Virus record (IMG/VR): IMGVR_UViG_2917403263_000006 | Coordinates: 1 to 11,826 of that record | Reading direction: 5' to 3' (one strand) | DNA length: 11,826 nucleotides | DNA from: a virus | Taxonomy: Duplodnaviria; Heunggongvirae; Uroviricota; Caudoviricetes | Shown here: one piece after another, positions 1 to 11,826 of the stretch | Numbering within the stretch: the first letter of the stretch is position 1 | How the letters are laid out: every line of letters starts with the position of its first letter | Notes under the pieces: generated by a model | Databases searched by the model: none | Seen by the model: the letters and a program-made list of their open reading frames with translations, nothing else | Told to the model about the DNA's origin: nothing | Program-made: the position numbers and the translations under genes

Positions 1-173
1 ATGGGGATTATGCCGAATAATGTTGGGGGGTTTGGGGATGTGAAAAGCGAGTTTAGTGTTTTTGAGGAATGAATTATTGCCATTGCAAAAAAGGATGATG
101 GAACTAAATAAATGGTTAGGCCATGAAATTTTGAAATTTGAGACATATATACTTAGCTAATTGCCATTTTTTA

Positions 174-211
174 AAAGCCACGCCAATAATTAATATTAGA
201 ACCGTGGCTTT
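174..211 (-). terminator. Hairpin (9-bp perfect stem AAAGCCACG/CGTGGCTTT, 20-nt loop) just downstream of the PIN-like gene stop; possible weak or bidirectional terminator
   Basis: Inverted repeat seen directly at 174-182 and 203-211, flanked by a T/A-rich tract (TTTTTTAAA on one side, TTTAATTT on the other). The loop is large and the U-tract is short, so strength is doubtful. Confidence 0.3.
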
Positions 212-229
212 AATTTAGAGCATTAGATA

Positions 230-1315
230 CTAACGTTTCAACCAAAGGTCATCTACAGAAAACGAATCGAATTCATTCTCAGATGGAGAATAAATAAAGC
301 TCACTGTAAAATACGGTCTAACCAAAATCTCTAAAGTCACAACGTCACCATCACCATGAGTAAATGGGAATGCCGAATCTAAATCGCTTTTATTTTCAAT
401 ATAATCCAAATAAGGAATATCCACTTCAATAAAAACCCGTCTCAAATTAAAAGAATAGGCAATGTAATATTTATCCGCATCAATTGAAGTGATGCCTTCA
501 ATATAGCCATCCTCGAAATCTTCGATGACATCAACTCTAACATCCAAAACATTCGAAACTCTAGACTCAAAAATATTATTTTCAAGGTATTGACTAAGCA
601 TCATGTGATTAAAACTTGATAAATAATCGATACACTCACCTTCTAGAAACTCCTCGAAATAAGGCTCACTTCTTGCATGATCAAAAGCATGGATACTCTT
701 ATCAATAGATGATGTAACGAAGTCAAATAGCTTCCGATATGGAGTTATTTTTTGTGTTATGCCTAACTCTTCAATATCTCTTAGAAGATCATCATTAAAC
801 GTTGCAGGACCTTTACTGTTGGTAAAAAAGTCTGAGCTATTCTCAGTAATAAATACAAAATCATCATTACCCCCTGATGATTTGATATATTGAAGAAAAG
901 ATAACCAGATCAACGTATCACGGTATCCTTTTTCTTGTTCTGAGAAAGGTTTTATCTTTTCAAGGGCCCTACCAACCACCTTAGCATGTGGAATATCGTT
1001 ATAATCTATTAAAATTAAATTATCAACTTCCTTATTTAATATTTCTTTCAAATCATATTGTTCAATACCTAAGTTTTCAATTTTAAAATCTATTGGATTC
1101 TGATTAAGCTTTTTAATTTTACTAATAATGGAACGCATTTCATTTAATTGATTTTTGAGCTCTCTATTCCTGATATTGTTAGTCTCCTCAATTACTAAAT
1201 TTGATAATAACAAGTCGTTACATTCATTATTCAAAAAATGGAAAAGAAGTTTAAAATTAGCATTTTTAGCAAACCAATTATTGTAAAATATATTTGTATC
1301 CAAAAAAACTTTCAT
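230..1315 (-). CDS. Hypothetical cargo protein with N-terminal PIN-like nuclease domain and about 190-aa C-terminal extension of unknown function
   Basis: 361-codon ORF, ATG at 1315-1313, TAG at 232-230. N-terminus MKVFLDTNIF matches the first acidic motif of PIN domains (hhhDTNhh), with further acidic positions (VIEE, ILIDYND, FVFITENSSDF) at PIN-like spacing. Strongly AT-rich relative to the phage backbone. A TATAAT -10 hexamer lies on the - strand at 1357-1352. Confidence 0.6.
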   Translation of the reverse strand: MKVFLDTNIFYNNWFAKNANFKLLFHFLNNECNDLLLSNLVIEETNNIRNRELKNQLNEMRSIISKIKKLNQNPIDFKIENLGIEQYDLKEILNKEVDNLILIDYNDIPHAKVVGRALEKIKPFSEQEKGYRDTLIWLSFLQYIKSSGGNDDFVFITENSSDFFTNSKGPATFNDDLLRDIEELGITQKITPYRKLFDFVTSSIDKSIHAFDHARSEPYFEEFLEGECIDYLSSFNHMMLSQYLENNIFESRVSNVLDVRVDVIEDFEDGYIEGITSIDADKYYIAYSFNLRRVFIEVDIPYLDYIENKSDLDSAFPFTHGDGDVVTLEILVRPYFTVSFIYSPSENEFDSFSVDDLWLKR

Positions 1316-1371
1316 CTGTCTTTTCCAGTGATGTAGTTAATAACATAGGTAATTATAAATTGAATTGTAGG

Positions 1372-1396
1372 CCGGATCCACTGATAGTGGATCCGG
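1372..1396. repeat. Perfect 25-bp palindrome CCGGATCCACT-GAT-AGTGGATCCGG (two GGATCC cores) upstream of the PIN-like gene; candidate operator or terminator hairpin
   Basis: Read directly: 11-bp arms are exact reverse complements around a 3-nt centre. It sits about 15-20 bp upstream of the - strand TATAAT at 1357-1352, where a -35 element would lie. Confidence 0.5.
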
Positions 1397-1838
1397 TTTA
1401 AAAGATTGCATTTATGGCAATGTCAAGTATAAAAACAACCACAACATAATGATTGTATATCCAAAGGCCGTCAGTAAATCATAGCAATTATCACTTACAG
1501 GGGATGTGCGATTTTAATCGTTCAGCCGCGCGCTCATATCCCCGCCACGCCTGCCCGCTTTATGTAGCGGTTTTCATGCAGGTGCATGATCTACGCAAAA
1601 TCCCACCAGTTCTGGCGGGCCTTAGCAAAAACGATCCGCAAACGATCATGCGATCTCATGCGGCATAGTCATGCACTTACGGGGGGAACTGAAATCCAGT
1701 AACCGAATGATCGCTTGAAAAACGAAACATACGTACTTACAAAGCACAAAGCCTGCTTTGAGCGAAGCGGACGTTAATAATGTTGCTGACCATCCCTAGT
1801 ACTTCTCATAATATAGCCCTATGTTAATCAACAAAATA

Positions 1839-2669
1839 TTAATTTGTCCCATCACTAAAGAATTTGATTGCGTCAGTTAGTACATAGTCAATGAAAATTT
1901 TTACGTGGAAGACCTGAAAAACGCTATTTTCTGAGTTTTGAATGAAATCTACAGCTATATCTTTTAGGTTGATCAACCAGTTATATTCTTCAATCAGTCT
2001 AGTTCTGGCATCCGCATCAGAATAACGACTCCGTAAGCTAAATGCCAGTTTCCTCATGATAACTGGATCAAGTTTCCTATAGCTTTCAATGAAAACATCA
2101 GCAGGAACTAAGTGTAAAAAAGGTACGTCATGAAGATTTAACTGTCTATTATTAGAATGACTCAATTCAGATAACAACGATGATTTTCCCCTTTGTAACT
2201 CATCTCTGAACTGCAATGCAAATTCCGAAATTGATTCATCAAACCGTTTCTTCCTTGCTATTTTAATATGTTCAATAATGAGCTTAAAGTCATCACTATC
2301 CCTGTCAAGAAAACTTAAACTACGCCATCCCCTTAATTCGTTATAATGCGTTTGCGCATATTCCTTATGTACATCTTCAGCTCTCAGTCTATTATAATAA
2401 TTATTTATATTCTGTTTTGTCTCATTTATGAGATCATGAACATCATCTGTTGTTAGACCTTCTTTCGCCATTTCCAGCAAAATACTCGCTGTCATCAGGA
2501 GTTCACCTAAGGTAGTGATCTTACCTGAAAATAGGTTATCCTTAGCAATAGCGTACTGCTCATAAAGCATAGTTTCATTTAGTTCTCTATAGTTCCACAA
2601 ACACCTCCATGCTGGTGAATCGCTGCTTCTAAAAAAAACGCGTAACATCCAACTGAGCAAGAAGATCAC
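1839..2669 (-). CDS. Hypothetical protein, predicted largely alpha-helical; either a separate partner gene of the upstream NTPase or its C-terminal continuation across a frame break
   Basis: 276-codon ORF (first codon GTG at 2669; internal ATGs at 2648 and 2570 have weak RBS), TAA at 1841-1839. It overlaps the NTPase ORF end by 41 nt, across an A8 run at 2631-2638. Same AT-rich composition as the NTPase ORF. No recognisable catalytic motif. Confidence 0.5.
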   Translation of the reverse strand: MIFLLSWMLRVFFRSSDSPAWRCLWNYRELNETMLYEQYAIAKDNLFSGKITTLGELLMTASILLEMAKEGLTTDDVHDLINETKQNINNYYNRLRAEDVHKEYAQTHYNELRGWRSLSFLDRDSDDFKLIIEHIKIARKKRFDESISEFALQFRDELQRGKSSLLSELSHSNNRQLNLHDVPFLHLVPADVFIESYRKLDPVIMRKLAFSLRSRYSDADARTRLIEEYNWLINLKDIAVDFIQNSENSVFQVFHVKIFIDYVLTDAIKFFSDGTN

Positions 2670-3732
2670 CCGTTACCTTTCCATCACAGATTAGTTCTCT
2701 CCAAGACGCGCCATCCAGTAACTTCTCGGTTAATACAGGAGACGAATATTTCTCGACAATCATGTCATACTTACTTTTGACGCGTTCTTTACCCAAAAAC
2801 ATACCATAATTAACATTGCCGATTGAATTGAAATCCTCGTAGCTAAGATTCCCTCCCCGGTACTCCATCGAAAAAATTAACAATTGATGAAAAAACACCC
2901 TTATAAATTCATCGTTACTTAAATATTTATCTCCCAAAAGGGAAATAATTCGTTGTACATCGAGAAAGAACTGCCTCAAGTGTCTTAGATTATTATAATT
3001 CGCTGACACATAGAGGTCCTCTATTGTCTGCATATCTTCTTTAAATATATTAGCAACATGCAAACTACTAATTACGCTCAAGAAAATCTTACAAGCACTA
3101 TGTAAATCTGACGTTACTTCAAATGTTTTACCTACTAGCTTTTCTTTTGTTCTCATGTATTCATTGCGATATTTCTCATCATCATTATTTATTCGCTTTT
3201 CTCTATTGATTATTTCATCTTCATTGGCAACCAAGATCGCTTTGTATCCGTTTACTTCCACAAAGTGATTTATATATCCAAATAAGATTGGTAAATCTAC
3301 ACCAGCTCTCTCGACATCATCAAAGACCAGCACAAAACCATCTGGTTTTCTAGTAAAGTCGCTAAGATTAATGGTGGGAACATTGCTATTGATATCTACG
3401 TCAGATTTATTATCGCCATTAAGATCGATCTTGAAAGTAGCCTTAAGCGTATTTTTTAGTACATTTGCACCAAAGATAAGGGCTTTGTTTGATAGGACAG
3501 GATGCAATTGACGATAGAACTCATCTTCAATCTGCTCAATAGAGTTGACGCCATACAAGCTCACTTTTAGAAATTTGAACTCTGAATGTTTCTGCTTATA
3601 TTCTTCAAGAACTCGTTCAATGAACCAAGTTTTACCTGATCCCCAAGCACCTTTAAGCATAATGGCGTATTGAGGTTCAGTTTTAAGGCTAAGGTAATAT
3701 TCTATATAGTCTTTGATGTACGTATTGTGCAT
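2629..3732 (-). CDS. P-loop NTPase, KAP-like (Walker A GAWGSGKT near the N-terminus; Walker B-like VLVFDDVER)
   Basis: ORF with ATG at 3732-3730 (the track ORF starts at an upstream TTG at 3783), TAG at 2631-2629. LKGAWGSGKTWFI fits the KAP-family G-x-W-G-S-G-K-S/T P-loop signature; VLVFDDVERAG fits the KAP hhhhDD-x-(D/E)R Walker B pattern. No obvious transmembrane segment. AT-rich. Candidate -10 TATAAT on the - strand at 3847-3842. Confidence 0.65.
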   Translation of the reverse strand: MHNTYIKDYIEYYLSLKTEPQYAIMLKGAWGSGKTWFIERVLEEYKQKHSEFKFLKVSLYGVNSIEQIEDEFYRQLHPVLSNKALIFGANVLKNTLKATFKIDLNGDNKSDVDINSNVPTINLSDFTRKPDGFVLVFDDVERAGVDLPILFGYINHFVEVNGYKAILVANEDEIINREKRINNDDEKYRNEYMRTKEKLVGKTFEVTSDLHSACKIFLSVISSLHVANIFKEDMQTIEDLYVSANYNNLRHLRQFFLDVQRIISLLGDKYLSNDEFIRVFFHQLLIFSMEYRGGNLSYEDFNSIGNVNYGMFLGKERVKSKYDMIVEKYSSPVLTEKLLDGASWRELICDGKVTGDLLAQLDVTRFF

Positions 3733-4053
3733 TTTTAGTCCATTTTTATAAAATACATAAACATAGATGGTAAGTAGAGCCAAAGGCCAACTATGGAAAA
3801 TTCAATCGGTAGTGTACATTGTAAGGTTATTATTGGTAAATATTATAGGAATACCCATAATCTTACAAAATTCAGATTATCCGTTGCAAATTAGTCTGCC
3901 ATTCGTTAATTGACGAAAGATAGCAGAAGAAATGTTCGCTTCTGGCACAAAGCGGACGATCACTTATAAAAATGACCGCCCACCTTACGCCTTATTTCAC
4001 TCATTGCCCAAACTAGCCCCCATCAGAATGAATCCTCCTGGGGGCAACATTTC

Positions 4054-4287
4054 TTAATGCTGCCAGCTGTCGTCTTCCCACACCTTCTGCATAATTTTCA
4101 TCACTTGTTTTCTTTCTTCGTCCAGTTGCAGTCCGGTAAGTTCCACACCGTGAGAGCTACCTTTGCGGATACGAATTACCGTTTTGGGATACAGGGGGCG
4201 CAGATTGCGGTAAAGCTCGGATTCAAGGGCGTCCAGGATAGACTGGCTAATCTTCTGCTCTTTATCGATCATTATTTCAATGCGCAT
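4054..4287 (-). CDS. DinI-family protein; likely the C-terminal DinI-like domain or short product of a Tum-type SOS-inducible antirepressor
   Basis: 77-codon ORF, ATG at 4287-4285 preceded by GGTGA with 5-nt spacer, TAA at 4056-4054. MRIEIMIDKEQ...KIMQKVWEDDSW resembles E. coli DinI (MRIEVTIAK...ILQETWES). The frame is open upstream into the 4298-4486 ORF region. Confidence 0.7.
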   Translation of the reverse strand: MRIEIMIDKEQKISQSILDALESELYRNLRPLYPKTVIRIRKGSSHGVELTGLQLDEERKQVMKIMQKVWEDDSWQH

Positions 4288-4297
4288 AAAAGTCACC

Positions 4298-4486
4298 TCA
4301 ACTGATGACATCCATTGAGCGGTTGTATTCGTGGGTTCTGATTTTTGCCATGAGTTCATCAGTCAATTCAGAAACCCACTGCAAAGCCAGCCCCTTCTCT
4401 TCATCACTACACTCACTAGCCGCTACAAGCTTAAGAAAAAAATCAATGCGCTGGAGCTTCAAAGACTCCAAAAAATAGTCCTGCAT
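4298..4486 (-). CDS. Small ORF (62 codons), probably the N-terminal part of a tum-like antirepressor gene, separated from the DinI-like ORF by a frame break
   Basis: ATG at 4486-4484 preceded by GGAGG (4-nt spacer), TGA at 4300-4298. LexA box 40 bp upstream. Removing one base from the T5 run at 4342-4346 fuses it in frame to the DinI-like ORF, giving about 143 aa, close to the about 146 aa I recall for phage 186 Tum. Confidence 0.5.
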   Translation of the reverse strand: MQDYFLESLKLQRIDFFLKLVAASECSDEEKGLALQWVSELTDELMAKIRTHEYNRSMDVIS

Positions 4487-4526
4487 CTTTCCTCCTATAA
4501 CACCAAAGAAATATTGTATACATAAC

Positions 4527-4546
4527 CACTGTTTATATTTACAGTA
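4527..4546. promoter_or_regulatory. LexA operator (SOS box) CACTGTTTATATTTACAGTA upstream of the tum-like operon
   Basis: CTGT-N8-ACAG core at 4529-4544 with AT-rich spacer; 17 of 20 matches to the E. coli consensus TACTGTATATATATACAGTA. It overlaps -10-like hexamers (TATACT, TACAAT on the - strand) about 40-60 bp upstream of the 4486 start. Phage 186 tum is known to be LexA-controlled. Confidence 0.65.
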
Positions 4547-4559
4547 TATAATAATCTTA

Positions 4560-4591
4560 CTGATGTAAAACGTTTTTTTTACGTTCATCAG
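4560..4591 (-). terminator. Imperfect hairpin (CTGATG...CATCAG outer stem, AACG/CGTT inner stem, T8 loop) between gene A stop and the SOS promoter; possible early-operon terminator
   Basis: Inverted repeat read directly. The U-tract after the stem on the - strand is poor (UAAGAUUAUUA), so termination efficiency is uncertain. Confidence 0.3.
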
Positions 4592-4639
4592 CCTGATATG
4601 CTTGGTATTATTAAGAGCACGAATTGTTAACCCGCGTAA

Positions 4640-6764
4640 TTAATACAGGTTCCGCCACTTATCATCTTCCTGCAAACGCTGGTTCCGATAGAAGATACGC
4701 AGGCCTGCTCCTGACGGAATACTGCCGCCGCGAAGGAGTAAATCGACCTCTTTCTCGCTACCATCAAATCCTCTGGACTTCAGTTCATAGGCGAGCTGCT
4801 GTCGCTGATGGTCTGTAATTCGCTGTTTGTAGTCTTTACGCCGTTTCGGTTTCACCAGGCGTAACCTTGCTGCCAGTTCCCGGCGCTCTTTTTTGCTCAT
4901 ACTGTGCAGGTAATCGTGCAACTCCTTGTCATCCATGCGGGTGATATCCGTTCTGGTATCCCCATCAGCTGATTTGTCTTTCCCTTGTTGGTTCAAATTT
5001 TCAGCAAGGGGACAGTTATTGCCACGAGTCCAAGGGGCGCAAGCGCCCTGGTCGGCTGCCGCCTCCTGAACGTCAACGGCCTTACGAACCATTTTCCACT
5101 TCACGGCATGAGTGCAGATCTTGCCCTCTGCAATGGGTGACCAGATGCCATAAATACGAATGCCGTGATCGCCATAGGCGGTCGGCTCTTCGTTGATTTC
5201 ATAAGCGGTTCTGATCAGGTGATATTTGCGGGGAACCAGTACGCCGCCCTGCTTCATGATGTAGGTGGCAAAACAACCAGCATCAGCAGCAGCCAGGATG
5301 GCATCAAGGCACGGGTTATCCAGTACCGGCGCACCTGCTTTTTTGTCCCCCTGTTGCCTTGCCGCCTGACCAGCCAGCAATCGCAGTTCACGGTAAGCCT
5401 GACGCCCCGGAATGCCAAAGAAGCGGAATTGCTGAACACGATGCAGAGACGCCCAGGCATTAACGTATTCAGCGTTATCACGCAGGGATTTACCCGTTTC
5501 CTTGCTGATCTCGCCAGCCAGACCACGCCCGTCAATGTTCTTACTGATGTATTTCGCGATGTAGCTTGTTGGCGTACCTTTACGCGGGTTAATCAACTCA
5601 GACTTAAAGCGCGGCCCAGTGTTATTGCCCAGCTCCTCGCGGTCTTCACGGATGGCAAACTTACGCAGTAATGCAGTGATGGCGCGGCGGTTCTTTTTTG
5701 TGCATAAAACACAACAGGTGCCAGTGAACTGTACCGTCATGATGCGGCTCAGCCACCCGCACGCCATACCAGCGCAATCCGGCTTTGTGCATCGCCTTAC
5801 GAAATGCAGCAAACATGCCGACCAGATAATCACTGCTTTGTCTTACCGTCGCATTTGTCCAGGTCGGGTTGGGCCTGCCGTTATTTAGCGTGGAATGGAA
5901 ACGTGACGGACAGGTGATGGTGTAGAAAACGGCGCAGTCACCGCGCATTTCCGCGATAAGCTCCAGACCTTTAACACAGGCCATCATCTCATTGCGGCGA
6001 TGCGCAGGGTTGCTGCTGCTGGCGTTTACCACATCCTCCATGTCCAGCGTGTCGCCGTCTTCGTTCACCAGTTCATGAGAACGGAAAAACTCCAGCGACT
6101 TACGGCGCTGCTCACGTTTATGCATCACGGCTTCATAGCTGACATAGGGAGATGCTTTTTTGCTGACCAGGCAAACAGCACGCAACTGCTCTTCCCGCCA
6201 TTCGCAACGCATCTTCCATAATTTCCGGTACCACCAGTCGGCGCACAACATACGTGCCAGCGAACCCGGAATGAGTTCATAGGGCACGGGTTTACGGCGG
6301 TTTCTTTTCCGGCGGAGTTGCTCAAACGCAGGCGGTATGACATCCAGTCGCAGGGTTTCTGCTGCCACCTTTTCCCATGTCTTGCGGATTTCTTCTGGCT
6401 TAACATCATCGGTGGCGTACAAATCACCACAAGCGGCATCAAGACACATGCTCATATGCGCAGCGACAAGAGTAGACAGGCGTTTCACCTGATCCTGACT
6501 CATTTCAGGCAAGTTCAGCAGGCCGTCCAGCCCTTCATGGCTTGCCATAAAGCGAAAAGAAGTGGATAGCTGACTCTCGCGTACATGCTCCAGTCGTTCC
6601 AGACATGGCTTAATCGTCTCACGCAAATAGCGGGAATAAGCCTTTGGCCTGCCCAGGCTGCTGAAGTATTCAATACGTTGCATCAGCGGCTTGCTGATAT
6701 GGGAAGGCTGGGCGTTAACGTCCGCCAGTATGACCATGTCCGGATTAAAAACGCTGCTGCTCAT
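4640..6764 (-). CDS. A: Replication initiation endonuclease gpA (P2/186 gene A, HUH rolling-circle nickase); reading frame is broken at the T6/A6 run 5694-5699 in the sequence as given
   Basis: Two ORFs in frames offset by one (5661-6863 and 4640-5833). The upstream half ends with the HUH motif [15 protein letters not shown]. The downstream half carries the active-site pair [13 protein letters not shown] about 50 residues later, the same spacing as in P2 gpA. Deleting one A restores ...[14 protein letters not shown]... as one protein of about 700 aa. Start is uncertain (ATG 6764, 6737 or 6833; none has a strong RBS). Confidence 0.85.
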
Positions 6765-7056
6765 GCGCCAGCTTTGCCCGGCTAATGAGCTTATCCTGCT
6801 CCATTTCGCGTTGGACAGGATCACGGGATTCATTAAAGAAATAACGCTCCCAGACCTGATCACTCAGTGCCTCGAGGCGCAGTTGTTCCTGCTCGTTATC
6901 GGCAGCGTACAGAGTGATCAGGTTTGAAAGCGCAGAAACCGGCGCAACTTCCGCCGGGTCCAGATAAGGGTTAATAGCCTTTTTCGGGCTGTTCCATGAG
7001 AATGCTGCGGCGGCCTCGTTAAAGCCGCTGCAGTTGTTCATATCAGCATGGCTCAT
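6745..7056 (-). CDS. Hypothetical phage early protein (103 aa)
   Basis: ORF whose ATG overlaps the dam stop in an ATGA stop-start overlap (7053-7056), suggesting translational coupling. No motif recognised. Confidence 0.5.
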
Positions 7057-7910
7057 GCACGCACTCCGTACACGGCAGAACTATCCACGCCACGCGAAGG
7101 ATCAAATCCCACCCAGCAGCGCACCCCAGAAACAGCGATGATTTCTGTTGCAGATTTACTCTCACCAGCTGCTACGCCGATGCTGCGTTTTGCCTTGATG
7201 TAGTGGTGAGTGAAATTGCGATACAGCGAACGGATCAGGGATGTGTCACTGTTAGAAACAATGACCGGATGTCCTTCTGATGACCGATGTTCAAGAACGG
7301 ATGCCAGGTGATACTGGTCATCTTCAGTGAAGCCGTCAGTGTGATAACCGGAAAACGTACCGTCATAAGGCGGATCGCAATACACCACATCCCCCACCTG
7401 CAGCATCGCCAGCGTTTCATCAAAGCTGGCGCAGATAAACGTTGCTCGCTGGGCTTTCTCTGCAAATGCGCGAATTTCTTTTTCAGGGAAATACGGATTT
7501 TTATAATTACCGTATGGAATGTTGAAATGCCCGCTCTTGTTATAACGACATAACCCACGGTAACCGTGACGATTGAGATACAGGAAATATACCGCTTTCA
7601 TGAAATCAGTAATTTCAGTTGAGTAATTAAACTCCTGTCTTATGTTGTAATAAGTCACCTCCCTGTTTGCGTCCTCAAATAAAGCTCTGGCACGAGATAT
7701 AAACACCTCACAATCAGCGGCAACCTTTTTATAGAGGTTGATTAAATCAGGATTAATATCCGCAACCAGATAGCAGGGATAATCCGTCTCCATCATCACA
7801 GCACAGGAACCCGCGAAAGGTTCAACCAGTCGCGGGCCAGCAGGAAGGTGTTTTTTCAGTTCGGACATAATGGCGGTTTTATTTCCCGCCCATTTCAGGA
7901 TGGTGCTCAT
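7053..7910 (-). CDS. dam: DNA adenine N6-methyltransferase (Dam-like)
   Basis: 286 codons from ATG 7910-7908 (GGAGGTG RBS; ATGA overlap with the upstream gene stop). N-terminus [11 protein letters not shown] with PFAGSCAV (AdoMet-binding FxGxG-like) and catalytic [12 protein letters not shown] (DPPY motif). The track ORF 7053-7970 includes a 20-codon 5-prime extension that is unlikely to be translated. Confidence 0.85.
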
Positions 7911-8134
7911 ACAGCACCTCCGTTGTAATGTTTGCCTTTCAGCTCTGCAATTTCCTGGCAGGTAATGCAAAGCTGCACACCCGGAATGGCACGGCGGCGT
8001 GCTGGCGGAATTGGCGCTTCACACTCAATGCAAAGCACGCGAGACACGCCCGGTGTTTTGGCACGGGCAGCACGGATATGGCGCTGGCGTTCTTCTTCAA
8101 CGCGCTGCTGTACGAGATCCATTGCATCAGCCAT
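7907..8134 (-). CDS. TraR/DksA-family C4 zinc-finger protein
   Basis: 75 aa, ATG 8134-8132 with AGGAG 8 nt upstream. Two CxxC pairs (CIECEAPIP ... CITCQ) in the DksA/TraR arrangement. P2-family early regions carry such a gene. Confidence 0.75.
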   Translation of the reverse strand: MADAMDLVQQRVEEERQRHIRAARAKTPGVSRVLCIECEAPIPPARRRAIPGVQLCITCQEIAELKGKHYNGGAV

Positions 8135-8367
8135 TAGTGGATCTCCTGCGCTTCGTTCTGGATTGCTTCAGCAGTCACACGCAGCAGTTCTGCTGCTTCC
8201 ACGTGGTTTAGCTGGCGGGATGTGATATGACACGCCAGGCTATCAAGGCGGGCAGCCATTGCCTCAGCCCTTGCCCGACGTTCTTCAAGACGGGCCTCTG
8301 TCAGTAAAAGATTAAGACCTGCATCATCCGGTCCGGTTTTAGTCGTGAGGGTTTCAATATTACGCAT
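8134..8367 (-). CDS. Hypothetical small phage early protein (77 aa; resembles the small Arg/Glu-rich helical proteins of P2-family early regions)
   Basis: ATG at 8367-8365 preceded by AGGAG (8-nt spacer); the track start at 8373 is a TTG. Its TAA stop overlaps the next ATG (TAATG). Confidence 0.55.
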   Translation of the reverse strand: MRNIETLTTKTGPDDAGLNLLLTEARLEERRARAEAMAARLDSLACHITSRQLNHVEAAELLRVTAEAIQNEAQEIH

Positions 8368-8434
8368 AATCAATTCTCCTGAATTTAGATAAAGGGATGC
8401 CCGGCGGGTTTACGCCATGAATTTCATTAATTGG

Positions 8435-8776
8435 TTAATTCGGCATGGTTAGCCGTCTGGGAAATAAGCTCACCACTGCACGAAAATGATTCATTGCTTT
8501 AATCAGCTCCCGCTTTTCGTCAGTGGTCAGCTCATTAATGCTGATGCTATGACGTTCAGCTGGAATTTTTGCCATAAAGAATATGGCAGCCAGTGCCCGT
8601 TTATTTTGTTCATTATTGATATCCCGTGGATCACGCATATCTTTAATAAACCGCTCAAGCTCTGACTCAATATTAAGGCCAAATACTTTCGCCCTTAACT
8701 CCGCAATATGATTAAGTCCATTCAGGCGTTCACCGGGGCTTAATGGAACAGTCGCCGCAGCGCCTTCAATAGCCAT
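8435..8776 (-). CDS. Hypothetical phage early protein (113 aa)
   Basis: ORF with ATG at 8776-8774 preceded by a G-rich RBS; overlaps the upstream small ORF by 37 nt in another frame. No motif recognised. Confidence 0.5.
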   Translation of the reverse strand: MAIEGAAATVPLSPGERLNGLNHIAELRAKVFGLNIESELERFIKDMRDPRDINNEQNKRALAAIFFMAKIPAERHSISINELTTDEKRELIKAMNHFRAVVSLFPRRLTMPN

Positions 8777-8940
8777 TTGTTCCCCCGTTTTTTCGTTGAT
8801 AGTTCTGCCAGCAATTCATCTTGTGAATGGCATGGATGCCAGCGTTTACCATCCTCACCCATGATCCAGCCGTGACCGTAGTGCATTGCCGGGCTTTGTT
8901 TTACCAGCAGCGATGCAAATGATGGTTCTTTCGTCAGCAT
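8740..8940 (-). CDS. Hypothetical small protein (66 aa) immediately after cII, in the position of the 186 fil-like gene
   Basis: ATG at 8940-8938 preceded by GAGGTG (4-nt spacer), which overlaps the cII stop. Contains HGW...HPCH. Function unknown. Confidence 0.4.
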   Translation of the reverse strand: MLTKEPSFASLLVKQSPAMHYGHGWIMGEDGKRWHPCHSQDELLAELSTKKRGNKWLLKALRRLFH

Positions 8941-8947
8941 AAGCACC

Positions 8948-9457
8948 TCACAGCAAACCGAATGAAGCACCGAGGCCAGTCACGGTATCAACTGCACTCG
9001 CCATCGCAGGATTAGCCTGTAAACGGGCCTGCAATGAAACAGCCGCCAGCGCCATCAGTCGTGTTACAGAGTTAATGCTGCTGATAGCATCACGACGACC
9101 TGCACTGGTTTTTACATCGCCAGATACCGCACCTGCAGCAACACGCCCGATCTCTGCGGTTGCACTCATGACGTAATGCGGCAGTTTCTCTTTTGCCACT
9201 TCATTAATCGGTACACATGGCAGGCAGTGAATCTGTGCCAGAAAGCCATCTACCAGCGTTGAATCTTCAGTCAGATCGGTAAGCAACCAGATTTCTGGTG
9301 CGGTTAATAAATGAGGTTGAGCTGGGTTCAGCTTGTTCCGCAGAATCTGTACATTCATGCCTGCACGTTCTGCCAGTTGCACTAGGTTGTGGCGCAGTGC
9401 GAATGCACGACAGGCTTCATCAAAATGTGGATGTTTGGAAACTTGGTAATCAAACAT
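8948..9457 (-). CDS. cII: CII-like lysogeny establishment activator (phage 186 CII family)
   Basis: 169 codons from ATG 9457-9455 (the track ORF starts at an upstream TTG). [24 protein letters not shown]...[25 protein letters not shown] closely matches the 186 CII sequence as I recall it, and the length equals 186 CII (169 aa). Confidence 0.7.
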
Positions 9458-9521
9458 AGTTTTCAACTCCGAACTTATCGCAAAATCGAACTCAGCGTCT
9501 TATTGCGAAAATAGACGTCTA

Positions 9522-9725
9522 TTAAGCAGACAAAGCATCAACAGTCAGAGCAGCTAGGTTAATCATTACCTTTTCACGTTTTTTGTCTTTACGAAGACGA
9601 TGACGAGGTAGTCGGCCATCAGCCAACATGTCGTTAATCGTATCAATAGAAAGGCCAGTTAGTTCGCTATAACGTTCGATTGTGACATGTGGTGTATTCA
9701 GAGTAATTGAAATGTTAGGTGTCAT
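9522..9725 (-). CDS. Apl/Cox-type small HTH excisionase and repressor of the lysogenic promoter
   Basis: 67-aa ORF, first gene of the leftward operon, divergent from cI. Helix-turn-helix-like segment VTIERYSELTGLSIDTINDMLADGRLP. Position matches 186 apl / P2 cox. Confidence 0.6.
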   Translation of the reverse strand: MTPNISITLNTPHVTIERYSELTGLSIDTINDMLADGRLPRHRLRKDKKREKVMINLAALTVDALSA

Positions 9726-9814
9726 AAGGCAACATTCCTTCTAGATATGGCTTGTGGCGAGCCGTTGTTTGTCGTGATTAGTAGTGAAGGCTCCAAAAGA
9801 ACTCTTCTGGTTCA

Positions 9815-9843
9815 ACTTTAAGATCGCTTTTGGAATCTGTCAA
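9815..9843 (-). promoter_or_regulatory. pR-like early lytic promoter (-35 TTGACA, 17-bp spacer, -10 TAAAGT) firing toward apl
   Basis: On the - strand: TTGACA (9843-9838), 17-nt spacer, TAAAGT (9820-9815); perfect -35, 4 of 6 at -10. It lies inside the 5-prime extension of the long cI ORF (9784-9870), which argues that extension is not coding. Confidence 0.45.
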
Positions 9844-9870
9844 CGATTTTTGGATTTCTCTGGAGGACTC

Positions 9871-10440
9871 GTGGATTTCAATAGCGGTGGTAAGAAGGCC
9901 ATAGAACGTTTGGTTGAAGCATATGGGTTTGGTACCCGTCAGGCTCTCTGTGATCATTTAGGTGTTTCTAAGAGCACCATGGCAACACGCTATATGCGTG
10001 ATATTTTTCCGGCAGATTGGGTAATCCAGTGCGCACTAGAAACAGGCATCTCACTTCATTGGCTTACGACCGGGCATGGTTCAAAGCAAGCATCAGCAAA
10101 AACAAATGCTATAGAAGTAGTAAAATATTTATTGTCTGATGGAGACTTGCAGGAAGACGGGGTTTATATTTTTGATAAGGGATTTCTACCCTCTACGTTT
10201 AAAAATCCTTTTGTAGTCACAGTTAATAATTCTGAATTTATTTGTGATAAAGAATTTGATGATATACGTGATGGTAAATGGGTAATAAGTATTGATGGCG
10301 AAATAACAATCCGCGACATTACTCGTTTACCCGGTGGGAGAATCTTCGTTGAAGGTGGAAACAGAGCCTTCGAGTGTAAGATAGAAGATGTTGAAATAAT
10401 TGGAAAAATTATAAGTTTAACAGTTAAATATGTTAGATAA
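9871..10440 (+). CDS. cI: CI-type immunity repressor (phage 186 CI family)
   Basis: N-terminal segment IERLVEAYGFGTRQALCDHLGVSKSTMATRYMRD...CALETGISLHWLTTG matches the 186 CI DNA-binding domain (LDRICEAYGF...HCALETGANLQWLLTG as I recall it). Start placed at GTG 9871 (GGAGG 4 nt upstream), giving 189 aa against 192 for 186 CI; the track ORF starts at GTG 9784. Confidence 0.75.
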   Translation: MDFNSGGKKAIERLVEAYGFGTRQALCDHLGVSKSTMATRYMRDIFPADWVIQCALETGISLHWLTTGHGSKQASAKTNAIEVVKYLLSDGDLQEDGVYIFDKGFLPSTFKNPFVVTVNNSEFICDKEFDDIRDGKWVISIDGEITIRDITRLPGGRIFVEGGNRAFECKIEDVEIIGKIISLTVKYVR

Positions 10441-10833
10441 TACCGGGGGAAACTATGCTTGGTAAGGTATTTTTTGTGGTTTTATCATGCTCTTTGTTAT
10501 TAAACCCACTAACTACCTATGCTAAAAATTAATCCTTGTTCTGGGAAAAAGGGAGGTGTCTCTCACTGTACCTCCGATGGAAAATTTGTATGCAATGATG
10601 GGGCTATTAGTAAATCCAAAAAAATCTGTACTAAATACTCACGATAAATTTTGCTCTGATATCTGCGCCTAATATAACAATGAGGCGCAGGCTAACCACA
10701 AAAGTTACATACTCACATAACAAAAAATAGCCAACTTCATTATGGCTTCAGTGAGATGTATGGTCGCGGGATCTCATACATTGACACTGGTTATATATAC
10801 AGTAAAAATGCTCTCCACTGGAGGGCATTTTTT

Positions 10834-11826
10834 ATGGCAGTACGAAAACTCACCACAGGAAAATGGCTTTGCGAATGTTACCCCGCCGGACGTAGTGGAC
10901 GTCGTGTGCGTAAACAATTCGCCACCAAAGGCGAAGCTCTGGCTTTTGAGCGTCACACGATGGAAGAAACCGAAGCAAAGCCCTGGCTGGGTGAATCAGT
11001 GGATCGTCGAACACTGAAAGACGTGGTTGAGCTATGGTTCAAACTACATGGTAAATCTCTGACTGCTGGGCAGCATGTCTATGACAAATTGCTGCTGATG
11101 GTTGACGCTCTGGGCAATCCCCTTGCAACCGATCTCACATCTAAAATGTTTGCCCATTATCGAGATAAACGACTGACAGGTGAGATCTACTTCAGCGAGA
11201 AATGGAAGAAAGGAGCCAGCCCGGTCACCATTAACCTGGAGCAAAGCTATCTAAGTAGTGTTTTTAGCGAACTATCCCGCCTGGGCGAATGGTCGTATCC
11301 AAACCCACTGGAGAACATGCGAAAATTCACCATCGCAGAAAAAGAGATGGCATGGCTTACCCATGAGCAGATTGTTGAACTGCTGGCTGATTGCAAACGT
11401 CAGGACCCAATTCTGGCACTGGTAGTCAAGATATGCTTAAGCACAGGCGCACGCTGGCGAGAAGCAATAAACCTTACCCGATCACAGGTGACCAAATACC
11501 GAATTACCTTTGTAAGAACGAAGGGGAAGAAAAACAGAAGCATCCCTATCAGTAAAGAGCTTTACGAAGAGATCATGGCGCTTGATGGGTTCAATTTCTT
11601 CACAGACTGCTATTTTCAATTTTTATCCGTGATGGAAAAAAACGTCTATCGTGCTCCCTCGCGGTCAACTGACACACGTTCTGCGCCATACGTTTGCGGC
11701 GCACTTCATGATGTCGGGTGGAAATATCCTTGCTTTGCAAAAAATCCTCGGACATCACGATATAAAAATGACAATGCGTTACGCACATCTGGCACCGGAT
11801 CACCTGGAAACTGCATTACGGTTTAA
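10834..11826 (+). CDS. int: Tyrosine integrase (P2/186 family), 3-prime end beyond the window; reading frame breaks at the A7 run 11636-11642 in the sequence as given
   Basis: ATG at 10834 (MAVRKLTTGKWLCECYPAGRSGRRVRKQFATKGEALAFE is a typical P2/186-type integrase N-terminus). The conserved catalytic C-terminus VLPRGQLTHVLRHTFAAHFMMSGGNILALQKILGHHDIKMTMRYAHLAPDHLE is present only in the +1 frame after 11642. Deleting one A gives ...DCYFQFLSVMEKTSIVLPRGQLTH..., the same length as the 186 Int segment between TDAY and LPKGQ. Confidence 0.85.
   Translation: MAVRKLTTGKWLCECYPAGRSGRRVRKQFATKGEALAFERHTMEETEAKPWLGESVDRRTLKDVVELWFKLHGKSLTAGQHVYDKLLLMVDALGNPLATDLTSKMFAHYRDKRLTGEIYFSEKWKKGASPVTINLEQSYLSSVFSELSRLGEWSYPNPLENMRKFTIAEKEMAWLTHEQIVELLADCKRQDPILALVVKICLSTGARWREAINLTRSQVTKYRITFVRTKGKKNRSIPISKELYEEIMALDGFNFFTDCYFQFLSVMEKNVYRAPSRSTDTRSAPYVCGALHDVGWKYPCFAKNPRTSRYKNDNALRTSGTGSPGNCITV

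What the first reader, a model, noticed from the sequence alone, without database searches (positions are those of the whole stretch)
230..1315. Stand-alone PIN-like nuclease-domain protein as a second, independently transcribed cargo gene
A 361-aa protein begins with MKVFLDTNIF, a PIN-domain motif, followed by acidic residues at PIN-like spacing and an unassigned C-terminal domain of about 190 aa. It is the most AT-rich gene in the window. It is separated from the NTPase cassette by 523 bp containing a perfect palindrome and a compositionally different segment, and is followed by a hairpin, so it looks like its own module. I found no adjacent antitoxin-sized ORF, which argues against a classical VapBC pair; a single-gene effector or a third component of the NTPase system are both open.
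Basis: partly seen in the sequence, partly recalled or inferred. Interest (0 to 1): 0.65.

Follow-up and report, generated by a model that had tools for sequence, protein, structure and literature searches.

The report
Stand-alone PIN nuclease gene in prophage
A P2/186-like E. coli prophage carries, in the normally empty gap between its packaging site (cos) and its portal gene, a self-contained gene for a two-domain PIN-family nuclease that is most likely a one-protein anti-phage defence, a distant untested relative of the recently described 'Cosus' defence protein.

Summary
ORF 230-1315 (minus strand, 361 aa) is real, starts MKVFLDTNIF and has the lowest GC in the window (0.306). It matches Pfam PIN_12/DUF4935 over the whole profile (E 2.3e-27). 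Its model (pLDDT 93.6) has a VapC-type PIN domain with an invariant D6/E44/D133/D162 tetrad, plus a conserved C-terminal cystatin/NTF2-like domain.

It is an independent single-gene module, not part of the NTPase system:
- The phage cos site lies between the two genes (1533-1551), so they sit at opposite ends of the packaged genome.
- The identical PIN protein occurs in sister prophages beside three different right-end cargoes.
- No neighbour is conserved across 26 homolog loci, and one homolog is an integron cassette.

The "NTPase cassette" is one 630-aa KAP NTPase gene, split here by an extra T in a T8 run, probably an assembly error.

The nearest characterised relative is Cosus (Brc24), a PIN_12 single-gene integron cassette that blocks T7. 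The link is only at family level (about 13% identity).

The most likely function is a prophage-encoded, sensor-coupled RNase that excludes other phages (confidence about 0.6, untested). This is a new member of a known kind, in a known hotspot. Interest is moderate.

The parts
1..72 (+). 3' end of the phage portal gene (P2 Q / 186 W homolog), convergent with the PIN gene
   Evidence: ORF 1..72 ends at a stop codon. Megablast places window 1-~200 on the 'phage portal protein' gene of E. coli P2-like prophages. A 342-aa PF04860 portal gene follows the identical PIN gene in L039-L043.
174..211 (.). Hairpin between the convergent portal and PIN genes; terminator-like on both strands
   Evidence: Perfect 9-nt arms 174-182 and 203-211. 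RNA fold on the minus strand gives dG -19.6, z -4.67, followed by UUUUAAAAAA. On the plus strand dG is -15.3, z -3.89, followed by UUUAAUUU. It occupies the place of terminator tQ/tW in P2 and 186. It is partly conserved in L002.
230..1315 (-). PIN_12/DUF4935-family gene, 361 aa (stop codon at 230-232)
   Evidence: The identical protein is found on at least 24 contigs.
701..1315 (-). N-terminal VapC-type PIN domain (residues 1-~205) with a long helical insert after beta2 (helix 39-70). Invariant D6, E44, D133 and D162, plus S38, N8, N47 and the motif EKGYRD (128-133).
233..700 (-). C-terminal domain (residues ~206-361): helices 213-251 packed on a long curved antiparallel sheet; cystatin/NTF2-like fold. 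Near-invariant D205, H209, E265, E268, D269, Y284, R292, R333, S339.
1352..1426 (-). Candidate promoter region for the PIN gene, read by eye and not called by the scanner. Candidate 1: -35 TTGACA (1426-1421), 17 nt, -10 TTTTAA (1403-1398). Candidate 2: -10 TATAAT (1357-1352) with a weak -35 that overlaps the palindrome.
   Evidence: Read directly from the sequence. The TTGACA box and the region as a whole are conserved in the 91%-identical cassette L002. The consensus scan reported no site here, so this is inference only.
1372..1396 (.). Perfect 11-bp-arm palindrome CCGGATCCACT-GAT-AGTGGATCCGG between the candidate promoter elements. It could be an operator or a 5'-UTR hairpin. It is not a canonical terminator on the PIN strand because no U-run follows.
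   Evidence: repeat I1. One search gives dG -19.8 and z -5.73. It is imperfectly conserved in L002 and absent upstream of the 65%-identical homolog in L006.
1533..1551 (-). cos cohesive-end site of the P2/186-like phage (GGCGTGGCGGGGATATGAG, then CGCGCG). It divides the gpA-gpQ hotspot into a right-end slot holding the KAP NTPase and a left-end slot holding the PIN gene.
   Evidence: GGCGWGGCGGGG occurs once in the window and in 0 of 200 shuffles. It aligns with the annotated cosL of P2 (NC_001895 1-19) and 186 (NC_001317 1-19). The same motif lies just upstream of the PIN gene in L002-L005 and L039-L043. The segment 1527-1677 is 92-95% identical to Fels-2, RE2010 and Klebsiella P2-like phages.
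1839..3732 (-). Context, not part of the module: a single KAP-family P-loop NTPase gene (PADLOC candidate PDC-S49), split in this window by one extra T in a T8 run at ~2632-2640
   Evidence: The two ORFs match PDC-S49 profile positions 3-349 and 360-614. Pfam gives KAP_NTPase. Against the intact 630-aa ML35 gene there is one gap in 1894 nt. The gene is intact at 630 aa in L039, L040 and L042. The indel context is shown.

Best explanation
The gene encodes a self-contained, one-protein accessory ('moron') function of a P2/186-like E. coli prophage, most likely an anti-phage exclusion or abortive-infection nuclease.

Shown:
- It is a full-length member of the DUF4935/PIN_12 family.
- It has an N-terminal VapC-type PIN domain with a complete, invariant acidic tetrad (D6, E44, D133, D162).
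- It has a conserved C-terminal cystatin/NTF2-like domain.
- It sits alone in the cosL-portal spacer, which is gene-free in P2 and 186.
- It is physically and evolutionarily uncoupled from the KAP NTPase on the other side of cos.
- It has no conserved partner anywhere. In another genus it travels as a single-gene integron cassette.

Inferred:
- It is transcribed from its own promoter in the lysogen.
- The PIN domain is a Mg2+/Mn2+-dependent endoribonuclease held inactive in uninfected cells. The C-terminal domain would do this, possibly through the protein's oligomeric state, rather than a separate antitoxin.
- A signal from an infecting heterologous phage, either a phage protein or a small ligand bound by the NTF2-like pocket, releases the nuclease.
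- The nuclease then cuts phage or host RNA and stops phage production, which protects the lysogen population and the resident prophage.

The functional inference rests on two things. The first is the location in the known P2 defence hotspot. The second is Cosus (Brc24), a PIN_12 single-gene cassette that gives more than 1e5-fold protection against T7. That protection depends on D14, which is the residue equivalent to D6 here.
For: Family and fold:
- Pfam PIN_12 at E 2.3e-27 over the whole profile.
- 174 homologs with 100% coverage at about 361 aa.
- 3,774 representative clusters at E <= 1e-3, mostly aligned over the full length.
- Invariant D6, E44, D133 and D162.

Independence:
- cos at 1533-1551 lies between the KAP and PIN genes.
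- The P2 and 186 cosL-portal spacers are about 170-190 bp and hold only a terminator.
- The identical PIN protein occurs with a KAP NTPase, with RNase_A_bac plus CdiI_2, or with DUF8087 in the other slot.
- The 91% homolog follows cos with no KAP gene.
- The 65% homolog sits next to the portal gene, after three unrelated genes.
- No neighbour family is shared among 26 loci.
- The small upstream ORFs in relatives match no antitoxin family.
- The homolog in L010 is flanked by attC-like repeats inside a cassette array.

Defence context:
- The gpA-gpQ interval next to cos is the established P2 defence hotspot (PMC9122126 and PMC13586616).
- Neighbours of the chromosomal homologs include HEPN_AbiU2, ThsB-TIR with MazG_C and HMUDK_hel, Mrr_cat, putAbiC, Trypsin_2 and PNP_UDP_1.
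- GC is 0.306 against about 0.5 for the backbone, which marks acquired cargo.

Precedent:
- Cosus/Brc24 (bioRxiv 10.1101/2024.07.02.601719) is also full-length PIN_12 (E 2.4e-36, residues 11-180 = profile 1-172).
- Profile position 4 is therefore D14 in Cosus and D6 here.
- A broad family profile aligns the two PIN domains in register: E44 with E52, S38 with T46, D133 with D153 (hhalign E 8.3e-4, HMMER 5e-5).
- The two models share the same order of secondary-structure elements.
Against: - There is no experimental datum for this protein or its subfamily.
- The link to Cosus is only at family level. BLASTP finds nothing, and the narrow profiles do not find each other.
- In Cosus only T12A, D14A and D96A were reported as defective among the roughly 11-12 mutants, which included D153A and D177A. 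Those two are canonical PIN acidic positions by my alignment, so even for Cosus a simple nuclease mechanism is not established.
- There is no PADLOC hit.
- There is no homolog in 50,697 GenBank phage records or in IMG/VR.
- The gene is absent from 5,426 complete E. coli genomes, so phage carriage is rare.
- The promoter, the trigger and the RNA target are all inferred.
Confidence: 0.6

Rival explanations
1. It is the toxin of an addiction or toxin-antitoxin module whose antitoxin was not recognised. The antitoxin could be a small RNA, a micro-ORF or an antitoxin supplied in trans. Its role would be to stabilise the prophage rather than to defend against other phages.
For: - The fold is VapC-like.
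- A perfect palindrome sits in the promoter region, where toxin-antitoxin operators usually lie.
- Tiny ORFs of 24 and 35 aa overlap the palindrome.
- Cosus carries an 11% fitness cost and was toxic in P. aeruginosa at high expression.
Against: - There is no ORF of 50 aa or more on either side.
- The upstream region and the palindrome are not conserved in the 65% homolog.
- No neighbour family is conserved in 26 loci.
- The small upstream ORFs in relatives hit no antitoxin family.
- The family is reported as mono-cistronic (PMC5499597).
- A homolog and Cosus both travel as single-gene integron cassettes.
- The protein is 361 aa with a conserved second domain, unlike VapC toxins of about 135 aa.
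Confidence: 0.12
2. It is a nuclease that serves the phage's own life cycle. It might degrade host RNA or DNA during lytic growth, act as a counter-defence, or help packaging because it lies next to cos.
For: - It lies next to cos and the portal and terminase genes.
- PIN-like nucleases take part in nucleic-acid processing (PMC5499597).
- Phage variable regions also carry counter-defence genes (PMC9122126).
Against: - P2, 186 and most P2-like phages have no gene in this spacer.
- ML35 has an unrelated gene there.
- There is no homolog in GenBank phages or IMG/VR.
- Most family members are chromosomal or in integron cassettes.
- The gene is convergent with the late portal/terminase operon, separated from it by a terminator-like hairpin, and has a foreign GC content.
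Confidence: 0.12
3. It is a third component of the neighbouring KAP NTPase (PDC-S49) system, for example its nuclease effector.
For: - The two genes are adjacent, on the same strand and both AT-rich.
- NTPase-plus-nuclease pairs are common in defence systems (general knowledge).
- Most contigs that carry the identical PIN protein also carry the KAP gene.
Against: - cos and terminator-like sites lie between them.
- The identical PIN protein occurs with RNase_A_bac/CdiI_2 or DUF8087 in place of KAP.
- The KAP gene occurs with an unrelated 223-aa gene in place of PIN in ML35 and many other E. coli genomes.
- The closest PIN homologs have no KAP gene.
- PADLOC lists PDC-S49 as a single-gene candidate, and PIN matches no PADLOC model.
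Confidence: 0.03
4. It is a non-functional or catalytically irrelevant remnant carried passively in a variable region.
For: - The window shows several frameshifted genes.
- There are no functional data.
Against: - The ORF is intact and 100% identical on at least 24 contigs.
- All window frameshifts are homopolymer +1 artefacts, and none lies in the PIN gene.
- The catalytic tetrad and many C-terminal residues are invariant across 62 homologs down to 36% identity.
- The family is very large, with full-length conservation.
Confidence: 0.05

Closest known systems
Cosus (Brc24; ALG87191.1, plasmid pKAZ2 KR827391.1), a single-gene bacteriophage-resistance integron cassette (bioRxiv 10.1101/2024.07.02.601719)
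   Same: - Both match Pfam PIN_12 over the entire 172-position profile.
- They are similar in size (361 vs 382 aa).
- They have the same order of secondary-structure elements: a PIN core with a ~32-residue helix after beta2, then helices plus a long antiparallel sheet.
- Both are single-gene mobile units with no partner, and a homolog of the target is itself an integron cassette.
- Cosus D14, needed for T7 defence, corresponds to D6 here.
   Different: - Identity is about 13% over the PIN domain. BLASTP finds no hit, and the narrow profiles do not match. Only a broad profile gives E 8e-4 to 5e-5, and only over the PIN half.
- Equivalence of the C-terminal domains is not demonstrated.
- The fourth acidic position differs: here T-E-N159-S-S-D162-F, in Cosus S-Q-D177-K-G-W-K-N182-F.
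- The carrier differs: the cosL-portal slot of a P2-like prophage against a class 1 integron.
- The target is untested.
DUF4935 / PIN_12 family (PF16289) as defined by Matelska et al. 2017 (PMC5499597)
   Same: The target fits the published description exactly: about 350 aa, an N-terminal VapC-group PIN domain with conserved acidic residues and a long helical insert after S2, a C-terminal alpha/beta region without sequence homologs, mono-cistronic genes and unknown function.
   Different: - The paper gives no function, no fold for the C-terminal region and no phage context.
- Here the C-terminal region is assigned to the cystatin/NTF2-like fold class.
- The gene is placed in a phage defence hotspot.
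VapC toxins of type II VapBC toxin-antitoxin systems
   Different: - There is no VapB antitoxin gene.
- The protein is 361 aa rather than about 135 aa.
- It has a large helical insert and a second domain.
- The NCBIfam PIN-toxin model scores below its threshold (15.2 vs 29.15 bits).
Cargo of the P2 gpA-gpQ defence hotspot (old, tin and others; Rousset et al. 2022, PMC9122126; NAR 2026, PMC13586616)
   Same: It lies in the same interval next to cos in a P2-like E. coli prophage. It is AT-rich acquired cargo, and the content varies between otherwise syntenic prophages.
   Different: - The papers treat gpA-gpQ as one hotspot.
- Here the cargo falls into two slots on either side of cos, and these slots swap independently.
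- PIN_12 is not mentioned in either paper.
- The gene is absent from 5,426 complete E. coli genomes.

Membership tests
Pfam PIN_12 / DUF4935 (PF16289) | Sequence score above the curated gathering threshold over the domain | tested here: met
   96.9 bits against a cut-off of 32, E 2.3e-27; residues 3-163 cover profile positions 1-172 of 172.
Pfam PIN_12 / DUF4935 (PF16289) | Protein of about 350 aa with an N-terminal PIN region and a C-terminal alpha/beta region (Matelska 2017) | tested here: met
   The protein is 361 aa. The model shows a PIN core at 1-~205 and helices plus a beta-sheet at 206-361. Full length is conserved in homologs.
Pfam PIN_12 / DUF4935 (PF16289) | Mono-cistronic gene organisation | tested here: met
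   No conserved neighbour in 26 loci. The gene is flanked by cos and a terminator-like hairpin in the window.
PIN-domain nuclease superfamily (VapC group) | PIN fold (alpha/beta/alpha sandwich with a parallel sheet) | tested here: met
PIN-domain nuclease superfamily (VapC group) | Three to four conserved acidic residues at the C-terminal ends of the strands that form the metal site | tested here: met
   D6, E44, D133 and D162 are invariant in 62 sequences and lie at the expected topological positions.
PIN-domain nuclease superfamily (VapC group) | Metal-dependent nuclease activity | not testable with these tools
   This needs a biochemical assay.
VapBC type II toxin-antitoxin system | Adjacent, usually upstream and overlapping, antitoxin gene (VapB: AbrB/RHH/Phd/HTH) | tested here: not met
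   No ORF of 50 aa or more flanks the gene. There is no conserved neighbour. Small upstream ORFs in relatives hit no antitoxin family.
VapBC type II toxin-antitoxin system | Single-domain toxin of about 130-150 aa that matches the PIN toxin models | tested here: not met
   The protein is 361 aa with two domains. TIGR00305 scores 15.2 bits, below its 29.15 cut-off.
Cosus (Brc24) defence system | PIN_12 domain protein acting as a single gene | tested here: met
   Both proteins match PF16289 over its full length. The target is a single-gene module.
Cosus (Brc24) defence system | Demonstrable homology to Brc24 along the whole protein | tested here: inconclusive
Cosus (Brc24) defence system | Protection against phage (T7) that depends on D14 and T12 | not testable with these tools
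   The residue equivalent to D14 is D6, which is invariant. The position equivalent to T12 is F4 here. The phenotype needs an experiment.
P2-like gpA-gpQ defence-hotspot cargo | Located between the replication gene A and the portal gene Q, next to cos, in a P2-like prophage | tested here: met
   The window order is gpA (4640-6863), DinI, KAP, cos (1533-1551), PIN, portal (1-72). The same order holds in L039-L043.
P2-like gpA-gpQ defence-hotspot cargo | Content varies between otherwise syntenic prophages | tested here: met
   P2 and 186 have an empty slot. ML35 has an unrelated 223-aa gene. L006 has three other genes plus PIN. The right-end slot varies independently.
P2-like gpA-gpQ defence-hotspot cargo | Anti-phage phenotype | not testable with these tools
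   This needs plaque assays.
KAP NTPase system (PADLOC PDC-S49) component | Obligate co-occurrence with the KAP NTPase gene | tested here: not met
   The identical PIN protein occurs without KAP in L041 and L043. KAP occurs without PIN in ML35 and other genomes. Homologs in L002 and L006 have no KAP gene.

The most novel reading that the evidence does not exclude
The target may represent a large, experimentally untouched branch of autonomous 'PIN + NTF2-like sensor' nucleases (thousands of clusters). In these the ligand- or protein-binding cone domain would replace the antitoxin as the switch of a VapC-type RNase. This would be a one-protein immune sensor-effector that is mechanistically distinct from Cosus and from toxin-antitoxin systems. 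Separately, the P2 'hotspot' is really two independently exchanging cargo slots on either side of cos, with the left-end slot (cosL-portal) as a previously unseparated site.
Probability: 0.3. Interest if true: 0.55.

Novelty: new member of a known kind. Interest (0 to 1): 0.38.

Why it matters
If the gene defends against phages, it extends the only validated PIN_12 defence (Cosus, known from one integron cassette) to a very divergent and much larger branch. That branch has 3,774 representative clusters at 50% identity. It would also show that temperate phages, as well as integrons, spread the family.

It offers a tractable model for a specific question: how is a VapC-type nuclease kept silent and then triggered without an antitoxin? 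The high-confidence model of a conserved NTF2/cystatin-like domain gives a concrete hypothesis for the switch.

The comparative data also refine the map of the P2 defence hotspot. cos splits it into two slots whose cargoes swap independently. This matters for annotating 'systems' there, because adjacent genes across cos should not be merged into one system.

Practically, the finding warns that the apparent two-gene NTPase 'cassette' and the split gpA in this window are homopolymer artefacts.

Tried and rejected
1. PADLOC, PHROGs and NCBIfam scans of the target gave no informative hit.
2. tblastn against 50,697 phage records found nothing. Two IMG/VR scans found nothing. blastn in distant mode against 5,426 complete E. 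coli genomes found nothing.
4. Direct links to Cosus failed by BLASTP, by hhalign of the two narrow family alignments and by reciprocal HMMER. Only a broadened 170-sequence profile aligned the PIN halves.
7. The gcu24 sequence in the preprint's supplement is corrupted by OCR. It was replaced by the authentic plasmid copy.
8. The hypothesis that PIN is the effector of the KAP NTPase was considered and rejected.
9. The hypothesis that the palindrome is the KAP terminator was rejected. No U-run follows it on that strand, while better terminator-like sites lie at 1619-1602 and 1653-1636.
10. The idea that the prophage is decayed was rejected in favour of homopolymer assembly errors.
11. A search for a conserved antitoxin among the small upstream ORFs of relatives was negative.
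Full report
**1. The observation**

The ORF at 230-1315 on the minus strand is real. It has an ATG start, encodes 361 aa and begins MKVFLDTNIF. Its GC content is 0.306, the lowest of any gene in the window. The neighbouring NTPase has 0.354 and the phage backbone has about 0.5.

The 523-bp spacer to the next gene is also as described.
- It holds a perfect palindrome with 11-bp arms: CCGGATCCACT (1372-1382), GAT, AGTGGATCCGG (1386-1396). Its fold energy is -19.8 kcal/mol with z -5.7.
- It holds a GC-rich segment.
- Downstream of the stop codon there is a hairpin with arms 174-182 and 203-211. Its fold energy is -19.6 with z -4.7, and UUUU follows on the PIN strand. It also folds on the opposite strand, which carries the convergent portal gene.
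- No ORF of 50 aa or more flanks the gene.

**2. What the protein is**

Pfam places residues 3-163 on the complete 172-position PIN_12 (PF16289, formerly DUF4935) profile, at E 2.3e-27 and 96.9 bits against a cut-off of 32. PADLOC, PHROGs and NCBIfam gave nothing useful.

A search of 5.8 billion proteins returned 174 homologs. Nearly all are 358-370 aa and cover 100% of the query. An exhaustive profile search of 1.84 billion cluster representatives found 3,774 at E <= 1e-3 and 2,095 at E <= 1e-10. These are again mostly aligned end to end. The C-terminal half is therefore an integral, conserved part of the family.

In a 62-sequence alignment the invariant residues include D6, E44, D133 (in the motif EKGYRD) and D162, together with S38, N8 and N47.

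The four invariant acidic residues sit after beta1, after beta2, at the start of helix 131-147 and after beta4. These are the canonical PIN metal-site positions. I could not measure their spatial clustering.

This fits the 2017 in-silico description of DUF4935. That paper describes proteins of about 350 aa with an N-terminal VapC-group PIN domain and a long helical insert. The C-terminal alpha/beta region had no known homolog. The genes were 'usually expressed as mono-cistrons' and the function was unknown (PMC5499597).

**3. Where it sits**

The window is the early region of a P2/186-like prophage. In order it holds the integrase, a CI-type repressor, CP76, a zf-DksA/TraR protein, Dam, gpA, DinI, a KAP NTPase, the PIN gene and the 3' end of the portal gene.

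The GC-rich part of the spacer contains GGCGTGGCGGGGATATGAG followed by CGCGCG, read on the minus strand from 1551 down to 1533.
- The core GGCGWGGCGGGG occurs once in the window and in none of 200 shuffles.
- It aligns with the annotated cohesive ends of P2 (GGCGAGGCGGGGAAAGCAC) and 186 (GGCGTGGCGGGGAAAGCAT).
- The surrounding 1527-1677 segment is 92-95% identical to other P2-like phages.

In P2 and 186 the distance from cosL to the portal stop codon is only about 170-190 bp and holds just a terminator. Here it is about 1.47 kb and holds the PIN gene.

The PIN gene therefore lies at the left end of the packaged genome, in the order cosL, PIN, portal. The KAP NTPase lies at the right end, in the classical tin/old position. 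Published work treats the whole gpA-gpQ interval 'adjacent to cos' as one defence hotspot (PMC9122126 and PMC13586616). Neither paper mentions PIN_12.

**4. Independence from the NTPase**

The exact 361-aa protein is recorded in 46 blocks of the assembly collection, and 24 contigs were read. All are the same prophage type. In one case (L043) the host flank is 99.8% identical to E. coli.

Across cos, always at the same position, the right-end slot holds one of three cargoes:
- an intact 630-aa KAP NTPase (L039, L040, L042);
- an RNase_A_bac plus CdiI_2 pair (L041);
- a DUF8087 gene (L043).

Other comparisons agree.
- E. coli ML35 and many other genomes carry the KAP gene with an unrelated 223-aa gene in the PIN slot.
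- A 91%-identical homolog follows cos directly in a degraded prophage that has no KAP gene.
- A 65%-identical homolog lies next to the portal gene behind three unrelated genes of unknown function, with cos upstream of all four.
- Across 26 loci from many genera, an all-against-all BLAST of neighbours within 5 kb found no shared family except the PIN protein itself.
- Small same-strand upstream ORFs in some loci hit no antitoxin family.
- In Paraglaciecola the homolog is bounded by attC-like repeats that end in GTTAG/GTTAT, inside an array of such repeats. It is therefore a single-gene integron cassette.
- Neighbours elsewhere have a defence-island character but are all different. They include HEPN_AbiU2, MazG_C with ThsB-TIR and HMUDK_hel, Mrr_cat, putAbiC, Trypsin_2 and PNP_UDP_1.

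The 'third component of the NTPase system' reading is therefore rejected, and the 'stand-alone module' reading is supported.

**5. The closest characterised relative**

A full-text search for PIN_12 led to the preprint 'Mobile integrons encode phage defense systems' (bioRxiv 10.1101/2024.07.02.601719). Its cassette brc24, named Cosus, is a single gene with a PIN_12 domain.
- It gives complete resistance to T7 in E. coli.
- T12A, D14A and D96A reduce protection by more than 1e5-fold.
- The protein is predicted to be hexameric and costs about 11% in fitness.

The supplement's sequence was corrupted by OCR. I recovered the authentic gene from plasmid pKAZ2 (KR827391.1, ALG87191.1, 382 aa). It too covers the whole PIN_12 profile (E 2.4e-36, residues 11-180). 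Profile position 4 is therefore D14 in Cosus and D6 in the target.

The two proteins are very distant.
- BLASTP finds nothing.
- hhalign of the two family alignments gives a probability of 0.7%.
- Reciprocal HMMER is non-significant.
- After I added distant full-length members to make a 170-sequence profile, the PIN halves aligned in register. E44 pairs with E52, S38 with T46 and D133 with D153. The scores are hhalign E 8.3e-4 over 188 columns at 13% identity, and HMMER 5e-5. The C-terminal halves gave only domain E-values of 0.04-0.08.

One caution applies. The preprint's primer table shows that D153A and D177A were also made, yet only T12A, D14A and D96A are reported as defective. By my alignment D153 and D177 are canonical PIN acidic positions and D96 lies in the helical insert. 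Even for Cosus, therefore, a plain nuclease mechanism is not established.

**6. The most likely mechanism**

Shown:
- a complete PIN catalytic signature;
- a conserved second domain of a fold class that typically binds ligands or proteins;
- single-gene mobility;
- a location in a phage defence hotspot;
- a foreign base composition.

Inferred:
- The gene is expressed in the lysogen from its own promoter. Candidates are TTGACA (1426-1421) with TTTTAA (1403-1398), or TATAAT (1357-1352). The palindrome lies between them and could be an operator or a 5'-UTR hairpin. The consensus scanner called neither candidate.
- The protein is an RNase that is kept off by its C-terminal domain or its oligomeric state, rather than by an antitoxin.
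- An infecting phage supplies the activating signal.
- RNA cleavage then aborts the infection.

I put this explanation at about 0.6. The rivals are:
- an addiction toxin with an unrecognised RNA or micro-ORF antitoxin (0.12);
- a nuclease that serves the phage's own cycle or acts as a counter-defence (0.12);
- a passive remnant (0.05);
- a KAP NTPase partner (0.03).

**7. Novelty and score**

The family was described in 2017. A member was shown to be a defence gene in 2024/25. The hotspot has been known since 2022. The finding is therefore a new member of a known kind.

Three things are new:
- the fold assignment of the C-terminal domain;
- the placement of a very divergent PIN_12 branch on a temperate phage;
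- the demonstration that cos divides the P2 hotspot into two slots that exchange cargo independently.

The gene is rare on phages. It has no homolog in GenBank phages, in IMG/VR or in 5,426 complete E. coli genomes. A specialist would not be surprised by a PIN gene in this hotspot. The antitoxin-free control of a VapC-type nuclease is a worthwhile, testable question. Interest: 0.38.

Noticed in passing
window 1533-1551 (minus strand); conserved segment 1527-1677: This is the phage cos site (GGCGTGGCGGGGATATGAG + CGCGCG), 15 of 19 identical to the 186 cohesive end (14 of 19 to P2). It splits the gpA-gpQ 'hotspot' into a right-end slot (gpA to cos) and a left-end slot (cosL to portal) that change cargo independently.
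   Followed up: yes
window 1839-3783, junction at ~2632-2640: The two NTPase ORFs (384 and 276 aa) are one KAP-family NTPase gene (PADLOC candidate PDC-S49, PHROG 4740). It is broken by a single extra T in a T8 run. The gene is an intact 630 aa in E. coli ML35 and in L039, L040 and L042.
   Followed up: yes
window ~6751, ~5692, ~4580, ~2638, ~1686, ~43: Every indel between the window and the 98.3%-identical relative L039 lies in or next to a homopolymer run: five single extra bases in the window and one 2-nt deletion at ~43. This splits gpA (804 aa in relatives) into ORFs 4640-5833 and 5661-6863. It probably also garbles the integrase C-terminus. This is the pattern of assembly or sequencing error, not prophage decay.
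   Followed up: partly
L041 8307-9434; L043 9050-9385: In sister prophages the right-end slot holds a bacterial RNase A-like toxin (PF18431) with a CdiI_2 immunity-like gene (PF18593), or a DUF8087 gene, in place of the KAP NTPase. None of these hits PADLOC.
   Followed up: partly
L006/L007 5586-7793: A three-gene block (368, 147 and 214 aa) lies between cos and the PIN homolog in the left-end slot. It has no Pfam or PADLOC match and is a candidate unknown defence system.
   Followed up: partly
L001 4235-4906 (E. coli ML35, WP_000885505.1): An unrelated 223-aa hypothetical protein occupies the cosL-portal slot in ML35 and, judging by the megablast hits, in many E. coli P2-like prophages. It has no Pfam or PADLOC hit.
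   Followed up: partly
L039-L042 19539-20525; L002 12465-14266: A further variable slot lies between tail gene S and baseplate gene V. It holds a 328-aa DUF6602 protein with PD-(D/E)xK / NucC-like PADLOC hits, or a 245-aa unknown, or an AAA_15/AAA_21 ATPase with a 229-aa partner.
   Followed up: no
L010 (Paraglaciecola chathamensis) 3000-14000: This is a chromosomal integron cassette array. Imperfect repeats of 77-120 nt that end in GTTAG/GTTAT separate short ORFs. The PIN homolog (8001-9086) is one cassette, with repeats at 7852-7959 and 9108-9184.
   Followed up: partly
L009 (Azotobacter chroococcum) 497-3235: A three-gene run sits immediately upstream of the PIN homolog (42-bp gap): MazG_C, ThsB-like TIR and the 5-hmdU DNA kinase helical domain. 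This is a conflict-system neighbourhood, and co-transcription with the PIN gene is possible in this one genome.
   Followed up: no
proteins P0216, P0220, P0226, P0233: Cosus-branch proteins of about 462-467 aa carry an N-terminal cold-shock domain (PF00313) fused to PIN_12, which hints at an RNA or ssDNA substrate. P0182 of the same branch is labelled 'NTF2 superfamily protein' by JGI.
   Followed up: no
bioRxiv 10.1101/2024.07.02.601719, supplement Table S2 and main text: Cosus mutants D153A and D177A were constructed but are not among the three mutants reported as defective (T12A, D14A, D96A). By alignment D153 and D177 are canonical PIN acidic positions, while D96 maps to the helical insert. 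The catalytic model for Cosus is therefore unsettled. Some mutant labels (D6, E42) do not match the numbering of ALG87191.1.
   Followed up: partly
window 1372-1396: The perfect palindrome contains two BamHI sites (GGATCC) and lies between the candidate -35 and -10 elements of the PIN gene. It is degraded in the 91%-identical cassette (L002) and absent in L006, so it is not a conserved requirement of the family.
   Followed up: partly

Follow-up and report, generated by a model that had tools for sequence, protein, structure and literature searches.

The window, by which we mean the whole 11,826-nucleotide stretch of DNA that was analysed, comes from a P2-like prophage of Escherichia sp. E3659, in which a KAP-type NTPase gene forms an AT-rich, self-contained cargo unit at the gpA-gpQ hotspot near cos (Table 1). 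On one side the cargo meets the phage backbone at orf62 and a DinI-like gene, a boundary that is preceded by a LexA box and whose two genes are also annotated in RefSeq relatives; on the other side it meets the conserved cos region. The initial annotation had described a compositionally foreign block between gene A and cos, and both parts of that description hold: G+C is 0.36 in 1678-4043 versus 0.53 in gene A, and the block lies between the LexA-boxed orf62/DinI-like pair and cos.

Table 1. Features of the KAP NTPase cargo and its surroundings (positions in the window; blank cell, no entry)
Feature	Position	Strand	Remarks
KAP-type P-loop NTPase gene	1839..3732	-	630 codons after removal of one homopolymer base; PADLOC PDC-S49 member
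Frameshift site	2631..2638	-	A8 on + strand, T8 in the gene
Walker A GAWGSGKT, residues 28-35	3628..3651	-	Invariant residues in homologue alignment
Walker B VLVFDDVER, residues 134-142	3307..3333	-	Invariant residues and model strand
Conserved non-hydrophobic insert of ~50 residues (77-128) between Walker A and Walker B strands	3346..3504	-	
C-terminal all-helical half, residues 366-630 (initially annotated as a separate partner ORF)	1842..2636	-	
Exchangeable cargo module: gene with its own upstream and downstream DNA, 36% G+C	1678..4043	.	
Conserved cos region of P2-like phages	1527..1677	.	cos-like core GGCGTGGCGGGG at 1540-1551(-)
DinI-like gene	4054..4287	-	Pfam DinI 74.9 bits
orf62	4298-4486		With the DinI-like gene and LexA box, backbone boundary upstream of the cargo
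LexA box	4528-4546		Ahead of the orf62/DinI-like pair

The edges of the cargo are seen when the window is compared with p10B, a P2-like prophage that holds different cargo: homology between the two is lost from 1677 to 4044. In Edwardsiella and Pantoea rodasii loci, homology to the window spans 3834..1770 and 3961..1761, respectively. Occupancy is variable as well; the KAP gene is present in 46 of 5,426 complete E. coli genomes, versus 1,343 that carry the adjacent early region. The cargo replacement and these counts bear out the proposal that the block is exchangeable hotspot cargo. Lying between gene A and the portal gene Q, adjoining cos, the KAP gene falls within the gpA-gpQ hotspot of P2 as that hotspot has been defined, and the hotspot is documented as a home of anti-phage systems (PMC9122126).

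The cos block separates the KAP cargo slot from a second cargo slot. Of the P2-like phage records, 95 have some match to it, and in the 15 listed the identity is ~94-95%; it is found again between two cargo genes of strain p10B. In one locus (L006) the gene order is A, orf62, DinI-like, KAP gene, PIN_12 and portal, with the cos-like core placed between the KAP gene and PIN_12; L006 9680-12100 corresponds to 1630-4053 of the window less one T. A functional link between the KAP gene and PIN_12 was considered and rejected, since cos separates the two and the neighbour across it varies, being elsewhere RES, a hypothetical gene, or ParA with SIR2. Nor is there a conserved partner on a wider scale: among 80 loci drawn from many phyla, even the most widely shared family of flanking ORFs is found at no more than 5, and the neighbours of the gene differ among Paraburkholderia, Pseudomonas and Edwardsiella, in keeping with the definition of PDC-S49 as a single gene with no obligate partner.

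The block had also been credited with promoter elements of its own and a 320-bp leader. A TATAAT does exist at 3842-3847(-), but the hexamer is found at chance frequency in the window (12 seen, 10.5 expected), and a scan for promoter-like sites came up empty on the - strand ahead of the KAP gene. In the Edwardsiella copy, homology begins at 3834, just within this hexamer. The leader is no more than the 321 bp that separate the stop codon of the DinI-like gene (4054) from the ATG of the KAP gene (3732).

Is there one gene here or two? As given, the window contains two ORFs, 2629-3783(-) and 1839-2669(-), both of which the initial annotation reported correctly and read as an NTPase with a tightly overlapping 276-codon partner. 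We are as good as certain that the block is instead one 630-codon gene. The two ORFs map to successive parts of the PDC-S49 models (profile 3-349 and 360-614), and deletion of one T from the T8 run yields an uninterrupted 630-aa ORF, the translation of which is 100% identical to P0001, the "NTPase KAP" of Escherichia sp. E3659. The supposed partner consists of the C-terminal 265 codons of the KAP gene, preceded by 11 codons that read the N-terminal part out of frame; at the other end, homologues begin at ATG 3732, the TTG start at 3783 being a mechanical ORF call. A 41-nt overlap of ORFs on the same strand would fit a genuine operon, in which a 384-aa KAP NTPase is translationally coupled to a 276-aa helical partner, yet such an operon is barely conceivable in light of the profile mapping, the out-of-frame start of the partner and the alignments. 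At the frameshift site, which was compared through alignments to KE47, NGF1, SFE8 and loci L006 and L007, two other assemblies of the same element and the three aligned E. coli alleles are one base shorter and contain a single 630-aa ORF; in KE47, NGF1 and SFE8, the three E. coli loci inspected, one intact gene of 1893 nt is annotated. The ten E. coli matches listed, of 46, likewise all span 100 nt for 101 query bases, i.e. without the extra base, and nearly all of the best 150 family representatives align in a single collinear stretch. The two-gene reading is rejected on the strength of the profile mapping and the alignments. In other words, one gene has been split by one base, so the two-gene abortive-infection architecture proposed for the locus, an artefact of one homopolymer insertion, has no application here.

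What the extra base represents is a separate question, and very likely this copy of the sequence is in error at that point and the base has no biological meaning. Across its 11,826 nt the window differs from GCA_005781135.1 and from the Logan assembly of SRR8835201 by 8 indels and not a single mismatch. Each indel falls in or next to a single-base run of 2 to 8 bases, and seven of the eight are +1. The combination of no substitutions with length changes in single-base runs only is the usual signature of homopolymer-length miscalls, which is why error is favoured. Besides the KAP gene, the indels disrupt gene A at two points and also interrupt portal, integrase and a ydcA-like gene; some are intergenic. 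Cryptic P2-like remnants are common, and frameshifts in five genes within 11.8 kb could be taken for a decaying prophage in which the KAP gene, gene A, portal and integrase are real pseudogenes of the sequenced strain. We think this unlikely, given eight indels with zero substitutions, each a length change at a short single-base run, and given that comparison with the two other assemblies, in which the genes are intact, reveals no nonsense mutations, deletions or IS elements in the window. One might alternatively imagine the T7/T8 run as a slippage tract that switches a costly defence gene on and off, be it by phase variation, transcriptional slippage or +1 ribosomal frameshifting; long A/T runs can make RNA polymerase slip, and the coding strand of this allele, with a run of 7 in both other assemblies, has T7 where the E. 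coli alleles have A then T6. This idea is highly improbable: the window has like indels at seven further places unrelated to this one, some of them intergenic, the tract is not kept in the family, the E. coli alleles interrupt the run, and no off-state copies are seen among the 10 listed of 46 E. coli matches. A sequence error remains our reading of the extra base, and the case carries a warning. A one-base homopolymer error made one gene look like an NTPase-plus-partner operon, and seven further such errors in the window mean that the ORFs of this contig should be interpreted only alongside a comparison that allows for frameshifts.

The assignment of the protein as a KAP-type P-loop NTPase stands. 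The N-terminal ORF scores 75.2 bits against Pfam KAP_NTPase (PF07693; cut-off 20), covering profile positions 3-290 of 293, and both motifs that had been reported, GAWGSGKT and VLVFDDVER, are located and intact. In an alignment of 64 homologues, down to 26% identity, residues G28, W30, G31, G33 and K34 of Walker A and F137, D138, D139, E141 and R142 of Walker B are invariant. The structural model has a five-stranded P-loop core, in which Walker B forms strand E133-138, and the invariant Walker residues together with this core point to an active NTPase. KAP proteins typically have transmembrane helices within the NTPase domain; the window protein has in that place the hydrophilic insert 77-128, and no transmembrane segment was found, as had been claimed (highest Kyte-Doolittle 19-residue mean, 1.44). 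The insert is conserved, with H77, P78, L80, K83 and D103 invariant in the 64 homologues; it has a pLDDT below 50 for residues 79-128 of the predicted structure and no hydrophobic peak.

The best Foldseek matches of the structural model are ORC/Cdc6, RuvB, RFC, NLRP9 and RdrA; a search with the full model returns only generic AAA+/STAND matches (E ~1e-3, TM 0.2-0.3), and no enzyme fold matches the C-terminal helical half. Searches of the PDB by phmmer and with the family profile gave only noise at E>=0.09, no NCBIfam family matched, and no nuclease, protease, TIR, SIR2 or membrane domain was found in the KAP protein. Both halves have a dN/dS of 0.17-0.45, and dN of the C-terminal half is about 1.6-2.6 times that of the N-terminal half. 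Among the E3659, NGF1 and Edwardsiella alleles, identity is 75-88%.

The family to which this protein belongs is already known and is catalogued as a defence candidate, and to that extent the novelty of the locus was overstated. Profile searches confirm KAP_NTPase, but both ORFs fall into one candidate family, PADLOC PDC-S49: the repaired protein scores 521, 495 and 292 bits against its three models, over profile positions 5-614 of 624, and it also matches PHROG 4740 (208 bits over 1-600). In Table S5B of Rousset et al. 2022 (PMC9122126), 'KAP_NTPase' is the 8th commonest system of the P2 hotspot, present in 306 of 18,150 E. coli P2 hotspot loci, and the protein given there starts MHNTYIKDYIEYYLSLKTEPQYAIMLKGAWGSGKTWF, the same as the window protein. 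Layout (a single gene) and locus are the same for PDC-S49, PHROG 4740 and this KAP_NTPase, with no structural difference from the window gene. At E<=1e-30 the family comprises 888 cluster representatives from Proteobacteria, Cyanobacteria, Bacteroidota and other phyla, and nearly all of the best 150 are 580-700 aa long. In a phage collection of 50,697 records there was no close relative, only three partial matches at 25-36% identity. We found no experimental test, phenotype, mechanism or structure of the PDC-S49 family in the literature, 'PDC-S49' and the RefSeq accessions appear in no paper of the searchable literature, and the KAP protein is not among the available cloned-system sequences of Rousset et al. 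2022. An abundant family has, in other words, been listed twice as candidate defence with no test that we could find, and in this respect the initial annotation was right to see a plausible anti-phage gene lacking experimental characterisation.

What, then, is the cargo for? By analogy with validated KAP defences and from its genomic context, the KAP gene is probably a stand-alone, prophage-encoded anti-phage defence gene, and the explanation that we favour as a whole, with about the same confidence, is that of a single soluble 630-aa KAP NTPase, cargo of the PDC-S49 family, with a likely anti-phage role. Thus, the initial annotation is partly confirmed in what it observed and partly supported in how it was interpreted. 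An intact single gene could have some other accessory role, such as counter-defence, conflict with helpers or satellites, or host physiology, and this we hold to be a minor but real possibility. Of the 8 further P2 hotspot systems that Rousset et al. cloned, only 3 were active (PMC9122126), the window protein has no recognisable effector fold, no phenotype was found for the PDC-S49 family, and the Paraburkholderia copy sits by two-partner-secretion (ShlB/TPS haemagglutinin-type) genes, outside any defence island. Against such a role stand the PADLOC listing of the family as a defence candidate, the presence of the gene in a validated hotspot and in prophage accessory regions, and the protection afforded in E. 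coli by Reve and in E. faecalis by each of the four KAP-NTPase fusion proteins that were tried there. Function is transferred from these validated KAP defences by analogy, because only the NTPase module is held in common.

If the gene is indeed for defence, how might its product act? We tentatively propose a switch-and-sensor mechanism. The N-terminal AAA+/STAND-like NTPase (residues 1 to ~300), in which Walker A, Walker B and other polar residues are invariant, would be a nucleotide-driven switch. Specificity would come from the C-terminal helical half (~320-630), which evolves faster and would sense some component of the phage; on binding or hydrolysing NTP, the protein would undergo a conformational or oligomeric change by which infection is blocked. 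No enzyme fold was found in the helical half to account for the putative effector step. It is conceivable, and we put it no higher, that PDC-S49 proteins are genuine anti-phage systems, each acting alone, and that their C-terminal helical half represents a sensor or effector of a new kind. If this were true, a soluble KAP NTPase would halt infection with no recognisable nuclease, NADase, protease or membrane domain, for instance by using NTP to trap a phage protein or by hydrolysing NTP without restraint, and no uncharacterised single-gene system in the E. coli P2 hotspot would be commoner than PDC-S49.

Comparison with known systems begins with PADLOC, in which the matches are to PDC-S49 and otherwise only to PifA and PDC-S20 at noise level; component profiles of OLD, PARIS, Gabija, Septu, retrons and Tmn gave no match, in agreement with the initial exclusion of the first five. 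STAND/Avs (AVAST) and Tmn (YobI family) proteins resemble the window protein in having a P-loop switch and a sensor domain, both of them putative in the window protein, and NACHT, NB-ARC and nSTAND6 give weak matches, all below Pfam cut-offs, alongside the Foldseek match to NLRP9. In STAND/Avs proteins an N-terminal effector precedes a NACHT/NB-ARC-type NTPase and a C-terminal repeat sensor, whereas Walker A here is at residue 28 and the NTPase starts from residue 1, leaving the protein without an N-terminal effector. No PADLOC Avs or Tmn model matches it, it has no Tmn-type transmembrane helices, and it is not a member of these groups. PifA of the F plasmid, as portrayed in the passages on it in PMC13001434 and PMC13552941, is a KAP-family protein without transmembrane helices that excludes T7; the likeness is that of a transmembrane-free KAP-fold NTPase on a mobile element, phage exclusion being PifA's own feature. 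PifA differs in family, in size and in its C-terminal part: its PADLOC model reaches 15.4 bits over the P-loop only (residues 36-68 of the TTG-started ORF) and does not match the full-length repaired protein at E<=0.01.

More recently, EF_KAP and three metagenomic KAP proteins with uncharacterised C-terminal regions were reported to protect against phage (PLoS Biol 2026, PMC13552941). Going by its description, EF_KAP is like the window protein in being a single protein that joins a KAP NTPase to a C-terminal region of ~300 residues with no known domain; neither its Walker B motif nor its C-terminal region is dispensable for defence, which is reported to be non-abortive (PMC13552941). EF_KAP has two transmembrane helices, one of them inside the NTPase domain, whereas the window protein has none, and the hosts of EF_KAP-type proteins are Firmicutes.

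Reve, a single-gene KAP-like NTPase of a P4 satellite hotspot (plasmid pFD425; NAR 2026, PMC13586616), offers a further parallel. Reve too is one protein, of 586 aa as against 630 aa, with its NTPase at the extreme N-terminus, the motifs GxWGxGKT(W/F)F and hhhhDDxER in common, and a long, largely helical C-terminal part with no annotated domain; it too adjoins cos on a P2/P4-family element, its top Foldseek matches are also ORC, and its best PADLOC match is PDC-S49. The homology is confined to the NTPase module, however. With the Reve sequence taken from Dataset E1 of the preprint, Reve scores 29 bits against the family profile and 41 bits against PDLC05031 over residues 22-277, BLASTP aligns only Reve residues 22-67 (37 bits), and the C-terminal part of Reve shows no significant similarity to the family by BLASTP or family HMM. 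Reve is therefore rejected as a member of the same family. The measured phenotype likewise belongs to Reve, which lowers plaque counts ~40- to 400,000-fold on the seven Drexlerviridae shown (PMC13586616), and none was found for the PDC-S49 family. Single-protein KAP NTPases were shown to be anti-phage only in 2025-2026, with no mechanism established, and a transmembrane-free, easily cloned member from E. coli would be a convenient model for them: an incremental opportunity, rather than a discovery made here.

The two ORFs present in the window at 2629-3783(-) and 1839-2669(-), which the initial annotation had taken for an NTPase and its partner, are two halves of one gene. Both motifs claimed, GAWGSGKT and VLVFDDVER, are present, and profile searches (Pfam, PADLOC) confirmed KAP_NTPase for the first ORF (75.2 bits; cut-off 20) and assigned both ORFs to the catalogued candidate PDC-S49; the second ORF has no match in Pfam. 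The ORFs match the same three PADLOC models of this single-gene candidate and cover consecutive stretches of its profile (3-349 and 360-614 of ~620 positions), and are therefore halves of a single protein. E. coli KE47, NGF1 and SFE8 each have, at the same locus, a single gene of 1893 nt annotated as a 'P-loop NTPase fold protein', and alignment to relatives leaves the window with a single extra base inside a homopolymer (CGTTTTTTTTAG in the window, CGATTTTTTAG in relatives); 10 of the 10 E. coli matches listed around this site, from 46 complete genomes with the gene, lack one base relative to the window. Removal of one T gives an open 630-codon ORF with its ATG at 3732, the product of which is 100% identical to P0001, 'NTPase KAP [Escherichia sp. 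E3659]'. We rejected the TTG start at 3783, which mechanical ORF calling had produced as an artefact. The 'NTPase plus partner' architecture was thus a product of a one-base homopolymer insertion, as the profile halves, the alignments and the repaired ORF agree.

Does the extra base reflect decay of the gene or an error in the record? Against GCA_005781135.1, the source of P0001 (Escherichia sp. E3659, VATQ01000003.1), and the Logan assembly of SRR8835201, which is independent of it, the full 11,826-nt window has 0 mismatches and 8 indels, all of them length changes in or beside short single-base runs of 2 to 8 bases (seven +1, one -2). Between them they break the reading frames of the portal gene, the KAP gene, gene A (now three ORFs), the ydcA-like gene and the integrase. 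Because zero substitutions accompany eight homopolymer-length changes, the sequence comparison argues strongly for a sequencing or assembly error, and decay of the KAP gene appears improbable. Given the eight indels, ORF-based readings of this contig are unreliable.

Features of the window and positions of the eight indels
Feature	Position	Strand	Remark
Integrase	10756 onwards		
CI repressor	9784-10440		
CII-like gene, Dam methylase, TraR-like gene			in window
Replication gene A	4640-7056	-	
LexA box	4528-4546		perfect LexA-box-like palindrome TACTGTAAATATAAACAGT, in front of 62-codon ORF (orf62) and DinI-like gene
DinI-like gene	4054-4287	-	
AT-rich block with KAP gene	1678-4043		
Insert between Walker A and Walker B strands	3346-3504	-	residues 77-128
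cos-like core GGCGTGGCGGGG	1540-1551	-	inside 151-bp segment 1527-1677
Second AT-rich ORF, PIN_12 domain	230-1315	-	
Portal gene, 3' end			present in window
Indel	42		portal gene
Indel	1686		intergenic
Indel	2638		KAP gene
Indel	4580		intergenic
Indel	5692		gene A
Indel	6751		gene A
Indel	10532		ydcA-like gene
Indel	11642		integrase

The window represents the early/lysogeny end of a P2/186-like prophage. Gene order, LexA box and cos-like core uphold the proposed placement of the KAP block in the gene A-to-cos accessory hotspot beside an SOS-controlled DinI/Tum-like unit, and the block is compositionally foreign, as had been suggested (G+C of 0.36, and 0.31 in the PIN_12 ORF, vs 0.53 in gene A). 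The KAP gene lies 321 bp downstream of the LexA-controlled orf62/DinI-like pair; a second LexA-like box, with one mismatch, occurs at 10786-10804 on the - strand at the integrase ORF start. Although the TATAAT proposed as a promoter element exists at 3842-3847, the hexamer occurs in the window at chance frequency, and a scan for promoter-like sites upstream of the KAP gene found none on its strand.

The 151-bp segment recurs in P2-like phage records: a 523-bp query matches 95 records, and the 15 listed with alignments all align there at ~94-95%. The same block also separates both cargo genes of E. coli p10B, and it divides the gpA-gpQ hotspot in two, giving slots whose cargo can be exchanged independently. 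In p10B (L005 2458-5505) these slots hold a DUF2971 protein and a 557-aa hypothetical protein, in SFE8 (L003 3208-5084) SIR2 and a ParA-family protein, and KE47 carries a RES-domain protein between cos and Q. Here, the second slot, which runs from cos to portal gene Q, holds a PIN_12/DUF4935 protein (361 aa, 31% G+C) with no match in PADLOC, NCBIfam or PHROG; none of 5,426 complete E. coli genomes contains its gene. Homologues number 174, and almost all of the 120 listed are ~345-390 aa long; both PIN_12-only and 'KAP_NTPase + PIN_12' arrangements are listed in Table S5A of Rousset et al. 2022 (PMC9122126). We regard it as an uncharacterised candidate in its own right, which might act in defence as a PIN RNase.

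Within its defence hotspot, the KAP gene is a mobile cargo that has no partner gene. It is found in 46 of 5,426 complete E. coli genomes, the adjacent early region in 1,343, and in a P2-like prophage with different cargo the homology to the window is gone between 1677 and 4044; the cassette thus brings its own flanking DNA. DNA is common to the window over 3834..1770 in Edwardsiella and 3961..1761 in Pantoea rodasii, at ~81-82% identity, and these cassettes carry 100-230 bp of their own upstream DNA and therefore move as a unit between unrelated phage backbones. The Edwardsiella tarda copy (L010 8001-9893) lies in a lambdoid prophage accessory region beside a DUF2971 gene, a Pseudomonas copy in a small island with a resolvase, and a Paraburkholderia copy adjoins two-partner-secretion genes. 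Across cos, relatives have a RES protein, a hypothetical protein, ParA+SIR2 or PIN_12, and in 80 loci of many phyla searched for a partner gene no flanking ORF family is common to more than five.

The gene product is one soluble protein with invariant NTPase catalytic residues. Its family comprises 888 representatives (50%-identity clusters, E<=1e-30), of which nearly all of the best 150 have a length of 580-700 aa and align over a single collinear stretch; relatives are encoded in 295 matched stretches (one genome per species, 185,579 species) from Gammaproteobacteria, Betaproteobacteria, Cyanobacteria, Bacteroidota, Desulfobacterota and others. Among 64 homologues, down to 26% identity, Walker A G28, W30, G31, G33 and K34, Walker B D138, D139, E141 and R142, and N155, E159, N248, R250, E290, W375, R569 and E582 are invariant. 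Both halves are under purifying selection (dN/dS 0.17-0.45), with non-synonymous change ~1.6-2.6 times higher in the C-terminal half, which is helical and evolves faster than the NTPase half. The AF2 model (pLDDT 82.9) gives the NTPase domain a five-stranded P-loop core and a helical lid; the insert at residues 77-128 is strongly conserved, hydrophilic, lysine-rich and modelled at low confidence (pLDDT < 50). Foldseek matches in the PDB were generic AAA+/STAND relatives only (ORC/Cdc6, RuvB, RFC, NLRP9, RdrA; E ~1e-3). Classical KAP NTPases reportedly, in the 2004 account of Aravind et al., carry transmembrane helices inside the NTPase domain; none was found in the repaired 630-aa sequence, as the initial annotation had held.

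A defence function is probable. STAND and KAP defences suggest, by analogy, that the C-terminal half might recognise a phage component, upon which nucleotide binding or hydrolysis would switch the protein to an active and probably oligomeric form able to block infection; we offer this mechanism tentatively and think it rather doubtful. No effector fold that would account for the block is visible in the protein.

The KAP gene belongs to an already catalogued candidate defence family. In P2-like phages, the cos-proximal gpA-gpQ region was defined as a hotspot of defence by Rousset et al. 2022 (PMC9122126), who list 'KAP_NTPase', without functional note, as its 8th most frequent system (306 loci; Table S5B, protein starting MHNTYIKDYIEYYLSLKTEPQYAIMLKGAWGSGKTWF), with the KE47 and NGF1 proteins by accession in Table S5A; the protein was not found among the cloned-system sequences available for that study. 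In PADLOC-DB v2 it is candidate PDC-S49 (521 bits, full length) and in PHROGs family 4740, function unknown; NCBIfam has no model, and the searchable literature yielded no mention of 'PDC-S49' or the RefSeq accessions. What remains of value is an abundant P2 hotspot gene that has apparently never been tested.

How does this protein compare with systems that have been? It matches no Pfam or PADLOC profile of Tmn, Avs/STAND, OLD, PARIS, Gabija, Septu or retron, in keeping with the initial exclusion of the last five. For PifA, the F-plasmid KAP protein that likewise lacks transmembrane helices, the match is confined to the P-loop (15 bits). Reve, a KAP-like NTPase encoded by one gene in a P4 hotspot, protects strongly against Drexlerviridae (NAR 2026, PMC13586616); its sequence (586 aa, from Dataset E1 of the preprint) has PDC-S49 as best PADLOC match (41 bits, NTPase only), and the two proteins have N-terminal NTPase motifs in common, whereas beyond the NTPase similarity is not detectable. 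EF_KAP has two transmembrane helices and the PDC-S49 protein none; EF_KAP and its relatives, single proteins that join a KAP NTPase to a C-terminal region whose fold is unknown, confer protection on E. faecalis, and EF_KAP requires both its Walker B motif and its C-terminal region for an action that is non-abortive (PLoS Biology 2026, PMC13552941).

Follow-up and report, generated by a model that had tools for sequence, protein, structure and literature searches.

A probable homopolymer overcall splits a 630-aa KAP-like NTPase gene in a P2-like prophage of Escherichia sp. E3659

Organisation of the prophage segment

The stretch of DNA analysed here, referred to over its full length of 11,826 nucleotides as the window, represents the half of a P2-like prophage that carries the early genes. 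It corresponds, with 100% identity, to positions 1-11826 of PDID01000005.1 (GCA_004745145.1; 113,544 bp; Escherichia sp. E3659). This contig starts within the prophage portal gene (window position 1), which means that the assembly broke inside the prophage. Strain E3659 (PDID00000000) belongs to cryptic clade II and originates from Hong Kong intertidal sediment (PMC6639607). As a whole, the window carries the genes given below, and no RNA family was found anywhere in it with Rfam.

1-160, plus strand: portal gene, 3' end
1315-230, minus strand: PIN_12 gene, 361 aa, directly downstream of the NTPase gene
1839-3732, minus strand: complete NTPase gene, 630 aa, 1,894 nt in the window and very probably 1,893 nt in reality
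4359-4054, minus strand: DinI-like gene
7056-4640, minus strand: gpA
7910-7053, minus strand: Dam methylase gene
Between the Dam methylase and CI repressor genes: small early genes
9871-10440, plus strand: CI repressor gene
10455-10647, plus strand: YdcA-like gene
10834 to the end of the window, plus strand: int

Interruption of the NTPase gene

The NTPase gene extends from an ATG (3732-3730) to a TAA, in all probability its true stop (1841-1839, minus strand). Two features lie between them at the point where the reading frame is broken:

2631-2638, minus strand: T8 homopolymer (A8 on the plus strand), very probably miscalled, with a true length of 7
2629-2631, minus strand: TAG stop codon, very probably false and made by the extra T; in the likely true frame, its bases fall in TTT-AGA (Phe367-Arg368)

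On the minus strand, the codons at the break read ...GAT GTT ACG CGT TTT TTT TAG AAG CAG..., and the first base of the TAG (2631-2629) is the last T of the T8 run (2638-2631). The ORF starting at the ATG at 3732 is 367 aa long, ends in ...LAQLDVTRFF* and already matches Pfam KAP_NTPase with 75.4 bits (cutoff 20) over its residues 4-263. The downstream ORF (2669-1839, minus strand), with 276 aa and a GTG start, lies in the +1 frame and is open through the T8 run. The initial annotation had described both the contribution of the A8 run to the stop codon and the GTG-initiated ORF that stays open across it, and the sequence confirmed these two points. When one base is removed from the run, a continuous ORF of 1,893 nt (630 aa) is obtained, reading ...TRFFRSSDSPAWRCLWNYRELNETMLYEQ... 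at the junction.

As for the run itself, its length is not unusual for the composition of the window, in which two 8-base A/T runs are observed vs. 2.35 expected from shuffles. The automatic gene calls of PDID01000005.1 give products of 367 and 253 aa. Searched for by exact match, the 367-aa protein was found on one contig only, PDID01000005.1. The C-terminal ORF (2669-1839) has, by itself, no family match.

Homologues and the conserved junction

Among E. coli complete genomes, 46 carry the locus, and the match spans the full 2 kb in all of them. A single feature, "P-loop NTPase fold protein", is annotated in each of the 20 genomes listed of these 46, and in the three E. coli loci that were opened the NTPase gene has 1,893 nt and encodes 630 aa. 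In a large protein collection, about 115 of the best 120 homologues listed (down to 28% identity) have a length of 585-728 aa, the shorter ones being mostly flagged as partial or located on short contigs. These homologues include proteins of Serratia, Edwardsiella, Pantoea, Erwinia, Paraburkholderia, Pseudomonas, Psychrobacter, Methylobacter and Lysobacter. Together with the 46 E. coli genomes, they (down to 26-28% identity) indicate a single protein of roughly 600-660 aa, in line with the earlier suggestion that a single KAP-like protein of ca. 630 aa would be of a more typical size. Whether homologous loci are fused or split had been raised as a check: they are fused, and a two-gene arrangement was found in none of the homologues examined (46 E. 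coli loci and about 120 wider homologues). Also, of the 287-member cluster to which the 367-aa protein of the window belongs, 40 members were listed, and no other of these has a length of 367 aa.

The break was placed on an alignment of 38 homologues sharing 26-95% identity. It falls between F367 and R368, inside the conserved motif S-[RK]-[YF]-F-x5-P-x-W-x2-L-W, which in the NTPase corresponds to the following feature:

2590-2652, minus strand: junction motif LDVTRFFRSSDSPAWRCLWNY, residues about 361-381, cut in two by the probably false stop

Residues 360-376 are aligned without gaps in 37 of the 38 homologues, the exception being one sequence with an insertion of one residue, and W344, W375, L378 and W379, on both sides of the break, are invariant in all 38. 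Likewise, the PADLOC PDC-S49 profiles (619-629 positions) and PHROG 4740 (627 positions) each cover both halves of the protein.

Concerning phages, a near-identity DNA search of a phage collection gave no match, and a protein-level search of the same collection gave only three partial matches, with 25-36% identity, so that no sequenced phage genome was informative.

Comparison with other assemblies of strain E3659

The window was compared with two further assemblies, VATQ01000003.1 (GCA_005781135.1), which is also named Escherichia sp. E3659, and the Logan assembly of run SRR8835201; the VATQ01 sequence and the Logan contig may come from a common set of reads and may therefore count as one independent replicate. 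A literature search for VATQ and SRR8835201 found no paper on the platform that was used for them. Between VATQ01 and the window, there are 8 indel events over 11.8 kb, which are all run-length changes, and 0 substitutions, and no difference other than these 8 events was found when the comparison was extended to the whole PDID01 locus (13.7 kb). For the Logan contig, compared over 5.0 kb, the figures are 4 indel events and 0 substitutions. Seven of the eight events consist of one additional base in the window, the eighth being an undercall of a T and a C. Their distribution is as follows, the run length of the window being given first and that of the other assemblies second:

11636-11642, plus strand: 7 vs. 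6 (A7 in the window), breaks int
10531-10532, plus strand: 2 vs. 1, breaks the small YdcA-family gene (10455-10647)
6747-6751, minus strand: 5 vs. 4, first break of gene A
5691-5692, minus strand: 2 vs. 1, second break of gene A
4573-4580, strand not assigned: 8 vs. 7 (T8 on the plus strand), intergenic, between gpA and orf62/DinI, probably an overcalled 7-base run
2631-2638, minus strand: 8 vs. 7, breaks the NTPase gene
1681-1686, strand not assigned: 6 vs. 5 (G6; C6 on the minus strand), intergenic, between the NTPase and PIN_12 genes
Position 42: T and C undercall, breaks the 3' end of the portal gene, 42 bases from the contig end

At the NTPase site, a T7 is present in both VATQ01000003.1 and the Logan assembly, the nearby sequence being otherwise equal. 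The proposal that the run holds one base too many is thus borne out by a T7 and an intact 630-aa ORF in these two assemblies, and the parallel that had been drawn with the breaks of int and gene A also holds, since the differences at 11636-11642, 6747-6751 and 5691-5692 are +1 run-length differences as well. The window has only two 8-base runs, and both of them are 7-base runs in the other assemblies. In VATQ01, the genes concerned are intact: int (343 aa), YdcA (63 aa), gpA (804 aa), NTPase (630 aa) and portal (342 aa). The 630-aa protein WP_138183114.1/TLJ13556.1 ("NTPase KAP [Escherichia sp. E3659]"), encoded on VATQ01000003.1 and on the Logan assembly of SRR8835201, is 100% identical, over its full length, to the translation of the window with one base deleted. 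In VATQ01, moreover, the prophage is contiguous. As is the case in E. coli KE47, it adjoins a TetR-family regulator gene and an MFS transporter gene, annotated in KE47 as rcdA and ybjJ, respectively.

When the overcalls are sorted by run length, they affect 2 of 7268 1-mers, 1 of 145 4-mers, 1 of 59 5-mers, 1 of 27 6-mers and 2 of 8 7-mers; although these counts are small, the overcall frequency climbs as the homopolymer lengthens. Independent support for the shorter run lengths comes from E. coli: its prophages (88-98% identity) have the shorter length at every comparable site, and at the NTPase site the relatives read CGA TTT TTT AGA, that is, 7 bases in an interrupted A+T6 tract.

Origin of the frame break

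Flow-based chemistries (Ion Torrent, 454) are well known for run-length errors at homopolymers. In Ion Torrent sequencing, a homopolymer is read as one analogue signal, and long runs are therefore often mis-sized; overcalls from one to two bases, though rarer, are documented as well for flow chemistry. The E3659 reads are Ion Torrent, single-end reads of 35-400 bp with a coverage of about 40x, and they were assembled with MIRA and SPAdes (PMC6639607). The marks of such an artefact are found together here, namely flow-based reads, differences restricted to run length and an error that rises with homopolymer length.

Based on the direct comparison of the assemblies and on the documented Ion Torrent platform, we consider, with a probability of about 95%, that the frame break is a base-calling or assembly artefact and that the organism has a single 630-aa gene. 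A flow-chemistry overcall would have written a true T7 as T8, and the error would have been carried into the consensus, the extra T turning CGT TTT TTT AGA (R-F-F-R) into CGT TTT TTT TAG. The T8 of the window is a property of the deposited assembly, not of the organism.

The best of the alternatives is a genuine T8 mutation in the sequenced culture, due to slipped-strand phase variation or prophage decay, the NTPase gene being a pseudogene or in the OFF state there. Replication can indeed slip on T7/T8 tracts, the two E3659 deposits do differ at the NTPase site, and phase variation is known to affect defence genes in other bacteria. It would have to account, however, for seven more run-length differences in 11.8 kb, with 0 substitutions and five genes broken, some of these differences being located in intergenic runs and some being changes from one to two bases; such a density would lead to thousands of frameshifts per 5-Mb genome. 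The +1 bias and the run-length dependence, albeit in a small sample, fit flow-chemistry error instead. Furthermore, no other 367-aa form occurs among the 40 listed members of the cluster, and the E. coli relatives possess an interrupted A+T6 tract. Phase-variable tract-length polymorphism was absent from the E. coli genes that were opened, all of which have intact 630-aa ORFs. A genuine mutation is consequently regarded as very unlikely. Prophage decay or pseudogenisation, for its part, was rejected, since substitutions with respect to the other assemblies are absent and the indels depend on run length.

Even less credible is the view that the T7 is a real slippage-prone switch and the T8 an OFF subpopulation of E3659, which would amount to phase variation of a P2-hotspot defence gene and in which some residual full-length protein could possibly be made via a +1 shift at UUU-UAG.

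Programmed recoding would also take the T8 as real, with a +1 frameshift at UUU-UAG or transcriptional slippage giving rise to both 367-aa and 630-aa products. The sequence CGU UUU UUU UAG A does allow a perfect +1 re-pairing of tRNA-Phe, followed by the rare AGA codon: peptidyl-tRNA-Phe would re-pair on U6-U8 with the stop codon in the A site, as in prfB. As to slippage during transcription, A/T runs of 8-9 bases are known to promote it. Yet recoding sites are conserved, whereas the combination of a slippery run and a 0-frame stop is missing from the homologues examined and from the other assemblies of E3659 (7 bases, in frame), and no Shine-Dalgarno-like stimulator was found upstream of the T8 (GGATGTTACGCG). 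Recoding, the likelihood of which is negligible, was rejected on two grounds: the site lacks conservation, and the true sequence stays in frame.

Finally, two genuine overlapping genes, i.e. a 367-aa NTPase and a separately translated partner of 253-276 aa, can be dismissed as extremely improbable: even though the automatic caller annotated 367-aa and 253-aa products on the deposited contig and a GTG start is present at 2669, this arrangement exists in no homologue examined, the second half taken by itself matches no family, the junction falls in a conserved motif without gaps, and both halves are covered by each family profile and each homologue.

The base-calling artefact being the preferred reading, the split itself is of little biological significance, and the intact gene is already catalogued, both in RefSeq (WP_138183114.1) and as the PADLOC candidate PDC-S49. 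Note that RefSeq also holds the 367-aa WP_240727713.1 ("P-loop NTPase fold protein", window 3732-2629), in all likelihood artefactual, from the PDID01 contig. More generally, all frame breaks of the window are suspect, as probably are those in the rest of PDID01 and in the 15 sister assemblies made from Ion Torrent reads in that study; many false frameshifts are to be expected in PDID01 and probably in its sisters.

Features of the 630-aa protein

The NTPase matches the Pfam family KAP_NTPase (PF07693) with 74.2-75.4 bits vs. a cutoff of 20, its residues 4-263 corresponding to positions 3-290 of the 293 of the profile. Three PADLOC models of PDC-S49 match with E-values of 1e-156, 1.1e-148 and 2.6e-87 and are covered almost entirely (positions 5-614 of 624 for the best one, E=1e-156), and PHROG 4740 is matched over positions 1-611 of 627 (E=6e-61). 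NCBIfam gave no model for this protein. Two motifs of the NTPase domain were located in the window:

3628-3651, minus strand: Walker A, GAWGSGKT, residues 28-35; G28, W30, G31, G33 and K34 invariant in the 38 homologues
3307-3336, minus strand: Walker B region, VLVFDDVER, within residues 133-142; F137, D138, D139, E141 and R142 invariant in the 38 homologues

About 265 N-terminal residues constitute the KAP-type P-loop NTPase, and the remaining 365 or so are all-alpha. An AlphaFold2 model built from the 38-homologue alignment (mean pLDDT 83.2, pTM 0.66) predicts an alpha/beta P-loop core for residues 1 to ~205 and an all-alpha fold for the rest, up to residue 629. In this model, the junction is flanked by helices 355-362 and 374-378 and has a pLDDT of 83-88.

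Many KAP NTPases have transmembrane helices between Walker A and Walker B, an arrangement that is typical, albeit not universal. No transmembrane segment was detected in the whole protein, the best 19-residue Kyte-Doolittle mean being 1.44. Residues 80-122 (window about 3495-3367, minus strand), between Walker A and Walker B, form a hydrophilic insert with a pLDDT below 50; the presence of the invariant D103 and P119 in this insert suggests a conserved functional loop rather than a membrane anchor. Given the lack of a transmembrane insert, unlike in Tmn, "KAP-like, soluble" is the more accurate description. The product of the real gene is predicted to be a soluble KAP-like P-loop NTPase of the PDC-S49/PHROG 4740 family. 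No paper naming or testing PDC-S49 was found, and PDC entries are candidates only.

Defence hotspot and neighbouring genes

In P2-like prophages, the slot between gpA and gpQ is an anti-phage hotspot, where P2 carries old and tin (Rousset et al. 2022, PMC9122126). Located between gpA/DinI and the portal gene, the NTPase gene lies in this hotspot. The main text of that article does not mention the NTPase family; where the terms NTPase, KAP and P-loop occur, they concern STAND proteins of the P4 hotspot or belong to references. The gene order gpA, orf62, DinI, NTPase, variable gene and portal is shared by the three E. coli loci, VATQ01 and the Logan contig. The second cargo gene beside the NTPase is the PIN_12 gene here; in E. 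coli, its place is taken by a gene for a RES-family NAD+ phosphorylase, for an AIPR protein or for a hypothetical protein. As this neighbouring cargo varies between relatives, the NTPase gene may be a self-contained single-gene module.

The PIN_12 domain is N-terminal (residues 3-163, Pfam E=2.3e-27), and the protein has no match in PADLOC or PHROG; the gene may represent a second, uncatalogued defence or toxin cargo. Homology with the E. coli prophages stops at about position 1527-1533 of the window, ca. 310 bp past the NTPase stop, and this is the point where the shared NTPase module gives way to the variable second cargo.

A further observation concerns the region 4054-4486 (minus strand), where the DinI-like gene is called, in the PDID01 and VATQ01 loci, as a 101-aa gene overlapping the 62-aa upstream ORF. 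In the Logan contig and in the RefSeq annotation of the E. coli relatives the DinI-like gene has 77 aa, and the 101-aa call is probably the result of an over-extended start.

Comparison with known systems

With respect to sequencing, the window displays the same pattern as known Ion Torrent/454 miscalls, i.e. apparent frameshifts in conserved genes that are due to run-length changes only, and differs from it in nothing. As for the protein, it is of the same size class as PDC-S49 and PHROG 4740 (about 620-630 aa), a family that is itself a bioinformatic candidate, and its gene has the same position and the same kind of variable neighbour as the cargo of the gpA-gpQ (old/tin) hotspot.

Two experimentally studied KAP systems provide the nearest functional models. 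Tmn, a transmembrane KAP NTPase (Gao et al. 2020), is anti-phage, and its NTPase domain drives synergy with other systems. In the case of EF_KAP of Enterococcus faecalis, defence requires Walker B and a 322-aa C-terminal region of unknown function. Like these single-gene, KAP-type systems, the 630-aa protein combines an NTPase part with a long C-terminal region behind it that is uncharacterised, whereas both Tmn and EF_KAP carry transmembrane helices, of which it has none. The PADLOC Tmn models did not match it at E<=0.1. It is not a member of the Tmn family, and only by analogy would it work like Tmn or EF_KAP. Since EF_KAP needs its C-terminal region, a real truncation at 367 aa would, by the same analogy, be inactive.

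From the hotspot position, the candidate status in PADLOC and the likeness to Tmn and EF_KAP, both of which require NTPase motifs, we infer that the 630-aa protein could function as an NTP-driven anti-phage switch of the KAP/STAND type, in which the C-terminal helical region would serve as sensor, effector or both. Such a soluble KAP-like NTPase, as predicted from its sequence, appears to be a reasonable anti-phage candidate in a known hotspot, and no surprise there. The AAA+/STAND ATPases, including Cdc6/Orc, TnsC, RdrA of RADAR, BrxC and the NLRs, are also counted among its closest known systems.

Follow-up and report, generated by a model that had tools for sequence, protein, structure and literature searches.

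A two-cistron tum-type SOS induction operon, very probably intact, in a Fels-2-type prophage of the 186/P2 family

In coliphage 186, LexA represses the promoter p95, and SOS derepression yields the anti-CI factor Tum (PMC7708051). The two activities associated with this locus are not always carried by one polypeptide: tum of Fels-2 and PSP3 is split by a stop codon (Lemire et al., PMC3121763), and the upstream gene of PSP3 alone provides UV/SOS induction according to a personal communication quoted in two papers, among them the same work (PMC3121763). The GenBank record of PsP3 (NC_005340) correspondingly lists tumA, annotated as ‘UV induction of prophage’, and tumB. The Gifsy dinI-gfoA/gftA operons of Salmonella are likewise LexA-controlled and encode a DinI homologue and a small antirepressor in separate genes; they differ in that dinI comes first, and their antirepressors and repressors are unrelated (PMC3121763). 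The two-gene form of tum is already documented and ordinary, and is not a frameshifted copy of 186 tum.

The stretch of DNA analysed here (the window, 11,826 nt of the IMG/VR virus record IMGVR_UViG_2917403263_000006) represents the early region of a 186/P2-family prophage of the Fels-2 type (Felsduovirus). It shares 94-97% identity with Escherichia, Klebsiella and Salmonella prophages, and its genes include gpA, a Dam methylase, a DksA-like gene, CII, an Apl-like gene, a 186-type CI and an integrase. An earlier note, made from the letters alone, had correctly identified a tum-type SOS operon of a 186/P2-family prophage in it, and had read the operon as a single antirepressor gene split by a frameshift. 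We consider it very probable that the locus is instead an intact, wild-type two-cistron SOS induction operon, with the following features.

4298-4486, minus strand: ORF1, tumA-like gene of a putative antirepressor, 62 codons, ATG at 4486 and TGA at 4298, from the translation
4054-4287, minus strand: DinI-like gene, the tumB equivalent, 77 codons (77 aa), ATG at 4287 and TAA at 4054, from the match to PF06183
4342-4346, minus strand: run of five A (A5) within ORF1, read GCA AAA ATC (Ala-Lys-Ile); the proposed frameshift site
4288-4300, minus strand: junction of the two genes, composed of the ORF1 TGA (4298-4300), a spacer of 10 nt (4288-4297) and the Shine-Dalgarno sequence GAGGTGA (4293-4299)
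about 4527-4546, minus strand: LexA (SOS) box TACTGTAAATATAAACAGTG, a perfect TACTGT-N8-ACAGT
4541-4569, minus strand: putative p95-like promoter, TTTACA, 17 nt, TACTGT, with the -10 inside the LexA box, proposed by analogy with 186
4016-4045, minus strand: hairpin GCCCCCA...TGGGGGC 3' of the DinI stop, possibly a partial terminator like t95a of 186
9871-10440, plus strand: 186-type CI repressor (PF07022, PF16452), the presumed target of ORF1

The layout is that of the split systems, with adjacent same-strand cistrons of about 60 and 77 aa, the second of them DinI-like, downstream of gpA. In Fels-2 (NC_010463) the genes STM2728.Fels2 and STM2726.1.Fels2 are arranged in the same way, with 189 nt, 234 nt and a 10-nt spacer, and the pair lies, as in the window, between the gpA replication gene and a cargo region; the annotations of Fels-2 and of E. 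coli H6 both show this pair of genes of 189 nt and 234 nt. The protein of ORF1 is identical to Fels-2 STM2728 at 61 of 62 residues, and the DinI-like protein to STM2726.1 at 74 of 77. Fels-2 differs in having an orf97-like gene downstream, where the window has a KAP NTPase, and in its CI, which is 40% identical to that of the window (about 70% in the N-domain and about 25% in the C-domain). PsP3 also has a two-cistron tum, with a 60-aa TumA and a 77-aa DinI-like TumB, and its spacer measures 3 nt as against 10 nt in the window. The window and coliphage 186 have in common a LexA box that covers the -10 of the promoter, an antirepressor-type N-terminal segment with a DinI-like one after it, a separate DinI-like product (in 186 from an internal GTG with its own Shine-Dalgarno sequence) and, presumably, a 186-type CI as the target. 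The window departs from 186 in that 186 has both parts in one polypeptide of 146 aa with a linker of about 24 residues, whereas here two cistrons are parted by a TGA and 10 nt.

The assignment of the second cistron is straightforward. Its product matches PF06183 over profile positions 1-62 of 63 (E = 3.3e-21), is 41% identical to residues 71-146 of 186 Tum (E = 1e-24), and aligns end to end with PsP3 TumB; the DinI half of 186 Tum in turn matches the solved E. coli DinI (1GHH). GAGGTGA lies 5 nt 5' of the ATG at 4287 and overlaps the ORF1 stop codon, which bears out the earlier remark that the internal ATG has a good ribosome-binding site, and the DinI-like product is expected to be translated from it. 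By similarity of sequence, the second cistron would act in the manner of DinI, that is, by modulating RecA filaments. A hairpin at 4292-4309, covering the ORF1 stop and the DinI Shine-Dalgarno sequence, was considered as a translational-coupling element and rejected, as its z-score is -1.4 and it is unconserved in 10 other species.

The first cistron, preceded by the Shine-Dalgarno sequence AGGAGG at 4491-4496 (minus strand), is an intact, conserved gene and the likely antirepressor. It matches the 63-position profile phrog_698 over its full length (E = 3.6e-38), and residues 7-44 of 186 Tum match phrog_698, phrog_8554 and phrog_1993, as does ORF1, the agreement being at the profile level only. 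In PHROGs, four separate families of 61-66 aa are matched either by ORF1 or by the N-half of Tum. When ORF1 was compared with 186 Tum by pairwise BLASTP, no alignment was returned, so the homology is based on the common PHROG profiles and on the alignment of an artificial fusion described below; identity to 186 Tum in the N-part is about 21%. PsP3 TumA is weakly similar to ORF1, with few conserved positions. The predicted structure of ORF1 is a two-helix hairpin (AlphaFold pLDDT 89); searched against the PDB, this model matched only generic helical hairpins, and none of these fell below E = 1. A search by sequence recovered no solved relative from the PDB, and there was no match to a Pfam family. 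The antirepressor activity and its direction at CI would follow from the biology of 186 (PMC7708051).

Could ORF1 be a small LexA-controlled protein with some other role, in an intact operon whose prophage is induced through something else? The missing Pfam family and solved relative and the uninformative structural match, a generic helical hairpin, leave room for this reading, as does the occurrence of near-identical ORF1 beside very different CI proteins, a combination not to be expected of a tightly matched pair. Against it speak the profiles that ORF1 has in common with the N-half of 186 Tum, a position, LexA control and partner gene that are the same as in 186 and PsP3, the retention of ORF1 where DinI is lost, and a CI N-terminal domain which, at 69-97% identity over the loci concerned, offers a common target. 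We regard such another role as improbable and retain the antirepressor as the likely function of ORF1.

The CI of the window (PF07022, E = 2.5e-31; PF16452, E = 5.6e-28) shares 92% identity with the CI annotated in E. coli H6. Among 42 viral contigs whose ORF1 is 97-100% identical to that of the window, the CI C-domain is 30-95% identical to the window's and the N-terminal HTH domain 69-97%. Near-constancy of ORF1 in the face of variable C-domains and preserved N-domains suggests recognition of the DNA-binding domain of CI, and we offer as a tentative idea, one that may well prove wrong, that ORF1 is a generalist antirepressor directed at this conserved domain. If this were true, it could cross-induce Fels-2-type prophages of differing immunity.

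The perfect TACTGT-N8-ACAGT of the LexA box occurs once in the window, with 0.10 occurrences expected by chance; the box lies 42-60 nt upstream of the ORF1 ATG and matches the annotated LexA site of 186 p95 in position and form. Among the 34 loci compared (33 species and the window), 25 have CTGT-N8-ACAG 5' of ORF1. The predicted box would thereby have the tum operon driven from a LexA-repressed promoter. A sigma-70 consensus scan of 3850-4700 called no promoter, and the putative p95-like promoter is placed solely by analogy with 186, in which the -10 is formed by the first six bases of the LexA site. Downstream, the hairpin at 4016-4045 has a folding energy of -18.9 kcal/mol (z = -2.75 against shuffles) and stands at the place equivalent to that of t95a in 186; with a long loop and a weak T tail, it was passed over by the terminator scan.

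How would such an operon work? In the undamaged lysogen LexA would occupy the SOS box overlapping the -10 of the p95-like promoter. Upon DNA damage, self-cleavage of LexA would allow transcription of both cistrons. The product of ORF1, as the counterpart of the N-half of 186 Tum and of PsP3 TumA, would then bind the 186-type CI encoded 5 kb away and turn on the lytic promoter, and the DinI homologue, the counterpart of the C-half of Tum and of PsP3 TumB, made from its own Shine-Dalgarno sequence, would modulate RecA filaments and through them the SOS signal.

The earlier note took a different view, namely that a single tum had been broken by a one-base insertion in the A run, through mutation or sequencing error, with the antirepressor lost and the DinI-like product alone remaining. 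Several of the observations behind this view are accurate. Removal of one A from the A5 run at 4342-4346 yields an artificial fusion of exactly 143 aa with a C-terminal DinI-like domain, where about 143 aa had been predicted, and the note's description of 186 Tum as a protein of about 146 aa with C-terminal DinI homology agrees with its actual 146 aa and DinI domain at residues 87-145. The recommended alignment to 186 Tum covers nearly the whole length (residues 7-142, 31% identity, E = 7e-28). One-base homopolymer insertions also do break other genes in the window. The described overlap of the two ORFs stands in part: the DinI frame is open upstream to 4359 (the ORF listing gives 4054-4359), and both frames are free of stops over 4298-4359, while the delimited genes lie 10 nt apart. 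Of the 24-codon stretches in the window, taken over all six frames, 36% contain no stop, and the open overlap between ORF1 and the DinI frame is accordingly not beyond chance.

The comparison with relatives, however, contradicts the presence of a lesion. Over 4054-4486, comparison with Fels-2, with E. coli H6 and with Escherichia sp. MOD1-EC7003 shows no base gained or lost. The A5 run is present in Fels-2 and in Escherichia sp. MOD1-EC7003, and a 35-nt pattern searched in IMG/VR occurs in its A5 form in at least 120 contigs and in its A4 form in none. The decisive test is provided by selection. Across 30 distinct ORF1 sequences, pN/pS is 0.10 in the core (codons 1-47), and in the 15 codons after the A run (codons 48-62) it is 0.28 in the frame of ORF1, as against 1.0 in the fusion frame and 1.4 in the third frame. 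Purifying selection acts on the tail of ORF1 in the frame of ORF1, where it is coding, and the fused frame shows no selection. The upstream 62-aa ORF is, in other words, intact, and the DinI-like protein is not the only product left.

The survey of 34 loci (33 from different species, and the window) leads to the same conclusion. ORF1 has 62 codons in 30 of them, and its stop keeps its position while the codon varies between TGA, TAG and TAA. The spacer between ORF1 and the DinI ATG measures 9, 10, 11 or 12 nt in other species, always with a G-rich Shine-Dalgarno sequence, and the DinI gene accordingly falls in frame 0, +1 or +2 relative to ORF1, so that no single frameshift can be the common explanation; a fused reading is altogether precluded in most species, by the length of the spacer or by stop codons. 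The DinI partner is itself dispensable, being absent or decayed in 16 of the 34 loci: the gene is absent in 12 (L010, L014, L020, L024, L028-L034 and L037), and in four (L009, L019, L023 and L036) a DinI decayed by premature stops stands beside an intact ORF1. The 12 loci without DinI keep ORF1 and the LexA box, followed by varied cargo.

Larger samples give the same picture. Within a set of 80 IMG/VR loci (L045-L124), every one of the 79 evaluable contigs is split, 74 of them with the exact layout of the window. The locus is present in 1,048 of 5,426 complete E. coli genomes, and a search of these 1,048 for the fused allele found no exact match, the best reaching 99.0% with one gap. A profile built from stand-alone members and searched against 1.84 billion cluster representatives gave 149 matches with a median length of 68 aa, and a DinI domain is fused to the N-part in only two of the 149, P0354 (146 aa, of the 186 type) and P0344. 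Members of this family are as a rule small stand-alone proteins, and the fusion of 186 is the exception. Homologues that are naturally two ORFs, which the earlier note had named as grounds for abandoning its reading, are thus found in the published account (PMC3121763), in tumA/tumB of PsP3, and in the survey of 33 species and 80 viral contigs. With the natural split documented for Fels-2 and PSP3 in addition to the evidence above, we see hardly any chance that the window carries a broken single tum. In the absence of a frameshift, and with ORF1 intact, there is no evidence at tum for the inactivated SOS induction switch that had been suspected.

An intact operon could still make some fused protein if a programmed +1 frameshift or transcriptional slippage at A5 produced a 143-aa Tum beside the separate proteins. 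This reading draws on the fact that in the lineage of the window no stop interrupts the +1 frame between the A run and the DinI ATG, and on the fused ORFs created by loss of one A in a few genomes. The run of five A is nonetheless short for slippage and simply encodes the conserved Ala-Lys-Ile, and the +1 frame shows a pN/pS of about 1. In other species the DinI gene occupies frame 0 or +2, or else a stop shuts the +1 frame after 1-21 codons: the upstream extension of the DinI frame, 25 codons long in the window and its closest relative, closes within this range in 17 of the 21 other loci retaining DinI, and reaches 25 codons in L005 and 22 in L023, the latter with a decayed DinI. A conserved stimulatory structure is also missing at the junction, where the hairpin is unconserved and its z-score unremarkable (-1.4). 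We therefore judge programmed fusion to be very improbable. Its predicted mark would be a 16-kDa protein of 143 aa with a junction peptide such as MAKSEPTNTTAQW.

The fused form does exist as a rare allele on the background of intact two-cistron operons. A few fused 143-aa proteins are found in databases, which indicates that this form is viable as an ORF. A search with the artificial fusion recovered eight clusters of 135-144 aa, each of one or two member sequences, which change frame at differing points within the overlap, as expected for independent one-base deletions. Three loci (L039-L041, gene 3001-3432) encode the fused 143-aa P0241, and their run is A4, not A5; in the assembly that contains one of the three, gpA is likewise fragmented. 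Against a split background, the fused alleles represent derived variants or errors, the opposite direction to that of the proposed lesion. The three A4 loci may be independent events or sequencing errors. A G variant shared by these loci beside the A4 deletion was considered as a sign of descent from one allele, and this was rejected, the same G being present in many split E. coli alleles. As a secondary point, A5 losing one A occasionally re-creates a 186-like fused protein in nature. A different fused allele, P0247 (L042-L044), belongs to a prophage remnant beside carotenoid genes and is found on seven contigs.

Genuine frameshifts are present elsewhere in the window, judged against E. coli H6 and, where they cover the region, Fels-2 and Escherichia sp. 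MOD1-EC7003. The gpA replication endonuclease (4640-7056, minus strand) is in three ORF pieces owing to one-base insertions at 5691 (T to TT) and 6747 (A4 to A5), both absent from Fels-2 and E. coli H6 and the former also from Escherichia sp. MOD1-EC7003; this reflects either a sequencing error or a replication-defective prophage. The integrase (10834-11826, plus strand) has a one-base insertion in an A run at 11636, and its 98% identity to the integrase of E. coli H6 stops at residue 275, with the catalytic C-terminus out of frame. The KAP-family P-loop NTPase (1839-3783, minus strand), a cargo gene downstream of the tum operon which sits where 186 and Fels-2 have orf97 and matches the PADLOC candidate defence gene PDC-S49, is split into pieces of 384 aa and 276 aa at 2631, with A8 in place of A7. 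Two non-coding runs likewise exceed those of relatives by one base, T8 as against T7 at 4573-4580 and G6 as against G5 at 1681. The window thus displays an insertion bias in homopolymer runs, with four gene-breaking and two non-coding cases. All of these changes are +1 insertions in runs, which suggests sequencing error, although real decay may instead be the cause.

The viability or defectiveness of the prophage is decided by the frameshifts in gpA and the integrase, and not by tum. A two-ORF tum with a homopolymer nearby looks like a pseudogene to those who know only 186, and it is the normal state in Fels-2-type prophages. The principal use of the result is to avert mis-annotation: two ORFs at tum are no argument against SOS inducibility.

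Two further elements of the window may be mentioned. The cargo has a second gene, situated between the NTPase and the portal end: an ORF of 361 aa (230-1315, minus strand) with an N-terminal PIN_12 domain (E = 2.3e-27), which gave no match in PADLOC. At the other end of the window (10780-10833, plus strand), a LexA-like box with one mismatch, TACTGTATATATAACCAGT (minus strand, 10786-10804), lies in the spacer of a TTGACA...AAAAAT promoter-like site and is followed, just 5' of the integrase ATG, by a hairpin with a T run; a close variant recurs in 23 of the fetched loci.

Follow-up and report, generated by a model that had tools for sequence, protein, structure and literature searches.

A close counterpart of the locus considered here is found in phage 186, whose promoter p95 is annotated with a -35 hexamer TTGCCA and a -10 hexamer TACTGT situated within a LexA box, followed in order by tum, the partial terminator t95a, the accessory gene orf97 and t95b. 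There is one box in phage 186, and its Tum is one undivided protein of 146 aa. In Fels-2 and PSP3, tum is split in two, and the upstream half is the antirepressor (Lemire et al., PMC3121763); the activity of the PSP3 antirepressor against its cognate CI is cited there as a personal communication only. PSP3 is annotated with the pair tumA (UV induction) and tumB (DinI-like), together with a single near-perfect LexA box. In Fels-2, the closest studied relative of the present locus, the corresponding genes are STM2728, a dinI-like gene and STM2726, and the mutagen MX has been reported to induce all of STM2726, STM2727 and STM2728 by 2.6 to 14.8-fold (p <= 0.01) in a microarray experiment (PMC2225428). 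Another report (PMC8072944) attributes to Fels-2 the lethality of a lexA null mutation in Salmonella LT2. The dinI-antirepressor operons of the Gifsy prophages and the AntC system of N15 are similar in that a LexA-repressed small antirepressor is directed against a non-cleavable repressor (PMC3121763), yet the Gifsy order is reversed, with dinI first, and the phage families and antirepressors are unrelated.

The window, by which we mean the whole stretch of 11,826 nt analysed here (IMG/VR record IMGVR_UViG_2917403263_000006), is the early and immunity region of a P2-like (Peduoviridae) prophage of the Fels-2/186 type (Table 1), with its early genes on the minus strand. According to the gene map, the two cargo genes therefore occupy the defence hotspot already described in P2 between gpA and gpQ (PMC9122126, PMC13586616). 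The first of these encodes a KAP NTPase, and a single-gene KAP-domain system, Reve, has been reported to be protective (PMC13586616). The PIN protein encoded by the second gene had no match in PADLOC or PHROGs. In relatives, the second gene that accompanies the KAP NTPase encodes instead a RES-domain protein, SIR2 plus ParA, or a hypothetical protein.

Table 1. Features of the window discussed in the text (- denotes the strand complementary to the one listed)
Feature	Position	Strand	Remarks
Portal gene Q, 3' end	about 1-148	+	
PIN_12-domain protein, second cargo gene	230-1315	-	361 aa; PF16289, 2.3e-27
KAP-family P-loop NTPase, cargo	1839-3732	-	PADLOC candidate PDC-S49; two ORFs in the window
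TATAAT, candidate -10 of a KAP cassette promoter	3842-3847	-	read from the sequence; weak -35; downstream of the hairpins
Hairpin 2	3945-3990	-	core 3983-3952, then UUUGUG; 66-nt segment -29.6 kcal/mol, z -5.6
Hairpin 1, past the dinI stop codon	4016-4045	-	51-nt segment -19.2 kcal/mol, z -2.2; no U-tract
dinI-like gene (tumB equivalent)	4054-4287	-	77 aa; PF06183, 3.6e-21
tumA-like gene, presumed antirepressor	4298-4486	-	62 aa; phrog_698, 3.6e-38; Shine-Dalgarno AGGAGG
LexA box 2, degenerate	4512-4531	-	CAGTGGTTATGTATACAATA; 15-bp offset from box 1, 5 bp in common with it
LexA box 1	4527-4546	-	20 bp; CACTGTTTATATTTACAGTA as listed, TACTGTAAATATAAACAGTG on the minus strand
-10 hexamer TACTGT, first half of box 1	4541-4546	-	by analogy with annotated 186 p95
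-35 hexamer TTTACA (p95 equivalent)	4564-4569	-	fixed 17-nt distance to TACTGT in 31 distinct promoters
Replication gene A	7056-4640	-	in three ORFs
cox/apl, cII, fil, B-like, dam		-	early genes
CI repressor, 186-type	9784-10440	+	PF07022 and PF16452; 31% identity to 186 CI
LexA box at int	10785-10804	+	CACTGGTTATATATACAGTA; 24.8 bits; in the spacer of TTGACA-17-AAAAAT (10781-10809)
Hairpin of 13 bp between the int -10 and ATG	10804-10832	+	-18.9 kcal/mol, z -5.9; flanked by an A-tract and a U-tract
int	from 10834, beyond the window end	+	
Extra bases	2631, 5689, 6747, 11636 (also 1681, 4580)		by comparison with intact relatives; mostly in homopolymer runs

Several genes of the window are interrupted. 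Single extra bases, as judged against intact relatives, split the KAP NTPase, gpA and int; the KAP gene, which is intact at 1893 nt in relatives, is broken by one extra A at about 2631 inside an A-run, and its two halves cover positions 4-349 and 360-614 of the profile. These frameshifts are probably errors of sequencing or assembly. A decaying prophage was also considered as their cause and judged less likely, given that most of the extra bases fall within homopolymer runs.

The predicted LexA operator and its promoter

The sequence and the statistics bear out the near-consensus LexA box proposed in the initial annotation: CACTGTTTATATTTACAGTA differs from the consensus TACTGTATATATATACAGTA at three positions (17 of 20 identical), and both arms of CTGT-N8-ACAG are intact. 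It is the sole occurrence of that pattern in the window, where 0.14 are expected, and one of two sites with at most three mismatches from the consensus, for which the expectation from 200 shuffles is 0.00. Scored on a position weight matrix derived from 23 known E. coli LexA sites, the box reaches 23.7 bits; the median of those sites is 20.2 bits, the lowest of them scores 13.4 bits, and the best score among 200 shuffled windows is 18.9 bits. With its palindrome, its arms, its A+T-rich centre and a score within the known range, it fits the E. coli type of LexA box, and it has the same sequence as the box of Fels-2.

The promoter-like hexamers said to overlap the box are likewise real, with the qualification that both are read by analogy with p95 of 186. 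The SOS promoter escaped a consensus promoter scan because TACTGT agrees with TATAAT at only three of six positions, and the promoter is therefore defined by analogy and by conservation. An alternative -10, TATACT, would leave a spacer of 15 nt. About 50 nt beyond TACTGT come AGGAGG and then the ATG of the 62-aa ORF, so that a Tum homologue is found directly downstream of the predicted LexA-controlled promoter. As in 186, the box lies over a TACTGT -10, between replication gene A on its upstream side and the cos-proximal accessory region on its downstream side, whereas the -35 reads TTTACA where 186 has TTGCCA. The promoter region shares 96% identity with those of Fels-2, RE2010 and several Klebsiella phages, and with those of many E. 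coli prophages; with PSP3 the promoters do not align.

Conservation was examined in 33 loci encoding a relative of the 62-aa protein, fetched at one per species and ranging from Escherichia to Pantoea, Erwinia and Tatumella. A strong box stands upstream of the tumA-like gene in 30 of the 31 full-length loci, 40-97 nt before the ATG. When 31 distinct promoters were anchored on the box, the constant elements were an A-tract, TTTACA, the 17-nt spacing and the CTGT and ACAG arms, and the spacers and flanks varied; this pattern is a clear phylogenetic footprint of what is predicted to be a LexA-controlled promoter. That the box might be a chance A+T-rich palindrome devoid of LexA function could be argued from the A+T-richness of the region and from the frequency of palindromes in promoters, but this is very improbable, as none of the 200 shuffles gave a site as good, the arms are kept in 30 of 31 species despite variable spacers, and Fels-2, whose operon responds to damage, has an identical box. 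We therefore put at roughly 0.85 the probability that the site is the main LexA operator, as predicted from sequence and conservation, of a Fels-2/186-type prophage SOS promoter driving an antirepressor operon with a split tum. The box itself is a copy of an element already known from p95 of 186 and from the tum promoter of Fels-2. A prophage that is SOS-inducible via an antirepressor has been established for 186, PSP3 and Fels-2, and in this respect the result is of use for annotation and adds nothing new.

Most relatives differ from the window in having a second, overlapping box. The pattern TACTGT-N8-ACAGTGG-N8-ACAGTA occurs in 20 of 30 loci, as well as in Fels-2 (where the second box is intact, CAGTGGTTATATGTACAGTA), SopEPhi, a Yersinia phage and Klebsiella phages; a single box is found in 186, in PSP3 and in the Pantoea/Erwinia group. 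In the 20 related loci, box 2 scores 12.8-20.9 bits. In the window, it scores 10.7 bits, under every known site in the matrix set, because its distal ACAG has become ACAA (...ACAATA against ...ACAGTA). A tandem operator with both boxes in the functional range, present in 20 of 30 relatives, is thus absent in the window; the operator here is probably effectively single, with box 2 contributing little, and repression may therefore be weaker than in relatives. In one Escherichia sp. locus whose TumA is identical (L015), the G of box 2 is retained.

Two boxes with a 5-bp overlap are the layout of colicin operators. The likeness to such double SOS boxes (the ColE1 operator being an example) lies in the two boxes of the relatives with their 5 bp in common, and the difference lies in the ACAA arm and the low score of box 2 in the window. 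A second overlapping box would permit, in most relatives, a tandem arrangement of LexA as at colicin promoters.

Between gpA and the SOS promoter, just past the gpA stop codon, there is an imperfect hairpin, CTGATGAACGT-A8-ACGTTTTACATCAG (4560-4591, minus strand), whose 3' arm includes the -35 TTTACA and whose A-run resembles an UP element. No terminator was detected in the gpA-tumA interval by a home-made scan, and early lytic transcripts may therefore also enter tumA-dinI.

The split tum operon and the CI repressor

The initial annotation spoke of one tum-like gene under a 186-type SOS switch. The operon is indeed of the tum type, but the one gene resolves into two, a tumA-like and a DinI-like ORF, parted by a stop codon and 10 nt and not forming a single fused Tum of about 146 aa. 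The tumA-like protein is the same as STM2728 of Fels-2 save for the last residue. Its resemblance to residues 6-41 of 186 Tum is weak, with a Smith-Waterman score of 57 (z 9.4; none of 500 shuffles as good), and BLASTP of the 62-aa ORF gave no match to either 186 Tum or PSP3 TumA, the latter being barely similar (Smith-Waterman z 2.6). The dinI-like ORF, by comparison, is 41% identical to the C-terminus of 186 Tum (residues 71-146); in relatives, RefSeq annotates its CDS at 234 nt. Thus, where 186 has a single box and an undivided Tum, the window has a split tum, and its lineage normally has two boxes.

The CI repressor gave matches to PF07022 and PF16452 only, and none to peptidase S24, in the domain search; in relatives, a shorter CDS of 570 nt with the same end is annotated. 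By analogy with 186, this CI is the presumed target of TumA. The similarities to Tum, together with a 186-type CI lacking a match to S24 and the annotated layout, support the claim of a 186-type SOS switch, in the split form known from PSP3 and Fels-2.

The switch would be expected to operate in four steps. In an undamaged lysogen, a LexA dimer bound to TACTGTAAATATAAACAGTG would cover the -10 hexamer and the probable start site, so that RNA polymerase would be blocked. Upon DNA damage, activated RecA would bring about LexA self-cleavage and the promoter would fire. The product of tumA, the presumed antirepressor, would then inactivate the non-cleavable 186-type CI, and the dinI-like product would modulate RecA. 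Finally, the lytic promoter would be freed, leading to prophage induction.

A small terminator-like hairpin, GTCATCAGTTGAGGTGAC followed by TTTTATG (4292-4309, minus strand), spans the tumA stop codon and the dinI Shine-Dalgarno sequence. It might modulate the translation of dinI rather than terminate transcription.

The hairpin module after dinI and transcription towards the cargo

The SOS promoter is directed towards the NTPase cassette on the same strand, as had been pointed out, and the question is how far its transcripts would extend. The initial annotation recognized a weak hairpin at 4027-4048 as the sole structure before the cargo. That hairpin does exist, as hairpin 1 of Table 1 (4045-4016), but the claim that it is the only one was refuted by the finding of a much stronger hairpin at 3990-3945 that ends in UUUGUG. 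The gap between dinI and the KAP gene comprises 321 untranslated nt with two or three hairpins, one of them of -19 to -30 kcal/mol. Hairpin 2 has 21 pairs, seven of them G-U; its core, at -19.2 kcal/mol, matches t95a of 186 (-18.5 kcal/mol), and its tail scores -3.86 against -4.55 for t95a. The core energies and tail scores come from a home-made and lenient scan for hairpins with tails, whose sole check was that it recovers t95a and t95b of 186. A further small terminator-like hairpin (3954-3937) was flagged by the terminator tool.

The two hairpins form a module of about 110 bp (window 3935-4053) that adjoins dinI in roughly 211 complete E. coli genomes. The whole KAP cassette is present in 45 of these, and about 166 more match only window 3935-4043. 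Five kinds of cargo occur with the module beside dinI: besides the KAP cassette, it is followed by a convergent DUF8087 gene and then GmrSD, DprA or retron Ec67, by a co-directional DarT-DarG pair, or by a convergent gene for an ATP-binding protein. Identity extends from the dinI stop codon to ...CGCTTTGTG and then breaks at once, which makes the double hairpin the last element of the conserved backbone rather than a leader of the KAP gene. Pair counting on the module, with an outcome equal to that of its shuffle control, revealed only one-sided changes that preserve pairing and no compensatory changes; the RNA structure is therefore not proven by covariation, and the counts neither support nor refute it. 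A search of Rfam at E up to 1 returned no RNA family for the module or for any other relevant part of the window. Given the tail of three Us and the want of compensatory changes, a role in termination is read from the position of the module and from its conservation across cargo types. Since the module is kept beside dinI whatever cargo follows, hairpin 2 is probably a leaky intrinsic terminator equivalent to t95a.

Beyond the hairpins, the TATAAT at 3847-3842, a candidate -10, is invariant across three KAP cassettes, and the cargo probably also has a promoter of its own; the consensus promoter scan called no minus-strand promoter before the KAP gene. The KAP gene is co-directional with the operon and separated from dinI by a candidate terminator, a layout that again recalls 186, where a hairpin with a partial U-tract lies between the operon and a co-directional accessory gene, orf97 there as against KAP NTPase plus PIN here. 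For the KAP cassette, the most likely state of affairs is partial termination combined with a possible promoter of its own. It is possible that SOS-driven transcription passes in part into the KAP NTPase/PIN cargo, for which orf97 of 186 and STM2726 of Fels-2 offer precedents.

Two more extreme readings have to be weighed against partial termination. In the first, the module would stop essentially all SOS transcription, and the KAP and PIN genes would be expressed in the lysogen from their own promoter only. The place of the module at the end of the conserved backbone, even before convergent genes, speaks for such insulation, as do the equal core energies of hairpin 2 and t95a, the additional small hairpin and the candidate TATAAT. 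On the other hand, the UUUGUG tract is short and its tail is weaker than that of t95a, which is itself only partial as a terminator, and across 18 loci about 83% of the ORF length of the cargo points the same way as tum, a bias suggesting that read-through is tolerated or used. Complete insulation of the cargo is accordingly a serious contender, which we place a little under an even chance.

The second reading holds that one long SOS transcript extends across tumA, dinI and the hairpins and continues into the KAP and PIN genes, so that the cargo would be substantially induced by damage or by prophage induction. The same co-directional bias, with the cargo on the same strand, is in line with this, and so are the weak U-tail of hairpin 2 and the outcome of the promoter scan, which called nothing of consensus grade before the KAP gene. 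In 186, moreover, orf97 is co-transcribed from p95 via the partial terminator t95a, and in Fels-2 STM2726 begins 60 nt past dinI with no hairpin between them, the whole set STM2726-2728 being mutagen-induced. Fels-2 differs from the window in this very spacing; it is one of several relatives with short gaps between dinI and the cargo that have no such structure and in which the first cargo gene looks operonic. Yet the window has 321 untranslated nt with two or three hairpins in that place, the module is retained in the roughly 211 E. coli genomes with cargo of either orientation, the junction between backbone and cargo falls just 3' of it, as expected of an operon terminator, and a perfect TATAAT lies beyond the hairpins. 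It has also been reported that cassettes of the P2 hotspot provided defence when cloned with their own upstream DNA (PMC9122126). Substantial induction of the cargo by a long transcript thus seems unlikely, and partial termination with a possible own promoter is the reading we retain.

In the P2 hotspot studies (PMC9122126, PMC13586616), SOS, LexA, tum and dinI all go unmentioned. Coupling of the cargo to SOS has a precedent in 186 and is absent from these main studies, and it is of some value as a testable hypothesis. If the hotspot does receive SOS transcription, expression of its anti-phage cargo would rise, in thousands of enterobacterial prophages, during induction and in response to DNA-damaging antibiotics, and the conserved hairpin module would be the element that decides how much of this transcription enters the hotspot, a role that is directly testable.

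A second LexA box at int

A second LexA box, scoring above box 1, is situated in the window 30 nt upstream of the int ATG. To our knowledge, LexA control of int in P2-like phages has not been described. Conservation of the box extends to E. coli and to Klebsiella phage 4LV2017. All 80 of the IMG/VR loci that carry the integrase of the window have a box at -48 to -52, in 12 variants with conserved arms; this integrase-based search returned only copies that are 99-100% identical, and the divergent comparisons come from the ESSI2 phages and 4LV2017. In the ESSI2 phages ev129 and ev040, a canonical CTGT-N8-ACAG box, CACTGTATAAATAAACAGTA, is present at int, though the integrase is only 71-73% identical. 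Exactly two strong boxes are present in each of the genomes of ESSI2_ev129 and 4LV2017, the first at the tum position and the second at int. Fels-2 differs in that int is directly adjacent to cI there and lacks a LexA box of its own. The int box suggests that in this lineage the excision functions are also wired to the SOS response.

Taken further, the lineage might possess a LexA circuit with two operators, one at tumA-dinI and the other at an int promoter set inside an insulating terminator, together with a leak of SOS transcription into the co-directional cargo between gpA and gpQ; this composite picture is put forward tentatively, and we regard it with some doubt. If it is true, DNA damage or induction would enhance expression of the co-directional anti-phage cargo of the gpA-gpQ region, which here consists of the KAP NTPase and PIN genes.

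The hairpin that lies between the int -10 and the ATG holds the int Shine-Dalgarno sequence GGAGGG in its 3' arm. Were transcription to begin about 7 nt past the -10, its start would lie within this hairpin, and LexA-controlled transcripts may thereby escape it, whereas those coming from cI may be terminated or masked.

Follow-up and report, generated by a model that had tools for sequence, protein, structure and literature searches.

The stretch of DNA analysed here, hereafter the window, is 11,826 nucleotides long and carries on its minus strand a replication gene A (gpA) of the P2 type, an identity that the initial annotation had assigned correctly. As the sequence is written, no continuous frame holds both motifs of gpA, the HUH motif and the tyrosine pair; the gene is distributed over three frames, which we attribute to sequence error on the grounds set out below. 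The features of the gene are the following:

4640 to 7056, minus strand: gpA replication endonuclease gene as written, 2417 bases (2415 plus 2 regarded as spurious), in three frame segments
6745 to 7056, minus strand: N-terminal fragment, 103 codons from the ATG at 7056 to a TAA created by the first frameshift
6747 to 6751: first insertion regarded as spurious (site 1), A5 on the plus strand (T5 on the coding strand) where relatives have A4
5661 to 6749, minus strand: middle fragment, in a second frame, with the HUH motif and positions 1-264 of the Phage_GPA profile; the mechanical ORF extends upstream to the GTG at 6863
5718 to 5726, minus strand: codons H-W-H of the HUH motif, residues 444-446 of the repaired gpA (within VHWHLL, residues 443-448), aligned with the HWH of P2 gpA
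5694 to 5699, plus strand: T6 run, which is A6 on the coding strand (AAA AAA, Lys-Lys) and of normal length
5691 to 5692: second insertion regarded as spurious (site 2), TT on the plus strand where relatives have a single T, with a C between the TT and the T6 run
4640 to 5692, minus strand: C-terminal fragment, in a third frame, with the catalytic tyrosine pair and positions 264-321 of the Phage_GPA profile; the mechanical ORF extends upstream to the GTG at 5833
5549 to 5563, minus strand: YIAKY tyrosine pair (Y-x-x-K-Y), residues 498-502 of the repaired gpA, aligned with Y450/Y454 of P2

The two ORFs from which the initial annotation had deduced a split gene, 5661-6863 and 4640-5833, are indeed present on the minus strand, where they overlap in different frames; the HUH motif stands at the end of the former and YIAKY lies in the latter, as had been described. 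According to Pfam, a single Phage_GPA domain (PF05840) is cut in two between them, with profile positions 1-264 in ORF 5661-6863 (E 2.1e-103) and 264-321 in ORF 4640-5833 (E 2.3e-17), whereas the intact counterpart matches the profile from 1 to 321 (E 2.4e-127). The extent of the gene was deduced from a tblastn search with the intact gpA of E. coli ML35 as query, which aligned to the window in three pieces in frames -1, -2 and -3 (7056-6748, 6749-5691 and 5737-4643). From these pieces it follows that gpA begins with the ATG at 7056 and not with the GTG at 6863; the true gene runs from 7056 to 4640 and encodes 804 amino acids. Residues 1-103 of intact gpA are matched by the N-terminal fragment with 96% identity.

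When the window was aligned to three intact homologues, two extra bases, not one, were found. The initial annotation had placed a single lesion in the T6 run at 5694-5699 and had seen no other defect in either half of the gene. The T6 run is present at that position, but it is not the lesion: the pattern of one T, a C and T6 occurs in all 171 homologous loci that were fetched, and the extra T lies beside it, at 5691/5692, so that the window reads GGTTC where relatives read GGTC. On the coding strand, the relatives have ATG-CGC/CAC-AAA-AAA-GAC-CGC, with the A6 run in frame, whereas the window continues as AAA-AAA-GAA-CCG. Deletion of one base from T6, as had been suggested, does rejoin the frames; it yields K-K-N, however, in place of the true K-K-D. 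Nor is this the single lesion, since a second +1 insertion (A5 instead of A4, at 6747-6751) severs the first 103 codons. Site 1 is A4 in 100 of 100 homologous loci fetched. A frameshift was found in 0/171 loci at site 2 and in 0/100 at site 1, and the same split arrangement, which the initial annotation had considered for related functional phages, is accordingly absent from the relatives compared. It had also been proposed that independent sequence confirming T6 would speak against an error. Taken literally this confirmation has been obtained, as T6 is real; a confirmed T6 does not, however, make the split real, because the extra base lies 2-3 nt from the run. Removal of one T at 5691/5692 and of one A within 6747-6751 restores an 804-aa protein identical to the intact gpA of VATQ01000003.1, an assembly described below.

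The lesions themselves were also searched for. In IMG/VR, the 24-mer spanning the site-1 lesion was not found, whereas the intact version is present in at least 120 contigs; the intact site-2 pattern has at least 120 matches, and the 28 matches of the 17-mer spanning the site-2 lesion, a pattern too short for specificity, include none that is homologous to gpA. Neither lesion pattern was therefore found within a gpA homologue of IMG/VR. In the gene-position index, no record of a 103-aa N-terminal gpA product was found, and a 367-aa fragment of the KAP NTPase described below is recorded in PDID01 only. A scan of genome contigs with the 21-mer of an integrase lesion (see below) returned only a chance match, without homology, in a Bacteroides MAG.

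The source of the window was traced through its PIN_12 cargo protein and then its CI; by exact string match, the window corresponds to bases 1-11826 of PDID01000005.1 (GCA_004745145.1). PDID00000000 is the assembly of Escherichia cryptic clade II strain E3659, sequenced to 40x by Ion Torrent as single-end reads of 35-400 bp, with assembly by MIRA and SPAdes (PMC6639607). The record thus comes from a flow-based platform, as would be expected if the break were an artefact. With about 90.5% identity to E. coli, the host flank fits a non-coli Escherichia. The contig starts inside the prophage, which is therefore split across contigs in the PDID01 assembly.

Over 20,440 bases, VATQ01000003.1 (GCA_005781135.1) and PDID01000005.1 differ by 0 substitutions and 11 indel events, a comparison that would be one between close relatives, not between two sequencings of one DNA, if VATQ01 represents a different isolate. 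The 11 events are 10 single-base insertions in PDID01000005.1 and one 2-base gap at position 42. No gene is broken in VATQ01000003.1, where gpA measures 804 aa and the KAP NTPase 630 aa. Because this otherwise identical sequence has gpA whole, the break in gpA is almost certainly a sequencing error. Over 15,429 bases, the intact version is reproduced with 100% identity by the Logan assembly of SRR8835201; that of SRR6148330 carries 0 of the 10 insertions but has lost a single base at each of two other sites (positions 1695 and 8566 of that sequence: a G of GG inside gpA and an A of an A5 run inside a ybjJ-like gene). All three assemblies thus lack the ten insertions. It should be mentioned that SRR6148330 may share the Ion Torrent project, or even the strain, with the window. 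As for the 2-base gap, the bases GA are missing at window positions 42-43 relative to VATQ01000003.1, 42 bases from the contig start and in the 3' end of the portal gene.

Besides the two insertions in gpA, eight more single-base insertions were located. The breaks in the KAP NTPase, the integrase and the YdcA-like ORF were seen by comparing the whole window with the annotated prophage of E. coli ML35. The insertions are:

1681 to 1686: G6 where G5 is expected, intergenic
2631 to 2638: A8 where A7 is expected, splitting the KAP P-loop NTPase (630 aa) into ORFs 2629-3783 and 1839-2669
4573 to 4580: T8 where T7 is expected, intergenic
10531 to 10532: AA where A is expected, adjoining an A5 run, with a frameshift in a 63-aa YdcA-like ORF
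11636 to 11642: A7 where A6 is expected, with a frameshift in the integrase
14143, 16435 and 19600 of PDID01000005.1, in host DNA beyond the window: three further one-base insertions

Of the three in host DNA, two are an A each in a ybjJ-like and an mdfA-like MFS gene, which were equated with ybjJ and mdfA by length and position, and the third is a T in an intergenic A8 run. Altogether, seven single-base insertions fall in six genes, two of them of the host, and three are intergenic; the genes broken are those of the KAP NTPase, gpA (twice), the YdcA-like ORF, the integrase and the two host MFS genes, that is, 6 of the 25 compared. The frameshift defect is not specific to gpA, and the indel problem reaches beyond the prophage. 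The pattern is that of an artefact in that the differences from VATQ01000003.1 are indels and not substitutions and are spread over unrelated genes and spacers, those of the host included. All ten single-base indels are insertions, nine of them of A or T. Nine of the ten are at most 3 nt away from a run of at least 5 bases, although such positions make up 7.25% of the sequence, and the tenth lies in an A4 run; the binomial chance of at least nine in ten so placed is about 5e-10 (our own calculation from the 7.25%).

We are therefore highly confident that the split of gpA goes back to bases wrongly inserted in the consensus of an Ion Torrent draft, and that the gene is an ordinary, intact initiator of the P2 family, which systematic single-base insertion errors in that draft divide into three pieces. 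In the mechanism that we propose, flow-based base calling would over-call bases in or beside A/T runs, and at modest coverage recurrent over-calls could win the consensus. Two such errors would have hit gpA (5691/5692 and 6747-6751), and eight more would have fallen within the same 20 kb, in other prophage genes, host genes and spacers. We infer that the errors entered during base calling or when the consensus was built.

The known error profile of the platform supports this explanation in most respects. Errors of the Ion Torrent PGM were reported to be mostly indels, with substitutions an order of magnitude rarer; high-frequency indels occur at about 1 per kb of reference, the commonest being A/T insertions or C/G deletions, are mostly unique to one run, and result in frameshifts in assemblies (Bragg et al. 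2013, PMC3623719). The likeness extends to the exclusive occurrence of indels, the density (about 0.5 insertions per kb here against about 1 per kb reported), the share of A/T (9/10), the lack of reproduction in other datasets and the frameshifts in the assembly. Two differences were noted. Long runs (A7, T7, A6) were over-called here, whereas in that study under-calls, i.e. deletions, dominated for longer homopolymers; moreover, a later library kit of about 400 bp and a MIRA/SPAdes consensus step were used here. Two points could be raised against an artefact, namely that the direction of over-calling depends on chemistry, base-caller or assembler, and that homopolymer-associated +1 indels also arise from real replication slippage.

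The second point leads to the alternative that survives best, although we regard it as very unlikely: that the frameshifts are real and very recent, and that the E3659 prophage is decaying, with gpA, the integrase and the cargo genes as pseudogenes and with neither replication nor excision. Inactivation is frequent among prophage genes, slippage by +1 at runs does occur as a class of mutation, and each of the two gpA lesions is found in a run or next to one. Decay of the prophage is nevertheless rejected, since beyond its borders conserved genes of the host (ybjJ- and mdfA-like) carry the same lesions and since 20.4 kb hold 0 substitutions against 11 indel events. Furthermore, the single-base changes are all insertions and are found in no other assembly, exactly such errors are known of Ion Torrent, and a density of 6 broken genes in 25 would extrapolate, by our own estimate, to the order of a thousand broken genes genome-wide. 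The initial annotation had left the choice between a sequencing artefact and a very recent mutation; its first option is strongly supported, but the anatomy that it gave was incomplete, as there are two frameshifts and the extra base at site 2 lies outside T6. Its inference that the phage could not initiate replication is unwarranted, given that the DNA itself most likely lacks the lesions. Slightly less probable still is that the extra T at 5691/5692 in particular is real in E3659, in which case the initiator would just have been lost or full-length gpA would be made via +1 slippage at A AAA AAG.

A mismatch-repair-deficient mutator strain with homopolymer indels throughout its genome, gpA included, would account for run-associated indels in prophage and host genes alike. 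We consider this scarcely credible. In mutators, numerous transitions build up together with both insertions and deletions, whereas the 20.4 kb contain 0 substitutions and no single-base deletions; the indel density would be implausible for a viable cell; and SRR6148330, with the same sequence but other indels at other sites, shows the behaviour of errors and not of inherited mutations.

Programmed recoding at A AAA AAG, by +1 ribosomal frameshifting or transcriptional slippage, would make the split functional, and the coding strand does read C-AAA-AAA-G directly before the frame change, slippery A-runs of this kind serving recoding in other genes; its probability is nonetheless negligible, because every relative (171/171) has the same A6 in frame and without a frameshift, although recoding sites are conserved, and, in addition, the ORF is continuous in an assembly with zero substitutions relative to the window, the unrelated frameshift at 6747-6751 would need recoding too, and similar insertions lie in spacers and unrelated genes.

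Consensus error in the draft assembly being the preferred explanation, the split of gpA is not a real biological feature, and the prophage looks like a complete, ordinary P2-like element. It is important to note that calls of pseudogenes, of a "defective prophage" or of recoding sites in the PDID01 assembly need independent sequence, and the same caution probably applies to the 15 sister Ion Torrent assemblies of the same project. With insertions this dense, about one gene in four (6/25) seems to be frameshifted.

Several observations were made on the surroundings of gpA. Between DinI and the portal gene, a variable slot (window 230-3783, minus strand) holds the KAP P-loop NTPase and a 361-aa protein with a PIN_12 domain. 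The KAP NTPase matches the PADLOC candidate defence family PDC-S49 (E 1e-156), and no PADLOC match was found for the PIN_12 protein. Since the position of the slot is that of the tin/old lysogenic-conversion genes of P2, the two proteins are predicted to be, probably, anti-phage cargo. Other cargo occupies the same slot elsewhere: a retron St85 effector and polymerase in Klebsiella phage 4LV2017 and, in relatives, a CdiI_2 and RNase_A_bac pair, Cap4-nuclease genes with an acetyltransferase, and a DUF8087 protein. The loci with alternative cargo, designated by our locus numbers, are:

L005, 395 to 2378
L210, 8307 to 9434
L216, 1 to 447, and L220, 1 to 1990
L212, 9050 to 9385

With its high turnover of content, the slot between DinI and the portal gene is typical of defence hotspots.

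The Fil region (window 8740-8940) is about 258 bp shorter than in E. coli ML35 and was considered as a possible defect; this was rejected, as several intact relatives share the 66-aa Fil. The 66-aa form, which overlaps the DUF5347 gene, is a natural variant of the 98-aa form found in E. coli ML35. The integration site adjoins a TetR-family gene in the position of E. coli rcdA (ybjK), at 12404-13009 in VATQ01000003.1 (L213) and at 12276-12881 in PDID01000005.1 (L214), and the related prophage of E. coli ML35 has the same neighbourhood at rcdA (ybjK).

The closest known systems are P2-like phages of the Felsduovirus/Elveevirus type, with which the gpA gene shares 97-98% DNA identity over its full length. 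The intact homologues, annotated as "nicking at origin of replication" in Salmonella phage RE-2010, as gpA in Klebsiella phage 4LV2017 and as "replication endonuclease" in an E. coli prophage, measure 2415 bases and encode 804 aa, which is the length of the window gpA after removal of the two spurious bases. The operon context is shared as well, with a Dam methylase upstream and a 62-aa ORF and DinI downstream. The differences consist of the two extra bases in the window record and ordinary substitutions relative to these more distant relatives, none of them a demonstrable difference in biology.

The characterised rolling-circle initiator of the family is gpA of bacteriophage P2 (NP_046795, 761 aa), which belongs to the same Pfam family (PF05840) and matches the repaired gpA with 31% identity over 632 residues (BLASTP E 8e-81). 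An EPHHDGT-HWH block and a second block of 12 residues are conserved, and the YIAKY tyrosines align to Y450/Y454, whereas the window gpA, at 804 against 761 aa, is extended at its N-terminus. The roles of the P2 gpA tyrosines were reportedly treated by Odegrip and Haggard-Ljungquist in 2001. The early genes differ, P2 having C, cox and B and the window a 186/Fels-2-like set of CI, CII and Fil, and in the P2 record the nick site is annotated inside gene A. Judged by its sequence, the repaired gpA falls squarely within the P2 gpA family (PF05840, HUH endonuclease superfamily) and shows nothing new.

Follow-up and report, generated by a model that had tools for sequence, protein, structure and literature searches.

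The integrase gene (int) of a 186/P2-like prophage carries, in the deposited sequence of PDID01000005.1, a run of seven adenines (A7) that throws the C-terminal part of its catalytic domain out of frame, and this frameshift, in a gene of a familiar type, is almost certainly an artefact of sequencing. The window analyzed here is a stretch of 11,826 nucleotides that matches exactly bases 1–11826 of this contig (assembly GCA_004745145.1), and the contig was compared with other assemblies over bases 1–20440. PDID00000000 corresponds to the Escherichia cryptic clade II strain E3659, which was sequenced by Ion Torrent using single-end reads of 35–400 nt at 40× coverage, deposited as SRX3260350 under BioProject PRJNA412557, and assembled with MIRA and SPAdes, optical maps being the only other data type mentioned besides this single platform (PMC6639607). 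We are highly confident that A7 results from a base-calling or assembly error and that the real genome has A6 and encodes an intact Int of 343 residues.

The integrase and its reading frames

The run at window positions 11636–11642 reads directly as AAAAAAA. The int start codon, which is preceded by a ribosome-binding site, coincides with the annotated start of the integrase coding sequence in E. coli D7, ML35 and KE47 (Table 1). From this start, the gene reads in frame up to ...FQFLSVMEK and then, past the A7 run, as RAPSRSTDTRS..., this start frame giving ...FQFLSVMEKNVYRAPSRSTDTRS... downstream of the run. The +1 frame past the run reads ...KKTSIVLPRGQLTHVLRHTFAAHFMMSGGNILALQKILGHHDIKMTMRYAHLAPDHLETALRF, which is the tyrosine-recombinase segment quoted in an earlier, sequence-only reading of this DNA, and continues with TSIVLPRGQLTHVLRHTFAAHFMMSGGNILALQKILGHHDIKMTMRYAHLAPDHLETALRF. 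That reading had described an open reading frame running from 10756 to the window end and turning into nonsense after the run. The wrong-frame nonsense is as it described, whereas the frame does not stay open, as it closes by coincidence with a TAA in the last codon of the window, and 10756 is only a mechanical start of the open reading frame and not the real start of int.

The A7 run divides the catalytic residues into two groups, with R207 and K230 encoded before it and H281, R284, H307 and the nucleophile Y316 encoded after it, and the frame as written keeps only R207 and K230 among them. Neither of the two products read as written (330 residues from 10834 and 356 residues from 10756) has a record in the gene-position index, probably since int is annotated as a pseudogene in the source. 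When one A is deleted and the frame is followed to base 11866 of the contig, where the true int stop lies 40 nt past the window end, a 343-residue protein is obtained that is identical to Int of GCA_005781135.1. The earlier proposal that one base fewer restores the integrase is thus borne out.

The corrected protein matches the Pfam profiles Int_N (PF24624) with 111.8 bits and Phage_integrase (PF00589) with 78.5 bits, with the domain complete and gathering cut-offs of 27 and 27.1, respectively, whereas the protein as written covers only positions 2–78 of the 172 positions of the Phage_integrase profile, with 38.1 bits. Residues 169–334 align with the HP1 integrase structure 1aih (E 8.5e-58), and a residue-by-residue alignment places R207, K230, H281, R284, H307 and Y316 in conserved blocks that are in register with it. 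Matches were also obtained to the integrase structures 5c6k and 5dor, which we take to be phage P2 Int. The corrected Int shares 99.1% identity with its counterpart in Escherichia phage vB_EcoM-813R9 and 39% with P2 Int. Judged from its domains, its catalytic residues and its position at the prophage end, all of which fit, the gene is a P2/186/HP1-type tyrosine integrase. It shares with these integrases the two domains, the R/K/HxxR/H/Y register and a position downstream of cI, and differs from them in that the gene deposited here is frameshifted at codon 268.

The A run is shorter by one base in every relative in which we could read it. When E. coli D7 and Klebsiella phage 4LV2017 are aligned with the present sequence, a single gap appears, both having A6 where it has A7, and A6 is found at 127/127 related loci covering the site, as it was in an earlier comparison of four loci. 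A 90-nt query centered on the run matched a segment in 1092 complete E. coli genomes, none of which holds the exact A7 90-mer, the best matches (98.9% over 89 bases) being A6. No IMG/VR viral contig or JGI metagenome contig contains the exact A7 27-mer, and the three matches to an A6-or-A7 pattern in species-representative genome contigs are all A6, the source assembly itself lying outside these viral, metagenome and species-representative collections. At least 120 viral contigs contain the corresponding A6 26-mer. As far as these sequence searches reach, A7 is private to the present sequence among the collections searched.

Table 1. Features of the int region and single-base insertions in PDID01000005.1 (contig numbering, of which the window is bases 1–11826)
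Feature	Position	Strand	Remarks
GGAGGG ribosome-binding site	10820..10825	+	8 nt upstream of int ATG 10834; sequence read
int, 186/P2-like prophage	10834..11826 within window	+	start as annotated CDS starts in relatives
In-frame part of int	10834..11635	+	Int_N and first half of catalytic domain; R207 (codon 11452), K230 (codon 11521)
A7 for A6, one extra A, very probably spurious	11636..11642	+	int, frameshift at codon 268; relatives A6; missing in 127/127 relatives
C-terminal catalytic segment, +1 frame	11643..11826	+	H281 (11675), R284 (11684), H307 (11753), Y316 (11780)
TAA closing the wrong-frame reading	11824..11826	+	last window codon, by coincidence
2-bp deletion (GA missing between bases)	42..43	+	portal gene 3' end, 43 nt from contig end
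G6 for G5, probably spurious insertion	1681..1686	.	intergenic; seen against relatives and clonal assemblies
A8 for A7 (+ strand)	2631..2638	-	splits KAP-family P-loop NTPase; seen against clonal assemblies
T8 for T7	4573..4580	.	intergenic, between gpA and a 62-aa ORF; seen against relatives and clonal assemblies
TT for T (+ strand)	5691..5692	-	second gpA frameshift; missing in 71/73 relatives
A5 for A4 (+ strand)	6747..6751	-	replication endonuclease gpA; missing in 75/76 relatives
AA for A	10531..10532	+	frameshifts ydcA-like ORF between cI and int; missing in 65/65 relatives
A6 for A5	14143		ybjJ, outside prophage; seen against clonal assemblies
AA for A	16435		mdfA, outside prophage; seen against clonal assemblies
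T inside A8 run	19600		intergenic, dacC/gstB, outside prophage; seen against clonal assemblies

Single-base insertions in the prophage and the chromosome

The whole window was compared first with four relatives and, in a second step, with 127, and nearly all of those that cover a given site lack the inserted base. Five single-base insertions in the window break four genes, namely those of the KAP NTPase, gpA (twice), the ydcA-like ORF and int, and two more are intergenic. Outside the prophage, insertions of the same type affect ybjJ, mdfA and the intergenic region between dacC and gstB (Table 1).

To this we add a comparison with three assemblies of the same clone, which represent either the same isolate as E3659 or merely clonal relatives: contig VATQ01000003.1 of GCA_005781135.1 and the Logan assemblies of SRR8835201 and SRR6148330. 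In all three, this prophage occupies an identical site and int has A6. PDID01000005.1 shows no mismatch to GCA_005781135.1 over 20,442 columns and none to the SRR8835201 and SRR6148330 assemblies over 15.4 kb each. PDID01000005.1 departs from GCA_005781135.1 and SRR8835201 solely by ten 1-bp insertions and by the 2-bp deletion near the contig end. The resequencing check proposed in the sequence-only reading has in effect been carried out by these independent assemblies, and its outcome favors A6.

In GCA_005781135.1, the KAP NTPase (630 residues), gpA (804), the ydcA-like ORF (63), Int (343), ybjJ (402) and mdfA (410) are all intact. In PDID01000005.1, gpA is split into ORFs of 103, 400 and 397 residues, the KAP NTPase is called as two proteins of 253 and 367 residues, and gpA, int, ybjJ and mdfA are without a product in the gene table.

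The insertions favor A/T and runs and are indifferent to coding status. The inserted base is A or T in nine out of ten cases, and seven of the ten extend runs of at least four bases, the remaining cases including those at 5691, 10531 and 16435, which duplicate a single base that is not in a run. The proportion of runs hit rises with their length, from 1/203 4-mers (0.5%) through 2/83 5-mers (2.4%) and 1/34 6-mers (2.9%) to 2/12 7-mers (17%). Seven of the ten insertions fall in coding sequence, approximately as expected from the coding density, with no sign of selection. The prophage has seven insertions in 11,826 bases and the chromosomal flank three in 8,614 bases, and over these 20.4 kb we found no enrichment of lesions in the prophage relative to the flanking host genes (binomial p = 0.53).

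The SRR6148330 assembly has peculiarities of its own, as it lacks one base at each of the PDID01000005.1 positions 6706 and 13581, which are present in the other three assemblies. These private 1-bp deletions split its gpA and ybjJ at sites that differ from those of the PDID insertions, and the run may come from an indel-prone platform, possibly within the same project as PDID.

We also considered a 1-bp deletion at 10448, which changes GGGAGG to GGGGG, as a further error and rejected it, as it is common to all four clonal assemblies. The Shine–Dalgarno-like GGGAGG in front of the ydcA-like ORF is present in 63/63 more distant relatives, where the sequence here has GGGGG (window positions 10443–10452). 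By this sequence comparison, the GGGGG variant genuinely belongs to the lineage, and the ydcA-like ORF may be translated less efficiently as a result.

A probable sequencing error and the alternative explanations

The insertions extend outside the prophage, are absent from three clonal assemblies and are accompanied by no substitutions, which together point to error and not to decay, and the run-length-dependent rate and the A/T bias correspond to the behavior of flow-based chemistry. Ion Torrent errors are mainly indels, with substitutions ten times rarer and with A and T flows being the most error-prone, and high-frequency indels recur at approximately one for each kb of reference, are not seen again in other runs and introduce frameshifts into assemblies (PMC3623719). 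The differences described here resemble these errors (Bragg et al. 2013, PMC3623719) in being 1-bp indels with virtually no substitutions, in preferring A and T, in their run-length effect, in their frequency of about 1 per 1–2 kb, in their absence from independent data and in frameshifting genes of the assembly. The PDID assembly combines the traits of such an artefact, namely a flow-based platform and 1-bp indels that are biased toward A/T and toward runs and ignore coding status.

One property departs from this pattern. In raw Ion Torrent reads, under-calls (deletions) dominate in longer homopolymers (PMC3623719), whereas all ten 1-bp changes observed here are insertions, including those in runs of 5–7 bases, against the read-level trend. 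The all-insertion direction would accordingly have to be explained by the base-caller version or by the assembler.

We propose that the flow-based chemistry would have miscalled run lengths and added stray bases, mostly A or T, and that the consensus would have retained approximately one insertion per 2 kb in the prophage and the chromosome alike. We infer that the reads are ambiguous or miscalled at the insertion sites. The real E3659 genome would then have A6 and, beside rcdA, a gene for a 343-residue Int with R207, K230, H281, R284, H307 and Y316, and the apparent breaks in gpA, the KAP NTPase and the ydcA-like gene would likewise be artefacts. The prophage would most likely be intact and able to excise.

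The sequence-only reading had instead concluded that int is non-functional and the prophage locked in, a claim that does not hold in view of the chromosomal insertions, the zero substitutions and the lack of all ten insertions in three clonal assemblies. This explanation states that a real +1 frameshift in E3659 kills int and that, together with the gpA lesions, it marks a decaying prophage unable to excise, which we regard as very unlikely. The deposited sequence does have A7 and its product as written is devoid of HxxR, His and Tyr, frameshifts also affect gpA and two other prophage genes, and slippage at homopolymers is a genuine mutational mechanism. As in defective (cryptic) prophages with an inactivated int, the as-written integrase is without its nucleophilic Tyr and gpA is broken. 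The earlier observation that other core genes carry the same kind of lesion is correct and was understated, but it fails as a sign of decay, as the chromosomal genes ybjJ and mdfA carry the same lesion type at a similar density. Unlike defective prophages, this one shows no accompanying decay, the prophage being free of nonsense codons, larger deletions and IS elements, while its lesions reach into the chromosome and are absent from the sister assemblies.

The spectrum of the changes weighs further against decay. Natural pseudogene decay in bacteria is substitution-rich and deletion-biased, whereas here we count zero substitutions against ten indels over 20 kb, with all ten 1-bp changes being insertions. 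Since substitutions outnumber indels several-fold in natural mutation, mismatch-repair mutators included, ten indels out of ten events would be very improbable. The three clonal assemblies are intact at the lesions, and the platform used for E3659 is Ion Torrent. Extrapolated from only 20 kb, one insertion per 2 kb would amount to approximately 2,400 insertions over 5.03 Mb, most of them in genes, which seems implausible for a culturable, free-living isolate grown overnight in LB. If A7 were true, it would in any case be a further instance of integrase inactivation, which is common and well understood.

It is slightly less probable still, and in our view scarcely credible, that A7 is genuinely present in E3659, at least in a subpopulation, as a private run-length variant of the conserved A6 tract just ahead of the Int catalytic residues, which could turn excision competence off and, by slipping back to A6, on again.

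An extremely unlikely explanation is that E3659 is a mismatch-repair-deficient mutator and that the ten insertions are real, genome-wide mutations. The loss of mismatch repair raises the frequency of 1-bp indels in runs, and the insertions are indeed spread over prophage and chromosome. Mismatch-repair-deficient spectra are dominated by transitions, yet there are no substitutions in 20.4 kb, and for this reason the mutator lineage was rejected. In addition, three insertions (5691, 10531 and 16435) lie outside runs and the one at 19600 is a T inside an A run, insertions occur with no 1-bp deletions, and this explanation too would imply approximately 2,400 frameshifts, which is implausible.

The chance is negligible that A7 is a functional slippery site at which transcriptional slippage or +1 ribosomal frameshifting tunes excision, or at which the run phase-varies: although A runs can support RNA-polymerase slippage and this one lies just upstream of the int catalytic residues, seven As are short for efficient slippage in E. 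coli, nine other insertions would be left unexplained, and A6 stands in one continuous frame at 127/127 loci, in the best-matching E. coli among the 1092 genomes and in at least 120 viral contigs, as it does in the sister assemblies of the clone. The out-of-frame arrangement is not conserved, so the defining sign of a programmed shift is missing, and programmed frameshifting or slippage was rejected on this ground.

A sequencing error is by far the most probable origin of A7, and single-base homopolymer frameshifts in otherwise perfect, conserved genes should direct suspicion to the sequencing platform first and not to prophage decay. Left as deposited, the apparent pseudogenes (int, gpA, KAP NTPase, ybjJ and mdfA) would mislead surveys of defective prophages, of excision competence and of defense genes in Escherichia cryptic clade II.

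The prophage neighborhood and its cargo

The integration site lies next to the host gene rcdA, with int at the prophage end, as in hundreds of E. coli prophages. The genes follow each other in the order apl-like ORF, cI, ydcA-like ORF, int and an 89-residue ORF, followed by the host genes rcdA, ybjJ and ybjI, and the order around int is identical in E. coli D7, ML35 and KE47. The cI repressor gene is intact (window positions 9871–10440), and the early region is typically 186-like, comprising the apl-like ORF, cI, CII, Fil, DUF5347, DUF2732, TraR/DksA, Dam, gpA and a DinI-like protein.

The first base of the window is also that of the source contig and falls within the 3' end of the portal gene (window positions 1–160), as placed from GCA_005781135.1. 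The prophage is therefore split across contigs in this draft, and its other attachment site lies outside this contig. Between the portal gene and the gene of the DinI-like protein lies a variable cargo region, which here contains a PIN_12-domain protein of 361 residues and the KAP-family P-loop NTPase (window positions 230–1315 and 1839–3783, both on the minus strand). The intact KAP NTPase of GCA_005781135.1 (630 residues) matches the PADLOC candidate defense family PDC-S49 with an E-value of 1e-156, and the PIN_12 protein has no PADLOC match. At the same spot, relatives carry a retron reverse transcriptase with a St85-family effector, a RES NAD+ phosphorylase, a Cap4 nuclease, or an AAA ATPase with a KAP NTPase, and the spot looks like the usual P2-like defense hotspot.

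The chromosomal flank (PDID01000005.1 12900–18900, from ybjJ to deoR) reaches only approximately 90% identity with its best match among 5,425 E. coli genomes, a value low enough to fit a cryptic clade, whereas the prophage early region is 94–98% identical to E. coli and Klebsiella prophages. By these identities the prophage has a far wider distribution than its host lineage, a pattern suggestive of recent horizontal transfer among Escherichia clades and Klebsiella.

Dozens of IMG/VR prophage contigs have the A6 26-mer exactly 236–261 nt from a contig end, so that their predicted prophage boundaries all fall at one constant distance beyond int, which probably reflects a shared att/host junction or a boundary-calling convention. 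An exact 26-mer match was also found in JAEWTL010000113.1 (3,057 bases), a contig assigned to a metagenome-assembled genome labelled 'Bacillota bacterium', where it belongs to an enterobacterial P2-like integrase segment; this contig is probably a binning contaminant.
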